NCBI GenBank assembly: GCA_965261395.1
Contig: OZ253462.1
Span: 5,600,001-5,664,000, forward strand
DNA: 64,000 nt
Direction: 5' to 3'
Source: Candidatus Latescibacterota bacterium
Lineage (GTDB): Bacteria > Latescibacterota > UBA2968 > UBA8231
A program made the translations under genes and the position numbers. The notes under the pieces are model-generated. The model was not told where the DNA came from. It saw only the letters and a list, made by a program, of their open reading frames with translations, and made no database searches. Positions 1 through 64,000 of the stretch are shown here, piece after piece (position 1 is the stretch's first letter; each line of letters opens with the position of its first letter).

Positions 1-331
1 ACCGCGCCTCCACGAGAACGCGGGACAGGGGATTGACGTCGTTGCCGATCACGTCCCGGCCGAGCAAGACCGCTTCGAGCAATGTCGTCCCACGCCCCAT
101 AAACGGGTCGAACACCACGTCGCCGGGGTCCGTCAGCCGCTCGATGAAAAAGCGCGGCAACTGCGGCTTAAAACACGCCCGATAGGAAACCTCGTGCAGC
201 GAGTGCGCGGCGCGTTGCTTGGACGTCCAGAACTCATTGGCGAATACGGGAATGCCGTCGCATTCTTCAACGACCGTCTCCTTGTCGTAGCGCCGCCATT
301 GTTCAAGCTCGCGTTTGAACTCGTCGAGCAC
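1..331 (-). CDS. DNA methyltransferase (N4/N6 family), runs off the window edge
   Basis: Absent from the ORF track because it has no stop in the window. Manual translation from GTG at 331 gives ...NEFWTSKQRAAHSLHEVSYRACFKPQLPRFFIERLTDPGDVVFDPFMGRGTTLLEA..., where DPFMGRGTT is a SAM-binding motif I. Confidence 0.85.
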   Translation of the reverse strand, partial: MLDEFKRELEQWRRYDKETVVEECDGIPVFANEFWTSKQRAAHSLHEVSYRACFKPQLPRFFIERLTDPGDVVFDPFMGRGTTLLEAVLLGRDVIGNDVNPLSRVLVEAR

Positions 332-405
332 CAGACAACCCTTACCAATAGAAGGGAACTGGTGTTGCAATTGTCGCAATGTGCGCCCCTAACAATCTGC
401 GTCCC

Positions 406-3400
406 CTACAAATACCCGAACAACACCGTAAAATAAGACTTCCACCGCCCCTTATCTTGCACCTCGTCAATCCCATACGCCACATCCACCTGCACCCGCG
501 TCGGCACGCTGTAATAAGAAATCAAATCAAAGCGCAACTGCCCCCCCACATCCCGCAGTGGGCCGTCGCGTCCATACCGTTCGTTCCACTCGCCTATGTT
601 TCGGTCCCAAGCCTTGCCCATACTGGTGTACACTGCGCCATATACTTTGTCGAAATACAACTGCGCAACGCGCTTGCCCAAATTCGGCAGCAGAGGAAAG
701 CGCAGCGTCGCCGTGCCCATCAGAGCCTTGCGCCCCTCGATGCTATAAAAAGTATAGCCCTTCATAAAGTTGAGGCCGCCGAGGCGGTAGTCGAAGAAAT
801 CGCCGACCCGCGACGTGTCGTTCACCGCGTCGTTGTCGATCCAGCCGCCGTACAGCCGCAGGCCCAAGCGGGTATTGCCGGGCATGGCCATGTATTCCTT
901 CCAATCGACGGTAAACTGATTGTAAAAGAGCTTGATGTAGTTCTCGTCGATAAAGGACGCCTGCTCGTTAAAGCCGTCGATAAAATAGTTGAACATCCGG
1001 TCGTAGCGCGCGTAGAGCTGGCGGCCCACAGGGCTTATATCGCGGTCCCGCCGCCGCGCAATCATCTCCATCCGATAGGTCAGCCCCAAGCCAAAGCCAT
1101 TGAGATAGGTATAACCAAAGGGCCTTTGCCGCTGGCGCTCAAAGCCGAGGCCGCCGTCTCGGCGCGGCACAAAAGCCTCCCATTGGACGCTGGCATCGTA
1201 GCGTTCGTACGTGGCTGAGGCCGTCAGCTCCACATGGCGACCCAATTTACCGCGCACCCCCGCGCTGAGCTGGCTCAAGTTGAAGTTGATGGCGTTGACA
1301 ATGCCCGCCCGCGCCTCCGAGCTATCGCCGCGAGCCGAGCGCCGGCGCTGGTTGAATAGCTCTAAAAAGAAGGTGGGACGGAATCCCTTGAACTCGTATA
1401 TGGCGAACAGTTCGCGGTCGGCATTGGCCGGCGCAATGGCACCCCCGGCGAATATGCTCTGGCGGTTGAGCACATCGCCAGAGGTGAGGTACGCGCCCGC
1501 CTTGAAATTCCCCTCGTCCATGAACAGCCTCGGCAGGATTCCGGTCTTGAGGAAGTCGATGCCATACGCTTGGGGCGTGCTCGGCAAGGCGGGGGCCGAC
1601 GTGCCACGCCAATCCAGCGGCATGTCTTGGGAAAACCACGCCTCTTCAGCCGCCACCGGCGTCCCCTCGTCCTGCAACTGGCGAATCTCAAAGCCGGCCG
1701 ACGTATAAGCTGCAAAGACGACCTCGCCCTCCGAGCCGACCGATGGGCTGAACGCACCGCCGATAGTATTAGTTATCTGCCGCAGCGCGAGCGTTTCCAA
1801 GTTGAGGGCATAAATATTGAAAATGCCGCTGAAATCCGACGCAAAGACGATCTCCGTGCCGTCCGCGCTCCACGCTGGGTCCCGGTCCGTGCCAGGCGTG
1901 GCAATGTCGAATACCCCTTCGTCGAGCAAGGGCGTTGCAGCGGCGGCGTCCGCGTCTAGTTGCACCACGGCGATGTCGCGCTGTCCCTCGCGCGAGATCG
2001 CAAACGCCAGCTTGCGTCCGTCGGGCGAAAAGCGCGGCGTGTAGAGCTGGGTGCCATCCGCAAAGTGGGTTAGATAGCGCAGCCCCGTGCCGTCGGCCCG
2101 CATCATCGCCAAATTGTTGCTGGTGTCCTTGTTTTGCACGAAGACGATCCATTCGCCATCGGGCGAATAGGTCGGGTACAGTGCGCGCAGCCCGCGCGTC
2201 AGCCGCTTGACGCGCGGCGTCTCCGGTGCCGTGCCGCTAACCATAGCCGGCACCAACCACAGCATATTGCGCCAAAAACTAGGGCCAGCGGCAGCGGAAT
2301 TCCACTCGTAGATATCCGCCTGCCGCGAACCGTATTTGTCGGCCCGGTCGATGCGCGAAAAGAGCAGCTTGCGCCCGTCCGGCGACCAATCCACGGTCGA
2401 AGCCGCCGCTGGGAAGACTGCGACTTCCTCCTCGCCCGTAGCGAGGTCGCGCACGATCAAGCCGTGCGGGTAGTGGTGCCGCTTGCGCGTTGACAGATAC
2501 GCCAATTTCTCGCCGTTGGGTGCCAGCCGCGGCCGCAGATTGGAAAAGCCGACATCCACGATCCGCTCGCCCTCGCGCAGCGGCCCCAACGCCGCCACCT
2601 GCGCCCGATAGCCCTGCCGCAGGGACTCGATCCACTCGCCGTATAGCTCGTCCGCGCTCTTGCCCAAGACCTTTTTGCACGCCCCGTCAATGGCGAGCGC
2701 GTGCCACTGCGACGAGGCCCGGTACAGCGCGGCGATTTTTTCTTCACCGTACATCTCGGCGATATAGCGCACCAAGCCAAAGCCGTGGTCGTACACGTAT
2801 TCGTTGCCAAAGCCCTGCTTGCCAAAGACGCCCATCTGGTCGAAGGATAGCTGCTCGTCCGCCAGCACCAAGGAGCGGAGCACCATGTCGCGGTTGGCAT
2901 CCCAGCGGTCGTGAGTCGTAGTCGCAGTCCCGTACTGGGCCGCGCCCTCGGCCAGCCACATGGGCACCACCGTGCCCATCACTGGATAGGAAGCGATGAC
3001 ATCCGGATAGCCGATGAGAATGTCCGGTCGGTTTTTCTCTCGTTGGTAGCCAAAGTACTGCAAGTAGAGCGCGGGGACGCGCTGTACGCCTTTGCGCGCA
3101 GCACCGAGCGAAACGATGTGGGCAAATTCGTGGGTTATTACGTTGCGCAGCCAGTCTGAACTGCCGCGCAAATCGAAGTCGTGGTCGAGCGACGTGGCCC
3201 AGATCTCAATGGTGTCTTGATAGAAAAAAGCCGCGCCATTGGCGTAATCGTCGTGGTCCTTGAGCACGATCCGCACGCGCCCGTCGGGCGCGTACCCATA
3301 CAGCTCGGTAATGGGCGCGTACGCGGCTTCGGCAATGCGCGCCGCCCGCGCCGCCGCCCCATCCAGCCCCTCGTGATAGAAGATGCGGAAGTGCTCGGTC

Positions 3401-3516
3401 TCCACCACCTGCCACGCCAGCTCCGGGTGGTTTTGGGCAAAGGACGCGCTCGCCCAACTGAGCATCAGGCAAAGTACGCACAGCCCGGCCAGCAGCGGGG
3501 TGGTCAGTTTCCCCAT
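406..3516 (-). CDS. Secreted/outer-membrane protein: MA-clan-like zinc peptidase, PD40/TolB-like propellers and a C-terminal beta-barrel-like region
   Basis: Signal peptide; HEFAH plus downstream WLAEG; repeated WSPDG/YSPDG/FSPDG PD40 motifs; aromatic alternating C-terminal strands ending YFTVLFGYL. Confidence 0.8.
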   Translation of the reverse strand: MGKLTTPLLAGLCVLCLMLSWASASFAQNHPELAWQVVETEHFRIFYHEGLDGAAARAARIAEAAYAPITELYGYAPDGRVRIVLKDHDDYANGAAFFYQDTIEIWATSLDHDFDLRGSSDWLRNVITHEFAHIVSLGAARKGVQRVPALYLQYFGYQREKNRPDILIGYPDVIASYPVMGTVVPMWLAEGAAQYGTATTTHDRWDANRDMVLRSLVLADEQLSFDQMGVFGKQGFGNEYVYDHGFGLVRYIAEMYGEEKIAALYRASSQWHALAIDGACKKVLGKSADELYGEWIESLRQGYRAQVAALGPLREGERIVDVGFSNLRPRLAPNGEKLAYLSTRKRHHYPHGLIVRDLATGEEEVAVFPAAASTVDWSPDGRKLLFSRIDRADKYGSRQADIYEWNSAAAGPSFWRNMLWLVPAMVSGTAPETPRVKRLTRGLRALYPTYSPDGEWIVFVQNKDTSNNLAMMRADGTGLRYLTHFADGTQLYTPRFSPDGRKLAFAISREGQRDIAVVQLDADAAAATPLLDEGVFDIATPGTDRDPAWSADGTEIVFASDFSGIFNIYALNLETLALRQITNTIGGAFSPSVGSEGEVVFAAYTSAGFEIRQLQDEGTPVAAEEAWFSQDMPLDWRGTSAPALPSTPQAYGIDFLKTGILPRLFMDEGNFKAGAYLTSGDVLNRQSIFAGGAIAPANADRELFAIYEFKGFRPTFFLELFNQRRRSARGDSSEARAGIVNAINFNLSQLSAGVRGKLGRHVELTASATYERYDASVQWEAFVPRRDGGLGFERQRQRPFGYTYLNGFGLGLTYRMEMIARRRDRDISPVGRQLYARYDRMFNYFIDGFNEQASFIDENYIKLFYNQFTVDWKEYMAMPGNTRLGLRLYGGWIDNDAVNDTSRVGDFFDYRLGGLNFMKGYTFYSIEGRKALMGTATLRFPLLPNLGKRVAQLYFDKVYGAVYTSMGKAWDRNIGEWNERYGRDGPLRDVGGQLRFDLISYYSVPTRVQVDVAYGIDEVQDKGRWKSYFTVLFGYL

Positions 3517-3615
3517 AGAAGAGTTCTCCTCAGCTCGAAATAAAATGATGCCTCTAGTACTAAGGCGATCTCACTGCTGCAAAGGCACTCCTCTCGCAAT
3601 GCCCACTTGGCGACC
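3485..3615. repeat. Copy A of a duplicated block (porU 3' end, intergenic region, RBS and start of a signal peptide)
   Basis: Near-identical to 7461-7601, including aaaatgatgcct...agtactaaggcgatctcactgctgcaaaggca.tcctctcgcaatgc. Confidence 0.95.
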
Positions 3616-3633
3616 AGACAAAACGCCAACCCT

Positions 3634-6375
3634 TCACTGACTTACAGCCATTTTGACCACGGCTTCTCCCCGCCGCCCGTCGTCGCCGTGTGCGATCAAT
3701 CGGCATAGATACAGGCCGCTGGCAGAGCCTTCCACCGACCAAGTAATTTCGCGCTCACCGGCTGCCAAGCCGTTGCTGCGGTGCCGCCCAACGCGCCCGC
3801 CCAACGCATCAAACACCTCCAATTCGATGCGTCCGGCCGCGCTCAACGCAAAGCGCAAATGCGCATCTTCACCGGGGCCGACTGGATTGGGATAGCAATA
3901 GACCCGGCCTAGCAAGGCTGCCTCTGGCTCTACAACGGGCCGACCAGCTACCAGCGCAGCCCGCGACCCAGCCGCATCGGCACCCGCCTGCGGCCAATGA
4001 GCTGGCCCCCCAGCATACTGCGCCGCCACCTTAAGCAGATCCCACGCATACACGGCCGTGCCATCCAAGGCCGCTAACGCCAAGCGACCATCGCCGTCTA
4101 AGTCCAATACCACCGGCGACGCTGTCGGAGGGGCGGTCATCAGCAGGGGGAAGCCCGACAAGGGCCGCCCATCGTCGTCCACGCCGAAAATTCCACTGTA
4201 GCCGGCGACGAATATCTCCTGCTTGCCGTCGGCATCCACGTCGCAAAGCACCGGCTCAAAAACGAGATCGCCGATCTCGGCAAAGCGCGGGAAAGCAGCG
4301 GGAAAGTCGGCGTGGCGCAATCCGTCGGCTCGCAGGGCGTGTATCGCTCCATTCCGCGTAACCAGAACCACTTCCAACAGACCATCGCCGTCCAAATCGC
4401 CTAGGACCGGCGGCGCGGCTAGCGAATCGCCCAACTCGACTACATGCGATCCGATCGCGACCCGTCCTCCGGCCGTAGCGAAGACCCACTCGACTTGGCC
4501 ATCGCCATCCAAATCGCCGGCCGCCGGGGACAACGAGGCTATGGCCTCCAGCCGCTTTTGTTCCTTCAACTCGCCGCTTATGGCATCTACCACGTAGATC
4601 TGTTCCGCTCCGATAAGCAGCAGCGCGGCCTCCGCACTCGTGCTGAACTGCGCGTCTGACGGCACCTCGTCCAGCGCGAGCTGCCACAGCGGTTGGTCGG
4701 CCCCGGCGTCCCACGCGCTGACCTCTGCGTCGCGCCACAAGAAAAACTCGGGCCGGCCATCGCCGTCGCCGTCGCCAGCAGCCAGCAACCGCGCCCCAGG
4801 TACTCGCCACGCCGCCACGCCATCGCCGGTTGCATAGCCGACCCCACCCCCGGCCTCAAAGAGCAACTCATCCACTCCGTCGCCGTCCAAATCCGCAGCT
4901 TGCAGCCGGCCATCGCCCGGTAACTCCCGTGGCCAACCCGGACGGGCACGTCCAAAGCGTATGGCCACCTGCATAGTATCGCCAAGTGCGGAAAGCACTT
5001 CGATCTCAATGCCGGTCTCCCACTCCCGATTGCTGCGCGAATCGGGTTGAGTCGCCGAGCCGAACAGCGTTTGTCCACCGGCAAAGAACGGATCGTCGGG
5101 CGATCCCTCGATTTGCCGCTGCCGCTCAAAGACCGGATGGCCAATGTCGCGGTACCCATCGGCCTCTTCCAAGGCAATCCCCTGCCAATGGGCCTGATTG
5201 TTCGCGGTATTGGAGTCCGCAGCACGTGCCATCACGCCCTCATCTACATGCCATATCAGCACCCCCGACCCTGAGACAAAGGCGTCGTATTCCTCCATCG
5301 CGGTCCACACGCCTTGTTCTATAGTGATCTGCTCGGGGTCAATCCACACCTTTCCTTCGTCTTCGCCCTCCTCAACGCCGCGCTGCCCGCGCTGCTGCCT
5401 ATTCTCCAGCAAGAAGTATTCGCGCGCGTCAATGGGGATGCGCACGGCTTTGGGAAGATCGCCGCTACGGTCGGTCGCCAGCAGCGATAGTACGGTGTCG
5501 CGCCGCACCACCACCGGCTCAATCCACCCTAGCTGCATCTTGCTCCAAGCCATCGGATGCGGCGGCGCGAAGCCAACCACCCAAGCGAGACTGTCGGTCC
5601 GCACGTAGCCCGAAACGTTGGCCCCCACGTCCATCAGGCTCCAGCCTCCTAGGGCCGGCACACCGGCGGCGAAATTGGACAACCCAGGCAGGCCCAACTG
5701 GTGGCCAAAGAACTTGGCCAGCAAGCCATTGAGGCCGGCCCGGCCATTGATACTGGGCGACTCCGGCAAGATCCACGCCTGATCGATCGCTGCGTCGCCC
5801 ACGGTCAGCGGGCCGCCGTTAAAGTGCGCAAAATCGCTCTCCGCTAGGAAGACCGAGCGGATATCGTTCAGCTCGCCGGTCTCGTAGCCAACCCCGGCGT
5901 GGAACACGAGAAAGCTGTTGAATTCGTCCAAACGCGGGCCGTCGGGATCGGCCAGCGCGGCATGCAGGGCATCGCTCACCAGCTCGATCCACTTCACACC
6001 GATCTCCTCAGTCGTACGTCCGTTGCCGTAGTGGAGCATAGATTGGGGAAGCGTGTACGCCTGCCGAGCGGCGCGGGGGAACACCTCGGCGGAAATCGCC
6101 ACCTGACCGGCAGAAACGACCTCGTAATAGCGCGCCAGCGCAGTCAGGTGCCGCTCGAAATACGCGCGGTCGTGCGGCGGCACGTCGTAGGGAAGCGCGT
6201 ACTCTTCGGCTGCCTCCTCGGCCGAGCGCAGATCAAACGCGCCGGTGCCGGTCGTCGTGAACTCATCGGGATTTTCGCGCGGAAAATCGACGCGCAAGGC
6301 TAAGATTCGCCACTCGGCGTCGGCCGCGGTGGCCGCTGACAACAGCAGTGAGAAACAGAAGCCTAAGAGGAGCAA
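3634..6375 (-). CDS. M6 (immune inhibitor A)-like peptidase homolog with FG-GAP repeats and a T9SS-type C-terminal sorting domain; zinc motif degenerate
   Basis: M6 hallmarks ILALRVDF, FHAGVG, WSLMD.G, AWSKMQLGW, EYFLLENRQ and GVLIWHVD; GDLDGDG repeats; C-terminal YCYPNP...ASGLY. Start codon uncertain. Confidence 0.8.
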   Translation of the reverse strand: MLLLGFCFSLLLSAATAADAEWRILALRVDFPRENPDEFTTTGTGAFDLRSAEEAAEEYALPYDVPPHDRAYFERHLTALARYYEVVSAGQVAISAEVFPRAARQAYTLPQSMLHYGNGRTTEEIGVKWIELVSDALHAALADPDGPRLDEFNSFLVFHAGVGYETGELNDIRSVFLAESDFAHFNGGPLTVGDAAIDQAWILPESPSINGRAGLNGLLAKFFGHQLGLPGLSNFAAGVPALGGWSLMDVGANVSGYVRTDSLAWVVGFAPPHPMAWSKMQLGWIEPVVVRRDTVLSLLATDRSGDLPKAVRIPIDAREYFLLENRQQRGQRGVEEGEDEGKVWIDPEQITIEQGVWTAMEEYDAFVSGSGVLIWHVDEGVMARAADSNTANNQAHWQGIALEEADGYRDIGHPVFERQRQIEGSPDDPFFAGGQTLFGSATQPDSRSNREWETGIEIEVLSALGDTMQVAIRFGRARPGWPRELPGDGRLQAADLDGDGVDELLFEAGGGVGYATGDGVAAWRVPGARLLAAGDGDGDGRPEFFLWRDAEVSAWDAGADQPLWQLALDEVPSDAQFSTSAEAALLLIGAEQIYVVDAISGELKEQKRLEAIASLSPAAGDLDGDGQVEWVFATAGGRVAIGSHVVELGDSLAAPPVLGDLDGDGLLEVVLVTRNGAIHALRADGLRHADFPAAFPRFAEIGDLVFEPVLCDVDADGKQEIFVAGYSGIFGVDDDGRPLSGFPLLMTAPPTASPVVLDLDGDGRLALAALDGTAVYAWDLLKVAAQYAGGPAHWPQAGADAAGSRAALVAGRPVVEPEAALLGRVYCYPNPVGPGEDAHLRFALSAAGRIELEVFDALGGRVGRHRSNGLAAGEREITWSVEGSASGLYLCRLIAHGDDGRRGEAVVKMAVSQ

Positions 6376-6392
6376 GGGGGCTAAATCGCAGC

Positions 6393-6413
6393 GTTGCCGC
6401 GCAGCGCGGCAAC
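6393..6413. other. Perfect 9-bp GC-rich hairpin between porV and the M6-like gene
   Basis: gttgccgcg-cag-cgcggcaac. No U-tract follows it on either strand. Confidence 0.6.
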
Positions 6414-6439
6414 AAAACCAGCGTCCGATTGGAACACCC

Positions 6440-7492
6440 TCAGAAAATGATGTTCAGGGAAATCGGCGTATTGTCTCCCACCACCGTGTCCTCGTTGCCG
6501 ATTATATACGCCACATCAAACTGGAAGCGATTGTACTTTAGCCCAACGCCAAAGGTCTTGGAATGTACCTCGCCGTCGGTGTCCTGAGAAAGGCCCGCCC
6601 GCAACGCGATGAACGCCTCGCCTTCGCGCGCGGAAAGCCCGTATTGGTATTCGCCACCCACGTGCAGATCCATCTCCTTGAACTCGTTGCTCAAGCCCTC
6701 GTCGGCCCATGCCGTGGCCAAGTTGCTGACAAAAGACCCATCGGCAATCAGAGGTTTGTATAGGTCAAAAGAGAGCATCAGGTCGTTGTATTGGGTATCC
6801 ATCACGTCGTAGGCCACCCCGACGACGATGTGCTGGGGCAGCGGATCGGCCTGTTCGGCGTCGATATAGGCGATTTTGGGGCCTAGGTTGCGCAGGGCCG
6901 CGCCAAAGCTGAGGCTGGGGACGGGCTTCCACAAAAATCCCAGATCCGCGGCAAAGCTGTTGCCCACACCCCGGCCCCGCTCAATGCCGGCCCCCACATC
7001 GGCCAAGTTGCTGCGGATAAACTTCAAGCCGATGCCAGCAGACGTATTGTCGCCAATATCTGCCCCGTAGGCCGCAGACATAGCCACGTCATAGCTGCGG
7101 AAGGTGCCTTGTTGGTTGCCGCGCTCGTCCGTGCGGATCTGCTCGCCTAGATTTAGCAGCGCGACGTTAAAGCCGAAGTTGCCCCACCCCTCCACGGGCA
7201 TGGAATAGGCCAAAAACTCGTAGGACAAGTCGTCGGCCAGCTTCGGCAGCCACTTGGTGTGCGAGAGGTGGATCTTTTTCTTGGTCTGCCCGACGAGGGC
7301 AGCCGGATTGAAGTAGCTGGCCGTGGCGTCGTCGGCCACTGCCACGTACGATTCACCCATGGCAATGGCACGGGAACCCGGCTCGATCAACAAAAGAAGC
7401 GGAGCACTTCGGCTCTCGGGCGTGGCCTGGACCTCATCGGGCAATGCACCCGCGCAAAGGCCGGCCAGCAGCAGGGTCGTCAGTTTCCTCAT
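6440..7492 (-). CDS. porV: PorV/PorQ-family outer-membrane beta-barrel
   Basis: Likely start is ATG 7492 after a GAGGAG RBS. LLIEPGSRAIAMGE, YFNPA, SHTKWL and DPLP are PorV-family motifs; C-terminal Phe. Confidence 0.85.
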   Translation of the reverse strand: MRKLTTLLLAGLCAGALPDEVQATPESRSAPLLLLIEPGSRAIAMGESYVAVADDATASYFNPAALVGQTKKKIHLSHTKWLPKLADDLSYEFLAYSMPVEGWGNFGFNVALLNLGEQIRTDERGNQQGTFRSYDVAMSAAYGADIGDNTSAGIGLKFIRSNLADVGAGIERGRGVGNSFAADLGFLWKPVPSLSFGAALRNLGPKIAYIDAEQADPLPQHIVVGVAYDVMDTQYNDLMLSFDLYKPLIADGSFVSNLATAWADEGLSNEFKEMDLHVGGEYQYGLSAREGEAFIALRAGLSQDTDGEVHSKTFGVGLKYNRFQFDVAYIIGNEDTVVGDNTPISLNIIF

Positions 7493-7601
7493 AGCGGAGT
7501 CCTCCTCAGCTAAAAATAAAAATATAAAATGATGCCTCCTAAGTACTAAGGCGATCTCACTGCTGCAAAGGCATTCCTCTCGCAATGCTCATTTGGCGAC
7601 C
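7461..7601. repeat. Copy B of the duplicated block (porU stop to porV codon ~11)
   Basis: Matches 3485-3615 apart from a ~9-nt A/T indel and scattered substitutions. Confidence 0.95.
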
Positions 7602-10600
7602 TGCAAGACGGCGCGGCGCGCGACCGCAGCACCACTTCCCCGCTCGGCCTCTATCCGGTAAATATACGCACCGTTGGCCAAACCCGTCGGCGGTGTCCAA
7701 GGCACTTGGTTGTAGCCAGCGTGCGTCTGTCCGTCTAGCCGTTCTATCAGCCGACCGGCCAGCGAAAAAATCTCTATCTGCACAGCGCGCATGTCGTCTG
7801 CTAGCTCATACGTGAAGTAGCCGCTATCGCGCATGGGATTTGGGTAAAATAGAACATTGGCAAGGCCCGCGTCGCCTTCGTCGTCCCCGACCGCGACCGA
7901 CACCGTCGCACGCGACGAATTGTTGAAGTTGTCCCAGACCTTCAGGTGGAACTCGTGTTTGCCCGCTTCCAGTTCGGGCAGGGGAAATTCAATGACCCCC
8001 TGACGATAGTCTCCGCCCTGCACGCTGTAAAGCTCCGTCAATGTGAAGAACTGGCCATCGATGGCCAGCTCGATTTCGTGCCCGGTCTCTCCAGTGATGT
8101 TGATGCCGCTGGGATCCTCAATCGAGGCCAACAACACCGTTTGCCGCGGAATCGTGGTGCCTTTGGCCCCCTCGAAGCGCAGGGAGATTTCCGGCCCCTC
8201 CACGTCCGCTTCCACGCCTGCGGCCGTACCCGCTAGCACCAATCCTTCAGCCGCGCCAAAGGCCGCCGGGCTATCATCGCTCCAAACGTAGGCGCTGATG
8301 CGGCCGTTCTCCCCTCCGTAAGTAATGTCTTTAGGCACCCGAAACGCGGCGCGGAAGCGGCCCTCGGCTACTGGAAAGCGACCGCGAAAAATGGGGGCAC
8401 CGGTCTGCTGGTAGGTATAACCCTCCAAGACACTCTCTTCACTCGAATCAAATGCCTGCAACCACACTTGGCCCTCATAGGTGGTGGCCGGCGCACCAGC
8501 CGCGTCGAGAACTTGGCCGGCCAGAGCCACTTCGCCGAGGGCGTGGAGCGAGTCGGCCGCGTCGATCTGCACCTGAAAGCGCGGCATGGCCAAGCGCGTC
8601 GCCGGGTCGCCGAAGAGCGAGTAGCGCTGAATGTTGCGGAATGTACGGAATGCAGTGGGGCCACTGGGGGAATACAGCGGCAGCAGTAATTGCTTGGCCT
8701 CGGTGAGGGCCAGCCCAATCGGCACGTGCTTCCGCCCAGTGTAGTACATCTGCTCGTAGAACTGGTTGGCCAACCGGACATTGGTGTCGTGCCACCCCAC
8801 CCGAGTCGCGCAAATCATGCCGATCACGCCCCCATCTTCCTTCTTCAGGAGCGCCTCGGGAATGGAGATGCGCACTGGATCGTCGAACACCCCCACTTGA
8901 CTCGCGGCCGTGAAAAACAAGGGCAGGCGACCGCCGTTTTTGACATCGTCCAAATCGCGGGAAAGCAAGAACATCCACTCGTGGGCCAGGCGGTCGTAGG
9001 TGCCATGCCCCAGATAGGTCATAATGAGCGCACCCTTGTTGAAGAGCCGGATGAACTCGTCTCGCGCTCGCGGCTTAGTCTGTCCCTCTAAGGGGAATTG
9101 GGCGATGTAGAGCTTGGTCATGTCCAACGCCTTGGGCATGACGTTTTGGGCCATGTATTCGCTGTCGTTGAGAAAGTATTTCTCGACATTAAGCGGCTTG
9201 TCTCGATTGAACAAATCATCTGCAACAAGCGCCACTCGGCTCTGCCAAGGCCCCAATTCAGGTGCGCGGTCGTAGGCGATGATCTTGTCGGCGAGCGCGT
9301 CGGCCTCAGCCGCGGTCTGCACCGTCAGCCGACCAATGGCCATGTCGGGGAACAAATCATCCCCTACCACGCGCGTGTACCACTCGTCGTACGTGCTGTC
9401 TCCGTCTTGGAAGGGCGGGATCCAATTGCCCTGACTGAGGGCCGAATTGTTCTTGTAGTCGTACGAGCCATCGCCGACCAAGGCTACGAATAGGGGTGCG
9501 GGATCCCAGTGCTCGGCCGCATAGGCGAGAAAATTGCGAATCGCCGCTGGGTCCAAAAGTCCGCCGGAAAACTCGTCGTATATATCTTGTACGTCGATGG
9601 CCATTGTCCGCAGGGGCGGACCGAAGCGGTCGTCTTCAGCCCGCCATTGCGCCAAGCGCTCGGCCGCGGCGCGGAAATCGCGGTGGTAAATCGCCACCCA
9701 ATCGGCCCCCCAGCCCCCAATCGTCAAATCGCCGGGCAAATCGAGCTCGATCCGCACCGGTCGCTTCCAAGTCGCCGGGCCGCCCACTGTGTACTGACGC
9801 GGCACATCCCCGGGCCGATCCTGAAAAATTACCGTCCCAGCTTGCGCGTCGAACTCGAAGTCCACGACCTCGGCCAAGCCCGCAGAGACCTCAAAAGTGC
9901 GCGGCCGCTCGTCAGCAAAACTAGCGAGGCGGAATTGGGTGGTGCCCGTCAGCGGGTAGGTGAAGATCAACTCGCCGCGCTCGGCGACAAAGCCGCGGCT
10001 GTATTCCACCTCGTACCAATCGAAGCGGGACGGATTACCGGAGTGAACGATCCCCAAGTGGTTCAGCCCCTCCTGCGCCCCCATCGGTGCCCACAGCGTA
10101 TCGGATGCAACGGGCGTCTGACCAGATTCCCCTGGAATTGTAAAAGCCACCCTTCCGATAGTCTCTTCGTTCCAGCGCACCGAAAAACGCGGCCGCGTTT
10201 CGGGTGCCCCGATAAAGCCTAAGCGCACGGTCACCGGCTCGGGCACGGCCTGCCGCACCACCACCGGAAAATTGCGTGCATTGCCGCGAAAGTCCTCCCA
10301 GTACCAAGTGTAGCCGGACTTGATGCTATAAAGTTGATTGAGAACGAACTGCTCGGCTTCCTCGTGGATTCGCACCCGATAGCTCGTGGGCTGCTGCGGG
10401 TCGGACGCCACCAGAGCACCGCTCCTTTGCTCGGCCCGCCGTCCCTCGCCCCCACCGCCAAAACCCAGCCAGTACGCGTTCTCGCGCGTGTAGAGGTTGT
10501 GTCGATATTGAAACGAGCGGCTATCCAGCGCGTACTCCCAGCGGCTGACCGGCTCGGCCCAAAACAAGACGAAGTCGTCCGCGTCCAAGCGGCCATCGCC

Positions 10601-11314
10601 GCCGTCTTCTACCACCAAGCCCACTTCCGGCATGGCTTGAGGCGGGTTCACCGCGCTGAGGGACAAGGCTTTGCCGCCGCCGTAGTGCAGGCGCAAGCTC
10701 GCCGGATCGACGTCGCCGAGCGACACCCCGGCGGCCTCTAAGTCGGCACCCGCTATCCTGTACATTCCCTCTTCTGAGACGAAGATCCGCAGCCAAGTCC
10801 CTTCTTGCAACGCGGCCTTGCGCGCCGACCGCTGCTTGGGTGGCAATCGCCAGTTCCTAGCTTGCTCGGGATTGACGAGCGCCCCTTGGTAGAATGCTTC
10901 GCCCCAAGGGTCGGCAACGCGGGTGCCGCCATGGCCGGTCACATGCAGGTCAACGACGATGCGATCGTACAGGGTCCGCGTCCCGTCTGCTTCGACGCGC
11001 GGAGCAAACGCCACCGGAACGACGCGCTGGCGACGCGCAAAACCACTCTCGCCGAGGAAGACCGGCTCGGGCGTAGGCACATCGTCTTCAGCGGCGCGAT
11101 CCGTCCGTGCTACGTGGGCTTCGACCAACTCCAAACGAACCTGTCCGTCGATTGGGACGCCGATCAAGGCACCGCGCCCCTGCTCCAATTCTTGGCCCTC
11201 GGGGAGCCAAACCAACCGCAGGCGCTGTGGCGTCTGTTCGCTCACACGCAATTCCGCCGTGGCCGCACTCCCGCAAAAAAGAGCGAGCGCCCAAAAGCAG
11301 CATTTGAATCTCAT
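7589..11314 (-). CDS. porU: PorU-like type IX secretion sortase (peptidase C25/gingipain domain with C-terminal sorting domain)
   Basis: EEGMYRI, IYDEFSGG..DP.AIRNFL, GDGSYDYKN, DMAIGRL, YLGHG, YSLFGDPA, DPSGIN.TG..GH, KVWDNFNNSS, FYPNP, LANGAYIYR. Lies directly upstream of porV. Confidence 0.88.
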   Translation of the reverse strand: MRFKCCFWALALFCGSAATAELRVSEQTPQRLRLVWLPEGQELEQGRGALIGVPIDGQVRLELVEAHVARTDRAAEDDVPTPEPVFLGESGFARRQRVVPVAFAPRVEADGTRTLYDRIVVDLHVTGHGGTRVADPWGEAFYQGALVNPEQARNWRLPPKQRSARKAALQEGTWLRIFVSEEGMYRIAGADLEAAGVSLGDVDPASLRLHYGGGKALSLSAVNPPQAMPEVGLVVEDGGDGRLDADDFVLFWAEPVSRWEYALDSRSFQYRHNLYTRENAYWLGFGGGGEGRRAEQRSGALVASDPQQPTSYRVRIHEEAEQFVLNQLYSIKSGYTWYWEDFRGNARNFPVVVRQAVPEPVTVRLGFIGAPETRPRFSVRWNEETIGRVAFTIPGESGQTPVASDTLWAPMGAQEGLNHLGIVHSGNPSRFDWYEVEYSRGFVAERGELIFTYPLTGTTQFRLASFADERPRTFEVSAGLAEVVDFEFDAQAGTVIFQDRPGDVPRQYTVGGPATWKRPVRIELDLPGDLTIGGWGADWVAIYHRDFRAAAERLAQWRAEDDRFGPPLRTMAIDVQDIYDEFSGGLLDPAAIRNFLAYAAEHWDPAPLFVALVGDGSYDYKNNSALSQGNWIPPFQDGDSTYDEWYTRVVGDDLFPDMAIGRLTVQTAAEADALADKIIAYDRAPELGPWQSRVALVADDLFNRDKPLNVEKYFLNDSEYMAQNVMPKALDMTKLYIAQFPLEGQTKPRARDEFIRLFNKGALIMTYLGHGTYDRLAHEWMFLLSRDLDDVKNGGRLPLFFTAASQVGVFDDPVRISIPEALLKKEDGGVIGMICATRVGWHDTNVRLANQFYEQMYYTGRKHVPIGLALTEAKQLLLPLYSPSGPTAFRTFRNIQRYSLFGDPATRLAMPRFQVQIDAADSLHALGEVALAGQVLDAAGAPATTYEGQVWLQAFDSSEESVLEGYTYQQTGAPIFRGRFPVAEGRFRAAFRVPKDITYGGENGRISAYVWSDDSPAAFGAAEGLVLAGTAAGVEADVEGPEISLRFEGAKGTTIPRQTVLLASIEDPSGINITGETGHEIELAIDGQFFTLTELYSVQGGDYRQGVIEFPLPELEAGKHEFHLKVWDNFNNSSRATVSVAVGDDEGDAGLANVLFYPNPMRDSGYFTYELADDMRAVQIEIFSLAGRLIERLDGQTHAGYNQVPWTPPTGLANGAYIYRIEAERGSGAAVARRAVLQVAK

Positions 11315-11364
11315 AAAGTGGTATAGGTGGGATTGGTCATTGGGTCATGGCGATTGGCACTTTT

Positions 11365-11434
11365 AAGGTCATTCCAAGCCCCCTTTTTGTCAAGGGCATC
11401 TCACCTTGACTTATCGACTCAGCACCGCTATGTT
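11365..11434. promoter_or_regulatory. Back-to-back sigma70-like promoters for porU (-) and rpmB (+)
   Basis: + strand: TTGACT(11406)-17 bp-TATGTT(11429). - strand: TTGACA(11393-11388)-17 bp-GACCTT, a weaker -10. Confidence 0.6.
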
Positions 11435-11461
11435 TTACTGTTTCTTAACAGGGAGGCACTC

Positions 11462-11689
11462 ATGGCCAGACAATGCAGCCTGACCAACGTTAAGGGCCTA
11501 GTTGGCAACAAAGTCAGCCACTCGCAGCGCAAAACCAAGCGCGTCCAACAGCCCAACCTCATCAAAAAACGCATCTTCATTCCCGAGGAAAACCGCACCG
11601 TCACCCTACGCCTGACCGTCCGCGCCCTACGCACTTTAAACAAAAAAGGCGTCCATCAGTTCCTCAAGGAAAACGGGATCAAGGTCTAA
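11462..11689 (+). CDS. rpmB: 50S ribosomal protein L28
   Basis: MARQCSLT...GNKVSHSQRKTKRVQQPNL; GGAGG RBS before ATG 11462. Confidence 0.95.
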   Translation: MARQCSLTNVKGLVGNKVSHSQRKTKRVQQPNLIKKRIFIPEENRTVTLRLTVRALRTLNKKGVHQFLKENGIKV

Positions 11690-11717
11690 GCGGGCAAAAC
11701 CCTCGCCCTACGCGCAC

Positions 11718-12833
11718 ATGAACCACGGCGACGACGTAGCCGACGCCATCCAAGAGCGAGTTCGCCAAGCTCTAGCCGAAAACGCGGCCTTAAAAATTTT
11801 TGCCGGCCGCACTAAGTCCTTTCTCGGACGCCGACACGATGGAATCCCACTCGACCTCTCCGCCCTGACCGGCGTCGTCAGCTACGAGCCAGACGAATTG
11901 GTTCTAGTCGCTCGCCCGGGCACTAAGCTGAGCGAAATAGAAGCCCTGTGCCGTGGCGAAAACCAGTACTTCGCTTTCGAGCCACCCGCTTGGGGTGCGG
12001 CCGCGACCATCGGCGGTACCGTGGCCTGCAACCTCTCGGGACCGCGGCGCTTCAAAATGGGCGCGTTGCGCGATCACTTGCTCGGGGCCGAGCTAATCGA
12101 CGGCCGCGGCGAGCGAATTCGCACCGGCGGCAAAGTCGTCAAGAACGTCACAGGCTACGATCTGTCCAAGGTGCTGGCCGGCTCCTTCGGGACGCTGGGG
12201 GTGCTTACCGAGGTATGCCTCAAGGTCTGGCCGCGCCCCGAAACCCAAGCAACCCTATTCATTCATGGACTGACGCCCGCAGAGGCGTTGGAGCGGATTA
12301 TCGACTGGGCGGCGCGGCCCCTACAGATCACGGGCCTAGTCTGCGACGCCGACCAATTAGCCACCCGCGTCGAAGGCCCAGCACCAGCGGTGCGGGCGCA
12401 GCTAGCAATGCTGCGCGAAGAAGAAACGGCAGAGTCCGAGATAATAGAAGAGGCAGAGTCGCACGCCTTCTGGCGGTGTTGGCGCGAGCTCGAATGGCTG
12501 TCCCCGACCGAGGGCCAACAGCGCTGGCGCTTTTCTGGACCGCCGACCAAGATGATGCAGCTAATGGAAGCGCTAAAGGCCGAGGGACTGAGTCGCTGGG
12601 GGCTGGACTGGGCCGGCGGCTTGCTATGGGCACTGTTGCCGGTAGCCGCCCAAGCCTCGCGCTTGCAGCGCACCGCAGCGCGCCACCAAGCCCTTGGCTG
12701 GCGTTTTGCAGCCGACGGGCACAACGAAGATGCCTTTACCCCGCTCAGCACTGGCGCGGCACGCATGAACCAGATGCTCAAGCGCGCCCTCGACCCACAA
12801 GACATTTTTAACCCAGGCAAGATGTACGCCTAA
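11718..12833 (+). CDS. glcE: Glycolate oxidase FAD-binding subunit GlcE-like
   Basis: YEPDELV, ATIGG..ACNLSGPRR, GGKVVKNVTGYDLSK, GSFGTLG, DPQDIFNPG. Confidence 0.85.
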   Translation: MNHGDDVADAIQERVRQALAENAALKIFAGRTKSFLGRRHDGIPLDLSALTGVVSYEPDELVLVARPGTKLSEIEALCRGENQYFAFEPPAWGAAATIGGTVACNLSGPRRFKMGALRDHLLGAELIDGRGERIRTGGKVVKNVTGYDLSKVLAGSFGTLGVLTEVCLKVWPRPETQATLFIHGLTPAEALERIIDWAARPLQITGLVCDADQLATRVEGPAPAVRAQLAMLREEETAESEIIEEAESHAFWRCWRELEWLSPTEGQQRWRFSGPPTKMMQLMEALKAEGLSRWGLDWAGGLLWALLPVAAQASRLQRTAARHQALGWRFAADGHNEDAFTPLSTGAARMNQMLKRALDPQDIFNPGKMYA

Positions 12834-14014
12834 TATATCTGGCCTGGGCGATAGTTCGGCGGCGGCGTTTCCCGTTCGCTGAGCCACAGCGCCCGCCCAA
12901 CCCGCGCCTGGACGTATTGATAGTCATAGCTCGTGTCCGGAGCGGAGATGTTGCCCTGCGACGGGTATTGGGCAATCGCCTCCTCGACAAGGTCCACTCC
13001 CAGCCCGGGCACATCCGGCACCGCGATATGGCTATCGACGATCTCGGGCTGGCCGGTCATCACCTCGTAGCGCTGCGGCACATCATCGGCTAAGTGCTCC
13101 AAGATCAGAAAGTTGGGCAGCGTGGCCATTAGGTGTACGGCCGCCATTTCGGCCACCGGCCCCAACGAACCGTCGTGCGGGGCTACCATGCAGTAGTGGG
13201 CCTCGGCCATAGCGGCGATCTTCTTCATCTGCCACAGGCCCCCAGCGCGCCCTGTATCGGGCTGTACCACATCGATAATCTCGCGCTCAATCAGCTCCTT
13301 TACTCCCCAAATGGTAGCGTGGCGCTCGCCCGTGGCAATGGGAATGTCCACTGCGTCGGAAACCCGAGCGAGGGCGTCGATGTTTTCAGGGGCTACTGGA
13401 TCTTCGTAAAACAGCAGGTCGTAGTCTTCGAGTGCGTGGCCCAAGGCAATGGCATCGCGCGTCGTCAGCCAAGGCGGCCCGTGGACGTCGACCATGAGAT
13501 CCACCTCGTCGCCAACCTCTTTGCGAATGGCAGCGACCGTTTCGACGCAGTTTTTGATCCCCCCGGTCTTTATCGCCGTATAGCCTTGATCGACCAAAGC
13601 ACGCGCCCGCTCTTTCTCGTGCGCGTGAGCATATACTCTCACCCGATCGCGCATCTTGCCGCCCAACAGATTCCACACCGGCTGCCCAAGGGCCTTGCCC
13701 TTGATGTCCCACAGGGCCATCTCAATGCCGGTCATGGCACCAGAGCCGACAATGCCGGTCATGCCGTGCCCCATCATCGCCACCTGCATCTTGCCCCACA
13801 GCCGCTCGATGTGGAAGGGATCTTCACCGATCATCAAAGGCGTCAGGTCGTGGATGGCCGTTTCGACCACGCGCGGCCAGCCCGACGCCTCGCCCACTCC
13901 ATAGATGCCGGCGTCGGTCTCGACCTTGACGAAGAGCCAGTTGCGCGCCGACCAACCGCTCGCCTGCGGAGGTGCGCACTGCATTAAATAGGTCTTGATT
14001 TGGGTGATTTTCAT
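12830..14014 (-). CDS. Mandelate racemase/muconate lactonizing enzyme family dehydratase (DgoD-like)
   Basis: RNWLFVKVETDAG..GVGE, EMALWDIKGK, LLGGKMRD, YEDP, ATGER, VQPD...AGG. Confidence 0.9.
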   Translation of the reverse strand: MKITQIKTYLMQCAPPQASGWSARNWLFVKVETDAGIYGVGEASGWPRVVETAIHDLTPLMIGEDPFHIERLWGKMQVAMMGHGMTGIVGSGAMTGIEMALWDIKGKALGQPVWNLLGGKMRDRVRVYAHAHEKERARALVDQGYTAIKTGGIKNCVETVAAIRKEVGDEVDLMVDVHGPPWLTTRDAIALGHALEDYDLLFYEDPVAPENIDALARVSDAVDIPIATGERHATIWGVKELIEREIIDVVQPDTGRAGGLWQMKKIAAMAEAHYCMVAPHDGSLGPVAEMAAVHLMATLPNFLILEHLADDVPQRYEVMTGQPEIVDSHIAVPDVPGLGVDLVEEAIAQYPSQGNISAPDTSYDYQYVQARVGRALWLSERETPPPNYRPGQIY

Positions 14015-14096
14015 AGCGGTCTCCCCGTGTTGCGATGGAGCGACAAGTATAAGCCATAGAGTGAAATCAATCCATTGCCGGCACTCTGTGCGCAGA

Positions 14097-14125
14097 TTGA
14101 CAGGTATATTTTCAATACTTAGCTT
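14097..14125 (+). promoter_or_regulatory. Sigma70-like promoter of the polyprenyl synthase operon
   Basis: TTGACA-17 bp-TAGCTT in an AT-rich intergenic region. Confidence 0.6.
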
Positions 14126-14173
14126 CTAAATTTTCTATTTATTAGGGATTTAATTCTGACAGATACCTTTCTC

Positions 14174-15142
14174 ATGGATCCCTGTATAGGTTTGATCGAT
14201 CAAGAACTGGCCCGGTTTGAAAAGCGGCTCAACGCCGAGCTCAACGCCGATGTCGAGCTGGTCCACGTCATTGCCCGCTACATGGCCACACTCAAGGGCA
14301 AGCGCCTCCGGCCGGCCCTCATCCTGCTCGTGGCCAAAGCGTCTGGCGATTGGAACGAACAGCTAATCGACACGGCCGTGGCTGTCGAGATGATTCACGC
14401 CGCTACCATGGCCCACGACGACGTAGTGGACTCAGCGACCGTGCGCCGGGGTCGAGAGACGGTCAACGAGCGCTGGAGCGGGCAGATCGCCGTACTCATG
14501 GGCGACTTTCTCCTCGCGCGGGCACTGCGCTTACTGATCGAAATCGGCAATCTACAGGTCCTGAGCGTGGTTGCGCACGCCACCGAGCGGCTGAGCACGG
14601 GCGAAATATTTGAAATTCAGATCGGCACTCAGTGCGATACGCGCGAAGAGTCGTACTTTGCCATGGTCAGCGACAAGACGGCTTCTCTGATCTCGGCCGC
14701 AACGCGGATTGGCGCGATCCTCGCCGGCGCATCGGACGATGTCGTACAATCTATGGGGCGCTACGGAGAGTCGCTCGGCCGCGCCTTCCAAGTCGCCGAC
14801 GACATCCTCGATCTCACTAGCGATCAGGCGACCATGGGCAAGCCCGTCGGACACGACCTGCGCGAAGGCAAGATCACCTTGCCATTGATACGCGCTTTAC
14901 AGGAAGCCCCCTCAGGAGCGCGGGTCGAGATGGAGGCTCTTTTGTCCCAACCGGACAAGGACGAAGCAGAATGGGGGCAGATCGTAGCCTTTGTCGATAA
15001 GCACCAAGGAGTCGCCGCCGCCGCCGAGACCGCGCACAAATACGCCGCCCACGCTCAAGAATGCCTAGAGGTACTGGCCCCTTCTCCGGCCCGCGCAGCG
15101 CTAGGACGAGCCGTGCAGCTCGTCGTCGAACGCAACAATTGA
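14174..15142 (+). CDS. Polyprenyl diphosphate synthase (IspB-like)
   Basis: GKRLRP, first motif HDDVVD...RRG, second motif FQVADDILD, GK..GHDLREGKITLP. Confidence 0.92.
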   Translation: MDPCIGLIDQELARFEKRLNAELNADVELVHVIARYMATLKGKRLRPALILLVAKASGDWNEQLIDTAVAVEMIHAATMAHDDVVDSATVRRGRETVNERWSGQIAVLMGDFLLARALRLLIEIGNLQVLSVVAHATERLSTGEIFEIQIGTQCDTREESYFAMVSDKTASLISAATRIGAILAGASDDVVQSMGRYGESLGRAFQVADDILDLTSDQATMGKPVGHDLREGKITLPLIRALQEAPSGARVEMEALLSQPDKDEAEWGQIVAFVDKHQGVAAAAETAHKYAAHAQECLEVLAPSPARAALGRAVQLVVERNN

Positions 15143-15154
15143 CGCGACTAGCCC

Positions 15155-16198
15155 ATGCTCAAGCGCAGTCTGCTGGCCGTAGGCGGTTTGGCCGTGGTCC
15201 TGTACTTTCTGCCGTCGCCCCAGCCCGTCGCGCCGGTGCGCGCAGACCGCCTCTTGTTGGGAACCCTCGTCACGGTCAAGCTCTACGGAGACGAAGCAGT
15301 AGTTCGCCCGCACCTAGAAGCGGCGTACGCGGAGATCGCCCGCGTCGATTCGTCGATGAGCCACTACCGCGAGGACAGCGCATTGCGGCGACTGGAACAG
15401 CAGGCGCGGCTCGCTCCAACGCATGGCTCGGCCGGACTGATTGCGGTCTTGACGCGCAGCCAGCACTTTGCCGCGTTGACAGATGGAGCTTTTGACTGCA
15501 CGGTGGGAGCCTTGACGGGCCTGTGGAACTTCCCCGATGCAGTAGCGCCACCCACCTCGGCGCAGATTGATTCAGTGCTGGCGCTGATGGGCTACGAAGG
15601 GTTGGAAGTTGCGGCCCAAGCCCAGTCATTTCGGATCAACAGGCCGGGGCTGCGGTTGGATCTGGGGGCGGCGGCCAAAGGCTACGCGGTTGACCAAGCC
15701 GTGGCGGCGATGCAGGAGCTAAGGGTGGAAGCCGGGGTGATCGAGGCCGGGGGCGATATTCGCTATTGGGGCGAAAAACCGGACGGGCGGCCTTGGCTCT
15801 TTGGGGTCCAGCACCCGCGCGCCCCAGAGCAATACATAGCAGTCGAGGACCTCGGACTCGCGGCGATCGCGACCTCCGGCGACTACGAGCAGTACTTTAA
15901 TTGGGAGGGCGAGCGCTATCACCACCTGCTCGACCCCAAGACCGGCCATCCAGCACGGGAGTGCATAAGCGCAACCGTGTGGGCTGCGACCGCACTGGAT
16001 GCCGATATCCTGTCGACCGCAGTCTTCGTCTTAGGGCCTGACCAAGGGCTCGCGCTCGTCGAGGGCCTAACGGACGTCGAGGGCTTCATTTTTTTTGAGC
16101 GAGATGGGCAACTCATGCACCGGGCGTCAACCGGGCTGCGTGGCCGCTTTCGCTTTTGCAATAGCAATGAACTTTCGCCGGGCTGTGCTCGGCAATAG
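15155..16198 (+). CDS. apbE: FAD:protein FMN transferase ApbE
   Basis: GAFDCTVG, LDLGAAAKGYAVD, ATSGDYE, RYHHLLDPKTG, DADILSTA. Confidence 0.92.
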   Translation: MLKRSLLAVGGLAVVLYFLPSPQPVAPVRADRLLLGTLVTVKLYGDEAVVRPHLEAAYAEIARVDSSMSHYREDSALRRLEQQARLAPTHGSAGLIAVLTRSQHFAALTDGAFDCTVGALTGLWNFPDAVAPPTSAQIDSVLALMGYEGLEVAAQAQSFRINRPGLRLDLGAAAKGYAVDQAVAAMQELRVEAGVIEAGGDIRYWGEKPDGRPWLFGVQHPRAPEQYIAVEDLGLAAIATSGDYEQYFNWEGERYHHLLDPKTGHPARECISATVWAATALDADILSTAVFVLGPDQGLALVEGLTDVEGFIFFERDGQLMHRASTGLRGRFRFCNSNELSPGCARQ

Positions 16199-16216
16199 CG
16201 GAGTAAAGACAAATTT

Positions 16217-18733
16217 ATGAAACGCAACCGGAAACTCGTGCTGATCTTGGCACTGATCGCCGCCGCAGTGTACTACCTGCTGCCGAGCGTGGAATTTTAC
16301 AGTATGACGAACGACGGGCGAGAAGCCTTGGGGCTGAAGGCCCCCGAACAGCTCGCCGATCTGAAAAAGCGCTCGCTCAACTTGGGGCTGGACTTGCAGG
16401 GCGGCATCCACCTCGTCCTAGAGGTCAAGACTGAGGGGATGGAGCAGCAGGAAGCCCAAGATGCGGTCGCTCAGGCGCAGGAAGTCATCCGCAACCGAGT
16501 CGATCAGTTCGGGGTAGCCGAACCGACCATCCAGCGCCAGGGCGATAACCGCATCATTATAGAGTTGCCCGGCGTCCAGGACGTGCAGCGTGCCAAGGAT
16601 CTAGTGGGCCAGACCGCACTCCTCGAATTCCAGCTCCTCGAGCCCTCTGAGGATCGCACTCGCCTGATCCAGCGCATCGACCAAGTGCTGGCCCCGGAAG
16701 AAGAAGAGGAAGAAGAAGACCTCCTCCTTTCCTCCACACCGGAAAGCGCCCCCCTCTCCTCCATGCTCAACCTCGCCGGCGAAGACCTCACAGTCTCGGG
16801 CCGCGACTTGCAGCGCGTCAAGAACTTGCTCAACACCCCAGAGGCCCAAGAGCTCATTCCCGCAGACGTGGAATTTATCTTTTCGAGCAAGCCTGCCGGG
16901 GCCGAAGGCAATGAGTTCTACTTCCTCTACTTGGTGGGCAAGAAGCCGGAGATGACCGGGCACATGATTCAGGACGCCTTTGTCTCCATCGGCCAAGTCG
17001 TCGAGTACATGGGCCAGCCCATCGTCAATTTCTCGACCACCGACGAAGGAGTGCGGCTCTTCAGCCGCATCACCGGCTCGCACATCGGCGAGCGCATGGC
17101 CATCGTCCTCGACGAATCAGTGTACTCGGCCCCAGTCATCCAGAGCAAAATCAGCGAGGGTCGAGGCATCATCACCGGCAGCGGCACCCAAGAAGAGGCC
17201 AAAGACCTCGCCATCGTCCTGCGGGCCGGCGCGCTACCGGCCGAGGTCGAAATCATCGAAGACCGCACGGTCGGCCCCTCGCTTGGACGCGACTCGATCG
17301 AGCAAGGCAAGACCGCAGCCATCTACAGCATGGTGCTGATAGCGATCTTCATGATCCTCTACTACCGTGCGACCGGGCTGATAGCCGACTTCGCCCTCCT
17401 GCTCAACATGCTCTTTATCATGGCGGTCCTAGCCGGTTTTCACGCCACCCTGACCTTGCCCGGCATCGCCGGCATCATCCTGACCATCGGCATGGCCGTC
17501 GATGCCAATGTGCTGATCTTCGAGCGCATCCGCGAAGAATTGCGCTCGGGCAAGACCATCCGCGCGGCCATAGATTCCGGCTATGGCCACGCGCTCTCGG
17601 CCATTATCGACGCCAACGTAACCACGTTCCTAGTCGGCATCGTGCTTTATCAGTTCGGCACCGGGCCGGTCCGCGGCTTTGCCTTGACCCTGTGCATCGG
17701 CATTATCTTCAGCCTCTTTACGGCCTTCTTTGTGACCCGCACAATTTTTGATTTGATTACCCGGAAATCGGAGCAATCGACCCTAAGCATCGGGCCAGTT
17801 GCCCTCTTCACCAACCTGAACATCCGCTTCCTCTCGTTGCGCAACATTGGCTTCGGTGCCTCGGCGGCCGTGCTGCTCATCGGCGTGGTCTCCATTTTGG
17901 GCATCAATGGCATCCGGCCAGGCATTGACTTCGCCGGCGGTACCTTGCTGGAGTTGCACTTCGAGCCAGCCGTACAAGTCGAGGATATTCGCGGCCAGCT
18001 CGACCGCGTTCCCGTAGGCGATGCCGAGATTGACCTGAGCAAGAGCGAGATCAAGCAGTTCGGGTCGGAAAACGACATCCTCATCCGCGTCACTGAGAGC
18101 GGGGAAGGCACCGAGGTGGCCGATGGCATTATGGAGGTGCTCGAGTCCGGATTTGCCGCCAGTATCGCGGAGATGGAGTGGATTCGACGCCAAGAAAAGG
18201 TCGGCCCCAAAATCGGCAGCGAACTGAGTAGCGCGGCCGTGCGCGCCGTGTTGGTGGCACTGGCGCTGATTATGCTCTACATGGCTTGGCGCTTCCACCG
18301 CTTCCTCTACGGAATCGCCGCGGTCGTCGCGCTCTTCCACGACGTGCTCATCACCCTCGGGCTGCTCTCGCTCTTTGACATTGAGATTACCCTCGCGGTG
18401 GTCGCCGCCCTGCTGGCCATTGTCGGCTACTCGCTCAACGACACGATCGTGGTCTTCGACCGCATCCGCGAAAACCTGCACACCGCCCGCCGACAGGGCT
18501 TTGACGGCACGGTCAATCAGAGTATCAACGAGTGTCTGAGCCGCACGCTGATCACCTCGGCGACGACCCTCTTGGCAGTGCTGGTGCTGATGATTTTTGG
18601 CGGTGAGGTCAACCGCGACTTCACCATCACCTTGATGATCGGCGTCGTGGTCGGTACCTATTCGTCTATATTCGTCGCCAGCCCGGTGCTCTACCTAGGC
18701 CAACAGCGGGCCGCCGCAAAAGGGGGCGATTAA
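16217..18733 (+). CDS. secDF: Fused protein translocase subunit SecDF
   Basis: LGLDLQGG, VGPSLG, LTLPGIAG, AVDANVLIFERIREE, GIDFAGG, GYSLNDTIVVFDRIRE. Confidence 0.96.
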   Translation: MKRNRKLVLILALIAAAVYYLLPSVEFYSMTNDGREALGLKAPEQLADLKKRSLNLGLDLQGGIHLVLEVKTEGMEQQEAQDAVAQAQEVIRNRVDQFGVAEPTIQRQGDNRIIIELPGVQDVQRAKDLVGQTALLEFQLLEPSEDRTRLIQRIDQVLAPEEEEEEEDLLLSSTPESAPLSSMLNLAGEDLTVSGRDLQRVKNLLNTPEAQELIPADVEFIFSSKPAGAEGNEFYFLYLVGKKPEMTGHMIQDAFVSIGQVVEYMGQPIVNFSTTDEGVRLFSRITGSHIGERMAIVLDESVYSAPVIQSKISEGRGIITGSGTQEEAKDLAIVLRAGALPAEVEIIEDRTVGPSLGRDSIEQGKTAAIYSMVLIAIFMILYYRATGLIADFALLLNMLFIMAVLAGFHATLTLPGIAGIILTIGMAVDANVLIFERIREELRSGKTIRAAIDSGYGHALSAIIDANVTTFLVGIVLYQFGTGPVRGFALTLCIGIIFSLFTAFFVTRTIFDLITRKSEQSTLSIGPVALFTNLNIRFLSLRNIGFGASAAVLLIGVVSILGINGIRPGIDFAGGTLLELHFEPAVQVEDIRGQLDRVPVGDAEIDLSKSEIKQFGSENDILIRVTESGEGTEVADGIMEVLESGFAASIAEMEWIRRQEKVGPKIGSELSSAAVRAVLVALALIMLYMAWRFHRFLYGIAAVVALFHDVLITLGLLSLFDIEITLAVVAALLAIVGYSLNDTIVVFDRIRENLHTARRQGFDGTVNQSINECLSRTLITSATTLLAVLVLMIFGGEVNRDFTITLMIGVVVGTYSSIFVASPVLYLGQQRAAAKGGD

Positions 18734-18767
18734 AGCCAACCGCTTGCGGGCGGGATCGCCTCTCGCC

Positions 18768-19979
18768 ATGAAAACGATAGTAGTAGCTGCCTTTGTCCTG
18801 CTCTTGATCTACTACGGGCCGCCGCAAGATCGCCCCAGCCCCTTTGACGCCGCGTGGATGCTGGGCGCTCTGGCCCTCTTGGCCGCAGCTGGAGGCCAAC
18901 TGGCGCAGGCGGTTCGCCTACCGGCGCTGGTGGGGTGGATCGGAGCCGGGATGTTGCTGGGCACCGGCGGCTTACAACTCGTCGATATAGACGCGTTCTC
19001 CTTGCACCAAATGCTCTTTCTCACAGCGGGCCTCGGGGTCGGATTCCAAGTGGGGCTGCACGCAGTATGGCCAGCGCACGCTTGGCGCACGCTTGGGTTG
19101 GTGGCAGTGGTGACCGCGCTGGCCTTTGCCGCTGTGACGACGATCACCACCTTGCTTGGTCTGCCTTTGGAGCAAGCCGTGCTCCTCGGCGCGTTAGCTA
19201 GCTTGTGGGGACCTTTCACTGGCGTGCCGGAATTTGGACGGCGCGGCGCGCTGGTGCTGGCCGTGTTGGGGTCGGGCTGTGCCCTCGTGGCGTTGGGGGG
19301 CGCACTGATCTGGCTAGAGATCGGGGCCGAGGGATGGGCTGGACGCGTCGTCCTCTCGCTTGTGGCCGGCGGAGGGCTGGGGCTGGGGCTGCGCTTTTTA
19401 GGTCGGTTCGCCACCCCGAGTGCGACTATAGTCTCCGGCCTAGTAGGAGCTTTTTTCTTAGCGGCTCTCGTGCTGGAAGCCCTCGGGCTGATGGCTCTCC
19501 CCTGCGGGCTGATGGCGGGATTGGTGCAAAACAAGCCGCAAAGCCGCCGCGTGCGGTTGCTGCTGCACCGGGGCGCGCCGGTCGCTTTCATGCTCTTTTT
19601 CGCACTCGTGGGGACCGCGCTCGACCTCGGCGCGCTGTGGCCTCCCGCAGCCGGACTGTACGAGGCCGCACTCGTGCTAGTGGCCGTACCGTTGCTTTTG
19701 CGGGGGTTGGCCCCCATGGCGTACTACCCGCTGCCCGGTTCCCATCCAGGGCGGCGCATTGGCTGGCGACTCTTGCCGCGCGGTGCGTTGCTGTTCGAGT
19801 TGTTCTGCGGCCCGCACGGGCTGGCTCCTTACGTAGAGGCTGGCGGTCTGTTGGCGCAGGCCGTGCTCTTGGACATTTTCGTTTCGACCCTGCTCTTCTC
19901 CTCCTTATCATCGCTCGTAGATGCGAGCCTTTTCGCGGCGGAAAAGGCTCGCTCCTCAGAAGACAGCGCAACGGCCTAA
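18768..19979 (+). CDS. Polytopic membrane protein, cation:proton antiporter-like (divergent)
   Basis: About 12 hydrophobic segments; LPALVGWIGAGMLLG and MLFFALVG..LD resemble CPA2/Kef motifs. Confidence 0.55.
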   Translation: MKTIVVAAFVLLLIYYGPPQDRPSPFDAAWMLGALALLAAAGGQLAQAVRLPALVGWIGAGMLLGTGGLQLVDIDAFSLHQMLFLTAGLGVGFQVGLHAVWPAHAWRTLGLVAVVTALAFAAVTTITTLLGLPLEQAVLLGALASLWGPFTGVPEFGRRGALVLAVLGSGCALVALGGALIWLEIGAEGWAGRVVLSLVAGGGLGLGLRFLGRFATPSATIVSGLVGAFFLAALVLEALGLMALPCGLMAGLVQNKPQSRRVRLLLHRGAPVAFMLFFALVGTALDLGALWPPAAGLYEAALVLVAVPLLLRGLAPMAYYPLPGSHPGRRIGWRLLPRGALLFELFCGPHGLAPYVEAGGLLAQAVLLDIFVSTLLFSSLSSLVDASLFAAEKARSSEDSATA

Positions 19980-20043
19980 GTGCGCCGCTGCTCGTTTGTG
20001 TCCAACTAGGCTGATTTGTATCTTTAACGGTCTAACATTTTGT

Positions 20044-20736
20044 ATGGACCACATTCGCGACAACTGGGAATTGCTGCGCGGCCGCATCGAGCGGGCATCC
20101 GCGCGTAGCGGGCGCACAGCGCACGCGATTGAGGTCGTTGCCGTCAGCAAAACGCGCAGCGCACGCGAGATCGAGGCCGCTTACGCCTGCGGCTTGCGCC
20201 TCGTGGGCGAAAACCGCATCCAAGAAGCAGCGGCCAAGCATCCGCAGGTCGCCGCGCCGCTTGCCTGGCACTTTGTCGGCCAGTTGCAGACGAATAAAGC
20301 CGGGCGGGCCGTCGAGCTTTTCGACCTCGTGCAGTCGGTCGATTCCGCGCGGCTAGCAAAGGCACTCAGCCGCCGAGCTGGACAGGCAGGTCGAACCATC
20401 GAGGTGCTCTTGCAGGTAAACACGGCCGGCAGCCTGAGCCAAGCCGGAGTGGTGCCCGACCAACTCGTTGATCTAGTCGCAGCCCTCGCACCGCTGCCGC
20501 ACTTGCGGATCCGCGGCCTGATGACCATTGCCGCTCACAGCGAGGACGAAGCCACAGTCCGAGGCTGCTTTCGGACTTTGCGCCAGCTCGGCGAAAAAGT
20601 CGCCGAGTGCGAATTTGCGGGTGTATCCATGGACTACCTGTCCATGGGCATGAGCGGCGACTTTGAACTCGCCATAGCCGAAGGGGCCAATCTGCTGCGC
20701 CTCGGCACGGCGATCTTCGGCCCACGGCCGACCTGA
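20044..20736 (+). CDS. yggS: YggS family PLP homeostasis protein
   Basis: VAVSKT, GENRIQEA, WHFVGQLQTNKA, LSMGMSGDFELAIAEGA, RLGTAIFG. Confidence 0.95.
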   Translation: MDHIRDNWELLRGRIERASARSGRTAHAIEVVAVSKTRSAREIEAAYACGLRLVGENRIQEAAAKHPQVAAPLAWHFVGQLQTNKAGRAVELFDLVQSVDSARLAKALSRRAGQAGRTIEVLLQVNTAGSLSQAGVVPDQLVDLVAALAPLPHLRIRGLMTIAAHSEDEATVRGCFRTLRQLGEKVAECEFAGVSMDYLSMGMSGDFELAIAEGANLLRLGTAIFGPRPT

Positions 20737-20752
20737 TTTACAGGAGATACTC

Positions 20753-21046
20753 GTGTTCGATTTCGGCGGTTTTTTTACAGACGTCAAGGGCCTCCTCATC
20801 ACCCTCATCGAGATCTACAGCTATGTGGTCCTCATCCGGGTGCTGCTCTCGTGGTTCAACCCCAACCCCGACAACCCACTCGTCCAATTCCTGCGCGGCG
20901 TCACCGATCCGGCCCTCGATACAGTGCGCTCCTTCTTGCCGAGGTTTTTTTGGTCAACCGGAATAGACTTTACGCCGATAGTCCTGTTTTTCCTACTCAA
21001 GCTCGTCGTCATCTTTCTCCACCGTATCTTTCCCGCAGCCGGATGA
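20753..21046 (+). CDS. yggT: YggT family membrane protein
   Basis: RVLLSWFNPNPDNPLVQFLRGVTDP...GIDFTPI. Confidence 0.9.
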   Translation: MFDFGGFFTDVKGLLITLIEIYSYVVLIRVLLSWFNPNPDNPLVQFLRGVTDPALDTVRSFLPRFFWSTGIDFTPIVLFFLLKLVVIFLHRIFPAAG

Positions 21047-24000
21047 GCATGGCACCCCAAACCCCTTTTGCCCCGGTCCCGTCCCAAGTGGACTTTCCCG
21101 CTCAGGAGCGCGATATCCTCGAGTTCTGGCGCGCCGGCGACCTGTATCGCAAATCCGTCGATGCCCGTCCCGTCGAGCAGCCCTTTCGGTTCTACGACGG
21201 ACCGCCCTTTGCGACTGGACTACCCCACTACGGACACCTGCTGGCGTCCATCACTAAGGACGTGGTGCCTCGCTACTGGACGATGCGCGGCTACCGGGTC
21301 GAGCGCCGCTGGGGCTGGGACTGCCACGGCCTGCCTGTCGAGAACGAAGCTGAACAGCAGCTCGGACTCGGGTCGCGGCGCGACATTCTCGCATACGGCG
21401 TGTCCCAGTTCAACGAGGCTTGCCGAGATTTGGTGCTGCGCTACACGGCCGAGTGGCAAAGGCTGATTGAGCGACTAGGGCGCTGGGTTGACTGGGACAA
21501 CCAGTACCGGACGATGGACCCCGATTTCATGGAGTCCGTGTGGTGGGTGTTCAAGTCGCTATGGGACCAGGGCCTTGTCTATGAGGGCTACAAGTCCCTC
21601 GCCTACTGTCCCCGCTGCGCGACACCGCTGTCGAACTTCGAGGTCAATCAGGGCTACCAGGACACTCAGGACCCGTCGATCACAGTGCGCTTCCGCGTCG
21701 CTGGCGAGCAGCGCCTGTCCCTACTCGCTTGGACGACGACCCCGTGGACGTTGCCCTCCAACATGGGCTTGGCCGTCGGCCGCGACATCGACTACGTGCG
21801 AGTCACCACCCGCGACGGAGAGCAGTTAATCCTCGCCGCTTCCCTCGTCGAAGGCCTCTTCCGCCGGCACGACAGCGAAGTCGTAGAGGTAACGCCGATC
21901 GCCGTCGAAGACCTCGTCGGGCTGCGCTACGAGCCTCTGTTCGACTACTTCGCCGACCGCGCCGAGGAGGGCGCTTTCCGCGTCGTGACGGCCGACTTCG
22001 TATCCACCGACGACGGCACTGGCATCGTCCACATTGCCCCAGGATTCGGCGAGGACGATTACCAACTCGGCCTAGCCGAGGGCTTGCCCGTGGTCTGCCC
22101 CATCGACGCCGACTGCTGCTTCACCGACGAGATCCTGGACTTTGCGGGCACTTTCGTGAAGGACACCGATACGCCCCTCATCCGCCGCTTGCGCTCCTCG
22201 GGTCAGCTATTCTCCGAAAGCTCCATTGAGCACTCGTACCCATTCTGCTGGCGCTGTGACTCACCCCTCATCTACCGCACGATCTCCACTTGGTTCGTAA
22301 AAATCGAAGGCGAGGTGAAGGAAAAGATGCTCGCCGCCAATCAGCAGATCTGGTGGATTCCTGAACACATCCGCAATGGCCGCTTCGGCAAGGGCGTTGA
22401 GTCGGCACCGGACTGGGCCGTAAGCCGCAACCGCTACTGGGGAACGCCGCTGCCGATCTGGCGCAACGAGGAAACGGGCGAAGCCATGTGCGTCGGCAGC
22501 CGCCAGGAGCTGTGCGAACTCACCGGACGCGACGTCGATGACCTGCACAAGCACTTCATCGACGATCTCGAGATCCCGGCACCGTCCGGGAACGGCTCGC
22601 TGCGGCGCGTGCCCGAGGTACTCGACTGCTGGTTCGAGTCTGGGTCCATGCCGTACGCGCAAAGCCACTACCCCTTTGGCCGACGCGAGGACTTCGAAGC
22701 CTCTTTCCCCGCCGACTTCATCTCCGAGAACCTCGATCAGACTCGCGGGTGGTTCTACACCCTGACGATCCTAGCTGCGGCGCTGTTCGACAAGCCGGCT
22801 TTCCACAACTGCATCGTCGGCGGCATGCTGCTAGCCGCCGACGGACGCAAGCTGAGCAAGCGCTTGAAGAACTATCCCGATCCGGCTGAGATGCTCGAGA
22901 CCTACGGCGCCGACGCCTTGCGCCTCTATCTGCTCAACTCGCCGGCCATGAAGGCCGAGGAGATGCGCCTTACCGAAGAGGGCATCAAGCAGAGCCTGCG
23001 CGATGTCATCATCCCCTTGTGGAATGCCTATAGCTTCTTTGTCACTTACGCGGCTATTGACGGTTGGACGCCAGACGAGAGCCGTGCGCAGACGCTCGAC
23101 CACCGCCTCGACCGCTGGATTCTTTCGGAGTTGCAGACCCTGCTCCGCGATCTCAACGCCGAAATGGAAGCCTACCGGCTCTATCGCACGGTGCCGGCGA
23201 TGGTGGCCTTTACCGAGAAGCTGACCAACTGGTACATCCGCCGCAGCCGCCGCCGCTTCTGGAAGTCCGAAGACGACCAAGACAAGGCGGCGGCGTACGA
23301 CACCCTCTATCGGGTGCTGGTGACCTTCATCAAGGCCCTCGCGCCGGTCTTGCCCTTTATCACCGAGACTATCTACCAGAACTTGGTGCGCCGCGTGGAT
23401 GCCGAGGCCCCCGAAAGCATCCATCTGTGCGACATGCCGCAGGCCGACGAACACTTGCGCGACGCCGCCTTAGAGCAGCAAATGGAACTGGCGACGCGGG
23501 CCGTAGTCTTGGGCCGCTCGCTGCGCAGCAAGCACGAGCTCAAGGTGCGCCAGCCGCTGCGGCACCTATGGCTTTTGCCCCCCAACGGACACAGCCATCA
23601 CGGGCTGGAGCAGATGACCGACCTCCTAGCCGACGAGCTCAACGTCAAGGAGATAGTGCTGGTGGAGGACGAGACCGAGTTCAGCGAGGTCTCCTACCGG
23701 CCCGACTTCCGCGCCTTAGGGCCGCGCTTCGGCAAGCGGATGCCAGAAGTCGCCGCCCGCATCCAAGCCCTAACGGCCGAGGAGGTACACCTCCTCGAAA
23801 ATGGCGGCCAGCTCTCCGTGGCCGGCGGCGAAATCGGGTTAGCCGACATCGCCGTGCAGCGCCGGGAGAAAGAGGGCGTGGTGGTAGCCCTCGACAACAA
23901 CCTCGGGGTGGGGCTGGACATCCAGCTCGACGATGAGCTAATCGCCGAGTGCACCGCGCGCGAATTCGTCAACCGCGTGCAGAACATGCGCAAAGATGCC

Positions 24001-24204
24001 GGGCTAGATGTCGCCGACCGCATCTGCGTCTGGATGCGAGGCGACGCCGCTTTGGAGGAAGCGGTTCAGCAGCACAGCTCGTACATCGCCGCCGAAATCT
24101 TAGCGCTGGCCCTCCGCACCGGAGACCTGCCTCAAGAGGCGCTCTTGCAGCAGGAGCGGCAGGTCAACGGTCTCGACGGCACCATTGCTATCGCTAAGGC
24201 CTAG
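21043..24204 (+). CDS. ileS: Isoleucine--tRNA ligase (type 2)
   Basis: YDGPPFATGLPHYGH, GWDCHGLPVE, WTTTPWTLPSN, DWAVSRNRYWGTPLP, DQTRGWFY, KLSKR. Start at ATG 21043 or 21049. Confidence 0.97.
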   Translation: MSMAPQTPFAPVPSQVDFPAQERDILEFWRAGDLYRKSVDARPVEQPFRFYDGPPFATGLPHYGHLLASITKDVVPRYWTMRGYRVERRWGWDCHGLPVENEAEQQLGLGSRRDILAYGVSQFNEACRDLVLRYTAEWQRLIERLGRWVDWDNQYRTMDPDFMESVWWVFKSLWDQGLVYEGYKSLAYCPRCATPLSNFEVNQGYQDTQDPSITVRFRVAGEQRLSLLAWTTTPWTLPSNMGLAVGRDIDYVRVTTRDGEQLILAASLVEGLFRRHDSEVVEVTPIAVEDLVGLRYEPLFDYFADRAEEGAFRVVTADFVSTDDGTGIVHIAPGFGEDDYQLGLAEGLPVVCPIDADCCFTDEILDFAGTFVKDTDTPLIRRLRSSGQLFSESSIEHSYPFCWRCDSPLIYRTISTWFVKIEGEVKEKMLAANQQIWWIPEHIRNGRFGKGVESAPDWAVSRNRYWGTPLPIWRNEETGEAMCVGSRQELCELTGRDVDDLHKHFIDDLEIPAPSGNGSLRRVPEVLDCWFESGSMPYAQSHYPFGRREDFEASFPADFISENLDQTRGWFYTLTILAAALFDKPAFHNCIVGGMLLAADGRKLSKRLKNYPDPAEMLETYGADALRLYLLNSPAMKAEEMRLTEEGIKQSLRDVIIPLWNAYSFFVTYAAIDGWTPDESRAQTLDHRLDRWILSELQTLLRDLNAEMEAYRLYRTVPAMVAFTEKLTNWYIRRSRRRFWKSEDDQDKAAAYDTLYRVLVTFIKALAPVLPFITETIYQNLVRRVDAEAPESIHLCDMPQADEHLRDAALEQQMELATRAVVLGRSLRSKHELKVRQPLRHLWLLPPNGHSHHGLEQMTDLLADELNVKEIVLVEDETEFSEVSYRPDFRALGPRFGKRMPEVAARIQALTAEEVHLLENGGQLSVAGGEIGLADIAVQRREKEGVVVALDNNLGVGLDIQLDDELIAECTAREFVNRVQNMRKDAGLDVADRICVWMRGDAALEEAVQQHSSYIAAEILALALRTGDLPQEALLQQERQVNGLDGTIAIAKA

Positions 24205-24238
24205 TGCAAACGGACGATGCGAAAAGAGGTAAAACAAA

Positions 24239-24643
24239 ATGAACAACAAACCCAATCAGATGGATAAAGAACATCTCGATTTTTTTAAGAAGTTGCTCCT
24301 CGAAAAAATCGCCCAGACTTCGGGCGACGTCGAAGCCATCGAAAACACCTCGCGCAACGACGCCCGGGAAACGGCCTCCGAGGACCGTTCGACCTACTCA
24401 CTACACATGGCCGACCACGGGACCGACGCCATGGAGCGAGAGAAATCCCTGCTCCTCGCCCAGCGCGGTGGCGATTACATCGACTACTTAAACGAGGCCC
24501 TGCAACGCATCGAGGACGGTACCTTTGGGATCTGCCGCACCTGCAAGGGGCCAATCGGCCGCGGCCGCCTAGAGGCCGTGCCCACCGCCACCCAGTGCAT
24601 TAGCTGCAAGTCCAAGCGCGAGGAGGCGTCGGACTTAGAGTGA
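24239..24643 (+). CDS. DksA/TraR C4 zinc-finger protein
   Basis: HMADHGTDAMERE; ALQRIEDGTFGICRTC...RLEAVP.A..CISC. Confidence 0.92.
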   Translation: MNNKPNQMDKEHLDFFKKLLLEKIAQTSGDVEAIENTSRNDARETASEDRSTYSLHMADHGTDAMEREKSLLLAQRGGDYIDYLNEALQRIEDGTFGICRTCKGPIGRGRLEAVPTATQCISCKSKREEASDLE

Positions 24644-25122
24644 GGTTCCTGTGGATCATACCGCTGGCCGTAGTCATCGATCAAGCGAGCAAATTCATCG
24701 TCCGCGGCTCCATGGCGCTGCACCAATCCGAGCCTGTGCTCGGCGACTTTTTCCGCCTGACCTACATCCACAACCCCGGCGCGGCCTTCGGGCTGAACGT
24801 GGGCAGCCCGCTTTTGCACACCGCCTTCTCGATCCTCGCGCTCGGCATCCTCGTGTACCTCTATCGCTCGCTCGCCGCAAACGAGCGGCTCTTGCGCCTA
24901 GCCCTCTGCCTAGTATTAGGCGGTGCTGTGGGCAACATCATCGACCGCCTGTACTTGGGGGAAGTAGTGGATTTTTTCGACTTCGGCCTCGGGGATTTGC
25001 GCTGGCCGATCTTCAACTTTGCCGATTCCTTCGTCACCGTTGGCGTCTTGCTCTTGGCCTTGGGCTACTCGCGCCGCGAAAAAGCCCCGGCTAGCCCCGC
25101 AGAAGAAGCCACCCCAAGCTAA
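24640..25122 (+). CDS. lspA: Signal peptidase II
   Basis: DQASK, NPGAAFG, GGAVGNIIDR, VVDF, FNFADS. Confidence 0.96.
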   Translation: MRFLWIIPLAVVIDQASKFIVRGSMALHQSEPVLGDFFRLTYIHNPGAAFGLNVGSPLLHTAFSILALGILVYLYRSLAANERLLRLALCLVLGGAVGNIIDRLYLGEVVDFFDFGLGDLRWPIFNFADSFVTVGVLLLALGYSRREKAPASPAEEATPS

Positions 25123-25126
25123 CGCC

Positions 25127-26077
25127 ATGCACCTCGTCGTTGACGTCGAGGCTCCCGAGCGGCTCGATCTCTTTCTGCGCCCCCGCTGTCCCGAGCTTTC
25201 TCGGAGCCGCATCCAAACGCTGATCAAGTCCGGGGCGATTCGCGTCAATGGTGCGCAGACGCGCCCGGCGTACTTGGTCCAGCTCGGGGACGAGATCGCC
25301 GTCGAACTGCCCGAGCCCGAGCCGCTAGCCGCTTTCCCCGAATCGCTGCCCCTGTCCATCGCGTACGAAGACGACGACCTGCTAGTTGTGAACAAAGCGG
25401 CTGGCATGACCGTGCATCCGGCTCCGGGCGCGACCGAGGGCACCCTCGTCAACGCGCTGTTGCACCACTGTCGCGATCTGTCGGGCATCAACGGCACCCT
25501 CCGGCCAGGGATCGTCCACCGGCTCGATAAGGAGACGAGCGGTTTGCTCGTGGTGGCCAAGCGCGATACAGCCCACCGGGCGTTGGCCGCAAGGCTCCAA
25601 GCTCACCAAGTCGAACGCCACTACCTAGCCTTAGTATGGGGCGTCTTGCGCGAGGAAAGCGGCCGGATCGAGGCCCCGATTGGGCGCCATCCCAAGAATC
25701 GCAAAAAGATGGCCGTAGTCGAGGATGGGCGGGATGCGGCAACCAATTTCAGCGTCATCGAGCGCTGTCCCTTTACGACCTGGGTCGAGTGCCAGCTAGA
25801 GACGGGACGGACGCATCAGATTCGCGTGCATCTGGCCCACATCGGCCATCCCGTCTTCGGCGATCCAGTGTACGGCGGCCGCGACCAAGCCAGAGGGATC
25901 CGCCCCGAGTACCGGCGTCAAGCCAACTGGATGCTGAGTTTGATCAAACGCCAAGCCCTGCATGCAAAAAAACTGTGCTTCGCGCATCCGACTACCGGAG
26001 AAATGATGGAGTTTACCGCGCCACTGCCAGAGGATTTGCGAGCCGTATTAGAGGCGGCGCGGATGAAGAGCGGATAG
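25127..26077 (+). CDS. rluD: RluA/RluD pseudouridine synthase
   Basis: S4 domain, VVNKAAGMTVHP, GIVHRLDKETSG, LETGRTHQIRVH, GDPVYG. Confidence 0.92.
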   Translation: MHLVVDVEAPERLDLFLRPRCPELSRSRIQTLIKSGAIRVNGAQTRPAYLVQLGDEIAVELPEPEPLAAFPESLPLSIAYEDDDLLVVNKAAGMTVHPAPGATEGTLVNALLHHCRDLSGINGTLRPGIVHRLDKETSGLLVVAKRDTAHRALAARLQAHQVERHYLALVWGVLREESGRIEAPIGRHPKNRKKMAVVEDGRDAATNFSVIERCPFTTWVECQLETGRTHQIRVHLAHIGHPVFGDPVYGGRDQARGIRPEYRRQANWMLSLIKRQALHAKKLCFAHPTTGEMMEFTAPLPEDLRAVLEAARMKSG

Positions 26078-26115
26078 TGCGCGACGCGATCGATAAACAA
26101 AGAGGAGGACTGCCT

Positions 26116-27477
26116 GTGGACTTTCGACTCAACGACGACGAGATGCTCGCCTTTATCGCGCGGGGGTACCATATCTTGCACCCCGCAATCGACGCGGATA
26201 TACACCAAGCGGTTTGCGCGCAGACCCGCGCCGCCTTTGTCCAAGGCGAAAATCCCGGCAACGCCATCTACGAGCAGGTCCCGGCACTTGCGCAGGTATT
26301 GTCGTATCCGCAGGTGGTGGGGGCGCTGACGAGCATCTTGGGCGCGGATTATCACCTGCTCTGCCACCGCCATGCCCACCTGACCCAACCCGGCCAAGCC
26401 GCCGGCGGGTTTCACCAAGACGGGACGCCGCGGGCCTTGCGGGGCTGGACCCGCCCTTGGCGCTATGGTCACCGGCCGCGCAAGGTGCTGCTGGTGTACT
26501 TCCCCCATGCGGTGCCCAAAGAGTTGGGGCCGACGACCTTGGCACCTGGGTCGCAATACTATCGGCAGCGGCCCGAAGCGATGGAGGCCTTGGAATGCGG
26601 GATCGAGGGCGAGGCCGGGGTGATGGCCATCTGCCATTTCTCGTGCTGGCACCGGGCCGGGGCTAATACAAGCGACACCGAGCGGATTATGCTCAAGTTT
26701 GTCTTCGACCGCCGGGGCGAGCCGCAAGGGCCTAGCTGGCAGGCCACAGCGAACTACAATCCCGATTTTGCCGCGACCGCGCGCCAATGGTCGGCACTTC
26801 CCGACGGACGCTTGTTGTGCCTGCCCAAGACTTGGCAAACCATGTGGAACTGGCTTGGCGGCCGCGGGGCCGAGCGGCTCGGTGGCACGGAGTCGGTGGC
26901 GTCGCTATTCAAAGGCTTAGCGTCGGACCAGGAACACGAGGCCCTGGAGGCGGCCTATGGTCTGGGTGGGCAAGTAGATGCCGATGGAGCGCGGGCTTTA
27001 GCCGCCCGGATGCGCCACGGGGGCGAGCAAGAGCGCGAGATGGCGGCGGTGGCACTGAGTGCGGCGGGCCGCGTTGCAGTGGATGCGCTGCGCGAGACGC
27101 TGGCGGACCCCGATCCCTATCTGCGAGCGATGGCCGCGGATATCGCGGGTGATCTGGGGAGCGAAAGCCTAGCGCTGGTACCCGATGTGGAACGCGCTAT
27201 AGACGACGAGGATGTCTGGGTGCGGCACAATGCGCTACAGACGCTGTCACTATGGGGCCGGGAGGCGCGCGGTGCGGAGGAGCGGGTAGTAGAGGCGCTA
27301 ACCGACGCCGAGCCTTTTGTGCGCTTTAACGCCCTCGGCGCGCTGATGAATATGCGTCCCTTGGATGCGCGTTGTGCCGAGTGGTTGCAGCATATCGCCA
27401 CCAACGATGCAGCGCACCCCCAATGGCAGGCACAAGATGCGTTGCGGCGGTGGGACAACGCGGCGTTGCGCTATTGA
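26116..27477 (+). CDS. PhyH-like Fe(II)/2-oxoglutarate dioxygenase fused to HEAT repeats
   Basis: GTG 26116 after a GAGGAGG RBS; FHQDG (HxD), GPT.LAPGSQ, WHRAGAN; C-terminal LADPDPYLR, DEDVWVR and DAEPFVR HEAT-like repeats. Confidence 0.8.
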   Translation: MDFRLNDDEMLAFIARGYHILHPAIDADIHQAVCAQTRAAFVQGENPGNAIYEQVPALAQVLSYPQVVGALTSILGADYHLLCHRHAHLTQPGQAAGGFHQDGTPRALRGWTRPWRYGHRPRKVLLVYFPHAVPKELGPTTLAPGSQYYRQRPEAMEALECGIEGEAGVMAICHFSCWHRAGANTSDTERIMLKFVFDRRGEPQGPSWQATANYNPDFAATARQWSALPDGRLLCLPKTWQTMWNWLGGRGAERLGGTESVASLFKGLASDQEHEALEAAYGLGGQVDADGARALAARMRHGGEQEREMAAVALSAAGRVAVDALRETLADPDPYLRAMAADIAGDLGSESLALVPDVERAIDDEDVWVRHNALQTLSLWGREARGAEERVVEALTDAEPFVRFNALGALMNMRPLDARCAEWLQHIATNDAAHPQWQAQDALRRWDNAALRY

Positions 27478-27517
27478 TAGAGAACGACCAGAGCGAGTTG
27501 CGCTGAAAGGAAAAACC

Positions 27518-28933
27518 ATGCACGAGACCAACCTACTGAGAGCCGGAGCGGCGATGATCGACATTACTCCGCCTGCGGGGACGCATCTGGCGGGCAGCGG
27601 GGCTGGCGAGCACCGCCCAGCCCAAGCCGTGATGGATCCGCTCTTTGCCAAAGCCATCGTCTTTGAGTCGGGTGGGCAGCGCGTCTGTATGGTGATATCA
27701 GATCTGACCATTGTCACCGGCGACTACACGGACCAAATCCGCGCCGCCATCGGCGAGCAAACGGGCATCGCGCCGGAGGCGATCATGATCCAAGCGACCC
27801 AGACGCATTCCGCCCCGAGCCTCGGCTACTTTATGCTGGATCCAGATTTCCCATTGGAGACCACTGCGGAGACCGAGTATCTGCGCGGGGCCGAACGCGC
27901 CTACAGCGACCGGGCCGCTGCCGCCGCAGTCGAAGCCGCAGTCGAAGCGGTGAGTAAACTGCAACCTGTGCGCATCGGTTTGGGGCGCGGCGTGTTGGGC
28001 GACTTGGCTTTCAATCGCCGTGGCGTGCGCCGCGACGGCACCATTGCCATGCCCAAGCCGCAAGGTCGGGAACAGCAGCCGTTCGGGATCGCGGATATCT
28101 GCTATCTCGAAGGACCGATGGACCCGGAAGTCGGCGTGTGCTGCGTACAGGATATGAATATGCAGCCGCTGGCCTTTCTCCTGCACTACACCTGCCACCC
28201 GGTCAATGCGTTCGGGTACCGCGAGACCTACCGGGCCGTGTCGGCGGATTGGCCTGGCGCTTGGGCGCGGGAGATGCAGCAGCTATTCGGTGGCGACGCA
28301 GTGCCGTTGGTCGTCAACGGCTGCTGCGGCAACATCAACCCCTGGCATCCCTTCGACCCAGATTGCCGGCCGGACCACCAGCGGATGGGGCGCGAGCTAG
28401 CCCAGATGAGCGAACGAATCGTGCACAATATGGCCTTTGCCAACGATGCTGCGTTGGATTGTAGAATCGAAAAGGTCGGCCTACCCTATCGCGAGATTCC
28501 GGCCGAGCGGTTGCGAGAGGTCAACGCGATTCTCGCCAAGGATCCGCAACCGCCACGCGGCGCAAACGGCGAAGTGGATCCGCACTGGTTCCGGGCCGCA
28601 TCGACCCACAGCGTCGAACTAGCCCGGCAGCGGGACGCTGAATTCCCCTATGAGATCCAGGCTTTCCGCATCGGCGACCTCGGCGTAATTGGCCTGCCTG
28701 GCGAACCTTTTGTCGAAGGACAGCTCGCGCTCAAAACGAACTCAGCAGCGCCTTTTCTCTTTCCAGCGCACCTCACGACGCACTATGTAGGCTACCTGCC
28801 GACGCGGGCAGCCTACGCCCGAGGCGGCCACGAGGCCAACGAAGACGTTACCTACTGGGCCAAGCTCGCCCCCGGCAGCCTCGAAACGGTCGTCGAGCAG
28901 GCCCGGACGCTGGTGGAAGAACTGTTTGTATGA
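27518..28933 (+). CDS. Neutral/alkaline ceramidase-like hydrolase
   Basis: DITPP, DPLFAKA, ATQTHSAP, FNRR, YTCHP, SADWPG, GCCGNINP, LPGEPF, GYLPT...GGHE. Confidence 0.8.
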   Translation: MHETNLLRAGAAMIDITPPAGTHLAGSGAGEHRPAQAVMDPLFAKAIVFESGGQRVCMVISDLTIVTGDYTDQIRAAIGEQTGIAPEAIMIQATQTHSAPSLGYFMLDPDFPLETTAETEYLRGAERAYSDRAAAAAVEAAVEAVSKLQPVRIGLGRGVLGDLAFNRRGVRRDGTIAMPKPQGREQQPFGIADICYLEGPMDPEVGVCCVQDMNMQPLAFLLHYTCHPVNAFGYRETYRAVSADWPGAWAREMQQLFGGDAVPLVVNGCCGNINPWHPFDPDCRPDHQRMGRELAQMSERIVHNMAFANDAALDCRIEKVGLPYREIPAERLREVNAILAKDPQPPRGANGEVDPHWFRAASTHSVELARQRDAEFPYEIQAFRIGDLGVIGLPGEPFVEGQLALKTNSAAPFLFPAHLTTHYVGYLPTRAAYARGGHEANEDVTYWAKLAPGSLETVVEQARTLVEELFV

Positions 28934-29093
28934 GTTAGGGATCGCAGGCGTTCACGTACGGGAGGATGGGAGTCCGACGAACCCAACTTCACGCTCCCCT
29001 CTGTCGGCCGCTTCCTGAATGCGAATGACGTCACGCGTCGAGCGCAGCACGGCAGCGGTATCGAGTCCGTTGGCGGGCACTTTGTTAGTTTTT

Positions 29094-30811
29094 TTACTCA
29101 AAGGGATCGCCTCTCCGTCCGCCAAGATATTCGTCTGCAAGTTCTAGAAGCTCATCTGCTCTATCCAGCTTTGCAATTTTCAGACTCTCAATCCGTTCCT
29201 TCAGCGTTGCCTCGTCACCGTAAAGTTCGATCAGTTCATTCCAAGCTAAACGCGGAGAGCGTTGGACTGCCCGGCTTTCCATTGATTGACCTAAGGCTTC
29301 ACTCCGAGCAGCACGAAGCAGAGCTAACGTCAATTTAGGTGAATTGTCGATTGTGAACGGGCTTTCCGATGGACCAGCAGCCTGTTTCATACAAAGAAAA
29401 ATCCTTAAAAGTTCATGCTCATCCGCCAGAGTATCAACCGAGGCTAGTCGCACTTCGTCACGCCAATCCTTCTCAAACTCTGATGCCATTTGTTCCGCTA
29501 CTAACTCATGGCCAACGCCGTCTTGGTACCCGACAATGCTGATCAGTTCCAATTTCGAAGACAAGGACCTCAACTCAGGTAGGATCTGGCGTACTGCTTT
29601 TTCAACTTTAGCAGGGTCATTCAAAGATTTCAAGAGGCGAGAAGAGACATAAGGAACGGCCCGTCTAGAATGCAAATCAAACATGCTCCTCTGTCGCTCG
29701 GGAAGTGGCAAAAGATTAAGCAATACGATCGTTCCCGACACTACGTGTTCTGAGGCGAGCTGTTCCTCGAATACCTCTAACGATATTATAACATCCTGTA
29801 GTTGTGACGGATCGAGAGAACGCAAGTAGTTATCGAAGGCATCACGATCAGCGATGTATTTCCATGCCTGCTCTGCTCCCATAACGGCTTGCAGATTTTC
29901 ATTGGCGATACGCTCCAAGTAAAGCCGCAGAATATCCCCATGTGCGACGCGACGCTCCTTAAGCCATTTATTCTTCCAGCTACTGCCGTAGGCGTTGGGA
30001 ATATTACCAATACAATACTCCCCAACCGGAAAGAGTCTCCTAATCATACTTTCAACGATGTGCCTTTGATCTCTACCGGCCTCGATCAAGCCATTGACCT
30101 GTGCTTTAAGGTGAGTCGGATCGATGAGACCGACAGAGGCGGAATCGGATGTAAGACCGTCAATGGCACCGTGCAAGAGCTTGAAAACGTCTGGAAGGAA
30201 CATGCGAATGGCTTCGAGTGCTAGTAGGTCGGCAAGCTCGATTTGTCCATTAAGGGAGCTTACGGTACCATGGACGGCAGCAGCGTATCGTCTAACATCT
30301 CGCATATTTCGGATAAGTGGCTGGATGATCTCCATACGTATATCTGGCCAGACTTGCTCATCAAACGGGCCGGTATTTTCTATATTGTCAAGGGTTTTAT
30401 CCAAGGCCGAGGTTATCTGCTGGTGAAGCACATGACTAGGCACTACAGGCAAATCAACCACGTCTTGAAGGATTTTCTCAAATAGTCGCGCCCCGGTACT
30501 CCCTGCTCACCAAGTGCCTCTTCGACGCGCTCTCGGTCAAAGGCCACGATATAAATGATATGGGGAAAGTTAGCCGTCAGCCGAACCAGCTTGAAAACGT
30601 CTCGGATTTCAGATGTCTCCAACCGATCAATGTCGTCGAGTATCACTACAATCGGTTTATCGAGATCAGAAAGAGCTTTTTCGAGCTTGCTGCGCTGACC
30701 ACCAACACCTTCTTTCCGATGCTGAAGGAGCTTGCCTGTGATTTTCGTTGCACCGCGAAATCGATCAAGCCATGTACCGACAACAGGCAGCCATCCTATT
30801 GAGTCCTGCAA
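29094..30811 (-). pseudogene. KAP-family P-loop NTPase, 5'-truncated and frameshifted
   Basis: Walker B VVILDDIDRL and FKLVRLTANFP..IYIVAFDR in 30443-30811. The expected DYLEKILQ is split by a 1-nt loss near 30478 and continues in 29094-30461 (RNMRDVRRY). No Walker A present. Confidence 0.85.
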
Positions 30812-30829
30812 ATATAAAGGAATGTTTTA

Positions 30830-30962
30830 CAGTTTAAGTTGTGCATACTTGAAGAAGCCTCTAATCAGGTCGTTATCGTGATGCTGGGCGGTGATCGACA
30901 TGCAGACCGCATCTGCTACGTCGTCGATGTGGTCTGGAATGAAGTTGGCTAGATCGCCATAC
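30830..30962 (-). pseudogene. Orphan 3' gene fragment of unknown identity
   Basis: Open frame YGDLANFIPDHIDDVADAVCMSITAQHHDNDLIRGFFKYAQLKL* directly beside the IS end, with no start of its own. Confidence 0.4.
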
Positions 30963-30965
30963 TTA

Positions 30966-31866
30966 GAGTCTCTAACAAACCCTTTTTATGTCGTTTAGGC
31001 TGATCTATATTCATTTGTTCGGTATTGATGCTACTCCCTTGGTATGGAGGTTTGTTCATGGCCCAGCCCGTACTCGACGATGCGTTATGGGAACTCATTG
31101 AACCGGTTTTACCCCCCGATGTAGCCAAGCCCAAAGGCGGTCGGCCCCCGCTGGATAATCGTCGGGTGCTGACCGGCCTGGTCTTTGTGCTCAAGACGGG
31201 CATCCCTTGGGAGTATTTGCCGCAAGAGTTGGGGTGCGGCTCGGGGATGACCTGCTGGCGTCGGCGGCGGGCTTGGCAGCAAGCCGGGGTCTGGAAGCGC
31301 GTCCACCATATTCTGTTGAACCAACTACGGGCGGCCGACCGGATCGACGGGTCTCGGGCGGTGATCGATAGTGCCTCGGTGCGGGCGGTTGGGGGGGGGC
31401 GCACCCCGGTCCCAATCCGACCGATCGGGGCAAACCGGGCAGCAAACATCATGTAATCACCGATGCACAGGGGGTCCCGTTGGCCGCCAGCGTGACGGGG
31501 GCGCATCGGCATGATGTGACGCAGTTGTTGCCGTTGGTGGATCGCATCCCTGCGGTGGCCGGTCGAGTCGGCCGACCGCGTCGTCGCCCCGATCAGGTGC
31601 AAGGCGACCGGGCCTATGATTCGCAAGCGCATCGGCGCGCCTTGCAAAAGCGGGGCATCGGCGCGGTGTTGGCGCGGCGGGGACAAGCCCACGGCAGCGG
31701 CTTGGGCGTCTATCGGTGGGTGGTGGAACGGACGTTGGCGTGGTTGCATCAGTTTCGGCGGTTACGAGTGCGCTGGGAGCGGCGAGCCGAAATCCATGAG
31801 GCCTTCCTCGACATCGGATGTATACTCATCTGTTGGAACCACCTCAAAGAGTTTTGTTAGGAACTC
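30966..31866 (+). mobile_element. IS5-family insertion sequence (about 900 bp) with split transposase
   Basis: Imperfect terminal inverted repeats GAGTCTCTAACAAA / TTTGTTAGGAACTC; TTA on both flanks (30963-30965 and 31867-31869). Confidence 0.92.
31058..31860 (+). CDS. IS5-family transposase, orfA/orfB joined by a probable -1 frameshift
   Basis: orfA: W.LIEP.LP...GGRP, VLKTGIPW..LP.ELG, IDSASVRA. A G9 run lies at 31391-31399. The -1 frame gives GPNPTDRGKPGSKHH, GDRAYDS and RWVVERT.AWL..FRRL. Confidence 0.9.
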
Positions 31867-32033
31867 TTATAGTACATCCCCTCCATACTCGGGATGTCTA
31901 GGAAGCGCACCTCAATATCAAGTCGTTGGGCTAAGTCGTAGACACAGACGGCGCTATCCAAGCCGTAACCAGCGCTTCTACGCATACGGAGGGCCTTAGC
32001 AACGGCCTGCATAGCGATAGTCTTCCGGTTCAT
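31867..32033 (-). pseudogene. N-terminus of an ImmA/IrrE (CapP-like) metallopeptidase, truncated by the IS
   Basis: Below the ORF-track cut-off. MNRKTIAMQAVAKALRMRRSAGYGLDSAVCVYDLAQRLDIEVRFLDIPSMEGMYY; ATG overlaps the HTH stop (TGATG). The HExxH-containing part is missing. Confidence 0.75.
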
Positions 32034-32380
32034 CACGTTGAGGTGTCCTCTGAAGTCTTTAAAGCTCGAATGAGTTGTAATAGGCGATCAAGGTCTTCAT
32101 CCCTCAGCTTGCTTAACTCGCGAGCCGCAAGCTTTGCTCTATCGCTAGTAGGATCTGACTCATCCTCTCCAGTGATCCAGGGTACGTTTACACCGTAAAG
32201 GTCGGAGAATGCCGATAGTTCCTCGGCCGCTACCTTTCGACGGCCTGCTTCAATCTCGGACACTGTCGGCCTGTGCCATCCTAGGTGTTTGGCAACCTGA
32301 CCCTGAGTGAGCCCGGCCATCTCCCTTGCCAGTCGTAGGCGCGAAGCGATGGTTTGACGGAGTAACTCCTGCTTGTTCAT
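32033..32380 (-). CDS. XRE-family HTH regulator, CapH-like
   Basis: RLRLAREMAGLTQGQVAKHLGWHRPTVSEIEAGRRKV and a C-terminal helix LAARELSKL..EDLDRLL; directly upstream of the peptidase remnant. Confidence 0.85.
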   Translation of the reverse strand: MNKQELLRQTIASRLRLAREMAGLTQGQVAKHLGWHRPTVSEIEAGRRKVAAEELSAFSDLYGVNVPWITGEDESDPTSDRAKLAARELSKLRDEDLDRLLQLIRALKTSEDTST

Positions 32381-32664
32381 ATGACGCTAGCCTCCACATC
32401 CATGATGCTGCATAAGTTGTCTGCGATCTCACTGACTGAGAGATTTCGGTGCCCTTCTTCGGGTAGGAAGACACTGTCAGGTAGGTCTACGCCTAGAGAC
32501 TCAGATAGGATGACCGTAGCTTCGACGCTGCTTAAGCTGTCAAAGCCCTCGACATTTGCGAAAGGGCACGTGTTGGGGCTAATCTCGGCGACCGTCCTCC
32601 CGCTGGTCTCTTGGACCTGCCTAATTGAGTCGGCGACCTTGTCCATAACCTCATTTTTATCCAT
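32377..32664 (-). CDS. Acyl-carrier-protein-like small acidic protein
   Basis: 95 aa from ATG 32664; GFDSLSSVE resembles the phosphopantetheine attachment motif G.DSL; C-terminal SVSEIAD helix; stop overlaps the HTH start (ATGA). Confidence 0.75.
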   Translation of the reverse strand: MDKNEVMDKVADSIRQVQETSGRTVAEISPNTCPFANVEGFDSLSSVEATVILSESLGVDLPDSVFLPEEGHRNLSVSEIADNLCSIMDVEASVI

Positions 32665-32685
32665 ATGCTTCTTCCCTTTTACATG

Positions 32686-32724
32686 TGGTAAGAAAATATT
32701 ACCAATCAAAGCATTGTTTGTCAA
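32686..32724 (-). promoter_or_regulatory. Sigma70 promoter with an overlapping palindromic operator candidate
   Basis: TTGACA (32724-32719)-17 bp-TAATAT (32701-32696); inverted repeat TGGTAA-N7-TTACCA at 32686-32704. Confidence 0.7.
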
Positions 32725-32933
32725 GTCTCACATGCGGGATGTCGCCGTGCACGGTTTTTCGTCTGATTTTGGAAGCCGACGCCCATTGCAGAAAATAGGC
32801 CCATCACCGCGGCCGACGGCGGCCCTCTGGCATGTCCGCTAGCAGGCCGAATGAGATCAGTCTGACTAACAGCCGAATAGTTGGCTGCCCAGCCCGTTTA
32901 AGCCGCATTCATGGCTTGCCTCTCGCGTCGAGG

Positions 32934-32962
32934 TTGAAAGTTCCTTAAGACGGCAATACATT
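32934..32962 (+). promoter_or_regulatory. Sigma70-like promoter of the downstream operon
   Basis: TTGAAA-17 bp-TACATT. Confidence 0.5.
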
Positions 32963-33035
32963 CTTGTGCTGTTTAACTCAGGAGTAGGGCGAGCGGCGGA
33001 TTGCCGGACCACTAGCGGAGAAAGGAGCCTACATA

Positions 33036-33971
33036 ATGCGCGTGCTGATTACCGGTGGCGCGGGTTTCTTAGGGTCGCATCTGAGCGACCTACTGCTGGA
33101 AAAAGGCTGCGAAATCATCTGCATGGACAACCTCCTTACGGGTCGGCCCGAGAACATCGCCCACCTGCTCGGCCATCCGCGGTTCCAGTTTGTTCAACAC
33201 GATGCCACCAACTACATCCACGTAGATGGTCCGCTCGACTTCATCCTGCACCTCGCCAGCCCGGCTAGCCCGGCCGACTTCGAGAAGTTGGGCATCAAAA
33301 TCCTCAAAGTTGGCTCGTTAGGCACGCACAAGACCTTGGGGTTGGCTGTGGCCAAGCAGGCCAAGTTCCTACTGGCCTCCACTTCGGAAGTCTATGGCGA
33401 CCCTTTGGTGCATCCCCAGTCCGAGGAGTACCTCGGCAACGTCAACCCCATTGGCATCCGCGGCGTGTACGACGAGGCCAAGCGCTTTGCCGAGGCCATG
33501 ACCATGGCGTACCACCGCCTGCACGGCACGGACGTGCGCATTGCGCGCATATTCAATACGTATGGCGAACGCATGCGCCAAGACGACGGTCGGGCCGTGC
33601 CCAACTTCATCATCCAAGCCCTCAAGGGCGACGATCTGACCGTCTATGGCGACGGCCAGCAAACGCGCAGCATCTGCCATTACAGCGACCTGATCGCCGG
33701 CCTCTACAAGCTCATGCTGTCCGACGTGACCACCCCGGTCAACCTCGGCAACCCCAGTGAAATCACCATGCTAGACTTGGCCCACAAGATCATCGCCATG
33801 ACTGGGTCCAAGAGCCGCATCGCCTTCCGCGATCTGCCCCAGGACGACCCCCGGGTCCGCCTGCCCGACATTGCCAAGGCCCGCTCCCTGCTCGGCTGGA
33901 CGCCCTGCGTGGGGCCGGACGAAGGGTTGGGCCGGACGATTGCATGGTTCAAACGAGAATTGGAGAAATAG
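33036..33971 (+). CDS. UDP-glucuronate decarboxylase-like extended SDR
   Basis: [49 protein letters not shown]. Confidence 0.92.
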
Positions 33972-33973
33972 CT

Positions 33974-34840
33974 ATGTGTGCCTTTGATCTGCGAGAAAAC
34001 GCCCTCGGCGTTGAAATCCACGCGGCCAACCGGCTGCTCGCCCTGTATCGCACCACCGAGGAACTGCCCCGCAGCGAATCCCCCAAGCCCTGCTTCGCGC
34101 CCTTGTACACGCTTTCCGGTCAGCTCGTCACCGAGTACCGTCCACCCGACCACGCTTGGCACACCGGGCTGTACTTCGGCTGGGTCCACGTCAACGATGC
34201 GAACTTGTGGGGCGGGCCTTGGTATTTGCCGGAAAAAAAGAAATACGAACACGTCGCCGACAGCCACGGCGTGCAACGGCACGATCGCTTCACGGCTTTG
34301 GGCGCGGACTATGTGGCTGAGTCGCTTTCTTGGCTCGATGGCCGCGATCAGCTCATGGCGCTGGAGTCGCGCTCTTTTGGCTTTTATAGCACTGAGGGCG
34401 GCTACTGCTTGCGGGTCTCCACGCGCATTGAGCCAGCCGGCGACCGGCTGGTGATGGGGGCCTCGCGGGCGGCGCGCTACTCGGGGTTGGAACTGCGCAT
34501 GGGGCCTCCCTTTGCCGAGGCCGCCCACTATTGCAGCGAGGGACGCCACGGCCACGCGGATATCATGGGGCAGCACGCCCGTTGGGTGGGGGCGCGCGGG
34601 AAAAGCGGCGGCTTCGTCGCGCTCATGGATCACCCGGCCAACCCGCGCCACCCGGTCTCTTGGTTTACCCGCGCCAACTTGCTGGGCACGGGCCTGCTGA
34701 TGGGAGGCGACTTAGAGCTAGCCGCCGGCGAGTGTTTGGAACTGCACTATGCCTTCTTCGTCTTAGACCAAGACCCCGGCCCCGCACAGCTAGAAGCCCT
34801 GTACGCGGACTTTGCTGCTTCTCCTGGAGAATTGCCATGA
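33974..34840 (+). CDS. DUF6807/'PmoA-like' (PF14100-type) hypothetical protein
   Basis: KPCFAPLYT.SG, P.DHAWHTGL.F, YSGL..R, MDHPANPRHPVSW. Confidence 0.65.
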   Translation: MCAFDLRENALGVEIHAANRLLALYRTTEELPRSESPKPCFAPLYTLSGQLVTEYRPPDHAWHTGLYFGWVHVNDANLWGGPWYLPEKKKYEHVADSHGVQRHDRFTALGADYVAESLSWLDGRDQLMALESRSFGFYSTEGGYCLRVSTRIEPAGDRLVMGASRAARYSGLELRMGPPFAEAAHYCSEGRHGHADIMGQHARWVGARGKSGGFVALMDHPANPRHPVSWFTRANLLGTGLLMGGDLELAAGECLELHYAFFVLDQDPGPAQLEALYADFAASPGELP

Positions 34841-36252
34841 GGCCGTTGTGCCTCCCGGTGCTGTTCCTGCTTGCCTGTGCTTCCACCCCTAAAGTCGAAT
34901 ATCCGGCCCTCGACTTGGCCCAGCCAGACCAATGGACGGCTGGGGCTGCAGAGGATCCAGTCGCCGACCACTGGTGGCGCGATATGGGGGCCGCGCGCCT
35001 CGACAGCATCGTGGCGTTGGCCTTGGAGCACAATTACGACCTCAAGGCCGCCGGTGCGCGTCTGGCTCAAGCCCAGGCCCAAGCCCGGGTGGCTGGCGCG
35101 CCGCTGGTGCCCCAACTCAGTGCCACCGGCACCGGCTCACGGCGGAAACAGAACTTCGTTGGCTTCCCGATCCCCGGCCAGGAGGGACAGGTTCTGACCT
35201 CCACCTCCACCTCATTCGGCGTCAACCTCAATGCGAACTGGGAGGTCGATCTCTGGGGTCGCCTGCGCGCCGGTGCCCAAGCCGCGCTCGCCGACGCTGC
35301 AGCCGCAGCCGCTGATTTTCGCGCCGCTCGCCTCTCCTTGGCAGCGCAGACGGCGCGGGCCTATTTCGCCGCGGTCGAAGCGGAGCACCAAGTTGAGCTG
35401 GCACACGCGACGGTTGAAAACTACCGGCTCTCCGCCGAGCAGATAGAGGATCGCTATCGCCGCGGCTTGCGCTCCTCGCTCGATGTGCGCTTGGGCCGGT
35501 CGAGCTTGGCCGCGGCCGAAGCGACCCTCGCCCAACGCCGCCAGCAAAGGGATGCCGTGTTGCGCCAGCTCGAATTGCTCTTGGGCCGCTACCCCAGCGC
35601 CCGGATTGAGGTCGAGGACGAGCTGCCCGCCATCGGCGGCCCGGTTCCAGCCGGCCTGCCCGCCGATTTGGTAGGCCGCCGCCCCGACTTGGTGGCGGCC
35701 GAGCGCCGGCTGGCGGCGGCCGACCGTCGCCTTGCCCAGTCCCAGCGCGCTCTCTTGCCCAGCATTAGTCTCACCGGCTCTGCCGGCCGCTCATCGAGCG
35801 CACTGAGCGACCTGCTCAACGGCGATTTTTCGGTCTGGAATCTCGTGGGCAATATCGCGCAGCCCCTGCTGCAAGGTGGGCGTCTGCGCGCTGGCGTCGA
35901 TCAGGCCGCTTCCGCGGCCGAGCAAGCTCTCTTTGCCTACGCACAGAGCGCACTTAGGGCCTATGGCGAGGTGGAGGCGGCACTGCACGCTGAAGGCTTC
36001 CTCGCCGATCAAGAACGCGCACTAGCCACGGCCGCGGAAGAAGCCGTAGCAGCGCGCGCCTTAGCCGAAGATCGCTATGCCAGAGGGCTTGCCGATCTCA
36101 TCGCCCTGCTAGAGTCTCAGCGCCGGGCCTTTGACGCCGAGAGCCGCCTGCTCGCCGTCCGTCGCCAGCGTCTCGATACCCGCATCGACTTGCACCTAGC
36201 CCTGGGCGGCGGCTTTACCCTTGCCTCTCAGTACGCGGAGATTCAGCGATGA
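34837..36252 (+). CDS. RND efflux outer-membrane lipoprotein (NodT/OprM family)
   Basis: Lipobox FLLAC, WWR, WEVDLWGR, RRPDL.AAE, LHLALGGG. Confidence 0.92.
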   Translation: MRPLCLPVLFLLACASTPKVEYPALDLAQPDQWTAGAAEDPVADHWWRDMGAARLDSIVALALEHNYDLKAAGARLAQAQAQARVAGAPLVPQLSATGTGSRRKQNFVGFPIPGQEGQVLTSTSTSFGVNLNANWEVDLWGRLRAGAQAALADAAAAAADFRAARLSLAAQTARAYFAAVEAEHQVELAHATVENYRLSAEQIEDRYRRGLRSSLDVRLGRSSLAAAEATLAQRRQQRDAVLRQLELLLGRYPSARIEVEDELPAIGGPVPAGLPADLVGRRPDLVAAERRLAAADRRLAQSQRALLPSISLTGSAGRSSSALSDLLNGDFSVWNLVGNIAQPLLQGGRLRAGVDQAASAAEQALFAYAQSALRAYGEVEAALHAEGFLADQERALATAAEEAVAARALAEDRYARGLADLIALLESQRRAFDAESRLLAVRRQRLDTRIDLHLALGGGFTLASQYAEIQR

Positions 36253-37499
36253 TGCGCGTCTTCAAAATAGTTTTGCCCGTCCTCATCCTCGCCCTCGGCT
36301 TTGGGGCCTTCCAACTGCTGGCCTCAATGCGCGAGCCGCCCCAGCGCGTCTCCCGCTCCTATGCCGGCCCGCTCGTCGAAGCCATCGCTGCCCTGCCCCA
36401 ACAGGTCCAGGTCGTAGTTGAGGGACAGGGCACGGTGCGTCCCGACGCTCAGATTGACCTCGTGCCGCAGGTCTCGGGTATTGTGGTGTGGAAGGACTCA
36501 GACTTCAAACCCGGCGGGACCTTCGCCAAGGGCGCGCTGCTTTTTCGGATTGACCCCCGCGACTACGAGCTCGCCGTCCAACAGGCCGCGGTCCAAGTGG
36601 CGCAGGCGCACTATCAACTCGACTTGGCCCGCGAGGAAGCCGCCATCGCCGAGCAGGAATGGGAAAAGCTCCACGCCGCAGACCAAGCTCCCACCGACTT
36701 GGTGTTGCGCAAACCCCAGCTACGCGCCGCCGAGGCCGGCCTCCAAGGAGCTGAAGCACGCCTCGCCGAAGCGCAGTTGCACCTGGACCGCACCAAGGTG
36801 TACGCTCCGTTTGTCGGCCGGGTGCGCACCGCCCGCGTCGATGTCGGCCAGCACCTCAACGTCGGCCAAGCCATCGCCCAGCTATACAGTATCGAAAAGG
36901 CCGAGATCGTCGTCCCCGTCCCCGACGAAGACCTCGGGTGGTTCACTCTGCCGCTGCCCATTGCCGTCTCCGCAGCTAGCACACCTAACACCGGGTCCGT
37001 TTCCGATCTCAGCGCCGAGGGCCGTTCCCGCGCCTTTGCCTTTAGCCGCGAGGGAGCCAGCGCCGAGGTCAGCGGGACCTTTGCCGGTCGCCAGCACCAG
37101 TGGAGCGGACGCGTAGTCCGCACCGAGGGCGAACTCGACCCGCAAAGCCGCATGGTCCGCTTAGTCGTCGAGGTCGAAGCGCCCTACGGCGGTATTGCCG
37201 ATGGCATCCCGCCGCTGACGGTGGGGATGTTCGTCGGTGTGGCCATTGCCGGTCGCACCGTCGATGGCGTTCGCGTCTTGCCCCGTGTCGCGCTGCGCCA
37301 GGGCGACCGCGTGTGGACCGTGGGCCGCGACGGCGTTCTCAGCATCCGCCCAGTACAAGTGGTGCGCGCACTCAAGGATGAGGTACTCGCTTATATCGAC
37401 ATGGCCCCCGAAGAGCGGATCATTGTCTCTCAGCTCAGCGGCGTTACCGACGGTATGCAGGTGCGCCTCGCGGACGGGAGCTTAGGAGGTCAGCCGTGA
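36249..37499 (+). CDS. RND efflux periplasmic adaptor (MFP)
   Basis: PQVSG, IDPRDY, coiled coil, LDRTKVYAPF.GRV. Confidence 0.9.
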   Translation: MMRVFKIVLPVLILALGFGAFQLLASMREPPQRVSRSYAGPLVEAIAALPQQVQVVVEGQGTVRPDAQIDLVPQVSGIVVWKDSDFKPGGTFAKGALLFRIDPRDYELAVQQAAVQVAQAHYQLDLAREEAAIAEQEWEKLHAADQAPTDLVLRKPQLRAAEAGLQGAEARLAEAQLHLDRTKVYAPFVGRVRTARVDVGQHLNVGQAIAQLYSIEKAEIVVPVPDEDLGWFTLPLPIAVSAASTPNTGSVSDLSAEGRSRAFAFSREGASAEVSGTFAGRQHQWSGRVVRTEGELDPQSRMVRLVVEVEAPYGGIADGIPPLTVGMFVGVAIAGRTVDGVRVLPRVALRQGDRVWTVGRDGVLSIRPVQVVRALKDEVLAYIDMAPEERIIVSQLSGVTDGMQVRLADGSLGGQP

Positions 37500-40400
37500 A
37501 AGCACCCGTATCTTGGATGGCGAAAAACCACGTCGCCGCCAATCTGCTGATGGGTTTCATCCTGTTGAGCGGCCTGGTTGCCATGATGCAGACCAAGAAA
37601 GAGACCTTCCCCGAGATGTCGCTCGATCAGGTGCAAATCCAGGTACCCTATCTGGGCGCGACCCCGGCCGAGGTTGAGGAGGCCGTCTGCAAGCGCATCG
37701 AGGAGCGGGTGCGCGGCCTAGAGGGGGTGCGCCGCGTGCGCTCCACAGCCTCTGAGGGCATGGGCGCAGTCAGCATCGAGCTAGAGCGCGGTGCCGATAT
37801 GGACAAACTCCTCGACGACATCAAAAACGAAATCGACCGCATCGACACCTTCCCGGCCGAGATCGAAGAGCCGGTCATCAAGGAGCTGACTCGCCGCAAT
37901 CAAGCGATCGACGTGGTGCTCTATGGCGACGTGGAGGAGAAGGCCCTCAAAGTCGCCGCCGAACTAGTGCGCGACGATCTGCGCACTAGCGGCGTTATTT
38001 CGCAGGTCGAGCTCAAGGGCGTGCGCGTCGACGAGATTGCCATCGAAGTCCCCGAAGAGGCCCTGCGCCGCTACGGCCTGACCTTCGCGCAGGTCGCCGA
38101 CGCGGTCCGTCGCACGAGCATCGACCTGCCCGCCGGCAGCGTCGAGAGCGAGGACGGCGCGATCTTGCTCCGCACGCAGGGGCTGATGCGCGCCGGCCGC
38201 GAATACGAAGAGGTCGTCGTCCTCACTCGCCCCGACGGCACCGCCCTCAAGCTCAAAGACGTGGCCACAGTCGTCGATGGCTTTGAGGATACCGATCTCA
38301 TCTCGCGCTTCAACGGCCAGCCGGCGGCCGTGGTTCAGGTCTATCGCATTGGCGACCAGAACGCCCTCGACATCTCCGCCTATGTCCACCAGTACATTGA
38401 GGACAAACGCCCAACCCTGCCGGCGGGGATCCACATCGGCTACGCCCGCGACGACGCGCGCATCCTGCGCGGCCGCATAGATTTGCTGATCCGCAACGCC
38501 CGTCTCGGTCTGGTGCTGGTCTTCATCTGTCTGAGTTTCTTTCTCGACTTGCGCTTGGCCTTCTGGGTGATGATGGGCATCCCCATCAGCTTTTTGGGGG
38601 CCTTTGTGCTGATGGAGCCTTTCGACGCCTCGATCAACATGCTGTCGCTGTTCGCCTTTATCGTGGCCTTGGGTATTGTGGTTGACGATGCGATCATCGT
38701 CGGCGAAAACATCTTTTCCCACCGCGTACAGGGGAAACCCTTTGGTCGTGCTGCCATCGACGGGACGCTCGAAGTGGGCACGCCGGTCGTGTTCTCGATT
38801 ATGACCTCGATTGCGGCCTTTATGCCGCTATTTTTCGTCGAGGGCATGATGGGTAAGTTCATGTCGGTCATCCCGGTGATCGTCATCTCCGTGCTGCTGC
38901 TGTCGCTGATTGAGAGCCTGTTCATTCTGCCCGCGCACCTGTCTTCTGAAGGGAACGGGCCACTCAGTCGCCTCTTTCGCCGGCTCTTCATGCGCCCGCT
39001 CGATTGGCACGCCCGGGTCGTGGTCCTCTTTGACCGCGGCCTCAAATACGTGATCCGCCACGCCTATCAACCCACGCTGCGCTTGGCCCTGGCCCATCCG
39101 ATCTCCACTACCGCCCTAGCTTTATCACTGATGCTGTGTACCGCCGGGCTGGTCACCGGTGGCCATATCAAGTTCGTGTTCATGCCCGAGATCGGCTCCG
39201 ATTGGGTGACGATATCAATCAACATGCCCCAGGGCACCACAGCGACCCAGACCGCCAAGGTCGTGCGACACATCGAAGAAAAGGCCATTGTCCTGCGCGA
39301 TCAGATCGACGCCGAGCGCGAGGGCGGGGATTCAATCTACCGCAATGTTTTTACCTACATCGGCGACCAACCTATGGCCCGGCGTTCCTCCTTTTCGGCT
39401 ACCCCGGGTGCCAGCGGCCAAGGGCACCTCGCCGAAGTTACCATCGAACTGCAACCTTCTGAGGAGCGCGAGCTCGACAGCGCTGAGATCGAGTCGCGGC
39501 TGCGCCAACGGGTCGGCGAGGTGCCCGGCCCCGAATCCATCATTTATTCTTCCTCGCTGTTTTCCGCCGGCAATCCCATCGAGGTCGAGCTAGCCTCGGC
39601 CAACTTCGACCAGCTCTTGTTGGCCGTCGAACGCCTCAAGGGCAAAATCGCCGAGTACGCCGGCACCGGCGATATCCAAGACAGTTTCCAAGAGGGCAAG
39701 CTGGAGATGAAACTCCAGCTCAAGCCCCAAGCTCGCACTCTCGGCCTCACGCTCGCCGATCTGGCCCGCCAAGTGCGCCAGGGCTTTTACGGCGACCAAG
39801 TGCTGAGATTCCAGCGCGGCTCGGACGATGTGCGGGTGATGGTGCGCTACCCCAAAGACGAGCGCCGGAACTTAGGCGATGTGCGCTCGATGCGGGTCCG
39901 CACGCCAGCGGGTGCCGAGGTGCCCTTTGCCGAGGTGGCCACTGTCACTATCGGCCACGCCTATGCCTCCATCCAGCGCACCGATGGCCAGCGCGTCGTC
40001 CGAGTGAGTGCCTCCGTCGATGACCAGGTTGCCAACGCCGACGAAATCAACCGCGATCTCGAAGCGTTTTTCCTACCCATGCTGGTCCAGGACTATCCCG
40101 GTCTGCGCTACAGCTTTGGCGGCGAGCAGAAGGAGCGGGATGATTCGCTACAGAGCCTGATCTTCAACTTTATCATCGCACTTGCCGCCATCTACGTGTT
40201 GCTGGCCGTGCCATTCAGATCGTACAGCCAGCCCCTCGTCGTGATGAGCGCGATTCCCTTCGGCATCATTGGCGCGGTTTGGGGGCATCTTATCATGGGC
40301 TTGGACTTGGCGCTTTTGAGCCTCTTTGGGATCGTCGCGCTCTCGGGCGTGGTGGTCAACGATTCGCTAGTGCTGCTGACCTTCTACAACCAGATGCTGC

Positions 40401-40699
40401 GCGAGGGCTCGTCGCATGAAGAAGCCCTAGTCTCAGCCGGGGCCGCACGCTTCCGCCCCATCCTCCTCACCTCCCTGACGACCTTCTTTGGCCTACTGCC
40501 GATGATCCTCGAAAAAAGCCTCCAGGCGCAGTTTTTGATCCCAATGGCCGTCAGCCTGGGCTTTGGCATTCTCTTTGCCACCTTCATCATTTTGTTGGGC
40601 GTCCCGGTGGGAATGCGCCTGCTGGTGGGAGTACAGGGGCTTTGGGGGCGGTTGGTCGAGGATGGAACAGTGGAAGTCGCGCCGGTTACTGGATCTTGA
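37496..40699 (+). CDS. RND efflux permease (AcrB/D/F family)
   Basis: GIVVDDAII.GEN, GVVVNDS, RFRPILLTSLTT; two transmembrane blocks. Confidence 0.95.
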   Translation: MKAPVSWMAKNHVAANLLMGFILLSGLVAMMQTKKETFPEMSLDQVQIQVPYLGATPAEVEEAVCKRIEERVRGLEGVRRVRSTASEGMGAVSIELERGADMDKLLDDIKNEIDRIDTFPAEIEEPVIKELTRRNQAIDVVLYGDVEEKALKVAAELVRDDLRTSGVISQVELKGVRVDEIAIEVPEEALRRYGLTFAQVADAVRRTSIDLPAGSVESEDGAILLRTQGLMRAGREYEEVVVLTRPDGTALKLKDVATVVDGFEDTDLISRFNGQPAAVVQVYRIGDQNALDISAYVHQYIEDKRPTLPAGIHIGYARDDARILRGRIDLLIRNARLGLVLVFICLSFFLDLRLAFWVMMGIPISFLGAFVLMEPFDASINMLSLFAFIVALGIVVDDAIIVGENIFSHRVQGKPFGRAAIDGTLEVGTPVVFSIMTSIAAFMPLFFVEGMMGKFMSVIPVIVISVLLLSLIESLFILPAHLSSEGNGPLSRLFRRLFMRPLDWHARVVVLFDRGLKYVIRHAYQPTLRLALAHPISTTALALSLMLCTAGLVTGGHIKFVFMPEIGSDWVTISINMPQGTTATQTAKVVRHIEEKAIVLRDQIDAEREGGDSIYRNVFTYIGDQPMARRSSFSATPGASGQGHLAEVTIELQPSEERELDSAEIESRLRQRVGEVPGPESIIYSSSLFSAGNPIEVELASANFDQLLLAVERLKGKIAEYAGTGDIQDSFQEGKLEMKLQLKPQARTLGLTLADLARQVRQGFYGDQVLRFQRGSDDVRVMVRYPKDERRNLGDVRSMRVRTPAGAEVPFAEVATVTIGHAYASIQRTDGQRVVRVSASVDDQVANADEINRDLEAFFLPMLVQDYPGLRYSFGGEQKERDDSLQSLIFNFIIALAAIYVLLAVPFRSYSQPLVVMSAIPFGIIGAVWGHLIMGLDLALLSLFGIVALSGVVVNDSLVLLTFYNQMLREGSSHEEALVSAGAARFRPILLTSLTTFFGLLPMILEKSLQAQFLIPMAVSLGFGILFATFIILLGVPVGMRLLVGVQGLWGRLVEDGTVEVAPVTGS

Positions 40700-42288
40700 A
40701 GGGTTGGGGTCTGTTGCCGCTGTGCATGGTGGCCTGCGCGCCTGCTGACGGGCCTCCCTTCATCGACAAGGCCAGCGATTGGGGCATAGAGCAGTCCCAC
40801 GTCGGCGGCGGCGCGGAAAAGCGCTATATCGTCGAAGCCAAAGGCGGCGGGGCCGCGCTCCTCGACGCGGACGGTGACGGCGATTTGGACATCTACTGGG
40901 TCAATGGGGAGGGCGGTGGCAATGCCCTCTACCGCAACGACCGCGCCCGGGGCTTTGTCGATAGAGCGGCCGCAGCCGGTGCCTTGGGTCGCGGCTGGGG
41001 CATGGGCGCGCTGAGCGCGGACTACGATGCCGACGGCGATGCCGACCTATACATTACCTGCCTGCAAGAAAACATCCTCTATCGCAACGACGGGTTAGAG
41101 CAATTCGCCGATGCCACGGCCCGCGCCGGGCTGGCGCTGCCGGTGTGGAGTACGGGCGCGGCCATGGGCGACGCGGACTTGGACGGCGACTTGGATTTGT
41201 ACGTGGCCAATTACGCGGATTTTGATTCGGCCGCGGTGCGGCCCTTGGGCACGCAGTGGAAGGGCCGGGACGTATTCGTCGGCCCGCTGGGCTTGCCATC
41301 GTTGCCGGACGCGCTCTACCGCAACGATGGCGCTGGCACCTTTGCCGATGTAACGGCGGCCAGCGGCCTCGGTCGCCACGACCCAGGCTATGGGTTTGCC
41401 GTGCTGTTCATCGACAGCGACGACGACGGGGATTTGGATCTGTATGTCGCCAACGACTCGACGCCCAATTTCCTCTACCGCAACGATGGCGCTGGCACCT
41501 TTGCCGAAGTGGGGCTACAGGCCAATGCTGCGCTGGGGGAAACGGGTTTGGCGCAGGCCGGCATGGGCGCGGCTTGGGGCGATTACGACAACGACGGCGA
41601 CGGCGATTTGCTGGTCACCAACTTTGAAGACGACTACAACACGCTCTATCGCAACACCGGTGACGGCACCTTTGCGGATGTGAGTTTTGCCGCGGGCCTA
41701 GGCCGCGTCAGCTTGCCCTACGTGGGGTTTGGCGCGGTCTTTATCGATTTTGACAACGACGCCGACCAAGATTTGTACGTGGCCAACGGGCACGTGTATC
41801 CGCAGATCGAACGCCCAGGCAGCGGCGCGACCTACGCGCAGGCAAATCACTTGTTCGCCAATGACGCCGGCCATTTCCGCCTCGTCGAACTGGGCGAGAG
41901 TCGGGAGGTTAGTCGCGGCGCGGTGGCTGGGGATTTTGACGACGACGGCCGCGTGGATTTGTTCGTCACCAACCTCAACGGCCAGCCTTCCCTGCTGCAC
42001 AATCAGGCGGCCAATGGCCACCACTGGCTCGGCGTGCGCCTTGTGGGCGCGGGAAAAAACCGCGAGGCCATCGGCGCGAAGGTCGTATTGTGGAGCGGCG
42101 GCCAAAGGCAGCGGCGGGACGTACTTTGCGGCGAGAGCTTCTTGGGCAGCGGCGACCGGCGCGTACATTTTGGCTTGGGCGCGGCAGGCCGGGCGGATTC
42201 GCTGCACATCTATTGGCCGAGTGGAGTAATGCAACGACTGACCGATTTGCCGATTGACGCGTATATGAGCGTTGTGGAGGGGAGATAG
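40696..42288 (+). CDS. CRTAC1/ASPIC-UnbV family FG-GAP repeat protein (probable lipoprotein)
   Basis: Many D.D.DGD.DLY and LYRNDG.GTF repeats; C-terminal AIGAKV...SFLG...VHFGLG...WPSG. Probable TTG start overlapping the permease stop; MVAC lipobox-like. Confidence 0.88.
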   Translation: MKGWGLLPLCMVACAPADGPPFIDKASDWGIEQSHVGGGAEKRYIVEAKGGGAALLDADGDGDLDIYWVNGEGGGNALYRNDRARGFVDRAAAAGALGRGWGMGALSADYDADGDADLYITCLQENILYRNDGLEQFADATARAGLALPVWSTGAAMGDADLDGDLDLYVANYADFDSAAVRPLGTQWKGRDVFVGPLGLPSLPDALYRNDGAGTFADVTAASGLGRHDPGYGFAVLFIDSDDDGDLDLYVANDSTPNFLYRNDGAGTFAEVGLQANAALGETGLAQAGMGAAWGDYDNDGDGDLLVTNFEDDYNTLYRNTGDGTFADVSFAAGLGRVSLPYVGFGAVFIDFDNDADQDLYVANGHVYPQIERPGSGATYAQANHLFANDAGHFRLVELGESREVSRGAVAGDFDDDGRVDLFVTNLNGQPSLLHNQAANGHHWLGVRLVGAGKNREAIGAKVVLWSGGQRQRRDVLCGESFLGSGDRRVHFGLGAAGRADSLHIYWPSGVMQRLTDLPIDAYMSVVEGR

Positions 42289-42292
42289 GGGC
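42147..42292 (+). repeat. Direct repeat copy 1 (3' end of the ASPIC/UnbV gene)
   Basis: 146 bp with about 14 mismatches (manual count) to 43122-43267. Confidence 0.95.
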
Positions 42293-42305
42293 TAGGTTAA
42301 AAGGT

Positions 42306-42728
42306 TCATGCGCCTATCCACGGGTTGATGACGGCGACTCCTGTTCCAGCGAAATCCGGGACGTTCCGGGTTACGACCGCCGCGCCGTACGAGCGGGCGA
42401 TCGCCGCAATCTGGCAATCGGACTCGGTGATTGGCCGACCAGCAGCACGGCGAGCGACGGCGATGGTGGCATAAACACGCGCCGCCTCGCTGCCGAAGGG
42501 CAACACACGGCCGGCATACAGCTTGCCGAAGGTGCGCTCGGTGGCCTCGGCGAGACCCCGACGACGACGCCCTTCCGGCAACAGGGCAACACCTGTTCGA
42601 ACTTCCGCCTCAGTAACCGCCGTTACGAACAAATCGCTCGCCCTCTGCTCGTCCACCCAAGCGAGAACTGTCGGCCACGGATTATCGCTCATCAATTCTG
42701 AGATCACGTTGGTATCAAGAACGAACAT
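42306..42728 (-). CDS. vapC: VapC/FitB PIN-domain toxin
   Basis: MFVLDTNVISE, TEAE, DCQIAAIA, VTRNVPDF. Confidence 0.92.
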   Translation of the reverse strand: MFVLDTNVISELMSDNPWPTVLAWVDEQRASDLFVTAVTEAEVRTGVALLPEGRRRRGLAEATERTFGKLYAGRVLPFGSEAARVYATIAVARRAAGRPITESDCQIAAIARSYGAAVVTRNVPDFAGTGVAVINPWIGA

Positions 42729-42738
42729 CACCCAACTC

Positions 42739-42999
42739 TCAATCGAACTTGGGCGGCTCGCGCATCGGTCCGCGCGGCGGGATGTCCAGCTCCACACTGC
42801 CGAACGGTTTGAACAGCTTGTGAATTGCGGTTCCGAGGCCCTTCACCGGCACTACCCCGTCGTCGCCCGTCTCGCCAGTGACCACCTCGCGCAGGATGGT
42901 CCGAGCCTCTTCCTCCATCGAACGGCCATTCTCAGTCGCCCGTATGCAAAGCTGCTTCTTTACCTCATCGTCGAGATTGCGGATCGTGATGCTCTCCAT
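42739..42999 (-). CDS. FitA-like ribbon-helix-helix antitoxin
   Basis: SITIRNLDDEVK..L..RA..NGRSMEEEAR.IL; immediately upstream of the PIN toxin. Confidence 0.9.
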   Translation of the reverse strand: MESITIRNLDDEVKKQLCIRATENGRSMEEEARTILREVVTGETGDDGVVPVKGLGTAIHKLFKPFGSVELDIPPRGPMREPPKFD

Positions 43000-43031
43000 G
43001 ACAGGGCCTCCATTCTTTCGGGGAAATTTCT

Positions 43032-43060
43032 AAAGTACGCTGCGATTGCAGTGTATTCAA
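43032..43060 (-). promoter_or_regulatory. TA operon promoter with a short palindrome in the spacer
   Basis: TTGAAT-17 bp-TACTTT; CTGC-AATC-GCAG inside the spacer. Confidence 0.5.
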
Positions 43061-43121
43061 TATTATATTCGAGTAGTTCCGTGGTGAACTGGCTGGTCCA
43101 GCGGGCGGGGAGGATGCCGTC

Positions 43122-43267
43122 CAGCGGCGACCGGCACGTGCATTTTGGCTTAGGCACGGCGGGCCGGGTGGATTCGCTGCACATCTATTGGCCGAGTGGG
43201 GTGCTGCAACGGCTGACCGATTTGCCGATTGATACGTATATGAGCGTTGTGGAGGGGGGCTAGGGGC
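43122..43267 (+). repeat. Direct repeat copy 2 (orphan duplicate of the ASPIC/UnbV 3' end)
   Basis: Encodes SGDRHVHFGLGTAGRVDSLHIYWPSGVLQRLTDLPIDTYMSVVEGG* without a gene body. Confidence 0.95.
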
Positions 43268-43332
43268 GGTTGCTGCGTGGCGCGCGGCGGCTATATTTGC
43301 GGGCGCACGCACCATAAGCTGGAGGTCCAACT

Positions 43333-43716
43333 ATGCAGAGCTACCCATATCCAGAATACGACGGCGTGAGAAGCATTGTGCTGGGAATAGTCGTCAGCAT
43401 TCTGACGTGTGGGATTTACTATTTCTATTGGCAATACAAACAGATGGAAACGCTCAATGCGTGGCTGGGGCGGGAGGAGTACAACTTCTGGCTTTGGCTC
43501 GTACTCTTTATCGTGACGTGCAGCATATTTGAGATTTACTACGAGTACAAGATGGCCAAGGGCATCAATGAGATTCAGGAGAACAATAGTCTGCGCGCAA
43601 ACAGAGACCTAGCGTTGATCTGCGTCCTGGTTTCTATTTTTTCCCTCGGCTTGGCCGCCACGGCCATCCAGCAGTGGGAGATCAACAAGTTCTACGGTGA
43701 AAGCGCCGACAGTTAG
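43333..43716 (+). CDS. DUF4234-like membrane protein
   Basis: RSIVLGIVVSILTCGIY.FYW.YK; GGAGG RBS. Confidence 0.75.
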   Translation: MQSYPYPEYDGVRSIVLGIVVSILTCGIYYFYWQYKQMETLNAWLGREEYNFWLWLVLFIVTCSIFEIYYEYKMAKGINEIQENNSLRANRDLALICVLVSIFSLGLAATAIQQWEINKFYGESADS

Positions 43717-44086
43717 CCCAGTTCACCTCGCGCGAATTTTCCTCGTCGGGCTGGCGCTTGTCGCGGCATTCTTGGCGTGGTTTAGCCCCGTGCTCGGCGC
43801 GGCTTGGCCGACCCTGTGCCCCTTCCGCTTCCTCACCCATCTGCCCTGCCCAGGCTGCGGCATGGGGCGCGCCTGCATAGCCCTTGCGCAAGGCAACCTC
43901 GCCGGTGCTTGGCACTACCACCCCTTCGCGTTTTTCCTCGTCCCATTGGCCCTCGGCCTGGCCTGTTCTCCGGGTCGGTTCGGCCGCGCTTGGCGCGCGC
44001 TGCCTCCATACCTCCGCAAGGGCTTTGCTGGGGGCGTGCTGGCTCTCGTGCTGGCGTTGTGGGGGTATCGCTTACTACTCGTCTAG
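43697..44086 (+). CDS. DUF2752-like membrane protein
   Basis: CPFRFLTHLPCPGCGMGRA...AWHYHP. Confidence 0.85.
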   Translation: MKAPTVSPVHLARIFLVGLALVAAFLAWFSPVLGAAWPTLCPFRFLTHLPCPGCGMGRACIALAQGNLAGAWHYHPFAFFLVPLALGLACSPGRFGRAWRALPPYLRKGFAGGVLALVLALWGYRLLLV

Positions 44087-44742
44087 TGGCTCAGCGCCCA
44101 AACCGCGATATTGGCACCCATTTTGAGGGCGTCGAGTCGCTTGCCCTCTGGGTCGCTGTGGACGCCGGGGTCCTCCCAGCCGTCGCCTAAATCCGCTTCA
44201 TACGTGTACAGCACAGCTAGGCGCTCGCCCGTAAAAAGCGCGAGGGCTTGTGGCCGTTTGCCGTCGTGTTCGTGGACTTTGGGCAGGCCCGCTGACAACT
44301 CGAAATGGCAGTGGAACAAGGGATGCTCGGGCGGCAGCTCCACCCACTCGGCATTGGGAAAGACTTGGTGCATGGCGCGGCGGAAGCTCTCGTCCATGCC
44401 GTAGTTGTCGTCGGCGTGGAGAAAGCCGCCGCTTTCCAAGTAGTGCCTAAGCCGCGCCGCCTCCTCAGACGAAAAAGCCACATTGCCGTGCCCGGTCATG
44501 TAGATGTACGGATAGGAAAACAGCTCCTCGTCCATGATTTGCACGCGCGCCTCGGCCTCGGCCGCATCGATTTGGGTATGTTCCCGTAAGAAGCGGAGCA
44601 AGTTGGGCAGGGAAGAGGGATCGCTGTACCAATCGCCGCCGCCGTCGTATTGCAGCCGCGCAATGGTAAATAGGGGCTGGGCTGGGCCGTCCACCGCGAG
44701 GAGCGCGACGCAGAGTGCGGCACTGAGGGCGAGGCTGCGCAT
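44083..44742 (-). CDS. DUF4159 domain protein
   Basis: ATG 44742 overlaps the upstream stop; YDGGGDWY, YPYIYMTGHG, GGFLHADD, DLGDGWED. Confidence 0.85.
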   Translation of the reverse strand: MRSLALSAALCVALLAVDGPAQPLFTIARLQYDGGGDWYSDPSSLPNLLRFLREHTQIDAAEAEARVQIMDEELFSYPYIYMTGHGNVAFSSEEAARLRHYLESGGFLHADDNYGMDESFRRAMHQVFPNAEWVELPPEHPLFHCHFELSAGLPKVHEHDGKRPQALALFTGERLAVLYTYEADLGDGWEDPGVHSDPEGKRLDALKMGANIAVWALSH

Positions 44743-46949
44743 CAGCGGTTGTTGATCACGGCGAATTTGCCGCGCACTGCGTCGCCGGTTTCTGGCTGCG
44801 CGACAAAGTAGTAAATACCCGACCCCACGAGAAAGCCCGCCGCGCTCTGGCCATGCCAAGTGACCGCGCCTTGACCGGCCGTGCCGTCGAGCTGGCGGAT
44901 GAGTTCGCCAGCCGCGGTGAAAATGCGCACGCTGGACCCTAGCGGCAGGTCGGCAAAGGTCAGGGCTGCGCCGTGCACGCCGATGCGGAAGGGGTTGGGA
45001 TAGGCGTACGCCTGAGGCCCAGCGGCCGCTCTCGAGGTGCCGAGTTGCAGGCGGCTCATTCCGCCGAGCGTGCCAATCCACAGTGCGCCGTTTCCCTGGT
45101 CGAAGTACAGCGAGTTGACGCGGTTGTTGACGAGACCGTCGCTGGTGTCGAGCGCGAACTCGACTTGGCCTCCGGCGTCGATGCGGGCCAAGCCGCCTTC
45201 GGTGCCGACCCAAATGCGCCCCCAGTCGTCTTCGGCGAGCGACGTGGTCGCGCTGGACGGTAGGCCGTTGTCGGTGTTGTACACCTTCCAGCTTGTGACA
45301 TCAAAGTCCGCGTTAGTCCGCGAATACTCGCCGCGCACTGCATTAAGGCCGTTGTTGGTGGCGACCCACACCTGCCCAGAGCGATCGACGTGGATGTCGA
45401 TGATGGCGTTGCTGGTCAGGCCTGGATACGCGGCTGTGTCGAAGACAAGGCCGATCTCGTCGCCGGTCTTAAAAGGGGTGCCGCCGTCGTCTAAGAGGCA
45501 GAAGCCGTCGAGCGCTGTCCCGACCCACTTTAGGCCCTCGGGACCAGTGGCTATTTTGGTCATGTCTCGGCCCGGGGACATGCCGAAGTCCAACTGGTTG
45601 TTGAGCGCGGCCTGTTGGGGCGGCCACCCATCCATGACGACTAACCCATTGCGGACGTTGGCGATCCACATCAAGCCGTTGGCGTCGCGGTCGATGTCGC
45701 TGATGGCGACAAAGCTATTGCCATCGATACCTTCGAGGGCCGAGTTGTTGGCGGTGAGGCGCTGCCACTGGCCGTTGGCGTCGCGCACGTCAATGCCCCC
45801 GCCCCAATGGCCAACCCACAGCAGGCCCTCGCCGTCGGTCTCCACGGCCGAGACAGTCGCGGACGACAGGTCGGTCTTTGTGTTGTGGGTGGTCCAGCCT
45901 TCGCCGTCAAACTCGTATAGACCGAAAGCGGGCAGATTGTCCTTGGGCACGGAGGAGACCCACAGGTGGCCGTCGGCGGTCTGGGTCATGTCGAAGAAGA
46001 AGTTGGCTCTAGGTTCGCGGGGCGGTGGCGGAGGGTCGGTGCCGAGGACGCGCAAGCCACTACCGCTGGCCACCCACAGGGGGCCGTCCGTATCGGACAG
46101 GTCGGCAGTGCTGCTAATGTCCGATGCACTAAGCGGCTGCCAACGGTTGGTGCCTTGGCGCTGGAACAAGAGACCCTCGGCCGTCGCGCTGACAACGCGC
46201 CCCTCAAAGAGGCCGAGGGCAACGCTGCTGGTCGTGGTGTAATCGAGCACGGGGCGTTCGAGCGCGGGGTGTACTCGCCAGAGGCCGTCCGTGGCCGAGA
46301 CGAAGAGCGTGTCTTGATAGACTAGCATGTCGCGCACCGTGCCCTTTATTAGCTCGGCTTCCCAACTGCTGGGGTCTTGGAGATTGGGTTGGTCCAAATC
46401 CGCCCATACTAGGCCACTGACGGTCCCGGCCCACAGGCGACCGGCAAACACCTCCATGCTGGTCACCTCGGTGTCTTTGGGCAGATCCCCCAAGCGGCGA
46501 TAGGTTTCCTTGACCTCCTCCTTGCTGATGACAAACGCGCTGACGCCGCGCTCGCTGCCGACGTAGAGGATGTCCCCATGAGGCTCAAGGGCGTTGATGC
46601 GGAGGTTTTGGAAGTCGAGGAAGGGCGGGTCGAAGCGGTTCCTCTCGGGCCGATAGCGGCTCAAGCCCTGCGAGTTTGTACCGAACCACAGATGGCCGTT
46701 GGCATCTACAGCTAGGCTCAAGATGAGGTTGCCCGGTAGGCCGTCGCGGCGGGTGAAGCGCGTATAGGATTGGGTCTGCTGGTCGTAGCGCAGGACGCCG
46801 CCGCTGGTACCGGCCCAGACCTCATCTTGGTGGACGAGGACCCGGTTGATTTGGCGCATACTGGTATAGGCTTCCCATTGGGTGCCGGATAGCTGGGCGC
46901 GGACGGGTAGAGCCAAAAGCAGCAGTGGAGCGAGGCGGAGCAAGAGCAT
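44742..46949 (-). CDS. PorZ-like two-component-regulator propeller protein with T9SS-type C-terminal domain
   Basis: Signal peptide; repeated D..G.LW.GT..GL blades; LDDGGTPF; C-terminal AYAYPNPF...VRIFTAAGELIR...GSGIYYF. Confidence 0.75.
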   Translation of the reverse strand: MLLLRLAPLLLLALPVRAQLSGTQWEAYTSMRQINRVLVHQDEVWAGTSGGVLRYDQQTQSYTRFTRRDGLPGNLILSLAVDANGHLWFGTNSQGLSRYRPERNRFDPPFLDFQNLRINALEPHGDILYVGSERGVSAFVISKEEVKETYRRLGDLPKDTEVTSMEVFAGRLWAGTVSGLVWADLDQPNLQDPSSWEAELIKGTVRDMLVYQDTLFVSATDGLWRVHPALERPVLDYTTTSSVALGLFEGRVVSATAEGLLFQRQGTNRWQPLSASDISSTADLSDTDGPLWVASGSGLRVLGTDPPPPPREPRANFFFDMTQTADGHLWVSSVPKDNLPAFGLYEFDGEGWTTHNTKTDLSSATVSAVETDGEGLLWVGHWGGGIDVRDANGQWQRLTANNSALEGIDGNSFVAISDIDRDANGLMWIANVRNGLVVMDGWPPQQAALNNQLDFGMSPGRDMTKIATGPEGLKWVGTALDGFCLLDDGGTPFKTGDEIGLVFDTAAYPGLTSNAIIDIHVDRSGQVWVATNNGLNAVRGEYSRTNADFDVTSWKVYNTDNGLPSSATTSLAEDDWGRIWVGTEGGLARIDAGGQVEFALDTSDGLVNNRVNSLYFDQGNGALWIGTLGGMSRLQLGTSRAAAGPQAYAYPNPFRIGVHGAALTFADLPLGSSVRIFTAAGELIRQLDGTAGQGAVTWHGQSAAGFLVGSGIYYFVAQPETGDAVRGKFAVINNR

Positions 46950-46958
46950 GGGGACGGC

Positions 46959-49409
46959 CTACATCATCGTTAGAGGATCGATATTAATGGAAAAGTGGAG
47001 GGCGTGGTTTTTGGCGGCCTCGCGCATGGCTGGCAGCACGCTGAGGGTCGTTGTGCGCAAGTGGTGCGCCGAGGAGCCACGCAAGAGAGCTTGCCAGCGG
47101 TAGTGACCGCGCAGCCGCGCCAGCGGTGCCGGTGCCGGCCCGAGCACGAGCGCTTCTGCATCGAGGCCCTGCCGCAGGGCATCCACGCCCTGTTGCGCCC
47201 CGGTCTCAACGGCTTGCTCGCAGGGGCCGCGCCAGCGGAAGACGATTAGGCGGCCAAAAGGGGGGAACCCGGCCTGCTGCCGCTGGGCTAGCTCGTTGTG
47301 GGCAAAGGCCGCGTAGTTTTGGCGTGCGGCCGCGCGTAAAGCTGCGTCCTCGGGCAGCAGCGTCTGGATGACGACCTCGCCGGCCGTGTGACCGCGCCCC
47401 GAGCGGCCGGCGACTTGGGTCAGGAGCTGGAAGCTCCGCTCGGCTGCGCGGAAGTCGGGTAGGTGCATGCCGGTGTCCGCGGAAATCACGCCGACTAGCG
47501 TAACCTCGGGCAGGTCGAGGCCCTTGGCGATCATTTGGGTGCCGAGCAGCACGTCGGCCTCGCCCCTGCGGAAGCGCTCGACGAGGGAGTCGTGCGCGCC
47601 TTTCCAAGCGGTGGTGTCCACGTCCATGCGGATGACGCGGATGCCGGAAAATTGGGCCAAGAGGGCGCTTTCGACTCGTTGGGTGCCCACCCCTTCGAAG
47701 CGCAGCTCCGGGCTGCCGCAGGACGGGCAGACCGGTGGAGGAGGAGCCGCGAAGTCGCAGTAATGACAGCGGGTCTGGGAAGAAGTGGGTTGCCGGTGAT
47801 AGGTCAGCGAGACTCGGCAACTGCTGCACTGGATCGGCTCGCCACAGGCGGTGCAGCTAATGAAGGGCGCGAAGCCGCGGCGATTTTGCAACAGGATGAT
47901 TTTTTCGCCGCGGTCGAGGCGGCCCTGCATCTTGCGCCGCAAGTCGTGCGAGAAGATGGCTCGCTGCTGCCGTTGGAAAGGCTCCTGTTTCATATCGACG
48001 ACCGTCACTTGCGGCAAAGGGCGGTCGTCGATGCGGCGGGGCAAGGTGTGGAGGTGGTACTTGCCCGTGACGGCGTTCCAGTGCGACTCTAGGCTGGGCG
48101 TGGCCGAGCCGAGGACGACGACGGCTTTGCAGTGCTGCCCGCGGACTAAGGCGAGGTCGCGGGCGTTGTAGGTGAGGGGGTGGCTGCTGTCTAGGTCTTC
48201 TTGCTTGTACGAGGTGTCGTGCTCTTCGTCCACGACAATCAGCCCCAAATCGTCCACTGGTGCGAAGATGGCCGAGCGAGCGCCGATGAGCACGCGCTGC
48301 TCGCGGCGGCGCAAACGACGCCAAGTGTCGTAGCGCTCTCCGGTCGAGAGTTGGCTGTGGAGGACGGCGACTGCCTCGCCGAAGTGCTCCTTGAAGCGCC
48401 GCACCATCTGCCAAGCGAGGGCGATTTCTGGAACCAAGATGATCGCGCCGCGCCCCGCGGCCAACGCTTGTGCTACGAGTTGGATGTACACCAGGGTCTT
48501 GCCCGAGCCGGTGACGCCGTGCAGCAGAGCCGGATAGAATTTTCGGGTATCGAGCGCGGCCGACAGGGCGTCGAGGGCCTGTTGCTGGTCGGTGGTAGGG
48601 ACGAGGTCCGGGGGAGCACCGCTGGCGATGTGGGCGAGGGGGTCGCGGACGACTTCCTCGGCCGTTGACTCAATCAAGCCACGGCCTTCGAGGGTCTTGA
48701 GTACGGCCGAGGAAAAGCCGGCCGTGCTCAGTTCGCTGCGCGCAGCCGTGGGGTGGTCGAGCAAGTAGCGCAGACAGGCCGCTTGACGCGGAGCGCGCTT
48801 TTCGATGTCGGCGATGGCTGCATGCGCGGCCGTTTCGTCGCTCAGACGGAAGCGGCGTTGGCTCAGGGCACGGGGTCGCCGGTCTTCGAGCACGGGCGCG
48901 ATTTCAATGCATCCGCTGCGGCTCAGGACGCGCACCCCCTTTTCCAAGCCCCGGCTGCCGAGGCGGCGCTTGAGGGTGCTGACCTTGAGAGAGCCGCTGC
49001 GCTGCAACTCGCCGAGGATCCGCGCCTCTAGGCCCGCGTGGTGGCCAACGGGCGCGTCGCGCAATTGCACGAGGCGGTTGGAGCTGAGTTTGACGCCTGG
49101 AGGCAGAGCGGCCATCAGCGCACTGCCGAGGGGGGCCATGTAGTAGGAAGCCATCCAGCGGCAGAGCGCGACGATCTCTGGGATGAGGAGCGAGGTGTCG
49201 AGAATTTGTTCGATAGGGCGGATCTTGCTTGGGGGGAGGTCGCCGATTGTAGCTGGCCCCAAGACGATGCCGGTGAGCCGGCGCTGGACCACCGGCACCA
49301 ACACCAAGGCCCCAGGCCGCGCTTCAGCGGCGAGTTCAGCAGGTACGCCATAGGTCAACTCGCGCGCTACAGGTGGCGGCAGGGCGACCTCTACGTAGCC
49401 TTGGATCAT
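46959..49409 (-). CDS. priA: Primosomal protein N' (replication restart helicase)
   Basis: GVTGSGKT, LVPEI, DEEH, GSATPS, four CxxC pairs, GTQMIAKGLD, QVAGRSGR. Confidence 0.96.
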   Translation of the reverse strand: MIQGYVEVALPPPVARELTYGVPAELAAEARPGALVLVPVVQRRLTGIVLGPATIGDLPPSKIRPIEQILDTSLLIPEIVALCRWMASYYMAPLGSALMAALPPGVKLSSNRLVQLRDAPVGHHAGLEARILGELQRSGSLKVSTLKRRLGSRGLEKGVRVLSRSGCIEIAPVLEDRRPRALSQRRFRLSDETAAHAAIADIEKRAPRQAACLRYLLDHPTAARSELSTAGFSSAVLKTLEGRGLIESTAEEVVRDPLAHIASGAPPDLVPTTDQQQALDALSAALDTRKFYPALLHGVTGSGKTLVYIQLVAQALAAGRGAIILVPEIALAWQMVRRFKEHFGEAVAVLHSQLSTGERYDTWRRLRRREQRVLIGARSAIFAPVDDLGLIVVDEEHDTSYKQEDLDSSHPLTYNARDLALVRGQHCKAVVVLGSATPSLESHWNAVTGKYHLHTLPRRIDDRPLPQVTVVDMKQEPFQRQQRAIFSHDLRRKMQGRLDRGEKIILLQNRRGFAPFISCTACGEPIQCSSCRVSLTYHRQPTSSQTRCHYCDFAAPPPPVCPSCGSPELRFEGVGTQRVESALLAQFSGIRVIRMDVDTTAWKGAHDSLVERFRRGEADVLLGTQMIAKGLDLPEVTLVGVISADTGMHLPDFRAAERSFQLLTQVAGRSGRGHTAGEVVIQTLLPEDAALRAAARQNYAAFAHNELAQRQQAGFPPFGRLIVFRWRGPCEQAVETGAQQGVDALRQGLDAEALVLGPAPAPLARLRGHYRWQALLRGSSAHHLRTTTLSVLPAMREAAKNHALHFSINIDPLTMM

Positions 49410-50338
49410 GGTTGGGTGTCGGAGGGCTCTTCTGCTAGAGACTGTAAGTTCGATCCTAGGAATTCGATGCCGTCGGCCGCGGCGCGGAAGTGCAGCACTT
49501 GAGTAGGGTCGCCAAGCTGGCCATCGCCGAGTAGTTGGCCATCCAACCAATAGCGCAGGCCGTGGGGACGGGTCGAGAGCACGACGAAGTGGTCGCGGGC
49601 CTCAAAGCGGTGGCGCTGGCCGGATGGAACGACAGCCTCAAAATTTTCTGCTGCGTTATCCCAGCGGATCAGCACCCAAGTAGAGTCGCTGGCTTCTAGT
49701 TCGAGGACGACAGGGGCGGATTCGGTGGTTTGTGCGGCCGCCGCAGTCGCGGAAGTGTCTGCAGACGAGGCAGCGTCCACAGCACCCGTTTCGGTGGATG
49801 ACTGGGCGACAAGGGGGTCGTTTGGAGCGGTTATCGGCTGGGATTGGGCCGGGGTTGGGATCTCTTGCGGCGGGACCGGGGTCGCTTGCGGCGGGACGTC
49901 GGTCGCTTGCGATGGGCCGGCGGATTGGGCCGGGGTCTGTGGTGATGGCATAATCCTATCGCCGAAGAAGTAGAACGCCACAGCGAGGGCGCAGCAAACA
50001 CCTATTATCGAGCCGATGATGATCATTGGCTTATGCGAGCGACGCGGAGTAGGCTGAGATATTAAGACCTTAGGCCGATGGAGAGATTGGGGTTGGCCAT
50101 GCTGTTGATCGAAACGAGTCAAAAACGGCTTGGGATCGAGGTCGAGGAATTCGGCGTATGCTTCCAGAGCTAGGCGAGTGAATACCGGCTCGACTATATC
50201 GAACTGGTTGGCTTCTACGCCCTGTAAGACGGACAAACTAATGCCGGTCTGTCGCTGGATTTCTTCGAGATCGAGGCCGCGCGCTTGGCGTGCGGCAGAC
50301 AATTCTTCTGCGATGGTTAGTTGTTTTTCTTCGCTCAT
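49406..50338 (-). CDS. rodZ: RodZ-like protein (HTH, transmembrane helix, DUF4115)
   Basis: N-terminal HTH_25-like region (YAEFLDLD), single TM helix, Pro/Gln linker, C-terminal LELEASDSTWV. Confidence 0.75.
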   Translation of the reverse strand: MSEEKQLTIAEELSAARQARGLDLEEIQRQTGISLSVLQGVEANQFDIVEPVFTRLALEAYAEFLDLDPKPFLTRFDQQHGQPQSLHRPKVLISQPTPRRSHKPMIIIGSIIGVCCALAVAFYFFGDRIMPSPQTPAQSAGPSQATDVPPQATPVPPQEIPTPAQSQPITAPNDPLVAQSSTETGAVDAASSADTSATAAAAQTTESAPVVLELEASDSTWVLIRWDNAAENFEAVVPSGQRHRFEARDHFVVLSTRPHGLRYWLDGQLLGDGQLGDPTQVLHFRAAADGIEFLGSNLQSLAEEPSDTQP

Positions 50339-50922
50339 TTTGTGGCCTGATCGTTTAGGTCGCACCCCACCGCGCTCAAAAGGACGCAAAGACGAGCTAG
50401 GGGCAGACCAACTACATTATAATAACAACCTGCGATGCGTTCAATAAAGCGCGCCCCTAGCCCCTGGATGCCATAGCCACCGGCTTTGTCGAAGGGTTCG
50501 CCGCTGGCGACGTAAGCGGCGATGTCCGCGGCGGTCAAGGGCCGCATTTCTACTTGGGTGCAAACGACTTCCTGCAGGAGCTGTGCGCCGCTTTGGATGG
50601 TTAGCCCGGTATAGACCTGATGGACCTTGCCCGAGAGGCGACCGAGCATGGAGGCCGCATCGGCTGCGTCGGCGGGCTTGCCCAATATCGCGCCGTTGCT
50701 ACAGACGATGGTGTCCGCCGCGATGATAATGGCGTCTGTAGCGACTGAGCCGGCCACAGCGCGGGCTTTGGCCACGGCCGATTCGAGTGCGTAGTCGGCC
50801 GGGATGGCCGTTGCGGGCACAGGCTCTGCCAGCGGACTGGGGACGACTGTAAAGGGCAGGGCGAGTTGGCGCAACAGATCAGCGCGCCGGGGCGAAGCCG
50901 AGCCGAGGATGAGCGGCTTCAC
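50335..50922 (-). CDS. maf: Maf family nucleotide pyrophosphatase
   Basis: LILGSASPRR, AADTIV, LGKP, DKAGGYGIQG, NVVGLP. Confidence 0.94.
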   Translation of the reverse strand: MKPLILGSASPRRADLLRQLALPFTVVPSPLAEPVPATAIPADYALESAVAKARAVAGSVATDAIIIAADTIVCSNGAILGKPADAADAASMLGRLSGKVHQVYTGLTIQSGAQLLQEVVCTQVEMRPLTAADIAAYVASGEPFDKAGGYGIQGLGARFIERIAGCYYNVVGLPLARLCVLLSAVGCDLNDQATK

Positions 50923-51362
50923 GCTGGCGACTCCACCATCAAGGTAACCGGGCCGTCGTTGTGGATTTCGACTTGCATGTAGGCACCGAAGACGCCGCGT
51001 TGGGGCGGCAAGCCTTGTGCGGCGAGCAGGTCGAGGAAGCGCTCGTAGAGGCGCTGGGCAACCGGGGGTGGGGCGGCTTGGACGAAGCTGGGGCGGCGGC
51101 CTTTGCGGCAATCGCCGTACAGGGTAAACTGCGAGATGGCGAGCACGCCGCCGCCGATGTCGAGCACTGAGCGGTTCATCTTGCCTTGGTCGTCGGCGAA
51201 GATGCGCAGATGAGCGCACTTTTCAGCGCAGAAGCGCAGGGATTGGTCGTCGTCGCTAGGGCCGAAGCCGACGAGCAGGACCAAGCCCTGGTCGATTTGG
51301 CCGCGGAGCTGGCCATCGACGTGGACGCTAGCGTGGCTGACGCGCTGGACGAGGACTTTCAC
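50919..51362 (-). CDS. dtd: D-aminoacyl-tRNA deacylase
   Basis: QRVSHASV, SQFTL, KGRRPSF, NDGPVT. Confidence 0.96.
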   Translation of the reverse strand: MKVLVQRVSHASVHVDGQLRGQIDQGLVLLVGFGPSDDDQSLRFCAEKCAHLRIFADDQGKMNRSVLDIGGGVLAISQFTLYGDCRKGRRPSFVQAAPPPVAQRLYERFLDLLAAQGLPPQRGVFGAYMQVEIHNDGPVTLMVESPA

Positions 51363-51438
51363 GGGAGGGGGTGCAAGATCAGCGGGGACGCCGTCGGCAT
51401 CTGGGAAAATTCGCTAGGAGAATCGGTCATAGAAGTTA

Positions 51439-51466
51439 AATGTACCCCCCGCCGTACTACTGTCAA
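51439..51466 (-). promoter_or_regulatory. Sigma70-like promoter for dtd-maf-rodZ-priA
   Basis: TTGACA-16 bp-TACATT. Confidence 0.55.
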
Positions 51467-51471
51467 CCACC

Positions 51472-53988
51472 CTAGAAGCGCCGCTGGCCGCGCTCGAGTT
51501 TGAGTTGCGGAATGTCCTTCAACTGCACCTTAAAAAAGAACGCCCGGTTTTTGTGAAGGGTACTCGGTTGCACATTGAAGGTCGCGGTCCAGTCGTGGAA
51601 CTCCTTTTGCAGGGACAACAGCTCGGAAGTAATGCGCTCGCTGGCCAACAGCCGCGTCCCCGGGGCGCGCAGGTTGTAGTTGAGCGAATAATTGCAATAC
51701 CAGCTCGACCACAAGCTAAAGCCGGCTGAGGCCCGTACCCAAGAGCGGATGAAGCTAGAGGTCGCAGTCGTGGCGCGGCGGTGCGAGATGTAGTGGCTGA
51801 GCTGGAAGCGGCTGCCGCGACGGCGGGTATCGATGTCGCGCATGAGGCCGCTTTCAAAGCCGAAACTACTCTGCCCATAGGGGCTGGAGGTGCCAAAGCT
51901 ACTCTGTCCATAGGGACTGGAGGAGCCGAAACTACTCTGTCCGTAGGGGCTGGAGGAGCCGAAGTTACTCTGTCCGTAGGGGCTGGAGGAGCCAAAGTTA
52001 CTCTGTCCGTAGCGGCTAGAGGTGCCGTAGCTATCGGTCCGGTCGGCGTCCATGCGCGACGCTGCTGACCGCTGCGACCAGCTAATCGAGGTCCGCACTT
52101 CAAGCTGCTCGCGGCGCGGTGCCAATAGGTGCAGTTGGTTTTGCTCGTCGTAGAATTTGTGGCGCAAGGTCAACCGCGAATTCAGGTAGCGACCCGCCTC
52201 GACGCTTAGGGTCGTCCGCAGGTCGTCTAGCTGGTTTTCCTTTTTTTCAAAGTCATAGGTCGTCGAGAAGTTGAGCTGGACTAGGCGCACTTTGTGCTCT
52301 TCCTCGTCGCGCAGGATTTTGGCCCAGAAGGTGTTGTCGAAGCGCAAGTCCAAGCGCCGCCGGTGTTGGAGCCGGCTGCCATCGCCGCCAAAGCCCAAGA
52401 CGCCGCCGGTGTCGGCGCGAGAGGCTTGATAGTTGAACGAGACGCTGGGTTTGAGCACGTGGCGCAGGGCTTGGAGCGGGCCGATGGATGGATTGAAGAG
52501 GCCGTAGAAGGTCTGGCTCAGGGCCGCGCGGGTCGAGAAGCGATCGCTGCGCCGGCTGCGGGTTGCGCTTTCGCGCAGATTTTGGTCGCGCCAGTCTTGG
52601 TTGAGTGATGGGCTGAGATTGAACCAAGAGAAGGGGCGGTACTGCGCGCTGACGCGCCAGCCCACTTGGGCTCTGGTTTGGCTGGTGGTGTCCGTGCGGC
52701 TGCCGCGCTGAGTATTGCGCAGGCTGGCGTTGCCGTCGTAGTAGATGCGACTGTACCAGGGGAGATTTTGGCGGCTTTGGCGGCTTTGGCCCTTGGCGGC
52801 TTGGCCCCAAATCGGCTTGCGGCTCTTGCGCAGGCTGATTTCGGGCAGAATGGTGGAGAACGTTTCGGTGTCGAGGTTTTTGGTCTGGCTCGCTTTTAGG
52901 CCCAAGCTATTGCCCGAGCCGCGCCAGCGCCGAGTGTAGCTGAGATTGGAGCGCAGGGTGCGGTTGAGGCGGTCTTGGAGGCTGGTGCTGTTGTCTTGGG
53001 CGAAGCTGTTGTTGCTCTGGAAGGTGCCGTTGGCCCGCAGGCTGGCGTTGCGCCCTAGCTCTTGGCTGTGCCTGAATTCTAGTCGCCAGTTGCGCGAGGC
53101 CGTGCGGCCGTCTTGGCGGTTTTCGAACTGGGTGCTGACGTTCCCTCTGAATCGGTAGCGCGCCGTGTAGTTGAAGCGGGCGCGCCCTAGCCAGCCCGAG
53201 CGCTGCCGCAGGTCGGCTGCGAGGGACAGGTCCCAATAGTCGTTGGGCGCGAGGTAGTAGCCCAGGTTGCGCAGCTCCCACTCGCTTTGGCGCGACCCAT
53301 ATCTAAGGGCGCGTTGCCCAAAACTCGGCGTCAAAATCCCAGACTGGCGGTCTTCGCGCAGCGAGAATACATAGAAGGGAATCCACAACAGCCGCCGCTC
53401 CTTGATGCGGAAATACACGGGTCGCGCCACGGCCATGTCGCCGGCTAAGACCTTGATCCGCGGGCTGTAGAAGTCGAAGTGCGGGTGATCGGCCTTGCAC
53501 GTGGTGTACGAGCCTTGGTGGACGTGGAACTCGGTGCCGCTGCGGGTCTGGATCAAGCGTCCGGCGTAAAATCCCTTGTCGCGGTGGATCTTGCCTTCGA
53601 GGATGGTTCCTTGCTCGGTGGAGAGGTCGTAGAGGATGCGCTCGCCGCGCAGGGTTTGGTCGCCTTGGCGCAACACTGGGCGGCCGATGACGCGCCCAAG
53701 CGAATCGAGGGATGCTCGCGCTTCGATCTGGTCGAGGTCGCGGCGGAAGACGATTTCGGCGGCCTCTAGTTCAGCGCCCTTGTGCGAGATGCGGGCCTGT
53801 CCCTGCAACAGGAGCGAGTCGCCGACCTCGTAGTAGTTCATATAGGTGGCTCGGTATGTAAAGCCTTGGTTTTTGTCCTGGCCCTTGGCTTGGGTCAGCA
53901 GGGCGTGGGCCTGTTCCAGGGTAGTCTCAGACGCCTCGCTGCTGCACGCATGGGCGAGGGTGAGGCAGAAAACCAGCAGACCGATCAT
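51472..53988 (-). CDS. lptD: LptD-like LPS assembly outer-membrane protein
   Basis: OstA-like N-terminus, GSYTTC...PHF, RQSGILTPSFG, RNLGYY.A.NDYWD, long beta-strand-rich C-terminus. Confidence 0.8.
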   Translation of the reverse strand: MIGLLVFCLTLAHACSSEASETTLEQAHALLTQAKGQDKNQGFTYRATYMNYYEVGDSLLLQGQARISHKGAELEAAEIVFRRDLDQIEARASLDSLGRVIGRPVLRQGDQTLRGERILYDLSTEQGTILEGKIHRDKGFYAGRLIQTRSGTEFHVHQGSYTTCKADHPHFDFYSPRIKVLAGDMAVARPVYFRIKERRLLWIPFYVFSLREDRQSGILTPSFGQRALRYGSRQSEWELRNLGYYLAPNDYWDLSLAADLRQRSGWLGRARFNYTARYRFRGNVSTQFENRQDGRTASRNWRLEFRHSQELGRNASLRANGTFQSNNSFAQDNSTSLQDRLNRTLRSNLSYTRRWRGSGNSLGLKASQTKNLDTETFSTILPEISLRKSRKPIWGQAAKGQSRQSRQNLPWYSRIYYDGNASLRNTQRGSRTDTTSQTRAQVGWRVSAQYRPFSWFNLSPSLNQDWRDQNLRESATRSRRSDRFSTRAALSQTFYGLFNPSIGPLQALRHVLKPSVSFNYQASRADTGGVLGFGGDGSRLQHRRRLDLRFDNTFWAKILRDEEEHKVRLVQLNFSTTYDFEKKENQLDDLRTTLSVEAGRYLNSRLTLRHKFYDEQNQLHLLAPRREQLEVRTSISWSQRSAASRMDADRTDSYGTSSRYGQSNFGSSSPYGQSNFGSSSPYGQSSFGSSSPYGQSSFGTSSPYGQSSFGFESGLMRDIDTRRRGSRFQLSHYISHRRATTATSSFIRSWVRASAGFSLWSSWYCNYSLNYNLRAPGTRLLASERITSELLSLQKEFHDWTATFNVQPSTLHKNRAFFFKVQLKDIPQLKLERGQRRF
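51859..52032. repeat. In-frame 33-bp tandem repeat (5 units plus a partial) in lptD
   Basis: Units start at 51859, 51892, 51925, 51958, 51991 and 52024; they encode (G[S/T]SS[P/R]YGQS[N/S]F)n. Confidence 0.95.
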
Positions 53989-54728
53989 GGCTGGCGCTGG
54001 CGCAGTACTTCGTACAGGGCAATGCCAGCGGCCACCGAGGCGTTGAGCGAGCCGATGGCATCGCGCGGCATGGGGATGTGCAAGAGTGCGTCGCAGCGCT
54101 TTTGCACCATGCGCCGCAGCCCCTTGCCCTCGCTGCCGATGACTAGGGCACAGGGCTGGGTAAAGTCCGCGGTCGTCAAGGGCTGCTCTCCTTGGGCGTC
54201 GAGTCCGGCGATGAAAAGTCCACAGGCCGCGGCCTTTTGTAGGGCCTTTTGCAAGTTGTCAACTCGGCAGACGGGCAGGTGCTGGGCCGCACCGGCGGCG
54301 GCTTTGAGCACGGCTGGCGAGAGGCCGGCAGCTTCGCGGGCGGGCACGACGACGCCTTGCGCGCCGAGCGCGTGGGCGCTGCGGATGATGGCACCGAGGT
54401 TGTGGGGATCTTGCACTTGGTCGAGAAAGAGGAGCAGGGCTGGGGTCGGCAGGTGAGCGAGCAAGTGGTCGAAGTCCGCGTACGACGTGGCTGCCGCGTA
54501 CGCGACGACACTTTGGTGGTGGGGGCCGGCGAGGCGGTCGAGCTGGGCCTTGTCGCGCAGATCATAGGGGATGTGAGCCTGCCGTGCGCGGGCGAAAATT
54601 TCGTCGATGACCGGGCCGTGTGCGCCTTTGGCGACGAGCAGACGGCGCAGGGGACGCTCGGCACGCAGGGCTTCGAGCACGGGGTGGCGGCCCCAGATTA
54701 GGTCGTCGGGTGTTTGGTTATCGGTCAC
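53985..54728 (-). CDS. rlmB: 23S rRNA (G2251-2'-O)-methyltransferase RlmB
   Basis: GRHPVLEAL, LDQVQDPHNLGAIIRSA, GSEGKGLR, SLNASVA; GTG 54728 after GGAGG. Confidence 0.93.
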   Translation of the reverse strand: MTDNQTPDDLIWGRHPVLEALRAERPLRRLLVAKGAHGPVIDEIFARARQAHIPYDLRDKAQLDRLAGPHHQSVVAYAAATSYADFDHLLAHLPTPALLLFLDQVQDPHNLGAIIRSAHALGAQGVVVPAREAAGLSPAVLKAAAGAAQHLPVCRVDNLQKALQKAAACGLFIAGLDAQGEQPLTTADFTQPCALVIGSEGKGLRRMVQKRCDALLHIPMPRDAIGSLNASVAAGIALYEVLRQRQP

Positions 54729-56092
54729 GTTGCCTCCAACGGTGTTTCCCATAGCAAGCTCAGCGGCACAGCGTAAAGACCGTCGCCGAATCGGGTACAG
54801 GTCTCTCCGTCGTACAGCACCACGCCTCCAGCGAACCGGCTACCCGTTGCCTCCTTGAGTTTGTACAAGCCGCGGAAATCCGCTTTTGTTACAGTGGCAC
54901 CCGTCTTCACTTCCACTCCCGCAACCGCCAGCGCTCCGCGCTCAATGACGATGTCCACCTCCACCTTGTCCTTGTCTCGGTAGTGGAAAAACGCCAAGGG
55001 GGCCTCGTGCCAGCTCGCCTGCCGCCGCAACTCTTGGAACACAAAGGTCTCAAGAAGGTGACCCATCAGGGTCCGATCGGTTGCCAGTCCTGCTGCATCT
55101 ATCCCCAACAGCGCACAAGCAAGGCCGGTATCGCCGATGTGCAACTTGGGCGTCTTGATGAGCCGGCTCAGCCGATTGTGGTACCAGGGTGGAAGCCTCT
55201 CCAACAGAAACACCTGTTCGAGTAGCTTGACATAGTGAAAGATCGTCGGTCGGCTGATCTGAAAGGGGGCCGCCAGATCAGAGACATTCAGGAGCCGAGC
55301 TGTCTGCGCCGCCGCCAATTCGAGTAGGCGGGGTAGGGCCTCAAGACTGCCGATCCGCGCCAGATCGCGCACATCGCGCTGCACTTGGGCGTCGAGATAG
55401 TCGCGGTACCAGTTAGCTCGCCGCCGACCGGTCGGCCGGGCCAGTGCTGGCGGGTATCCACCGGCAACGATGCGCTCGCCGAGTTGGTTCCCGAGTCGCC
55501 CGACCTGTTGCGTCTTAAACCCACTGCTGAATAGAGCATTGAGGAAGCTGGGGAGTCCAGCCGTGGTCGCTCCAACTCCATTTTTCAAATTCAATTCTTT
55601 TAATTCGCATTGGGCGAGAGGATGCAGTCTGACCGTCTCCATGCGGCCCGCTAGGGAGTCCGACAAGTTGGGGACGAGCAGCACATTGGTTGAGCCTGTC
55701 AGTACAAAACGCCCCGGCACGCGGTTGCGATCTACTTCCATTTTCAGCGCCCCGAAAAGCGTGGGGACGCGCTGCACTTCGTCGAGGATGACGCGCTCAG
55801 GCAGATCGGCGACAAACCCCATGGGGTCGGCCTCGGCACCGGCGCGTACGACATCGTCGTCGAAGCTGATGTACGTGTACCCTCGGGGCTTGGCCCTCGC
55901 CAAGCTAAGGGGTTGGCCGTGCCATCTCAGGGTCTGACCGCGCCATCTCAGGTGTTCCGGCACGCACACCATCTGCGCGAGTGTGGTCTTGCCGCATTGC
56001 CGGGGGCCGTGGATCAGGACAATGGGTGAGTCCTCTAGTGCCTCTGCAAGAATCCGCTCGGCAAAACGCGGGTAGAGTTGAGTCTCTGGCAT
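54725..56092 (-). CDS. AAA_14 ATPase with DUF4143 C-terminal domain
   Basis: GPRQCGKTT, ILDEVQR, LTGS, DSLAGR, GGYP, DTGL, EVDIVIE...VEVK. Confidence 0.9.
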   Translation of the reverse strand: MPETQLYPRFAERILAEALEDSPIVLIHGPRQCGKTTLAQMVCVPEHLRWRGQTLRWHGQPLSLARAKPRGYTYISFDDDVVRAGAEADPMGFVADLPERVILDEVQRVPTLFGALKMEVDRNRVPGRFVLTGSTNVLLVPNLSDSLAGRMETVRLHPLAQCELKELNLKNGVGATTAGLPSFLNALFSSGFKTQQVGRLGNQLGERIVAGGYPPALARPTGRRRANWYRDYLDAQVQRDVRDLARIGSLEALPRLLELAAAQTARLLNVSDLAAPFQISRPTIFHYVKLLEQVFLLERLPPWYHNRLSRLIKTPKLHIGDTGLACALLGIDAAGLATDRTLMGHLLETFVFQELRRQASWHEAPLAFFHYRDKDKVEVDIVIERGALAVAGVEVKTGATVTKADFRGLYKLKEATGSRFAGGVVLYDGETCTRFGDGLYAVPLSLLWETPLEAT

Positions 56093-56160
56093 CGGCTAAT
56101 TGTAAATATTAGTCCGTCTAATTGCAAGTTTAGGGTGCGGCTGATTGAAAATTTAGAGCC
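56093..56160. repeat. Three imperfect 22-23 bp direct repeats abutting the ATPase start
   Basis: cggctaattgtaaatattagtc / cgtctaattgcaagtttagggtg / cggctgattgaaaatttagagcc. Confidence 0.7.
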
Positions 56161-56351
56161 GGGCAGAGGGTAGTCTTACTCCACTGTCGCCTCAACGTAA
56201 TAATTAAAAATACTCGATGTGATGGTTAGATGGTAGAGATGTTGTCAGCGCGCTTGCACGTATGCCGATGGTCGGAAGATTGATTTAGCTCTGTTTCTTC
56301 TTATTTTCTGTTTAATAAGAATATCCGCAAGAATATCCGCTAATTAAGCAA

Positions 56352-56576
56352 ATGGAACTCGCCAAGATTACAGCACGTGGGCAGACGACGATTCCCAAGC
56401 GCATCCGCGAGGCGGCCAACCTGCGAGAGGGGGACGTGATCGCCTTTGAGATTGAGGGCGGTCATCTGGTGGTGCGCAAAGTGACGCCGGGGCGGGACGA
56501 CTACCTGCAGGGCCTCTCCGAGGTAATGAGCGAATGGGCCTCGCCCGAGGACGAGGAAGCGTGGCGTGACCTTTGA
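56352..56576 (+). CDS. AbrB/MazE family antitoxin
   Basis: AKITARGQTTIPKRIRE..NLREGD; acidic tail EWASPEDEEAWRDL. Confidence 0.9.
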   Translation: MELAKITARGQTTIPKRIREAANLREGDVIAFEIEGGHLVVRKVTPGRDDYLQGLSEVMSEWASPEDEEAWRDL

Positions 56577-56901
56577 GTCGCTCGATGTAGTCGTTGTTCC
56601 CTTTCCCTTCACTGATCGAAGTGCTGCCAAGCGCCGACCGGCTCTGATCGTCTCATCGGCGAGCTTTAATGAGACTCACGAACAATCGACCTTGGCCATG
56701 ATCACCTCAGCCGGAAACGATTGGCCGAGCGACGTGACGATCCAGGACTGGCGAGAAGCCGGTCTCACTGTCCCCTGCAAGGTCCGTTTCAAGCTCTTCA
56801 CCCTCGATGATACCCTGATTGTCCGCAAGATCGGCACGTTGTCGAAACGAGATGGCCAAGCGGTGAAAAACGCTCTTTCTCGCTTCTTGGCAATCGACTG
56901 A
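56566..56901 (+). CDS. PemK/MazF family toxin
   Basis: DVVVVPFPFTD....KRRPALIVS, MITS, AGL; overlaps the antitoxin. Confidence 0.9.
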   Translation: MTFESLDVVVVPFPFTDRSAAKRRPALIVSSASFNETHEQSTLAMITSAGNDWPSDVTIQDWREAGLTVPCKVRFKLFTLDDTLIVRKIGTLSKRDGQAVKNALSRFLAID

Positions 56902-56976
56902 TACTGCACTGCGACGCCGAATCGCAACTCTTACGGTAATGATCCTTTTCTGCCTAGGGGCTGAATCTCGAAAAAG

Positions 56977-58164
56977 TCATTCGCCTTCTTGGTTTTCGAG
57001 CTCTCGCAACCCCTGCTCCACTAAGGCGACCAGGCGGTTGTTGCCGGCTTTACGTGCTAAATCGCGTGCTTTCTCGAAATCCTGACGCGCTTTGTCTATT
57101 TGGCCTAGTTTGCTCTTTGCAATACCTCGGTTCTTGTAGGCTATGGCGTAGTCTGGTTTCTGTTGGATGGCTTGGTTATAATCATCTATGGCGTTTTCGT
57201 GGTGGCCCAGTTTGGTCTTCACGTTTCCCCGATTGTTGTAGGCTTCGGCAAGATTCGGCTTCAAGCGGATCGCCTCGTCATAATCGGCTATGGCGACTTC
57301 GTAGCGGTACAGTCCCGCCTTCGCAGTGCCCCGGTTGTTGTAGGCTTCGGCAAAATTTGGCTTCAAGCGGATCGCCTCGTCATAATCGGCTATGGCGACT
57401 TCGTGACGGCCTAGATCGCTCTTTGCGTTTCCCCGATTATTGTAGGCTTCGGCAAAATTTGGCTTCAAGCGGATCGCCTCATCGTATGCGTCAATCGCAT
57501 CTTCGGGTTCCCCCTGCTGGATAAGTAGATAACCGACGGAAAACCAAGCTCTGGTGGAGAGCGCTCTATCGACTTCTTCAAAAGCATCGGCGATGCCTTG
57601 CCATATCTTGAGGGCTTCTTCTCCCTTTCCTTGTCCTTGGAGAGAAACGGCCTTCGCAATCGCCTTGTCTGTCGGGGATGCTTTGGGATTTTCGCGGACA
57701 TCCTCAATGATCTGCTTAGCCTTAGTGGGATTATCGGCGACGATCTTGGCGTTTATGTCTTGAGTAAGATTTTCGGCTTCATCTCGGTACTGCTTAATCT
57801 CTTTGACATAGCTTTGAGCCTGAGTCTTGATCTCTTCAAATTCTTTGAAACTCAATACACCAGCAATCGGAATGACAATGCCGAAGACGGTAAGGACTAT
57901 GGCAACGATAGCCAGCCATCTGTTGATGGAGTTCTCCCGGTAATCCAGAATCTCTCTCTGGCGGTCGTTGAAGCGGCGCTCGAACTCGTTGAAACGGCGC
58001 TGGAGTTCGACTTCGACTGCGTCAGGTATCGTCGGCGGGGCAGTTGGGGATGTGTCGGCATCTGTCGATTGCTCGTCTGTCGCCGCCTCGTCCGCTGGTG
58101 CGCTTTCAGCTTTTGATGTCGGGTTCGCTCTACGTGAGAACCATTCCTTGATAAACCGGATCAT
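56977..58164 (-). CDS. Membrane-anchored TPR repeat protein
   Basis: One TM helix, a coiled coil and about 5-6 TPRs (AEAYNNRG...AIADYDEAIRLKP). Confidence 0.88.
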   Translation of the reverse strand: MIRFIKEWFSRRANPTSKAESAPADEAATDEQSTDADTSPTAPPTIPDAVEVELQRRFNEFERRFNDRQREILDYRENSINRWLAIVAIVLTVFGIVIPIAGVLSFKEFEEIKTQAQSYVKEIKQYRDEAENLTQDINAKIVADNPTKAKQIIEDVRENPKASPTDKAIAKAVSLQGQGKGEEALKIWQGIADAFEEVDRALSTRAWFSVGYLLIQQGEPEDAIDAYDEAIRLKPNFAEAYNNRGNAKSDLGRHEVAIADYDEAIRLKPNFAEAYNNRGTAKAGLYRYEVAIADYDEAIRLKPNLAEAYNNRGNVKTKLGHHENAIDDYNQAIQQKPDYAIAYKNRGIAKSKLGQIDKARQDFEKARDLARKAGNNRLVALVEQGLRELENQEGE

Positions 58165-58185
58165 CGCGTTTTCCCTTCCGGTGAA

Positions 58186-58446
58186 CTAGTCGAAACGCTT
58201 GGTCTTGAGAGCGTCTAGGTCGGCGTACTCGGTGCGTCCCTCTCCTGTGAGAGCCTGTTGTAGCGCTTCGATGGTCTCAGCATTGGGAACTCTCACAGCG
58301 AATGGCAATCCTCGATGCAGGGTGACCTGGGTATAAAACAGCGAGATCGCTTCGGTTGGCGACAACCCGAGTTCCGAGAAAACTTCTTCGGCTTGGGATT
58401 TTAACTCCGGTTCGACACAGACGCGGATCATTTCGGTCTTGGCCAT
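58186..58446 (-). CDS. RelB/DinJ family antitoxin (no cognate toxin adjacent)
   Basis: MAKTEMIRV.VEPELK.QAEEVF.ELGLS..EAI.LF......GLPF...PNAET. Confidence 0.88.
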   Translation of the reverse strand: MAKTEMIRVCVEPELKSQAEEVFSELGLSPTEAISLFYTQVTLHRGLPFAVRVPNAETIEALQQALTGEGRTEYADLDALKTKRFD

Positions 58447-58462
58447 GGGTACATCTCCGTAC

Positions 58463-58801
58463 TTATCCATCCAATAGGGCGTCAACCTTACGGATAAGGG
58501 TTGGGAGATTGGTCTCGACCACATCCCACACCAACCTGTCATCCACGTCAGCGTATTCGTGAATTAGGACGTTGCGGAAGGAAATGATGCGTTGGTACTC
58601 GCTGATCTGGGCAGCCACTGCTTTGTCGATTTTAGCAAGTTGCGTCATGGCCTCGCCAATGATCTCGAATTTGCGCTCTACTGCGGCTCGCAGCATGGCG
58701 TCGCGCTGGTAATAGGCAAAAGTCTTGCCGGTAACGAATTCATCTAGTAAGCCCGCAGCTTGCTGGATGTCATACAGATATTTCCGCGCTTCAAGCTGCA
58801 T
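58463..58801 (-). CDS. HepT-like HEPN ribonuclease toxin (DUF86)
   Basis: AVERKFEIIGEA; RNVLIH (RX4H) followed by EY. Confidence 0.9.
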   Translation of the reverse strand: MQLEARKYLYDIQQAAGLLDEFVTGKTFAYYQRDAMLRAAVERKFEIIGEAMTQLAKIDKAVAAQISEYQRIISFRNVLIHEYADVDDRLVWDVVETNLPTLIRKVDALLDG

Positions 58802-59096
58802 AGAGCAGCGTCCTAGTCTCGTCAACGCGTTGTCGGAAGAAGGGATTCTTGATGGCCGAATCGACGACGAGATCTACAGGATGTCCAAAGAGCAGTTCCA
58901 GCGCCTTCAGCAGCCCGAAGTAGGCGTCGGCGTATTCTCCCGAAGCCAGCGTTTGGAATTCCACCAAGAAGTCCAAGTCGCTTTCGCCATGGTAGTTGTC
59001 GGTGGTAGCCGAGCCGAACAAGTCAAGCCGCAGCACGCGGTAACGGATGCAGAGTTGCTGTAACTCGCCGACCCGTTCCTCGACAATGGGTATCAT
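58791..59096 (-). CDS. MntA-like minimal nucleotidyltransferase antitoxin
   Basis: LFGSA.......SDLDFLVEF, LELLFGHPVDLV; overlaps the HEPN gene. Confidence 0.9.
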   Translation of the reverse strand: MIPIVEERVGELQQLCIRYRVLRLDLFGSATTDNYHGESDLDFLVEFQTLASGEYADAYFGLLKALELLFGHPVDLVVDSAIKNPFFRQRVDETRTLLYAA

Positions 59097-59149
59097 CGGA
59101 TGCTCTCCTGTTAATCTTCCCAAAGTAGCTACTATACAGAAACTCAGCC

Positions 59150-61771
59150 TCATTCCTCATTCTTAATTTTCTCTTTCCACTCATTCAGCTTAATCAACGC
59201 CTGAAGCGGCGTAATCTGGCTGAGATCCATGTCCCGTAGCTCCGCCACCCACGGCGCGTCCGCAGGCGCGGGGAAGAAATTGAGCTGGGGTTGAGGGGCC
59301 GGCGGGGGCACGTCCGGGCGGTGGATGTCCGTGGTGTCGATCTGGTCCTTTTCGAGACGGGCGAGAATTTCTTGGGCACGCGCGACGACTTGGGCCGGCA
59401 TTCCGGCCATCTGTGCGACGTTGATGCCATAGCTTTGGTCGGCAGACCCTGGGGCTAGGCGGTGGAGGAACACCACGCGGTCGCCCTCTTCGCGCACCTG
59501 CACGTTGAAGTTGACTACGCGCTCTAGGTGGCTTTCGAGTTCGGTCATCTCGTGGTAGTGCGTGGCAAAAAGGGTGCGCGGGTGGACCTCGCGGTGTTGA
59601 TGCAAGTATTCGACGATGGCCCAGGCAATGCTCAGGCCGTCGAAGGTGCTCGTGCCGCGGCCGAGTTCGTCGATGAGGAGCAAGCTGCGGCTGGTGGCGT
59701 TGTTGAGGATATTGGCCGCCTCGTGCATCTCTACCATGAAGGTGCTCTCGCCGCCGGCGAGGTTGTCGGACGCGCCCACGCGGGTGAAGATGCGATCGAC
59801 GACGCCGATGGTGGCTTGCCGCGCGGGGACGAAGCTGCCCATCTGCGCCATCAGCGCGATGAGACCCACTTGGCGGATGATGGTGCTCTTGCCGGCCATA
59901 TTCGGGCCGGTGATGAGCATGATCTGCGCCCCGTTGGTGTCGAGGCGCACATCGTTGGGCACGAAGCGGCCCGTGCGGAGCTGGCGCTCGACGACTGGGT
60001 GGCGGCCGTCGCGGATTTCGATTAGCTGGCCGTCATCGACTTGGGGTCGGGTGTAGGATTCGCTCTCGGCGACTTCGGCGAGGGAATACAGCACGTCGAT
60101 GCGCGCGATGGCACGGGCGATCTGTTGGACTTGGGGCGTCCAGCGGGCGGCGCGGTCGCGCAGGGCCAAGAATAGCTCGTTCTCCAGCTCTTTGAGGCGG
60201 TCCTCGGCCCCTAGGACCTTTTCCTCGTACTCCTTTAGCTCGGGCGTGATGAAGCGCTCGGCGTTGGCCAAGGTCTGTTTGCGATGGTACTCGGCGGGAG
60301 CTTTGTCGAGGTTGGCCTTGCTGATTTCAATGTAGTAGCCAAAGACTTGGTTGTAGCCGATCTTGAGCGAGGCAATGCCGGTGCGCTCGCGCTCGGTGAC
60401 CTGCAAGCGGGCGATGTAGTCCTTGCCGCCGCGGGCGATTCGCCGCAGATCATCAACGTCCGAGTGATGGCCGTCGCGGATTAGGCCGCCGTCGGTCAGG
60501 GTCGCCGGGGGTGCGTCAACTAGTGCTCCGAGGATTTCGGAGACCAACGTGCTGACGTCGGGTAGCCCCTTGGAGCATAGCTCTTGCAGGAGCGCGCTCT
60601 GCGTGGTGGATAGCGCGGTGCCAAGGGCGGGCGCGGTGTCGAGCGAGCGGGCGAGGGCCACCATGTCGCGGGCGTTGGCCCGCAAGCAACAGATCCGCGC
60701 GATCAGCCGCTCTAGGTCGCCGACCTGCTCTAGGCATTGGCCGAGGGTGCGGCGGATTTCGCGCTGGCGTAGCAGCTCGTCAACGGCCTCTAGGCGGTTG
60801 ACGATTAAGGGCGGGGATTTGAGTGGCTGGGCCACCCATTGGCGCAACAGCCGCGCGCCCATGGGGGTGCGGGTGCGGTCGAGGATTTCGAGTAAGGTGT
60901 TGGCGCGGCTCCCGTCTTGGCGATTGGCGAGGAGCTCTAGGTTGCGCTGGGCCGTGGCGTCGATGAGGGCAAAGTGCTCGCGGTGCTTGCGCTGGAGGCG
61001 ATTGATGTGCTCGACCGCGCCGCGCTGGTTGTCGCGCAAGTAGGCCACCGTTGCCCCGCCGGCGCGGATGGCGGCCTCCATGTCCTCGCAGCCAAAGCCC
61101 TTCAGCGTCTGGACGCGGAGCTGGCTGGTGAGGGTTTCGTACGCGGTATCGGCGGTGAAGTGCCAGTCTGCGAGGCGGCTGAGCGCCACGCGCGGCAGGG
61201 CGTTTTGCAGGGTTGCGACCCACTGTTCGTCGGCCCCTTCGGCGATGAGCAGCTCGGCCGGTCCTAAGCTCTCTAGCTCGTCGGCGAGGTCGCTGGCGGG
61301 AATCTCGTCGAGCGCAAAGTCCCCGGTTGACAAATCGACGCTGGCGAGGCCGACGCGGCCGGCGTGCGCGCAGAGGCCGACGAGGAAGTTGTTGCGCTGT
61401 TGGTCGAGCATGGCATCGGAGAGCGCAGTGCCGGGGGAGACGACCTCGACTACGTCGCGCTTGACCACGCCCTTGGCCTTTTTGGGATCTTCGACTTGCT
61501 CGCAAATGGCGACCTTGCGCCCGAGCTGGATGAGTTTGGCCAGATAGCCTTCCATGGCGTGATGGGGCACGCCAGCGAGGGGCACGTCGCCGGATTTGCC
61601 GGCGGGGCGCGAGGTTAGGGTGAGGCCCAGTAGGCGCGCGGCCTCTTTGGCGTCGTCGCAGAACATCTCGTAGAAGTCGCCCATGCGGAAGAAGAGAATC
61701 GCGTCGGGATGCTGACGCTTAAAGTGCATGTACTGCTCCATCGCCGGAGTGAGCTTGGTTCTCGGTGGCAT
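59150..61771 (-). CDS. mutS: DNA mismatch repair protein MutS
   Basis: FRMGDFYE, TGPNMAGKST, STFMVE, DELGRGTST, FATHYHE, SYGI.VA.MAG. Confidence 0.98.
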   Translation of the reverse strand: MPPRTKLTPAMEQYMHFKRQHPDAILFFRMGDFYEMFCDDAKEAARLLGLTLTSRPAGKSGDVPLAGVPHHAMEGYLAKLIQLGRKVAICEQVEDPKKAKGVVKRDVVEVVSPGTALSDAMLDQQRNNFLVGLCAHAGRVGLASVDLSTGDFALDEIPASDLADELESLGPAELLIAEGADEQWVATLQNALPRVALSRLADWHFTADTAYETLTSQLRVQTLKGFGCEDMEAAIRAGGATVAYLRDNQRGAVEHINRLQRKHREHFALIDATAQRNLELLANRQDGSRANTLLEILDRTRTPMGARLLRQWVAQPLKSPPLIVNRLEAVDELLRQREIRRTLGQCLEQVGDLERLIARICCLRANARDMVALARSLDTAPALGTALSTTQSALLQELCSKGLPDVSTLVSEILGALVDAPPATLTDGGLIRDGHHSDVDDLRRIARGGKDYIARLQVTERERTGIASLKIGYNQVFGYYIEISKANLDKAPAEYHRKQTLANAERFITPELKEYEEKVLGAEDRLKELENELFLALRDRAARWTPQVQQIARAIARIDVLYSLAEVAESESYTRPQVDDGQLIEIRDGRHPVVERQLRTGRFVPNDVRLDTNGAQIMLITGPNMAGKSTIIRQVGLIALMAQMGSFVPARQATIGVVDRIFTRVGASDNLAGGESTFMVEMHEAANILNNATSRSLLLIDELGRGTSTFDGLSIAWAIVEYLHQHREVHPRTLFATHYHEMTELESHLERVVNFNVQVREEGDRVVFLHRLAPGSADQSYGINVAQMAGMPAQVVARAQEILARLEKDQIDTTDIHRPDVPPPAPQPQLNFFPAPADAPWVAELRDMDLSQITPLQALIKLNEWKEKIKNEE

Positions 61772-61804
61772 GATATGGGCGGGTTAGTGGGTTGGGGTTG
61801 GTAG

Positions 61805-61843
61805 AAATAAAAACGCGGTGGAACGATCGTTCGTCCCACCGCG
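61805..61843 (-). terminator. Rho-independent terminator after rpsA
   Basis: On the - strand: stem cgcggtgggacga / tcgttccaccgcg with a 4-nt loop, followed by TTTTTATTT. Confidence 0.85.
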
Positions 61844-61863
61844 CTTGCTTGTTGATGCAGAGC

Positions 61864-63708
61864 TTACGACTTGTCTTGCTCGTCGTCGTGAGTGTCTTGC
61901 TCGCCGTGAGCGTCTCCCCAGCTCTCCATCTCGTCGTCCTTGTCGTCGTCGACCTCGTCGTCGACCTCGGGGACGATCTCTTGGATGGGATGGTCGGCTA
62001 AGTAGGCTTCGTACTCGGCTTGGTCCTTGTCCTTAAAGTAATCGCGCACGCTGAGGACGATCTTTTTTTGGTTCTTGTCGAACTCGATGACCTCTAGCGG
62101 GAGCTCCTGCCCTTCGGCAAAGCTCTGGCGCGGGTTTTGCAACCCATCGATGGCCAAATGCGACAGCGGCACGAACCCATCGACTTCATCGACGAGCGAG
62201 ACGACGACGCCGCGCTCGAGGATGCGCGAGATCGCGCCCCGCACCTCGACACCCACCGCGTACTGATCGGTGAAGTGAGACCAGGGATTTTCAAAGGCAT
62301 CCTTGTGGCTGAGCGAGATGCGGCGACGCTTGATGTCGATTTCGGTGACGACCACGGGAATCACGTCGCCCTTTTTGAACATTTCGCTGGCTTGGCGGAT
62401 GCGCTTAGTCCAAGACATATCCGAAATGTGGACTAGCCCGTCGATGTTGTCCTCGATCTCGACGAAGGCCCCGAAGTTGGTCAGGCTGCATACCGTGCCC
62501 TCGATCTTGGTGCCGGGGGGATACTTGGCGTCGAGGGTATCCCACGGATCGTCCTCGGTTTGCTTCATGCCGAGCGAGATCTTCTGGTTCTCGCTGTCGA
62601 TCTTGAGCACCTTCACCTCGACGATGTCGCCGATTTCAACCAGCTTGGAAGGATGGCGCACGTGCTGGGTCCAGGACATCTCAGAGATGTGGACTAGACC
62701 CTCGATACCCTCCTCCAGCTCGACGAAGGCACCGTAGTCGGTGATGGAGACCACCTTGCCGCGAATTTGGCTCTCAATCGGGTACTTCTTCTCGATGTTC
62801 TCCCACGGATGGGCAGTTAGCTGCTTCAGCCCCAAGGAGATGCGCTCGCGCTTGCGGTCGTAGCTGAGCACCTTGACCTTGATGCGGTCGCCGATGGAGA
62901 CCAACTCCGAGGGGTGGTTGACGCGCCCCCACGACATGTCGGTGATGTGGAGAAGACCATCGACGCCGCCCAAGTCGATGAAGGCGCCGAAGTCGGTGAT
63001 GTTCTTGACGATGCCCTCGCGGGTTTGGCCTTCCTCCAACACCTTGACGATCTCCTCGCGCATCCGCGCCCGCTCTTCCTCTAGCACGGCACGGCGCGAG
63101 ACGACGATGTTGCGCCGCGCCTTGTTGAGCTTGATGATCTTGAAGGGAAACTCGTGGCCGATGAACTGGTCGAAGTTCTTGACTTGGCGGATGTCGATCT
63201 GCGAGCCGGGCAGAAAGGCCTCGACGCCGAAGAGGCTGACGACGATGCCGCCCTTGATGCGCCGCATCAGCCGACCCTCGACGGTGTTGCCAGTGTCGTG
63301 AGCATCCTTGATCAAATCCCACACCCGCATGAAGTCGGCCTTCTGCTTGGAGAGCACGACTTGGCCGTCTTGGTCTTCGACGTCTTCTAAGAAGACGTCG
63401 ATTTCCTGGCCGGCCTCAATGGACTCGGGGTCGGAAAATTCCTTGATCGAGACCGCGCCTTCGGACTTGAAGCCGATATCGACCATCACTTCGCTGGGGC
63501 CAATTGAAACGACTGTGCCCTTGACGATCTGGCCCTCTTTGATGCCGGAGATGCTCTCCTCGTAGAGGGCCATGAATTCGTCGAATTGGGCCTGATCGTA
63601 CTCGGGCTTTTCTAGCTCTTCGATGCTGACGTTGCCGTACACAGGAGCTTCTTGTGGTGCTTCTGTTGCTTCCTGCGGCTCTTCTGTTACTGTGGTTTCT
63701 TCAGTCAT
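61864..63708 (-). CDS. rpsA: 30S ribosomal protein S1
   Basis: Six S1 domains (DIGFKSEG, FLPGSQ, FGAFIDLGGVDGLLHITDMSW, RISLGLKQ); acidic tail. Confidence 0.98.
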   Translation of the reverse strand: MTEETTVTEEPQEATEAPQEAPVYGNVSIEELEKPEYDQAQFDEFMALYEESISGIKEGQIVKGTVVSIGPSEVMVDIGFKSEGAVSIKEFSDPESIEAGQEIDVFLEDVEDQDGQVVLSKQKADFMRVWDLIKDAHDTGNTVEGRLMRRIKGGIVVSLFGVEAFLPGSQIDIRQVKNFDQFIGHEFPFKIIKLNKARRNIVVSRRAVLEEERARMREEIVKVLEEGQTREGIVKNITDFGAFIDLGGVDGLLHITDMSWGRVNHPSELVSIGDRIKVKVLSYDRKRERISLGLKQLTAHPWENIEKKYPIESQIRGKVVSITDYGAFVELEEGIEGLVHISEMSWTQHVRHPSKLVEIGDIVEVKVLKIDSENQKISLGMKQTEDDPWDTLDAKYPPGTKIEGTVCSLTNFGAFVEIEDNIDGLVHISDMSWTKRIRQASEMFKKGDVIPVVVTEIDIKRRRISLSHKDAFENPWSHFTDQYAVGVEVRGAISRILERGVVVSLVDEVDGFVPLSHLAIDGLQNPRQSFAEGQELPLEVIEFDKNQKKIVLSVRDYFKDKDQAEYEAYLADHPIQEIVPEVDDEVDDDKDDEMESWGDAHGEQDTHDDEQDKS

Positions 63709-63789
63709 GTTGCGCAGATCCTCAAAAAGGTTAAAGCGAAGCGCTCACTTCGCGTAGTGTGATACCGGCGCGGCCTTTCCGCGCCAGGA

Positions 63790-64000
63790 TTAAGCGCCGC
63801 GTTGGCGAGCCAATGCGACGATGCAGTCAACTTGGTCTGCCAAAGTCATGCAAGTCGTGTTGATCTCGACGATCTCGGCCGCGGCGCTCGTACCTCCGTA
63901 GTCGCGCTCGGCGTCTTCCCGATCTCGAGTTTGGATGTCGGCTTGGACTTGCTCTAGTGTGATGCATACTCCTTTGGCTGTCAATTCCCGATGCCGCCGC
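63790..64000 (-). CDS. cmk: Cytidylate kinase, C-terminal part (partial)
   Basis: RRHREL...IQTRDREDAER...INTT.MT..DQV; usual cmk-rpsA order. Confidence 0.75.
   Translation of the reverse strand, partial: RRHRELTAKGVCITLEQVQADIQTRDREDAERDYGGTSAAAEIVEINTTCMTLADQVDCIVALARQRGA

Follow-up and report, generated by a model that had tools for sequence, protein, structure and literature searches.

A carrier-protein-like gene heads a CapH/CapP-like repressor-peptidase pair: a candidate three-part regulatory head of a DS-4-like operon, split by an insertion sequence

Why should a gene for an acyl carrier protein (ACP)-like protein stand in front of a repressor gene and a peptidase gene, with no carrier-dependent synthesis pathway beside it? 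The question was raised by a low-GC island within a 64,000-nucleotide stretch of DNA, the whole of which we call the window. The first-pass annotation had reported no fatty-acid, PKS, or NRPS gene nearby, and Pfam searches of the scanned window ORFs and of related loci indeed found no FAS, PKS, NRPS, or adenylation domain. It had also described one promoter and three translationally coupled genes, all of which were present on the minus strand where it had placed them (Table 1). A sigma-70 promoter (TTGACA, 17 nt, TAATAT) lies ahead of three overlapping genes: the start codon of the helix-turn-helix (HTH) gene overlaps the stop codon of the ACP-like gene as ATGA, a sign of translational coupling, and the peptidase gene starts at ATG 32033, overlapping the end of the HTH gene as TGATG. 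The start of the ACP-like gene was set at ATG 32664, which has a ribosome-binding site (GGGAAG) in front of it, because the alternative 115-aa ORF begins at the TTG of the -35 box. The head operon is beyond chance, since dozens of unrelated loci share both its gene order and its 17-bp operator.

Table 1. Positions in the window of the head operon and of the features next to it
Feature	Positions	Strand	Basis or remark
-35 box TTGACA	32719..32724	-	Read from sequence
-10 box TAATAT	32696..32701	-	17-nt spacer to -35 box; inside palindrome
Putative 17-bp palindromic operator GGTAATAtttTCTTACC, family consensus GGTAAGAnnnTCTTACC	32687..32703	.	Conserved over -10 box
Acidic ACP-like protein of 95 aa; Ser43 within FDSL	32377..32664	-	Pfam PP-binding, AF2 model, Foldseek
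XRE-type HTH repressor, 115 aa, CapH-like	32033..32380	-	HTH_31 5.4e-15; ATGA coupling
M78 ImmA/IrrE-type peptidase, 5' fragment, about 56 codons, IS-cut	31870..32033	-	Family profile match
IS5-family insertion sequence, 901 bp	30966..31866	+	Two transposase ORFs (DUF4096, DDE_Tnp_1)
IS630-family transposase gene, 3' tail (approximate bounds)	30812..30962	-	Not part of system
PifA-like KAP NTPase pseudogene, C-terminal part, frameshifted	29094..30811	-	Not part of system

The product of the first gene has a pI of 4.05 and a net charge of -13 and carries the motif GFDSL. It matched the Pfam PP-binding profile with 22.5 bits (E 1.4e-4), against a gathering cut-off of 20.8 bits; the orthologue in one related locus (L007) scored 18.3, below the cut-off, a Streptomyces version scored 25.7, and six other divergent versions gave no PP-binding match in Pfam. 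When its AF2 model (pLDDT 84, pTM 0.74) was compared with the PDB by Foldseek, all 48 of the 48 matches listed, down to rank 50, were carrier proteins or domains (ACP or PCP), with a TMq of 0.49 to 0.68 and a best E value of 3.3e-3 among those listed. The model has the four-helix carrier-protein fold, in line with the ACP-like identity that the first-pass annotation had proposed.

Ser43 was kept in 149 of the 150 top representatives and Asp42 in 98%, and the next residue varied; divergent plasmid versions also retained [DN]-S (FNSK, VDSV, LDSY, IDSK, and IDSL). In 48 metagenome loci FDSL is invariant partly by construction, as these were collected with the scan pattern FDSL[SN][GS][VI]EA. A 415-aa representative that looked like a fusion was rejected, its N-terminal part being low-complexity junk from a mis-called start. 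The holo-ACP synthase gene acpS adjoins three of the nine plasmid loci, all three rhizobial, in two different arrangements, between which AcpS shows 38% identity. In 50 genome and metagenome loci, phmmer with three AcpS queries (E up to 10) detected no homologue, and the 60 downstream ORFs gave no match to Pfam ACPS. Ser43 is probably phosphopantetheinylated; the conserved Asp-Ser could also serve a protein interface alone, without modification.

Homologues of the small protein turned out to be linked to HTH-peptidase pairs, as the first-pass annotation had supposed. Among loci that extend at least 250 nt beyond the ACP gene, 47 of 47 had an HTH gene after it, and among those that extend at least 700 nt, 39 of 39 then had a peptidase gene. 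The next gene encoded a ThyA-like protein (TS1) in 28 of 29 loci, and the one after it an HMUDK_hel protein in 21 of 22; five near-duplicate loci are included in these counts. Regulators and cargo were on the same strand and translationally coupled in the metagenome and genome loci long enough to include cargo, and HMUDK_hel and MazG genes were on the opposite strand in two Streptomyces plasmid loci. The nine plasmid loci that carry the triad belong to cyanobacteria, rhizobia, Streptomyces, and Sulfitobacter. In three of those viewed, a papain-like protease opened the cargo instead of TS1, so the ACP travels with the HTH-peptidase pair and not with one enzyme. What follows the triad is not the variable cargo of a defence island: it is a fixed set of nucleotide enzymes (ThyA-like and HMUDK_hel), which some plasmids replace with a set that has a papain-like protease. 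The ACP-like family comprises at least 500 sequence clusters over several phyla, and no relatives were found among 2.9 million viral contigs.

The palindrome over the -10 box was as constant as the gene order. It was present in 40 of 40 upstream regions with at most three mismatches over 14 positions (0, 1, 2, and 3 mismatches in 13, 18, 6, and 3 regions, respectively), a match reached by 0.7% of shuffled sequences, and it was also found in four of the nine plasmid loci, even though their ACPs have diverged strongly. In the window, the palindrome is followed by a third half-site after about 4 nt, and a comparison of upstream regions revealed TTGAC-type boxes at an equal distance in most related loci. 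This conservation suggests that the HTH protein binds the GGTAAGAnnnTCTTACC palindrome.

We then asked which family of repressor-peptidase pairs the other two proteins resemble. CapH joins an N-terminal XRE HTH to a C-terminal region for oligomerisation and cleavage, and it binds the promoter of the operon under its control. The best PADLOC family was capH for the HTH orthologue of L007 (3.2e-12, positions 7-100 of 103) and capP for the peptidase (1.9e-15, profile positions 19-123 of 242), which also matched Pfam Peptidase_M78 (1.5e-15). The PHROGs profiles of phage repressors (phrog_8, 6.1e-16) and metalloproteases (8.4e-16) scored as well as capH and capP or higher, and therefore sequence alone does not separate CapH/CapP from ImmR/ImmA; it is the context that does. 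The zinc site (H80, E81, H84, and E109) was invariant in 24 peptidase sequences. The peptidase model (pLDDT 89) found IrrE (2.1e-6) and ssDNA-bound PprI (6.8e-6) as its best matches in Foldseek, with CapP (7t5t) in the top four, over alignments of 160 to 192 columns, and contains a central helical linker with helices at 123-191. At the C terminus, the model has no GAF domain. In its place, residues 199-267 form eight strands and no helix, a predicted all-beta sandwich with weak matches to chagasin-type inhibitors and cupredoxins; a Sulfitobacter relative matched Inhibitor_I42 at 2e-4, below the cut-off. Since in CapP and IrrE the GAF domain helps ssDNA binding, a peptidase devoid of it may respond to a different trigger. 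An internal cysteine-switch loop occurs in 33% of CapPs; here the loop between HExxH and E109 (pLDDT <50) had no conserved Cys in the 24 sequences. The CapH/CapP resemblance proposed at first pass thus stood as far as the best PADLOC families go, and was weakened by the missing GAF domain, the co-directional genes, and the equal PHROGs scores.

In the fold model of the ACP-peptidase complex, the two proteins were predicted to bind each other, with an ipSAE of 0.84, 0.84, and 0.85 in three runs and 0.00 for the best of three controls. The contacts agreed to 100% between runs, and the pLDDT of the partner was 89. Of 157 solved complexes, 116 reached the ipSAE mark, as did 2 of 215 mismatched pairs; this calibration holds only roughly here, since the runs included a zinc ion and alignments that we had made ourselves. 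We know of no solved ACP-M78 complex, so a pass through memorised structure seems unlikely. The predicted contact residues of the ACP (21-23, 42-45, 47-48, and 50-52) include the invariant family residues S21, D42, S43, L44, and E48, and their mean conservation was 0.65 versus 0.47 elsewhere in the protein; on the peptidase, the predicted interface was not more conserved than the remainder (0.52 versus 0.58). The peptidase residues contacted in the model are in the N-terminal helix, at 122-131, and at 167-168. By their offset from HExxH, they would correspond to the central linker domain where ssDNA packs in CapP and IrrE. The earlier suggestion that the ACP is a dedicated third component thereby gained a predicted contact with the peptidase; what the ACP would do there is a matter for the model set out below.

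As to what the head would control, the genome's own cargo genes matched HMUDK_hel (PF18723, 1.1e-111), Thymidylate_kin (PF02223, 2.1e-17), and Thymidylat_synt (PF00303, 5.1e-23) in Pfam. This set recalls DS-4 ("NTTI") of Escherichia coli, which, in the accessible text of the DefensePredictor article (2026, PMC13092281), is among the validated anti-phage systems and consists of TS, a dNMP kinase, HMUDK_hel, TIR, and Nmad2. The TIR and Nmad2 genes are absent from this genome's operon and present in some relatives (L018 and L022). The likeness of the cargo to DS-4 is the ground on which we attribute a putative defence role to the ACP-HTH-peptidase family.

In this genome, the head is cut off from that cargo. 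Fifty-four complete native peptidase codons precede the IS5-family element, and two more reach into the TTA duplication that flanks it on either side (30963-30965 and 31867-31869). The fragment matched positions 2-61 (E 1.4e-22) of a 288-position profile derived from 24 full-length relatives, and on its own gave no match in Pfam. The remainder of the peptidase (profile positions 58-288) was located on the plus strand at G000:C1:5826921-5827610, followed by the ThyA-like, Tmk-HMUDK_hel, and ThyA-like genes, about 195 kb from the head. The IS5-family element has four full copies in the genome, 100% identical, and the distant peptidase remainder with its cargo lies beside one of them in inverted orientation; an IS-mediated inversion is therefore indicated. 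A simple insertion with matching TTA was rejected, as removal of the element in silico led in frame into unrelated sequence with no HExxH; TTA flanks three of the four copies, so that the matching TTA is uninformative for a simple insertion. These data, from one single-contig assembly, indicate that the operon was cut in two by an IS insertion and an inversion of about 195 kb. One IS5 copy would have jumped into the peptidase gene, and recombination with a second, inverted copy would then have flipped about 195 kb, parting the head (ACP, HTH, and peptidase stump) from the peptidase remainder and the effectors. The system is dead in this genome, and its description as the head of a defence island does not hold here, given the cut peptidase and the distant cargo.

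Two neighbours of the element tell of the same event. A DDE_3 match at L057:7634-8029 breaks off after 131 of the 146 profile positions, precisely where the other IS5 copy lies, and the frame of this IS630-family transposase carries on inside the window; its tail was moved next to the IS5 copy through the inversion. The KAP NTPase pseudogene (Pfam KAP_NTPase, 2e-19, profile positions 127-217; PADLOC PifA, 1.7e-22) was rejected as the cargo of the head, as it is itself split across the IS copies, with its N-terminal part at the other one (L057:6609-7127), and the relatives of the operon have no KAP gene.

On balance, and with moderate confidence, we read the region as the head that regulates an anti-phage operon, one that was acquired horizontally, represses itself, and is split here by an IS; the ACP would be a third subunit dedicated to this switch and would modulate the peptidase. 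The ancestral order would have been promoter/operator, ACP-like gene, CapH-like HTH gene, gene of a CapP/IrrE-like zinc peptidase, ThyA-like gene, Tmk-HMUDK_hel gene, and second ThyA-like gene. The HTH protein, sitting on the 17-bp palindrome over the -10 box, would keep the whole operon off until a signal, which by analogy with CapP, IrrE, and ImmA may be DNA damage or infection, led the peptidase to cut it. Nucleotide-modifying or nucleotide-depleting effectors related to those of DS-4 would then be expressed. The ACP-like protein, probably phosphopantetheinylated on Ser43, would dock on the peptidase via its helix-II/Asp-Ser face and modulate it, most likely by setting or sensing the activation threshold.

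An ACP fold with a conserved Asp-Ser would also suit a true substrate carrier, whose holo form brought an acyl, aminoacyl, or other group to the effectors (ThyA-like, HMUDK_hel, MazG, or papain-like protease) for nucleotide or DNA modification, its adjacency to the regulators being incidental. Phage HMUDK-type pathways do put amino acids and polyamines on thymidine, according to the accessible parts of PMC8989533 and PMC5889632, and acpS adjoins three of our loci. Such a role appears improbable to us, however, since the loci scanned all lacked a loading enzyme (an adenylation, acyltransferase, or ketosynthase domain), and the ACP stays with the HTH-peptidase pair when the cargo switches from TS1 to the papain-like protease. 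The HMUDK_hel systems that have no HTH-peptidase pair, namely, plasmid loci and, in the accessible text on it, DS-4, also have no ACP, and the complex model puts the ACP on the peptidase.

The very acidic character of the family (median pI 4.46, 40 sequences) can be read in yet another way, with the protein as a decoy or guard: a mimic of host ACP that is hit by a phage protein, the loss of peptidase inhibition then triggering the system, or an acidic surface that mimics ssDNA at the peptidase. The latter version would fit the predicted contacts, which seem to map to the linker domain where ssDNA packs in CapP and IrrE. We find a decoy unlikely, as nothing points to a phage factor, and the strict Asp-Ser conservation and acpS neighbours suggest a modified serine rather than a plain mimic.

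Very improbable is an ordinary ImmR/ImmA pair that controls how a prophage, ICE, or island excises or transfers, with the ACP-like gene as a passenger: the PHROGs scores, the low GC content, and recombinase genes within about 5 kb downstream in three loci (L040, L041, and L055) would suit it, but the directly co-transcribed genes are nucleotide enzymes and not excision or transfer genes, the 2.9 million viral contigs yielded no relatives, and the ACP gene belongs to the operon, with translational coupling, and is present in every locus.

The reading of the ACP as a subunit that modulates the peptidase can be taken one speculative step further, to which we give little credence. A phosphopantetheinylated carrier protein would serve an immune peptidase as a subunit that can detach and that senses or inhibits, coupling metabolic state to the induction of a nucleotide-targeting defence operon; its thiol arm might reach the zinc site as a cysteine switch in trans, or its apo, holo, or acyl state might signal that a phage is attacking ACP, or how CoA and lipid metabolism stand. 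If true, the ACP fold would have a regulatory use for which the literature searched offered no precedent. In that literature, which excluded most subscription journals, we found nothing relevant that links an ACP to ImmA, IrrE, CapP, or phage defence.

Peptidase-repressor switches (CapP/CapH, IrrE/DdrO, and ImmA/ImmR) have been described as two-protein modules. In the family studied here, a third component with a carrier-protein fold is fixed and is predicted to sit on the peptidase. Should the serine be modified and the ACP tune cleavage, the expression of bacterial immune genes would gain a new route of input, and the ACP fold a new job. DS-4-type nucleotide systems would gain a defined promoter, operator, and regulator set that is directly testable. 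For this genome the result is more modest, a broken remnant that records the IS-driven loss of a defence operon.

How does the system compare with those already known? With type II acyl carrier proteins (PF00550), the small protein shares the four-helix fold (in its model), an acidic surface, and a helix II that opens with Asp-Ser; it differs from them in its only marginal profile scores, in an extra conserved Q-x-x-S-G-R motif, and in the absence of lipid, polyketide, or peptide synthesis genes nearby. IrrE/PprI with DdrO in Deinococcus and ImmA with ImmR in ICEBs1 and phage phi105 belong to the same family of peptidases that cleave a repressor, but what they regulate is DNA repair genes or the excision of an element, and they lack a carrier-protein partner; in the accessible part of the source on ImmA, its helper is RecA or RapI and not an ACP. 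DS-4 has in common with this operon the thymidylate synthase-like enzyme, the dNMP kinase, and the HMUDK_hel protein, whereas the DS-4 genes listed in the accessible text include no HTH, peptidase, or ACP gene, and the operon of this genome has a second, very divergent ThyA-like gene.

The closest comparison is with CapH, a repressor associated with CBASS, and CapP, a peptidase that ssDNA activates (Lau et al. 2022 and Calloji et al. 2026, preprints). In both systems the repressor is an XRE HTH protein with a C-terminal helical tail (here a putative one), the peptidase is an HExxH...E zinc enzyme with a helical linker, and the pair stands at the head of a defence-type operon. Here, however, a third, ACP-fold gene always precedes the HTH-peptidase pair, the C-terminal domain of the peptidase is a predicted all-beta sandwich instead of GAF, and the cysteine-switch loop has no conserved Cys. 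The regulators are also co-directional with the cargo and in the same operon, whereas those described in the accessible part of Lau et al. (2022, preprint) are divergent, upstream of the regulated operon and on the opposite strand. We infer from these likenesses and differences that ACP-HTH-peptidase is a three-part form of the CapH/CapP-type switches, in which the ACP may act on the peptidase.

The first-pass annotation had described, from the sequence alone, a promoter followed by three overlapping genes for a GFDSL protein, an XRE HTH protein, and the N terminus of a peptidase, and every detail it observed was correct. The ACP-like protein has a pI of 4.05 and a net charge of -13 and lies barely above the Pfam PP-binding cutoff (22.5 versus 20.8 bits). 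A longer, 115-aa reading frame uses the TTG within the -35 box as its first codon, so the ATG at 32664 is the true start. The peptidase gene retains 54 complete native codons before an IS5-family element interrupts it. The GC content at 29000-33000 is 48 to 53%, versus 60 to 68% in the surroundings, and the flanks are ordinary chromosomal genes (epimerase, DUF6807, HlyD-type adaptor, class I tRNA synthetase).

Coordinates of features in the window, elsewhere in the same genome (G000:C1, contig coordinates; L057, its stretch holding the operon remainder), and at related loci
Feature	Location	Strand	Remarks
-35 box, TTGACA	window 32724-32719	minus	canonical promoter ahead of the three genes
-10 box, TAATAT	window 32701-32696	minus	17-nt spacer to -35
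ACP-like gene	window 32664-32377	minus	95 aa; GFDSL
XRE HTH gene	window 32380-32033	minus	HTH_31 5.4e-15; ATGA overlap with ACP-like gene
M78 peptidase gene, 5' part	window, from ATG 32033	minus	TGATG overlap with HTH gene
IS5-family element	window 30966-31866		901 bp; TTA on either side; 3-bp TNA duplications
Other IS5-family copies	G000:C1:3401613-3402518, 3760950-3761850, 5826020-5826923		901 bp; 3-bp TNA duplications
TS1, divergent ThyA-like gene	L057:9514-10419		301 aa; intact, 3' of peptidase remainder
Tmk-HMUDK_hel fusion gene			578 aa; intact, after peptidase remainder; PF02223 2.1e-17, PF18723 1.1e-111
Second ThyA-like gene			339 aa; intact, after peptidase remainder; PF00303 5.1e-23
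PifA-like KAP NTPase gene	window 29094-30811; L057:6609-7127	minus; plus	phage-exclusion family
Repeat pair 1	window 28979-29082; L057:5727-5830		104 bp, 91% identical
Repeat pair 2 (weaker)	window 32862-32922; L057:18635-18698		64 bp, 78% identical
Papain-type sister operons	L076:4055-5742; L077:4908-6585; L070:1096-2675		plasmid loci
Recombinase/integrase genes	L040:14972-16672; L041:14769-16088; L055:7234-8316		metagenome loci; up to ~5 kb downstream of the operon

A simple insertion of the IS into the peptidase gene was rejected, as its removal in silico gave no continuation of the peptidase. A genome search found four full copies of the element (100% identity), and since TTA borders three of the four, the matching duplication in the window is no proof of such an insertion. 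The missing part of the peptidase adjoins the copy beginning at 5826020, which is oriented opposite to the window copy: positions 2-61 of a profile built from 24 full-length relatives match the window, and positions 58-288 match G000:C1:5826921-5827610 on the plus strand. On the far side of that copy, a KAP NTPase gene is represented by its N-terminal part and an IS630-type transposase gene by most of its length. Both continue to the left of the window's IS, where the final residues of the IS630 transposase and a PifA-like KAP NTPase with a frameshift are encoded (PADLOC PifA, 1.7e-22).

The most economical history of this one single-contig assembly is two IS5 insertions and an inversion of ~195 kb. 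The two independent insertions would have come first, and recombination between the inverted copies would then have turned the segment around and broken both genes. This history is supported by two repeat pairs that are inverted now and would have been direct before the inversion; the KAP island and an ~11- to 12-kb ACP-operon island may have their ends at these repeats. The latter also carries a PhyH-like gene, another IS, and a Gp49/HTH toxin-antitoxin-like pair. Three breaks interrupt the KAP NTPase gene: the IS630-type element, the IS5 copy inside it, and a frameshift near 30443-30461. The local copy of the head is an IS-broken remnant, and the first interpretation was wrong in treating it as functional and the adjoining genes as its cargo.

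A word-indexed search returned 44 relatives of the ACP-like protein, of 77 to 98 aa and all unnamed, and a HMMER scan of 1.84 billion representatives gave 852 clusters at an E value of ≤1e-3 and 501 at ≤1e-10; none was found in viral contigs. By the peptidase profile, the operon is present in 2 of 168 genomes of the host phylum and was found in no other genome of the same genus, a distribution that marks the island as horizontally acquired.

Synteny was determined in 50 loci, 2 from genomes and 48 from metagenomes, five near-duplicates counted in. Wherever there was enough sequence, the HTH gene followed the ACP-like gene (47/47 loci) and the peptidase gene followed the start of the triad (39/39). 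TS1 came next in 28 of 29 loci and HMUDK_hel was present in 21 of 22, the sole exception to both being the degenerate-looking locus L044. TS1 itself is very divergent and has no Pfam match, only TIGR03283 (7e-9) and phrog_5131 (4e-5), and with its orthologues keeps a Pro-Cys motif where the ThyA nucleophile sits. Subtype 1, that of this genome, combines the long Tmk-HMUDK_hel fusion with a second ThyA-like gene (5 of 16 loci in which the downstream sequence reaches at least 5 kb); in subtype 2, a short HMUDK_hel precedes MazG/MazG_C, dCTP-deaminase-like, ThsB-type TIR, or Nmad2 genes. Three metagenome loci have recombinase or integrase genes downstream, which fits carriage on small mobile islands. 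The triad also occurs in nine annotated-plasmid loci (Allocoleopsis, Nostoc, Sinorhizobium fredii, three Rhizobium species, two Streptomyces, and Sulfitobacter), in three of which a papain-family protease (PF00112) replaces TS1. HMUDK_hel loci with no adjoining HTH-peptidase pair have no ACP gene beside HMUDK_hel either, examples being TIR/Nmad2-type, DNA polymerase III-linked, and methyltransferase-linked loci and, as far as its published listing goes, the E. coli anti-phage system DS-4; it is thus the HTH-peptidase pair that the ACP accompanies.

In each of the 40 upstream regions, GGTAAGAnnnTCTTACC overlies the -10 box, with no more than 3 of 14 positions mismatched (0, 1, 2, and 3 mismatches in 13, 18, 6, and 3 regions, respectively), a quality of match reached by only 0.7% of shuffled sequences. 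In most cases a third half-site follows ~4 nt downstream. The same site recurs at the cyanobacterial and two rhizobial plasmid loci despite very divergent ACPs, while the Streptomyces and protease-type loci have other repeats instead. By inference, this is where the HTH protein binds to repress the entire operon, its own gene with it.

The model of the ACP-like protein (pLDDT, 84) has four helices, the second of which begins at Ser43, and it matches carrier proteins only, in all 48 PDB entries listed from the best 50 ranks. The serine is kept in 149 of the 150 top representatives and the Asp in 98%, the following residue being variable. The divergent plasmid versions retain [DN]-S. A holo-ACP synthase gene adjoins three rhizobial loci, convergent behind MazG at two and directly upstream on the same strand at one, with only 38% identity between the AcpS proteins of one arrangement and the other. 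These features speak in favor of a modified serine. On the other side, part of the FDSL invariance among the metagenome loci stems from the pattern used to scan for them. The other 50 loci yielded no AcpS, though a host enzyme could take its place there. Alternatively, the conservation could serve binding alone, since the Asp-Ser motif lies inside a predicted interface with the peptidase.

That complex was predicted for the ACP-peptidase pair of the related locus L009, with each chain as a custom alignment plus a zinc ion. The ipSAE was 0.84, 0.84, and 0.85 in three runs, versus 0.00 for the best of three controls; 116 of 157 solved complexes attain the mark, versus 2 of 215 mismatched pairs, a calibration that the custom alignments and the riding ion make approximate, and the score expresses model confidence rather than a measurement. 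Contacts were 100% shared between runs, with a partner pLDDT of 89. The predicted ACP face, the S21-G22-R23 loop and helix II from D42 on, holds most family-invariant residues (conservation 0.65 versus 0.47 elsewhere). The peptidase face comprises the N-terminal helix, residues 122-131 (P122 invariant, K123 near-invariant), and residues 167-168, and is not more conserved than the rest (0.52 versus 0.58). Judged by their offset from HExxH, residues 122-131 and 167-168 probably belong to the central linker domain, which in CapP and IrrE is the part that ssDNA packs against (Calloji et al., 2026 preprint).

The peptidase model (pLDDT, 89; pTM, 0.87) finds its best fold matches in IrrE, PprI with ssDNA, and CapP (7t5t), spanning the peptidase domain and the helical linker, and H80, E81, H84, and E109 are invariant in the alignment. 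Its C-terminal 70 residues are modeled as an all-beta sandwich with weak fold matches to chagasin-type cysteine-protease inhibitors. The Sulfitobacter relative has a sub-threshold Pfam Inhibitor_I42 match and a papain-like protease gene following it, which suggests that the beta domain is a built-in inhibitor of the neighboring protease.

The closest regulatory analogue is CapH/CapP, a repressor-peptidase pair of defense operons (Lau et al. 2022 preprint; Calloji et al. 2026 preprint), and capH and capP are the best PADLOC families for the HTH protein and the peptidase. However, PHROGs phage repressor and protease profiles score on par with them, and two defining features are absent: the C-terminal GAF domain, which CapP and IrrE carry where the triad peptidase has the predicted beta sandwich, and the orientation divergent from the cargo. 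The pair was therefore filed as CapH/CapP-like, within the ImmA/IrrE superfamily, and not as CapH/CapP proper. The proposal of a three-part regulatory head is largely right, apart from the function and cargo of the window copy. In the literature searched, with incomplete coverage, no such switch is described as having an ACP-type partner. The testable lead is that peptidase-repressor switches ahead of DS-4-type effectors include a conserved subunit with an ACP fold and have a defined operator. The cargo of the triad matches the core of DS-4, which DefensePredictor validated in E. coli (PMC13092281); DS-4 as listed there comes without the regulators.
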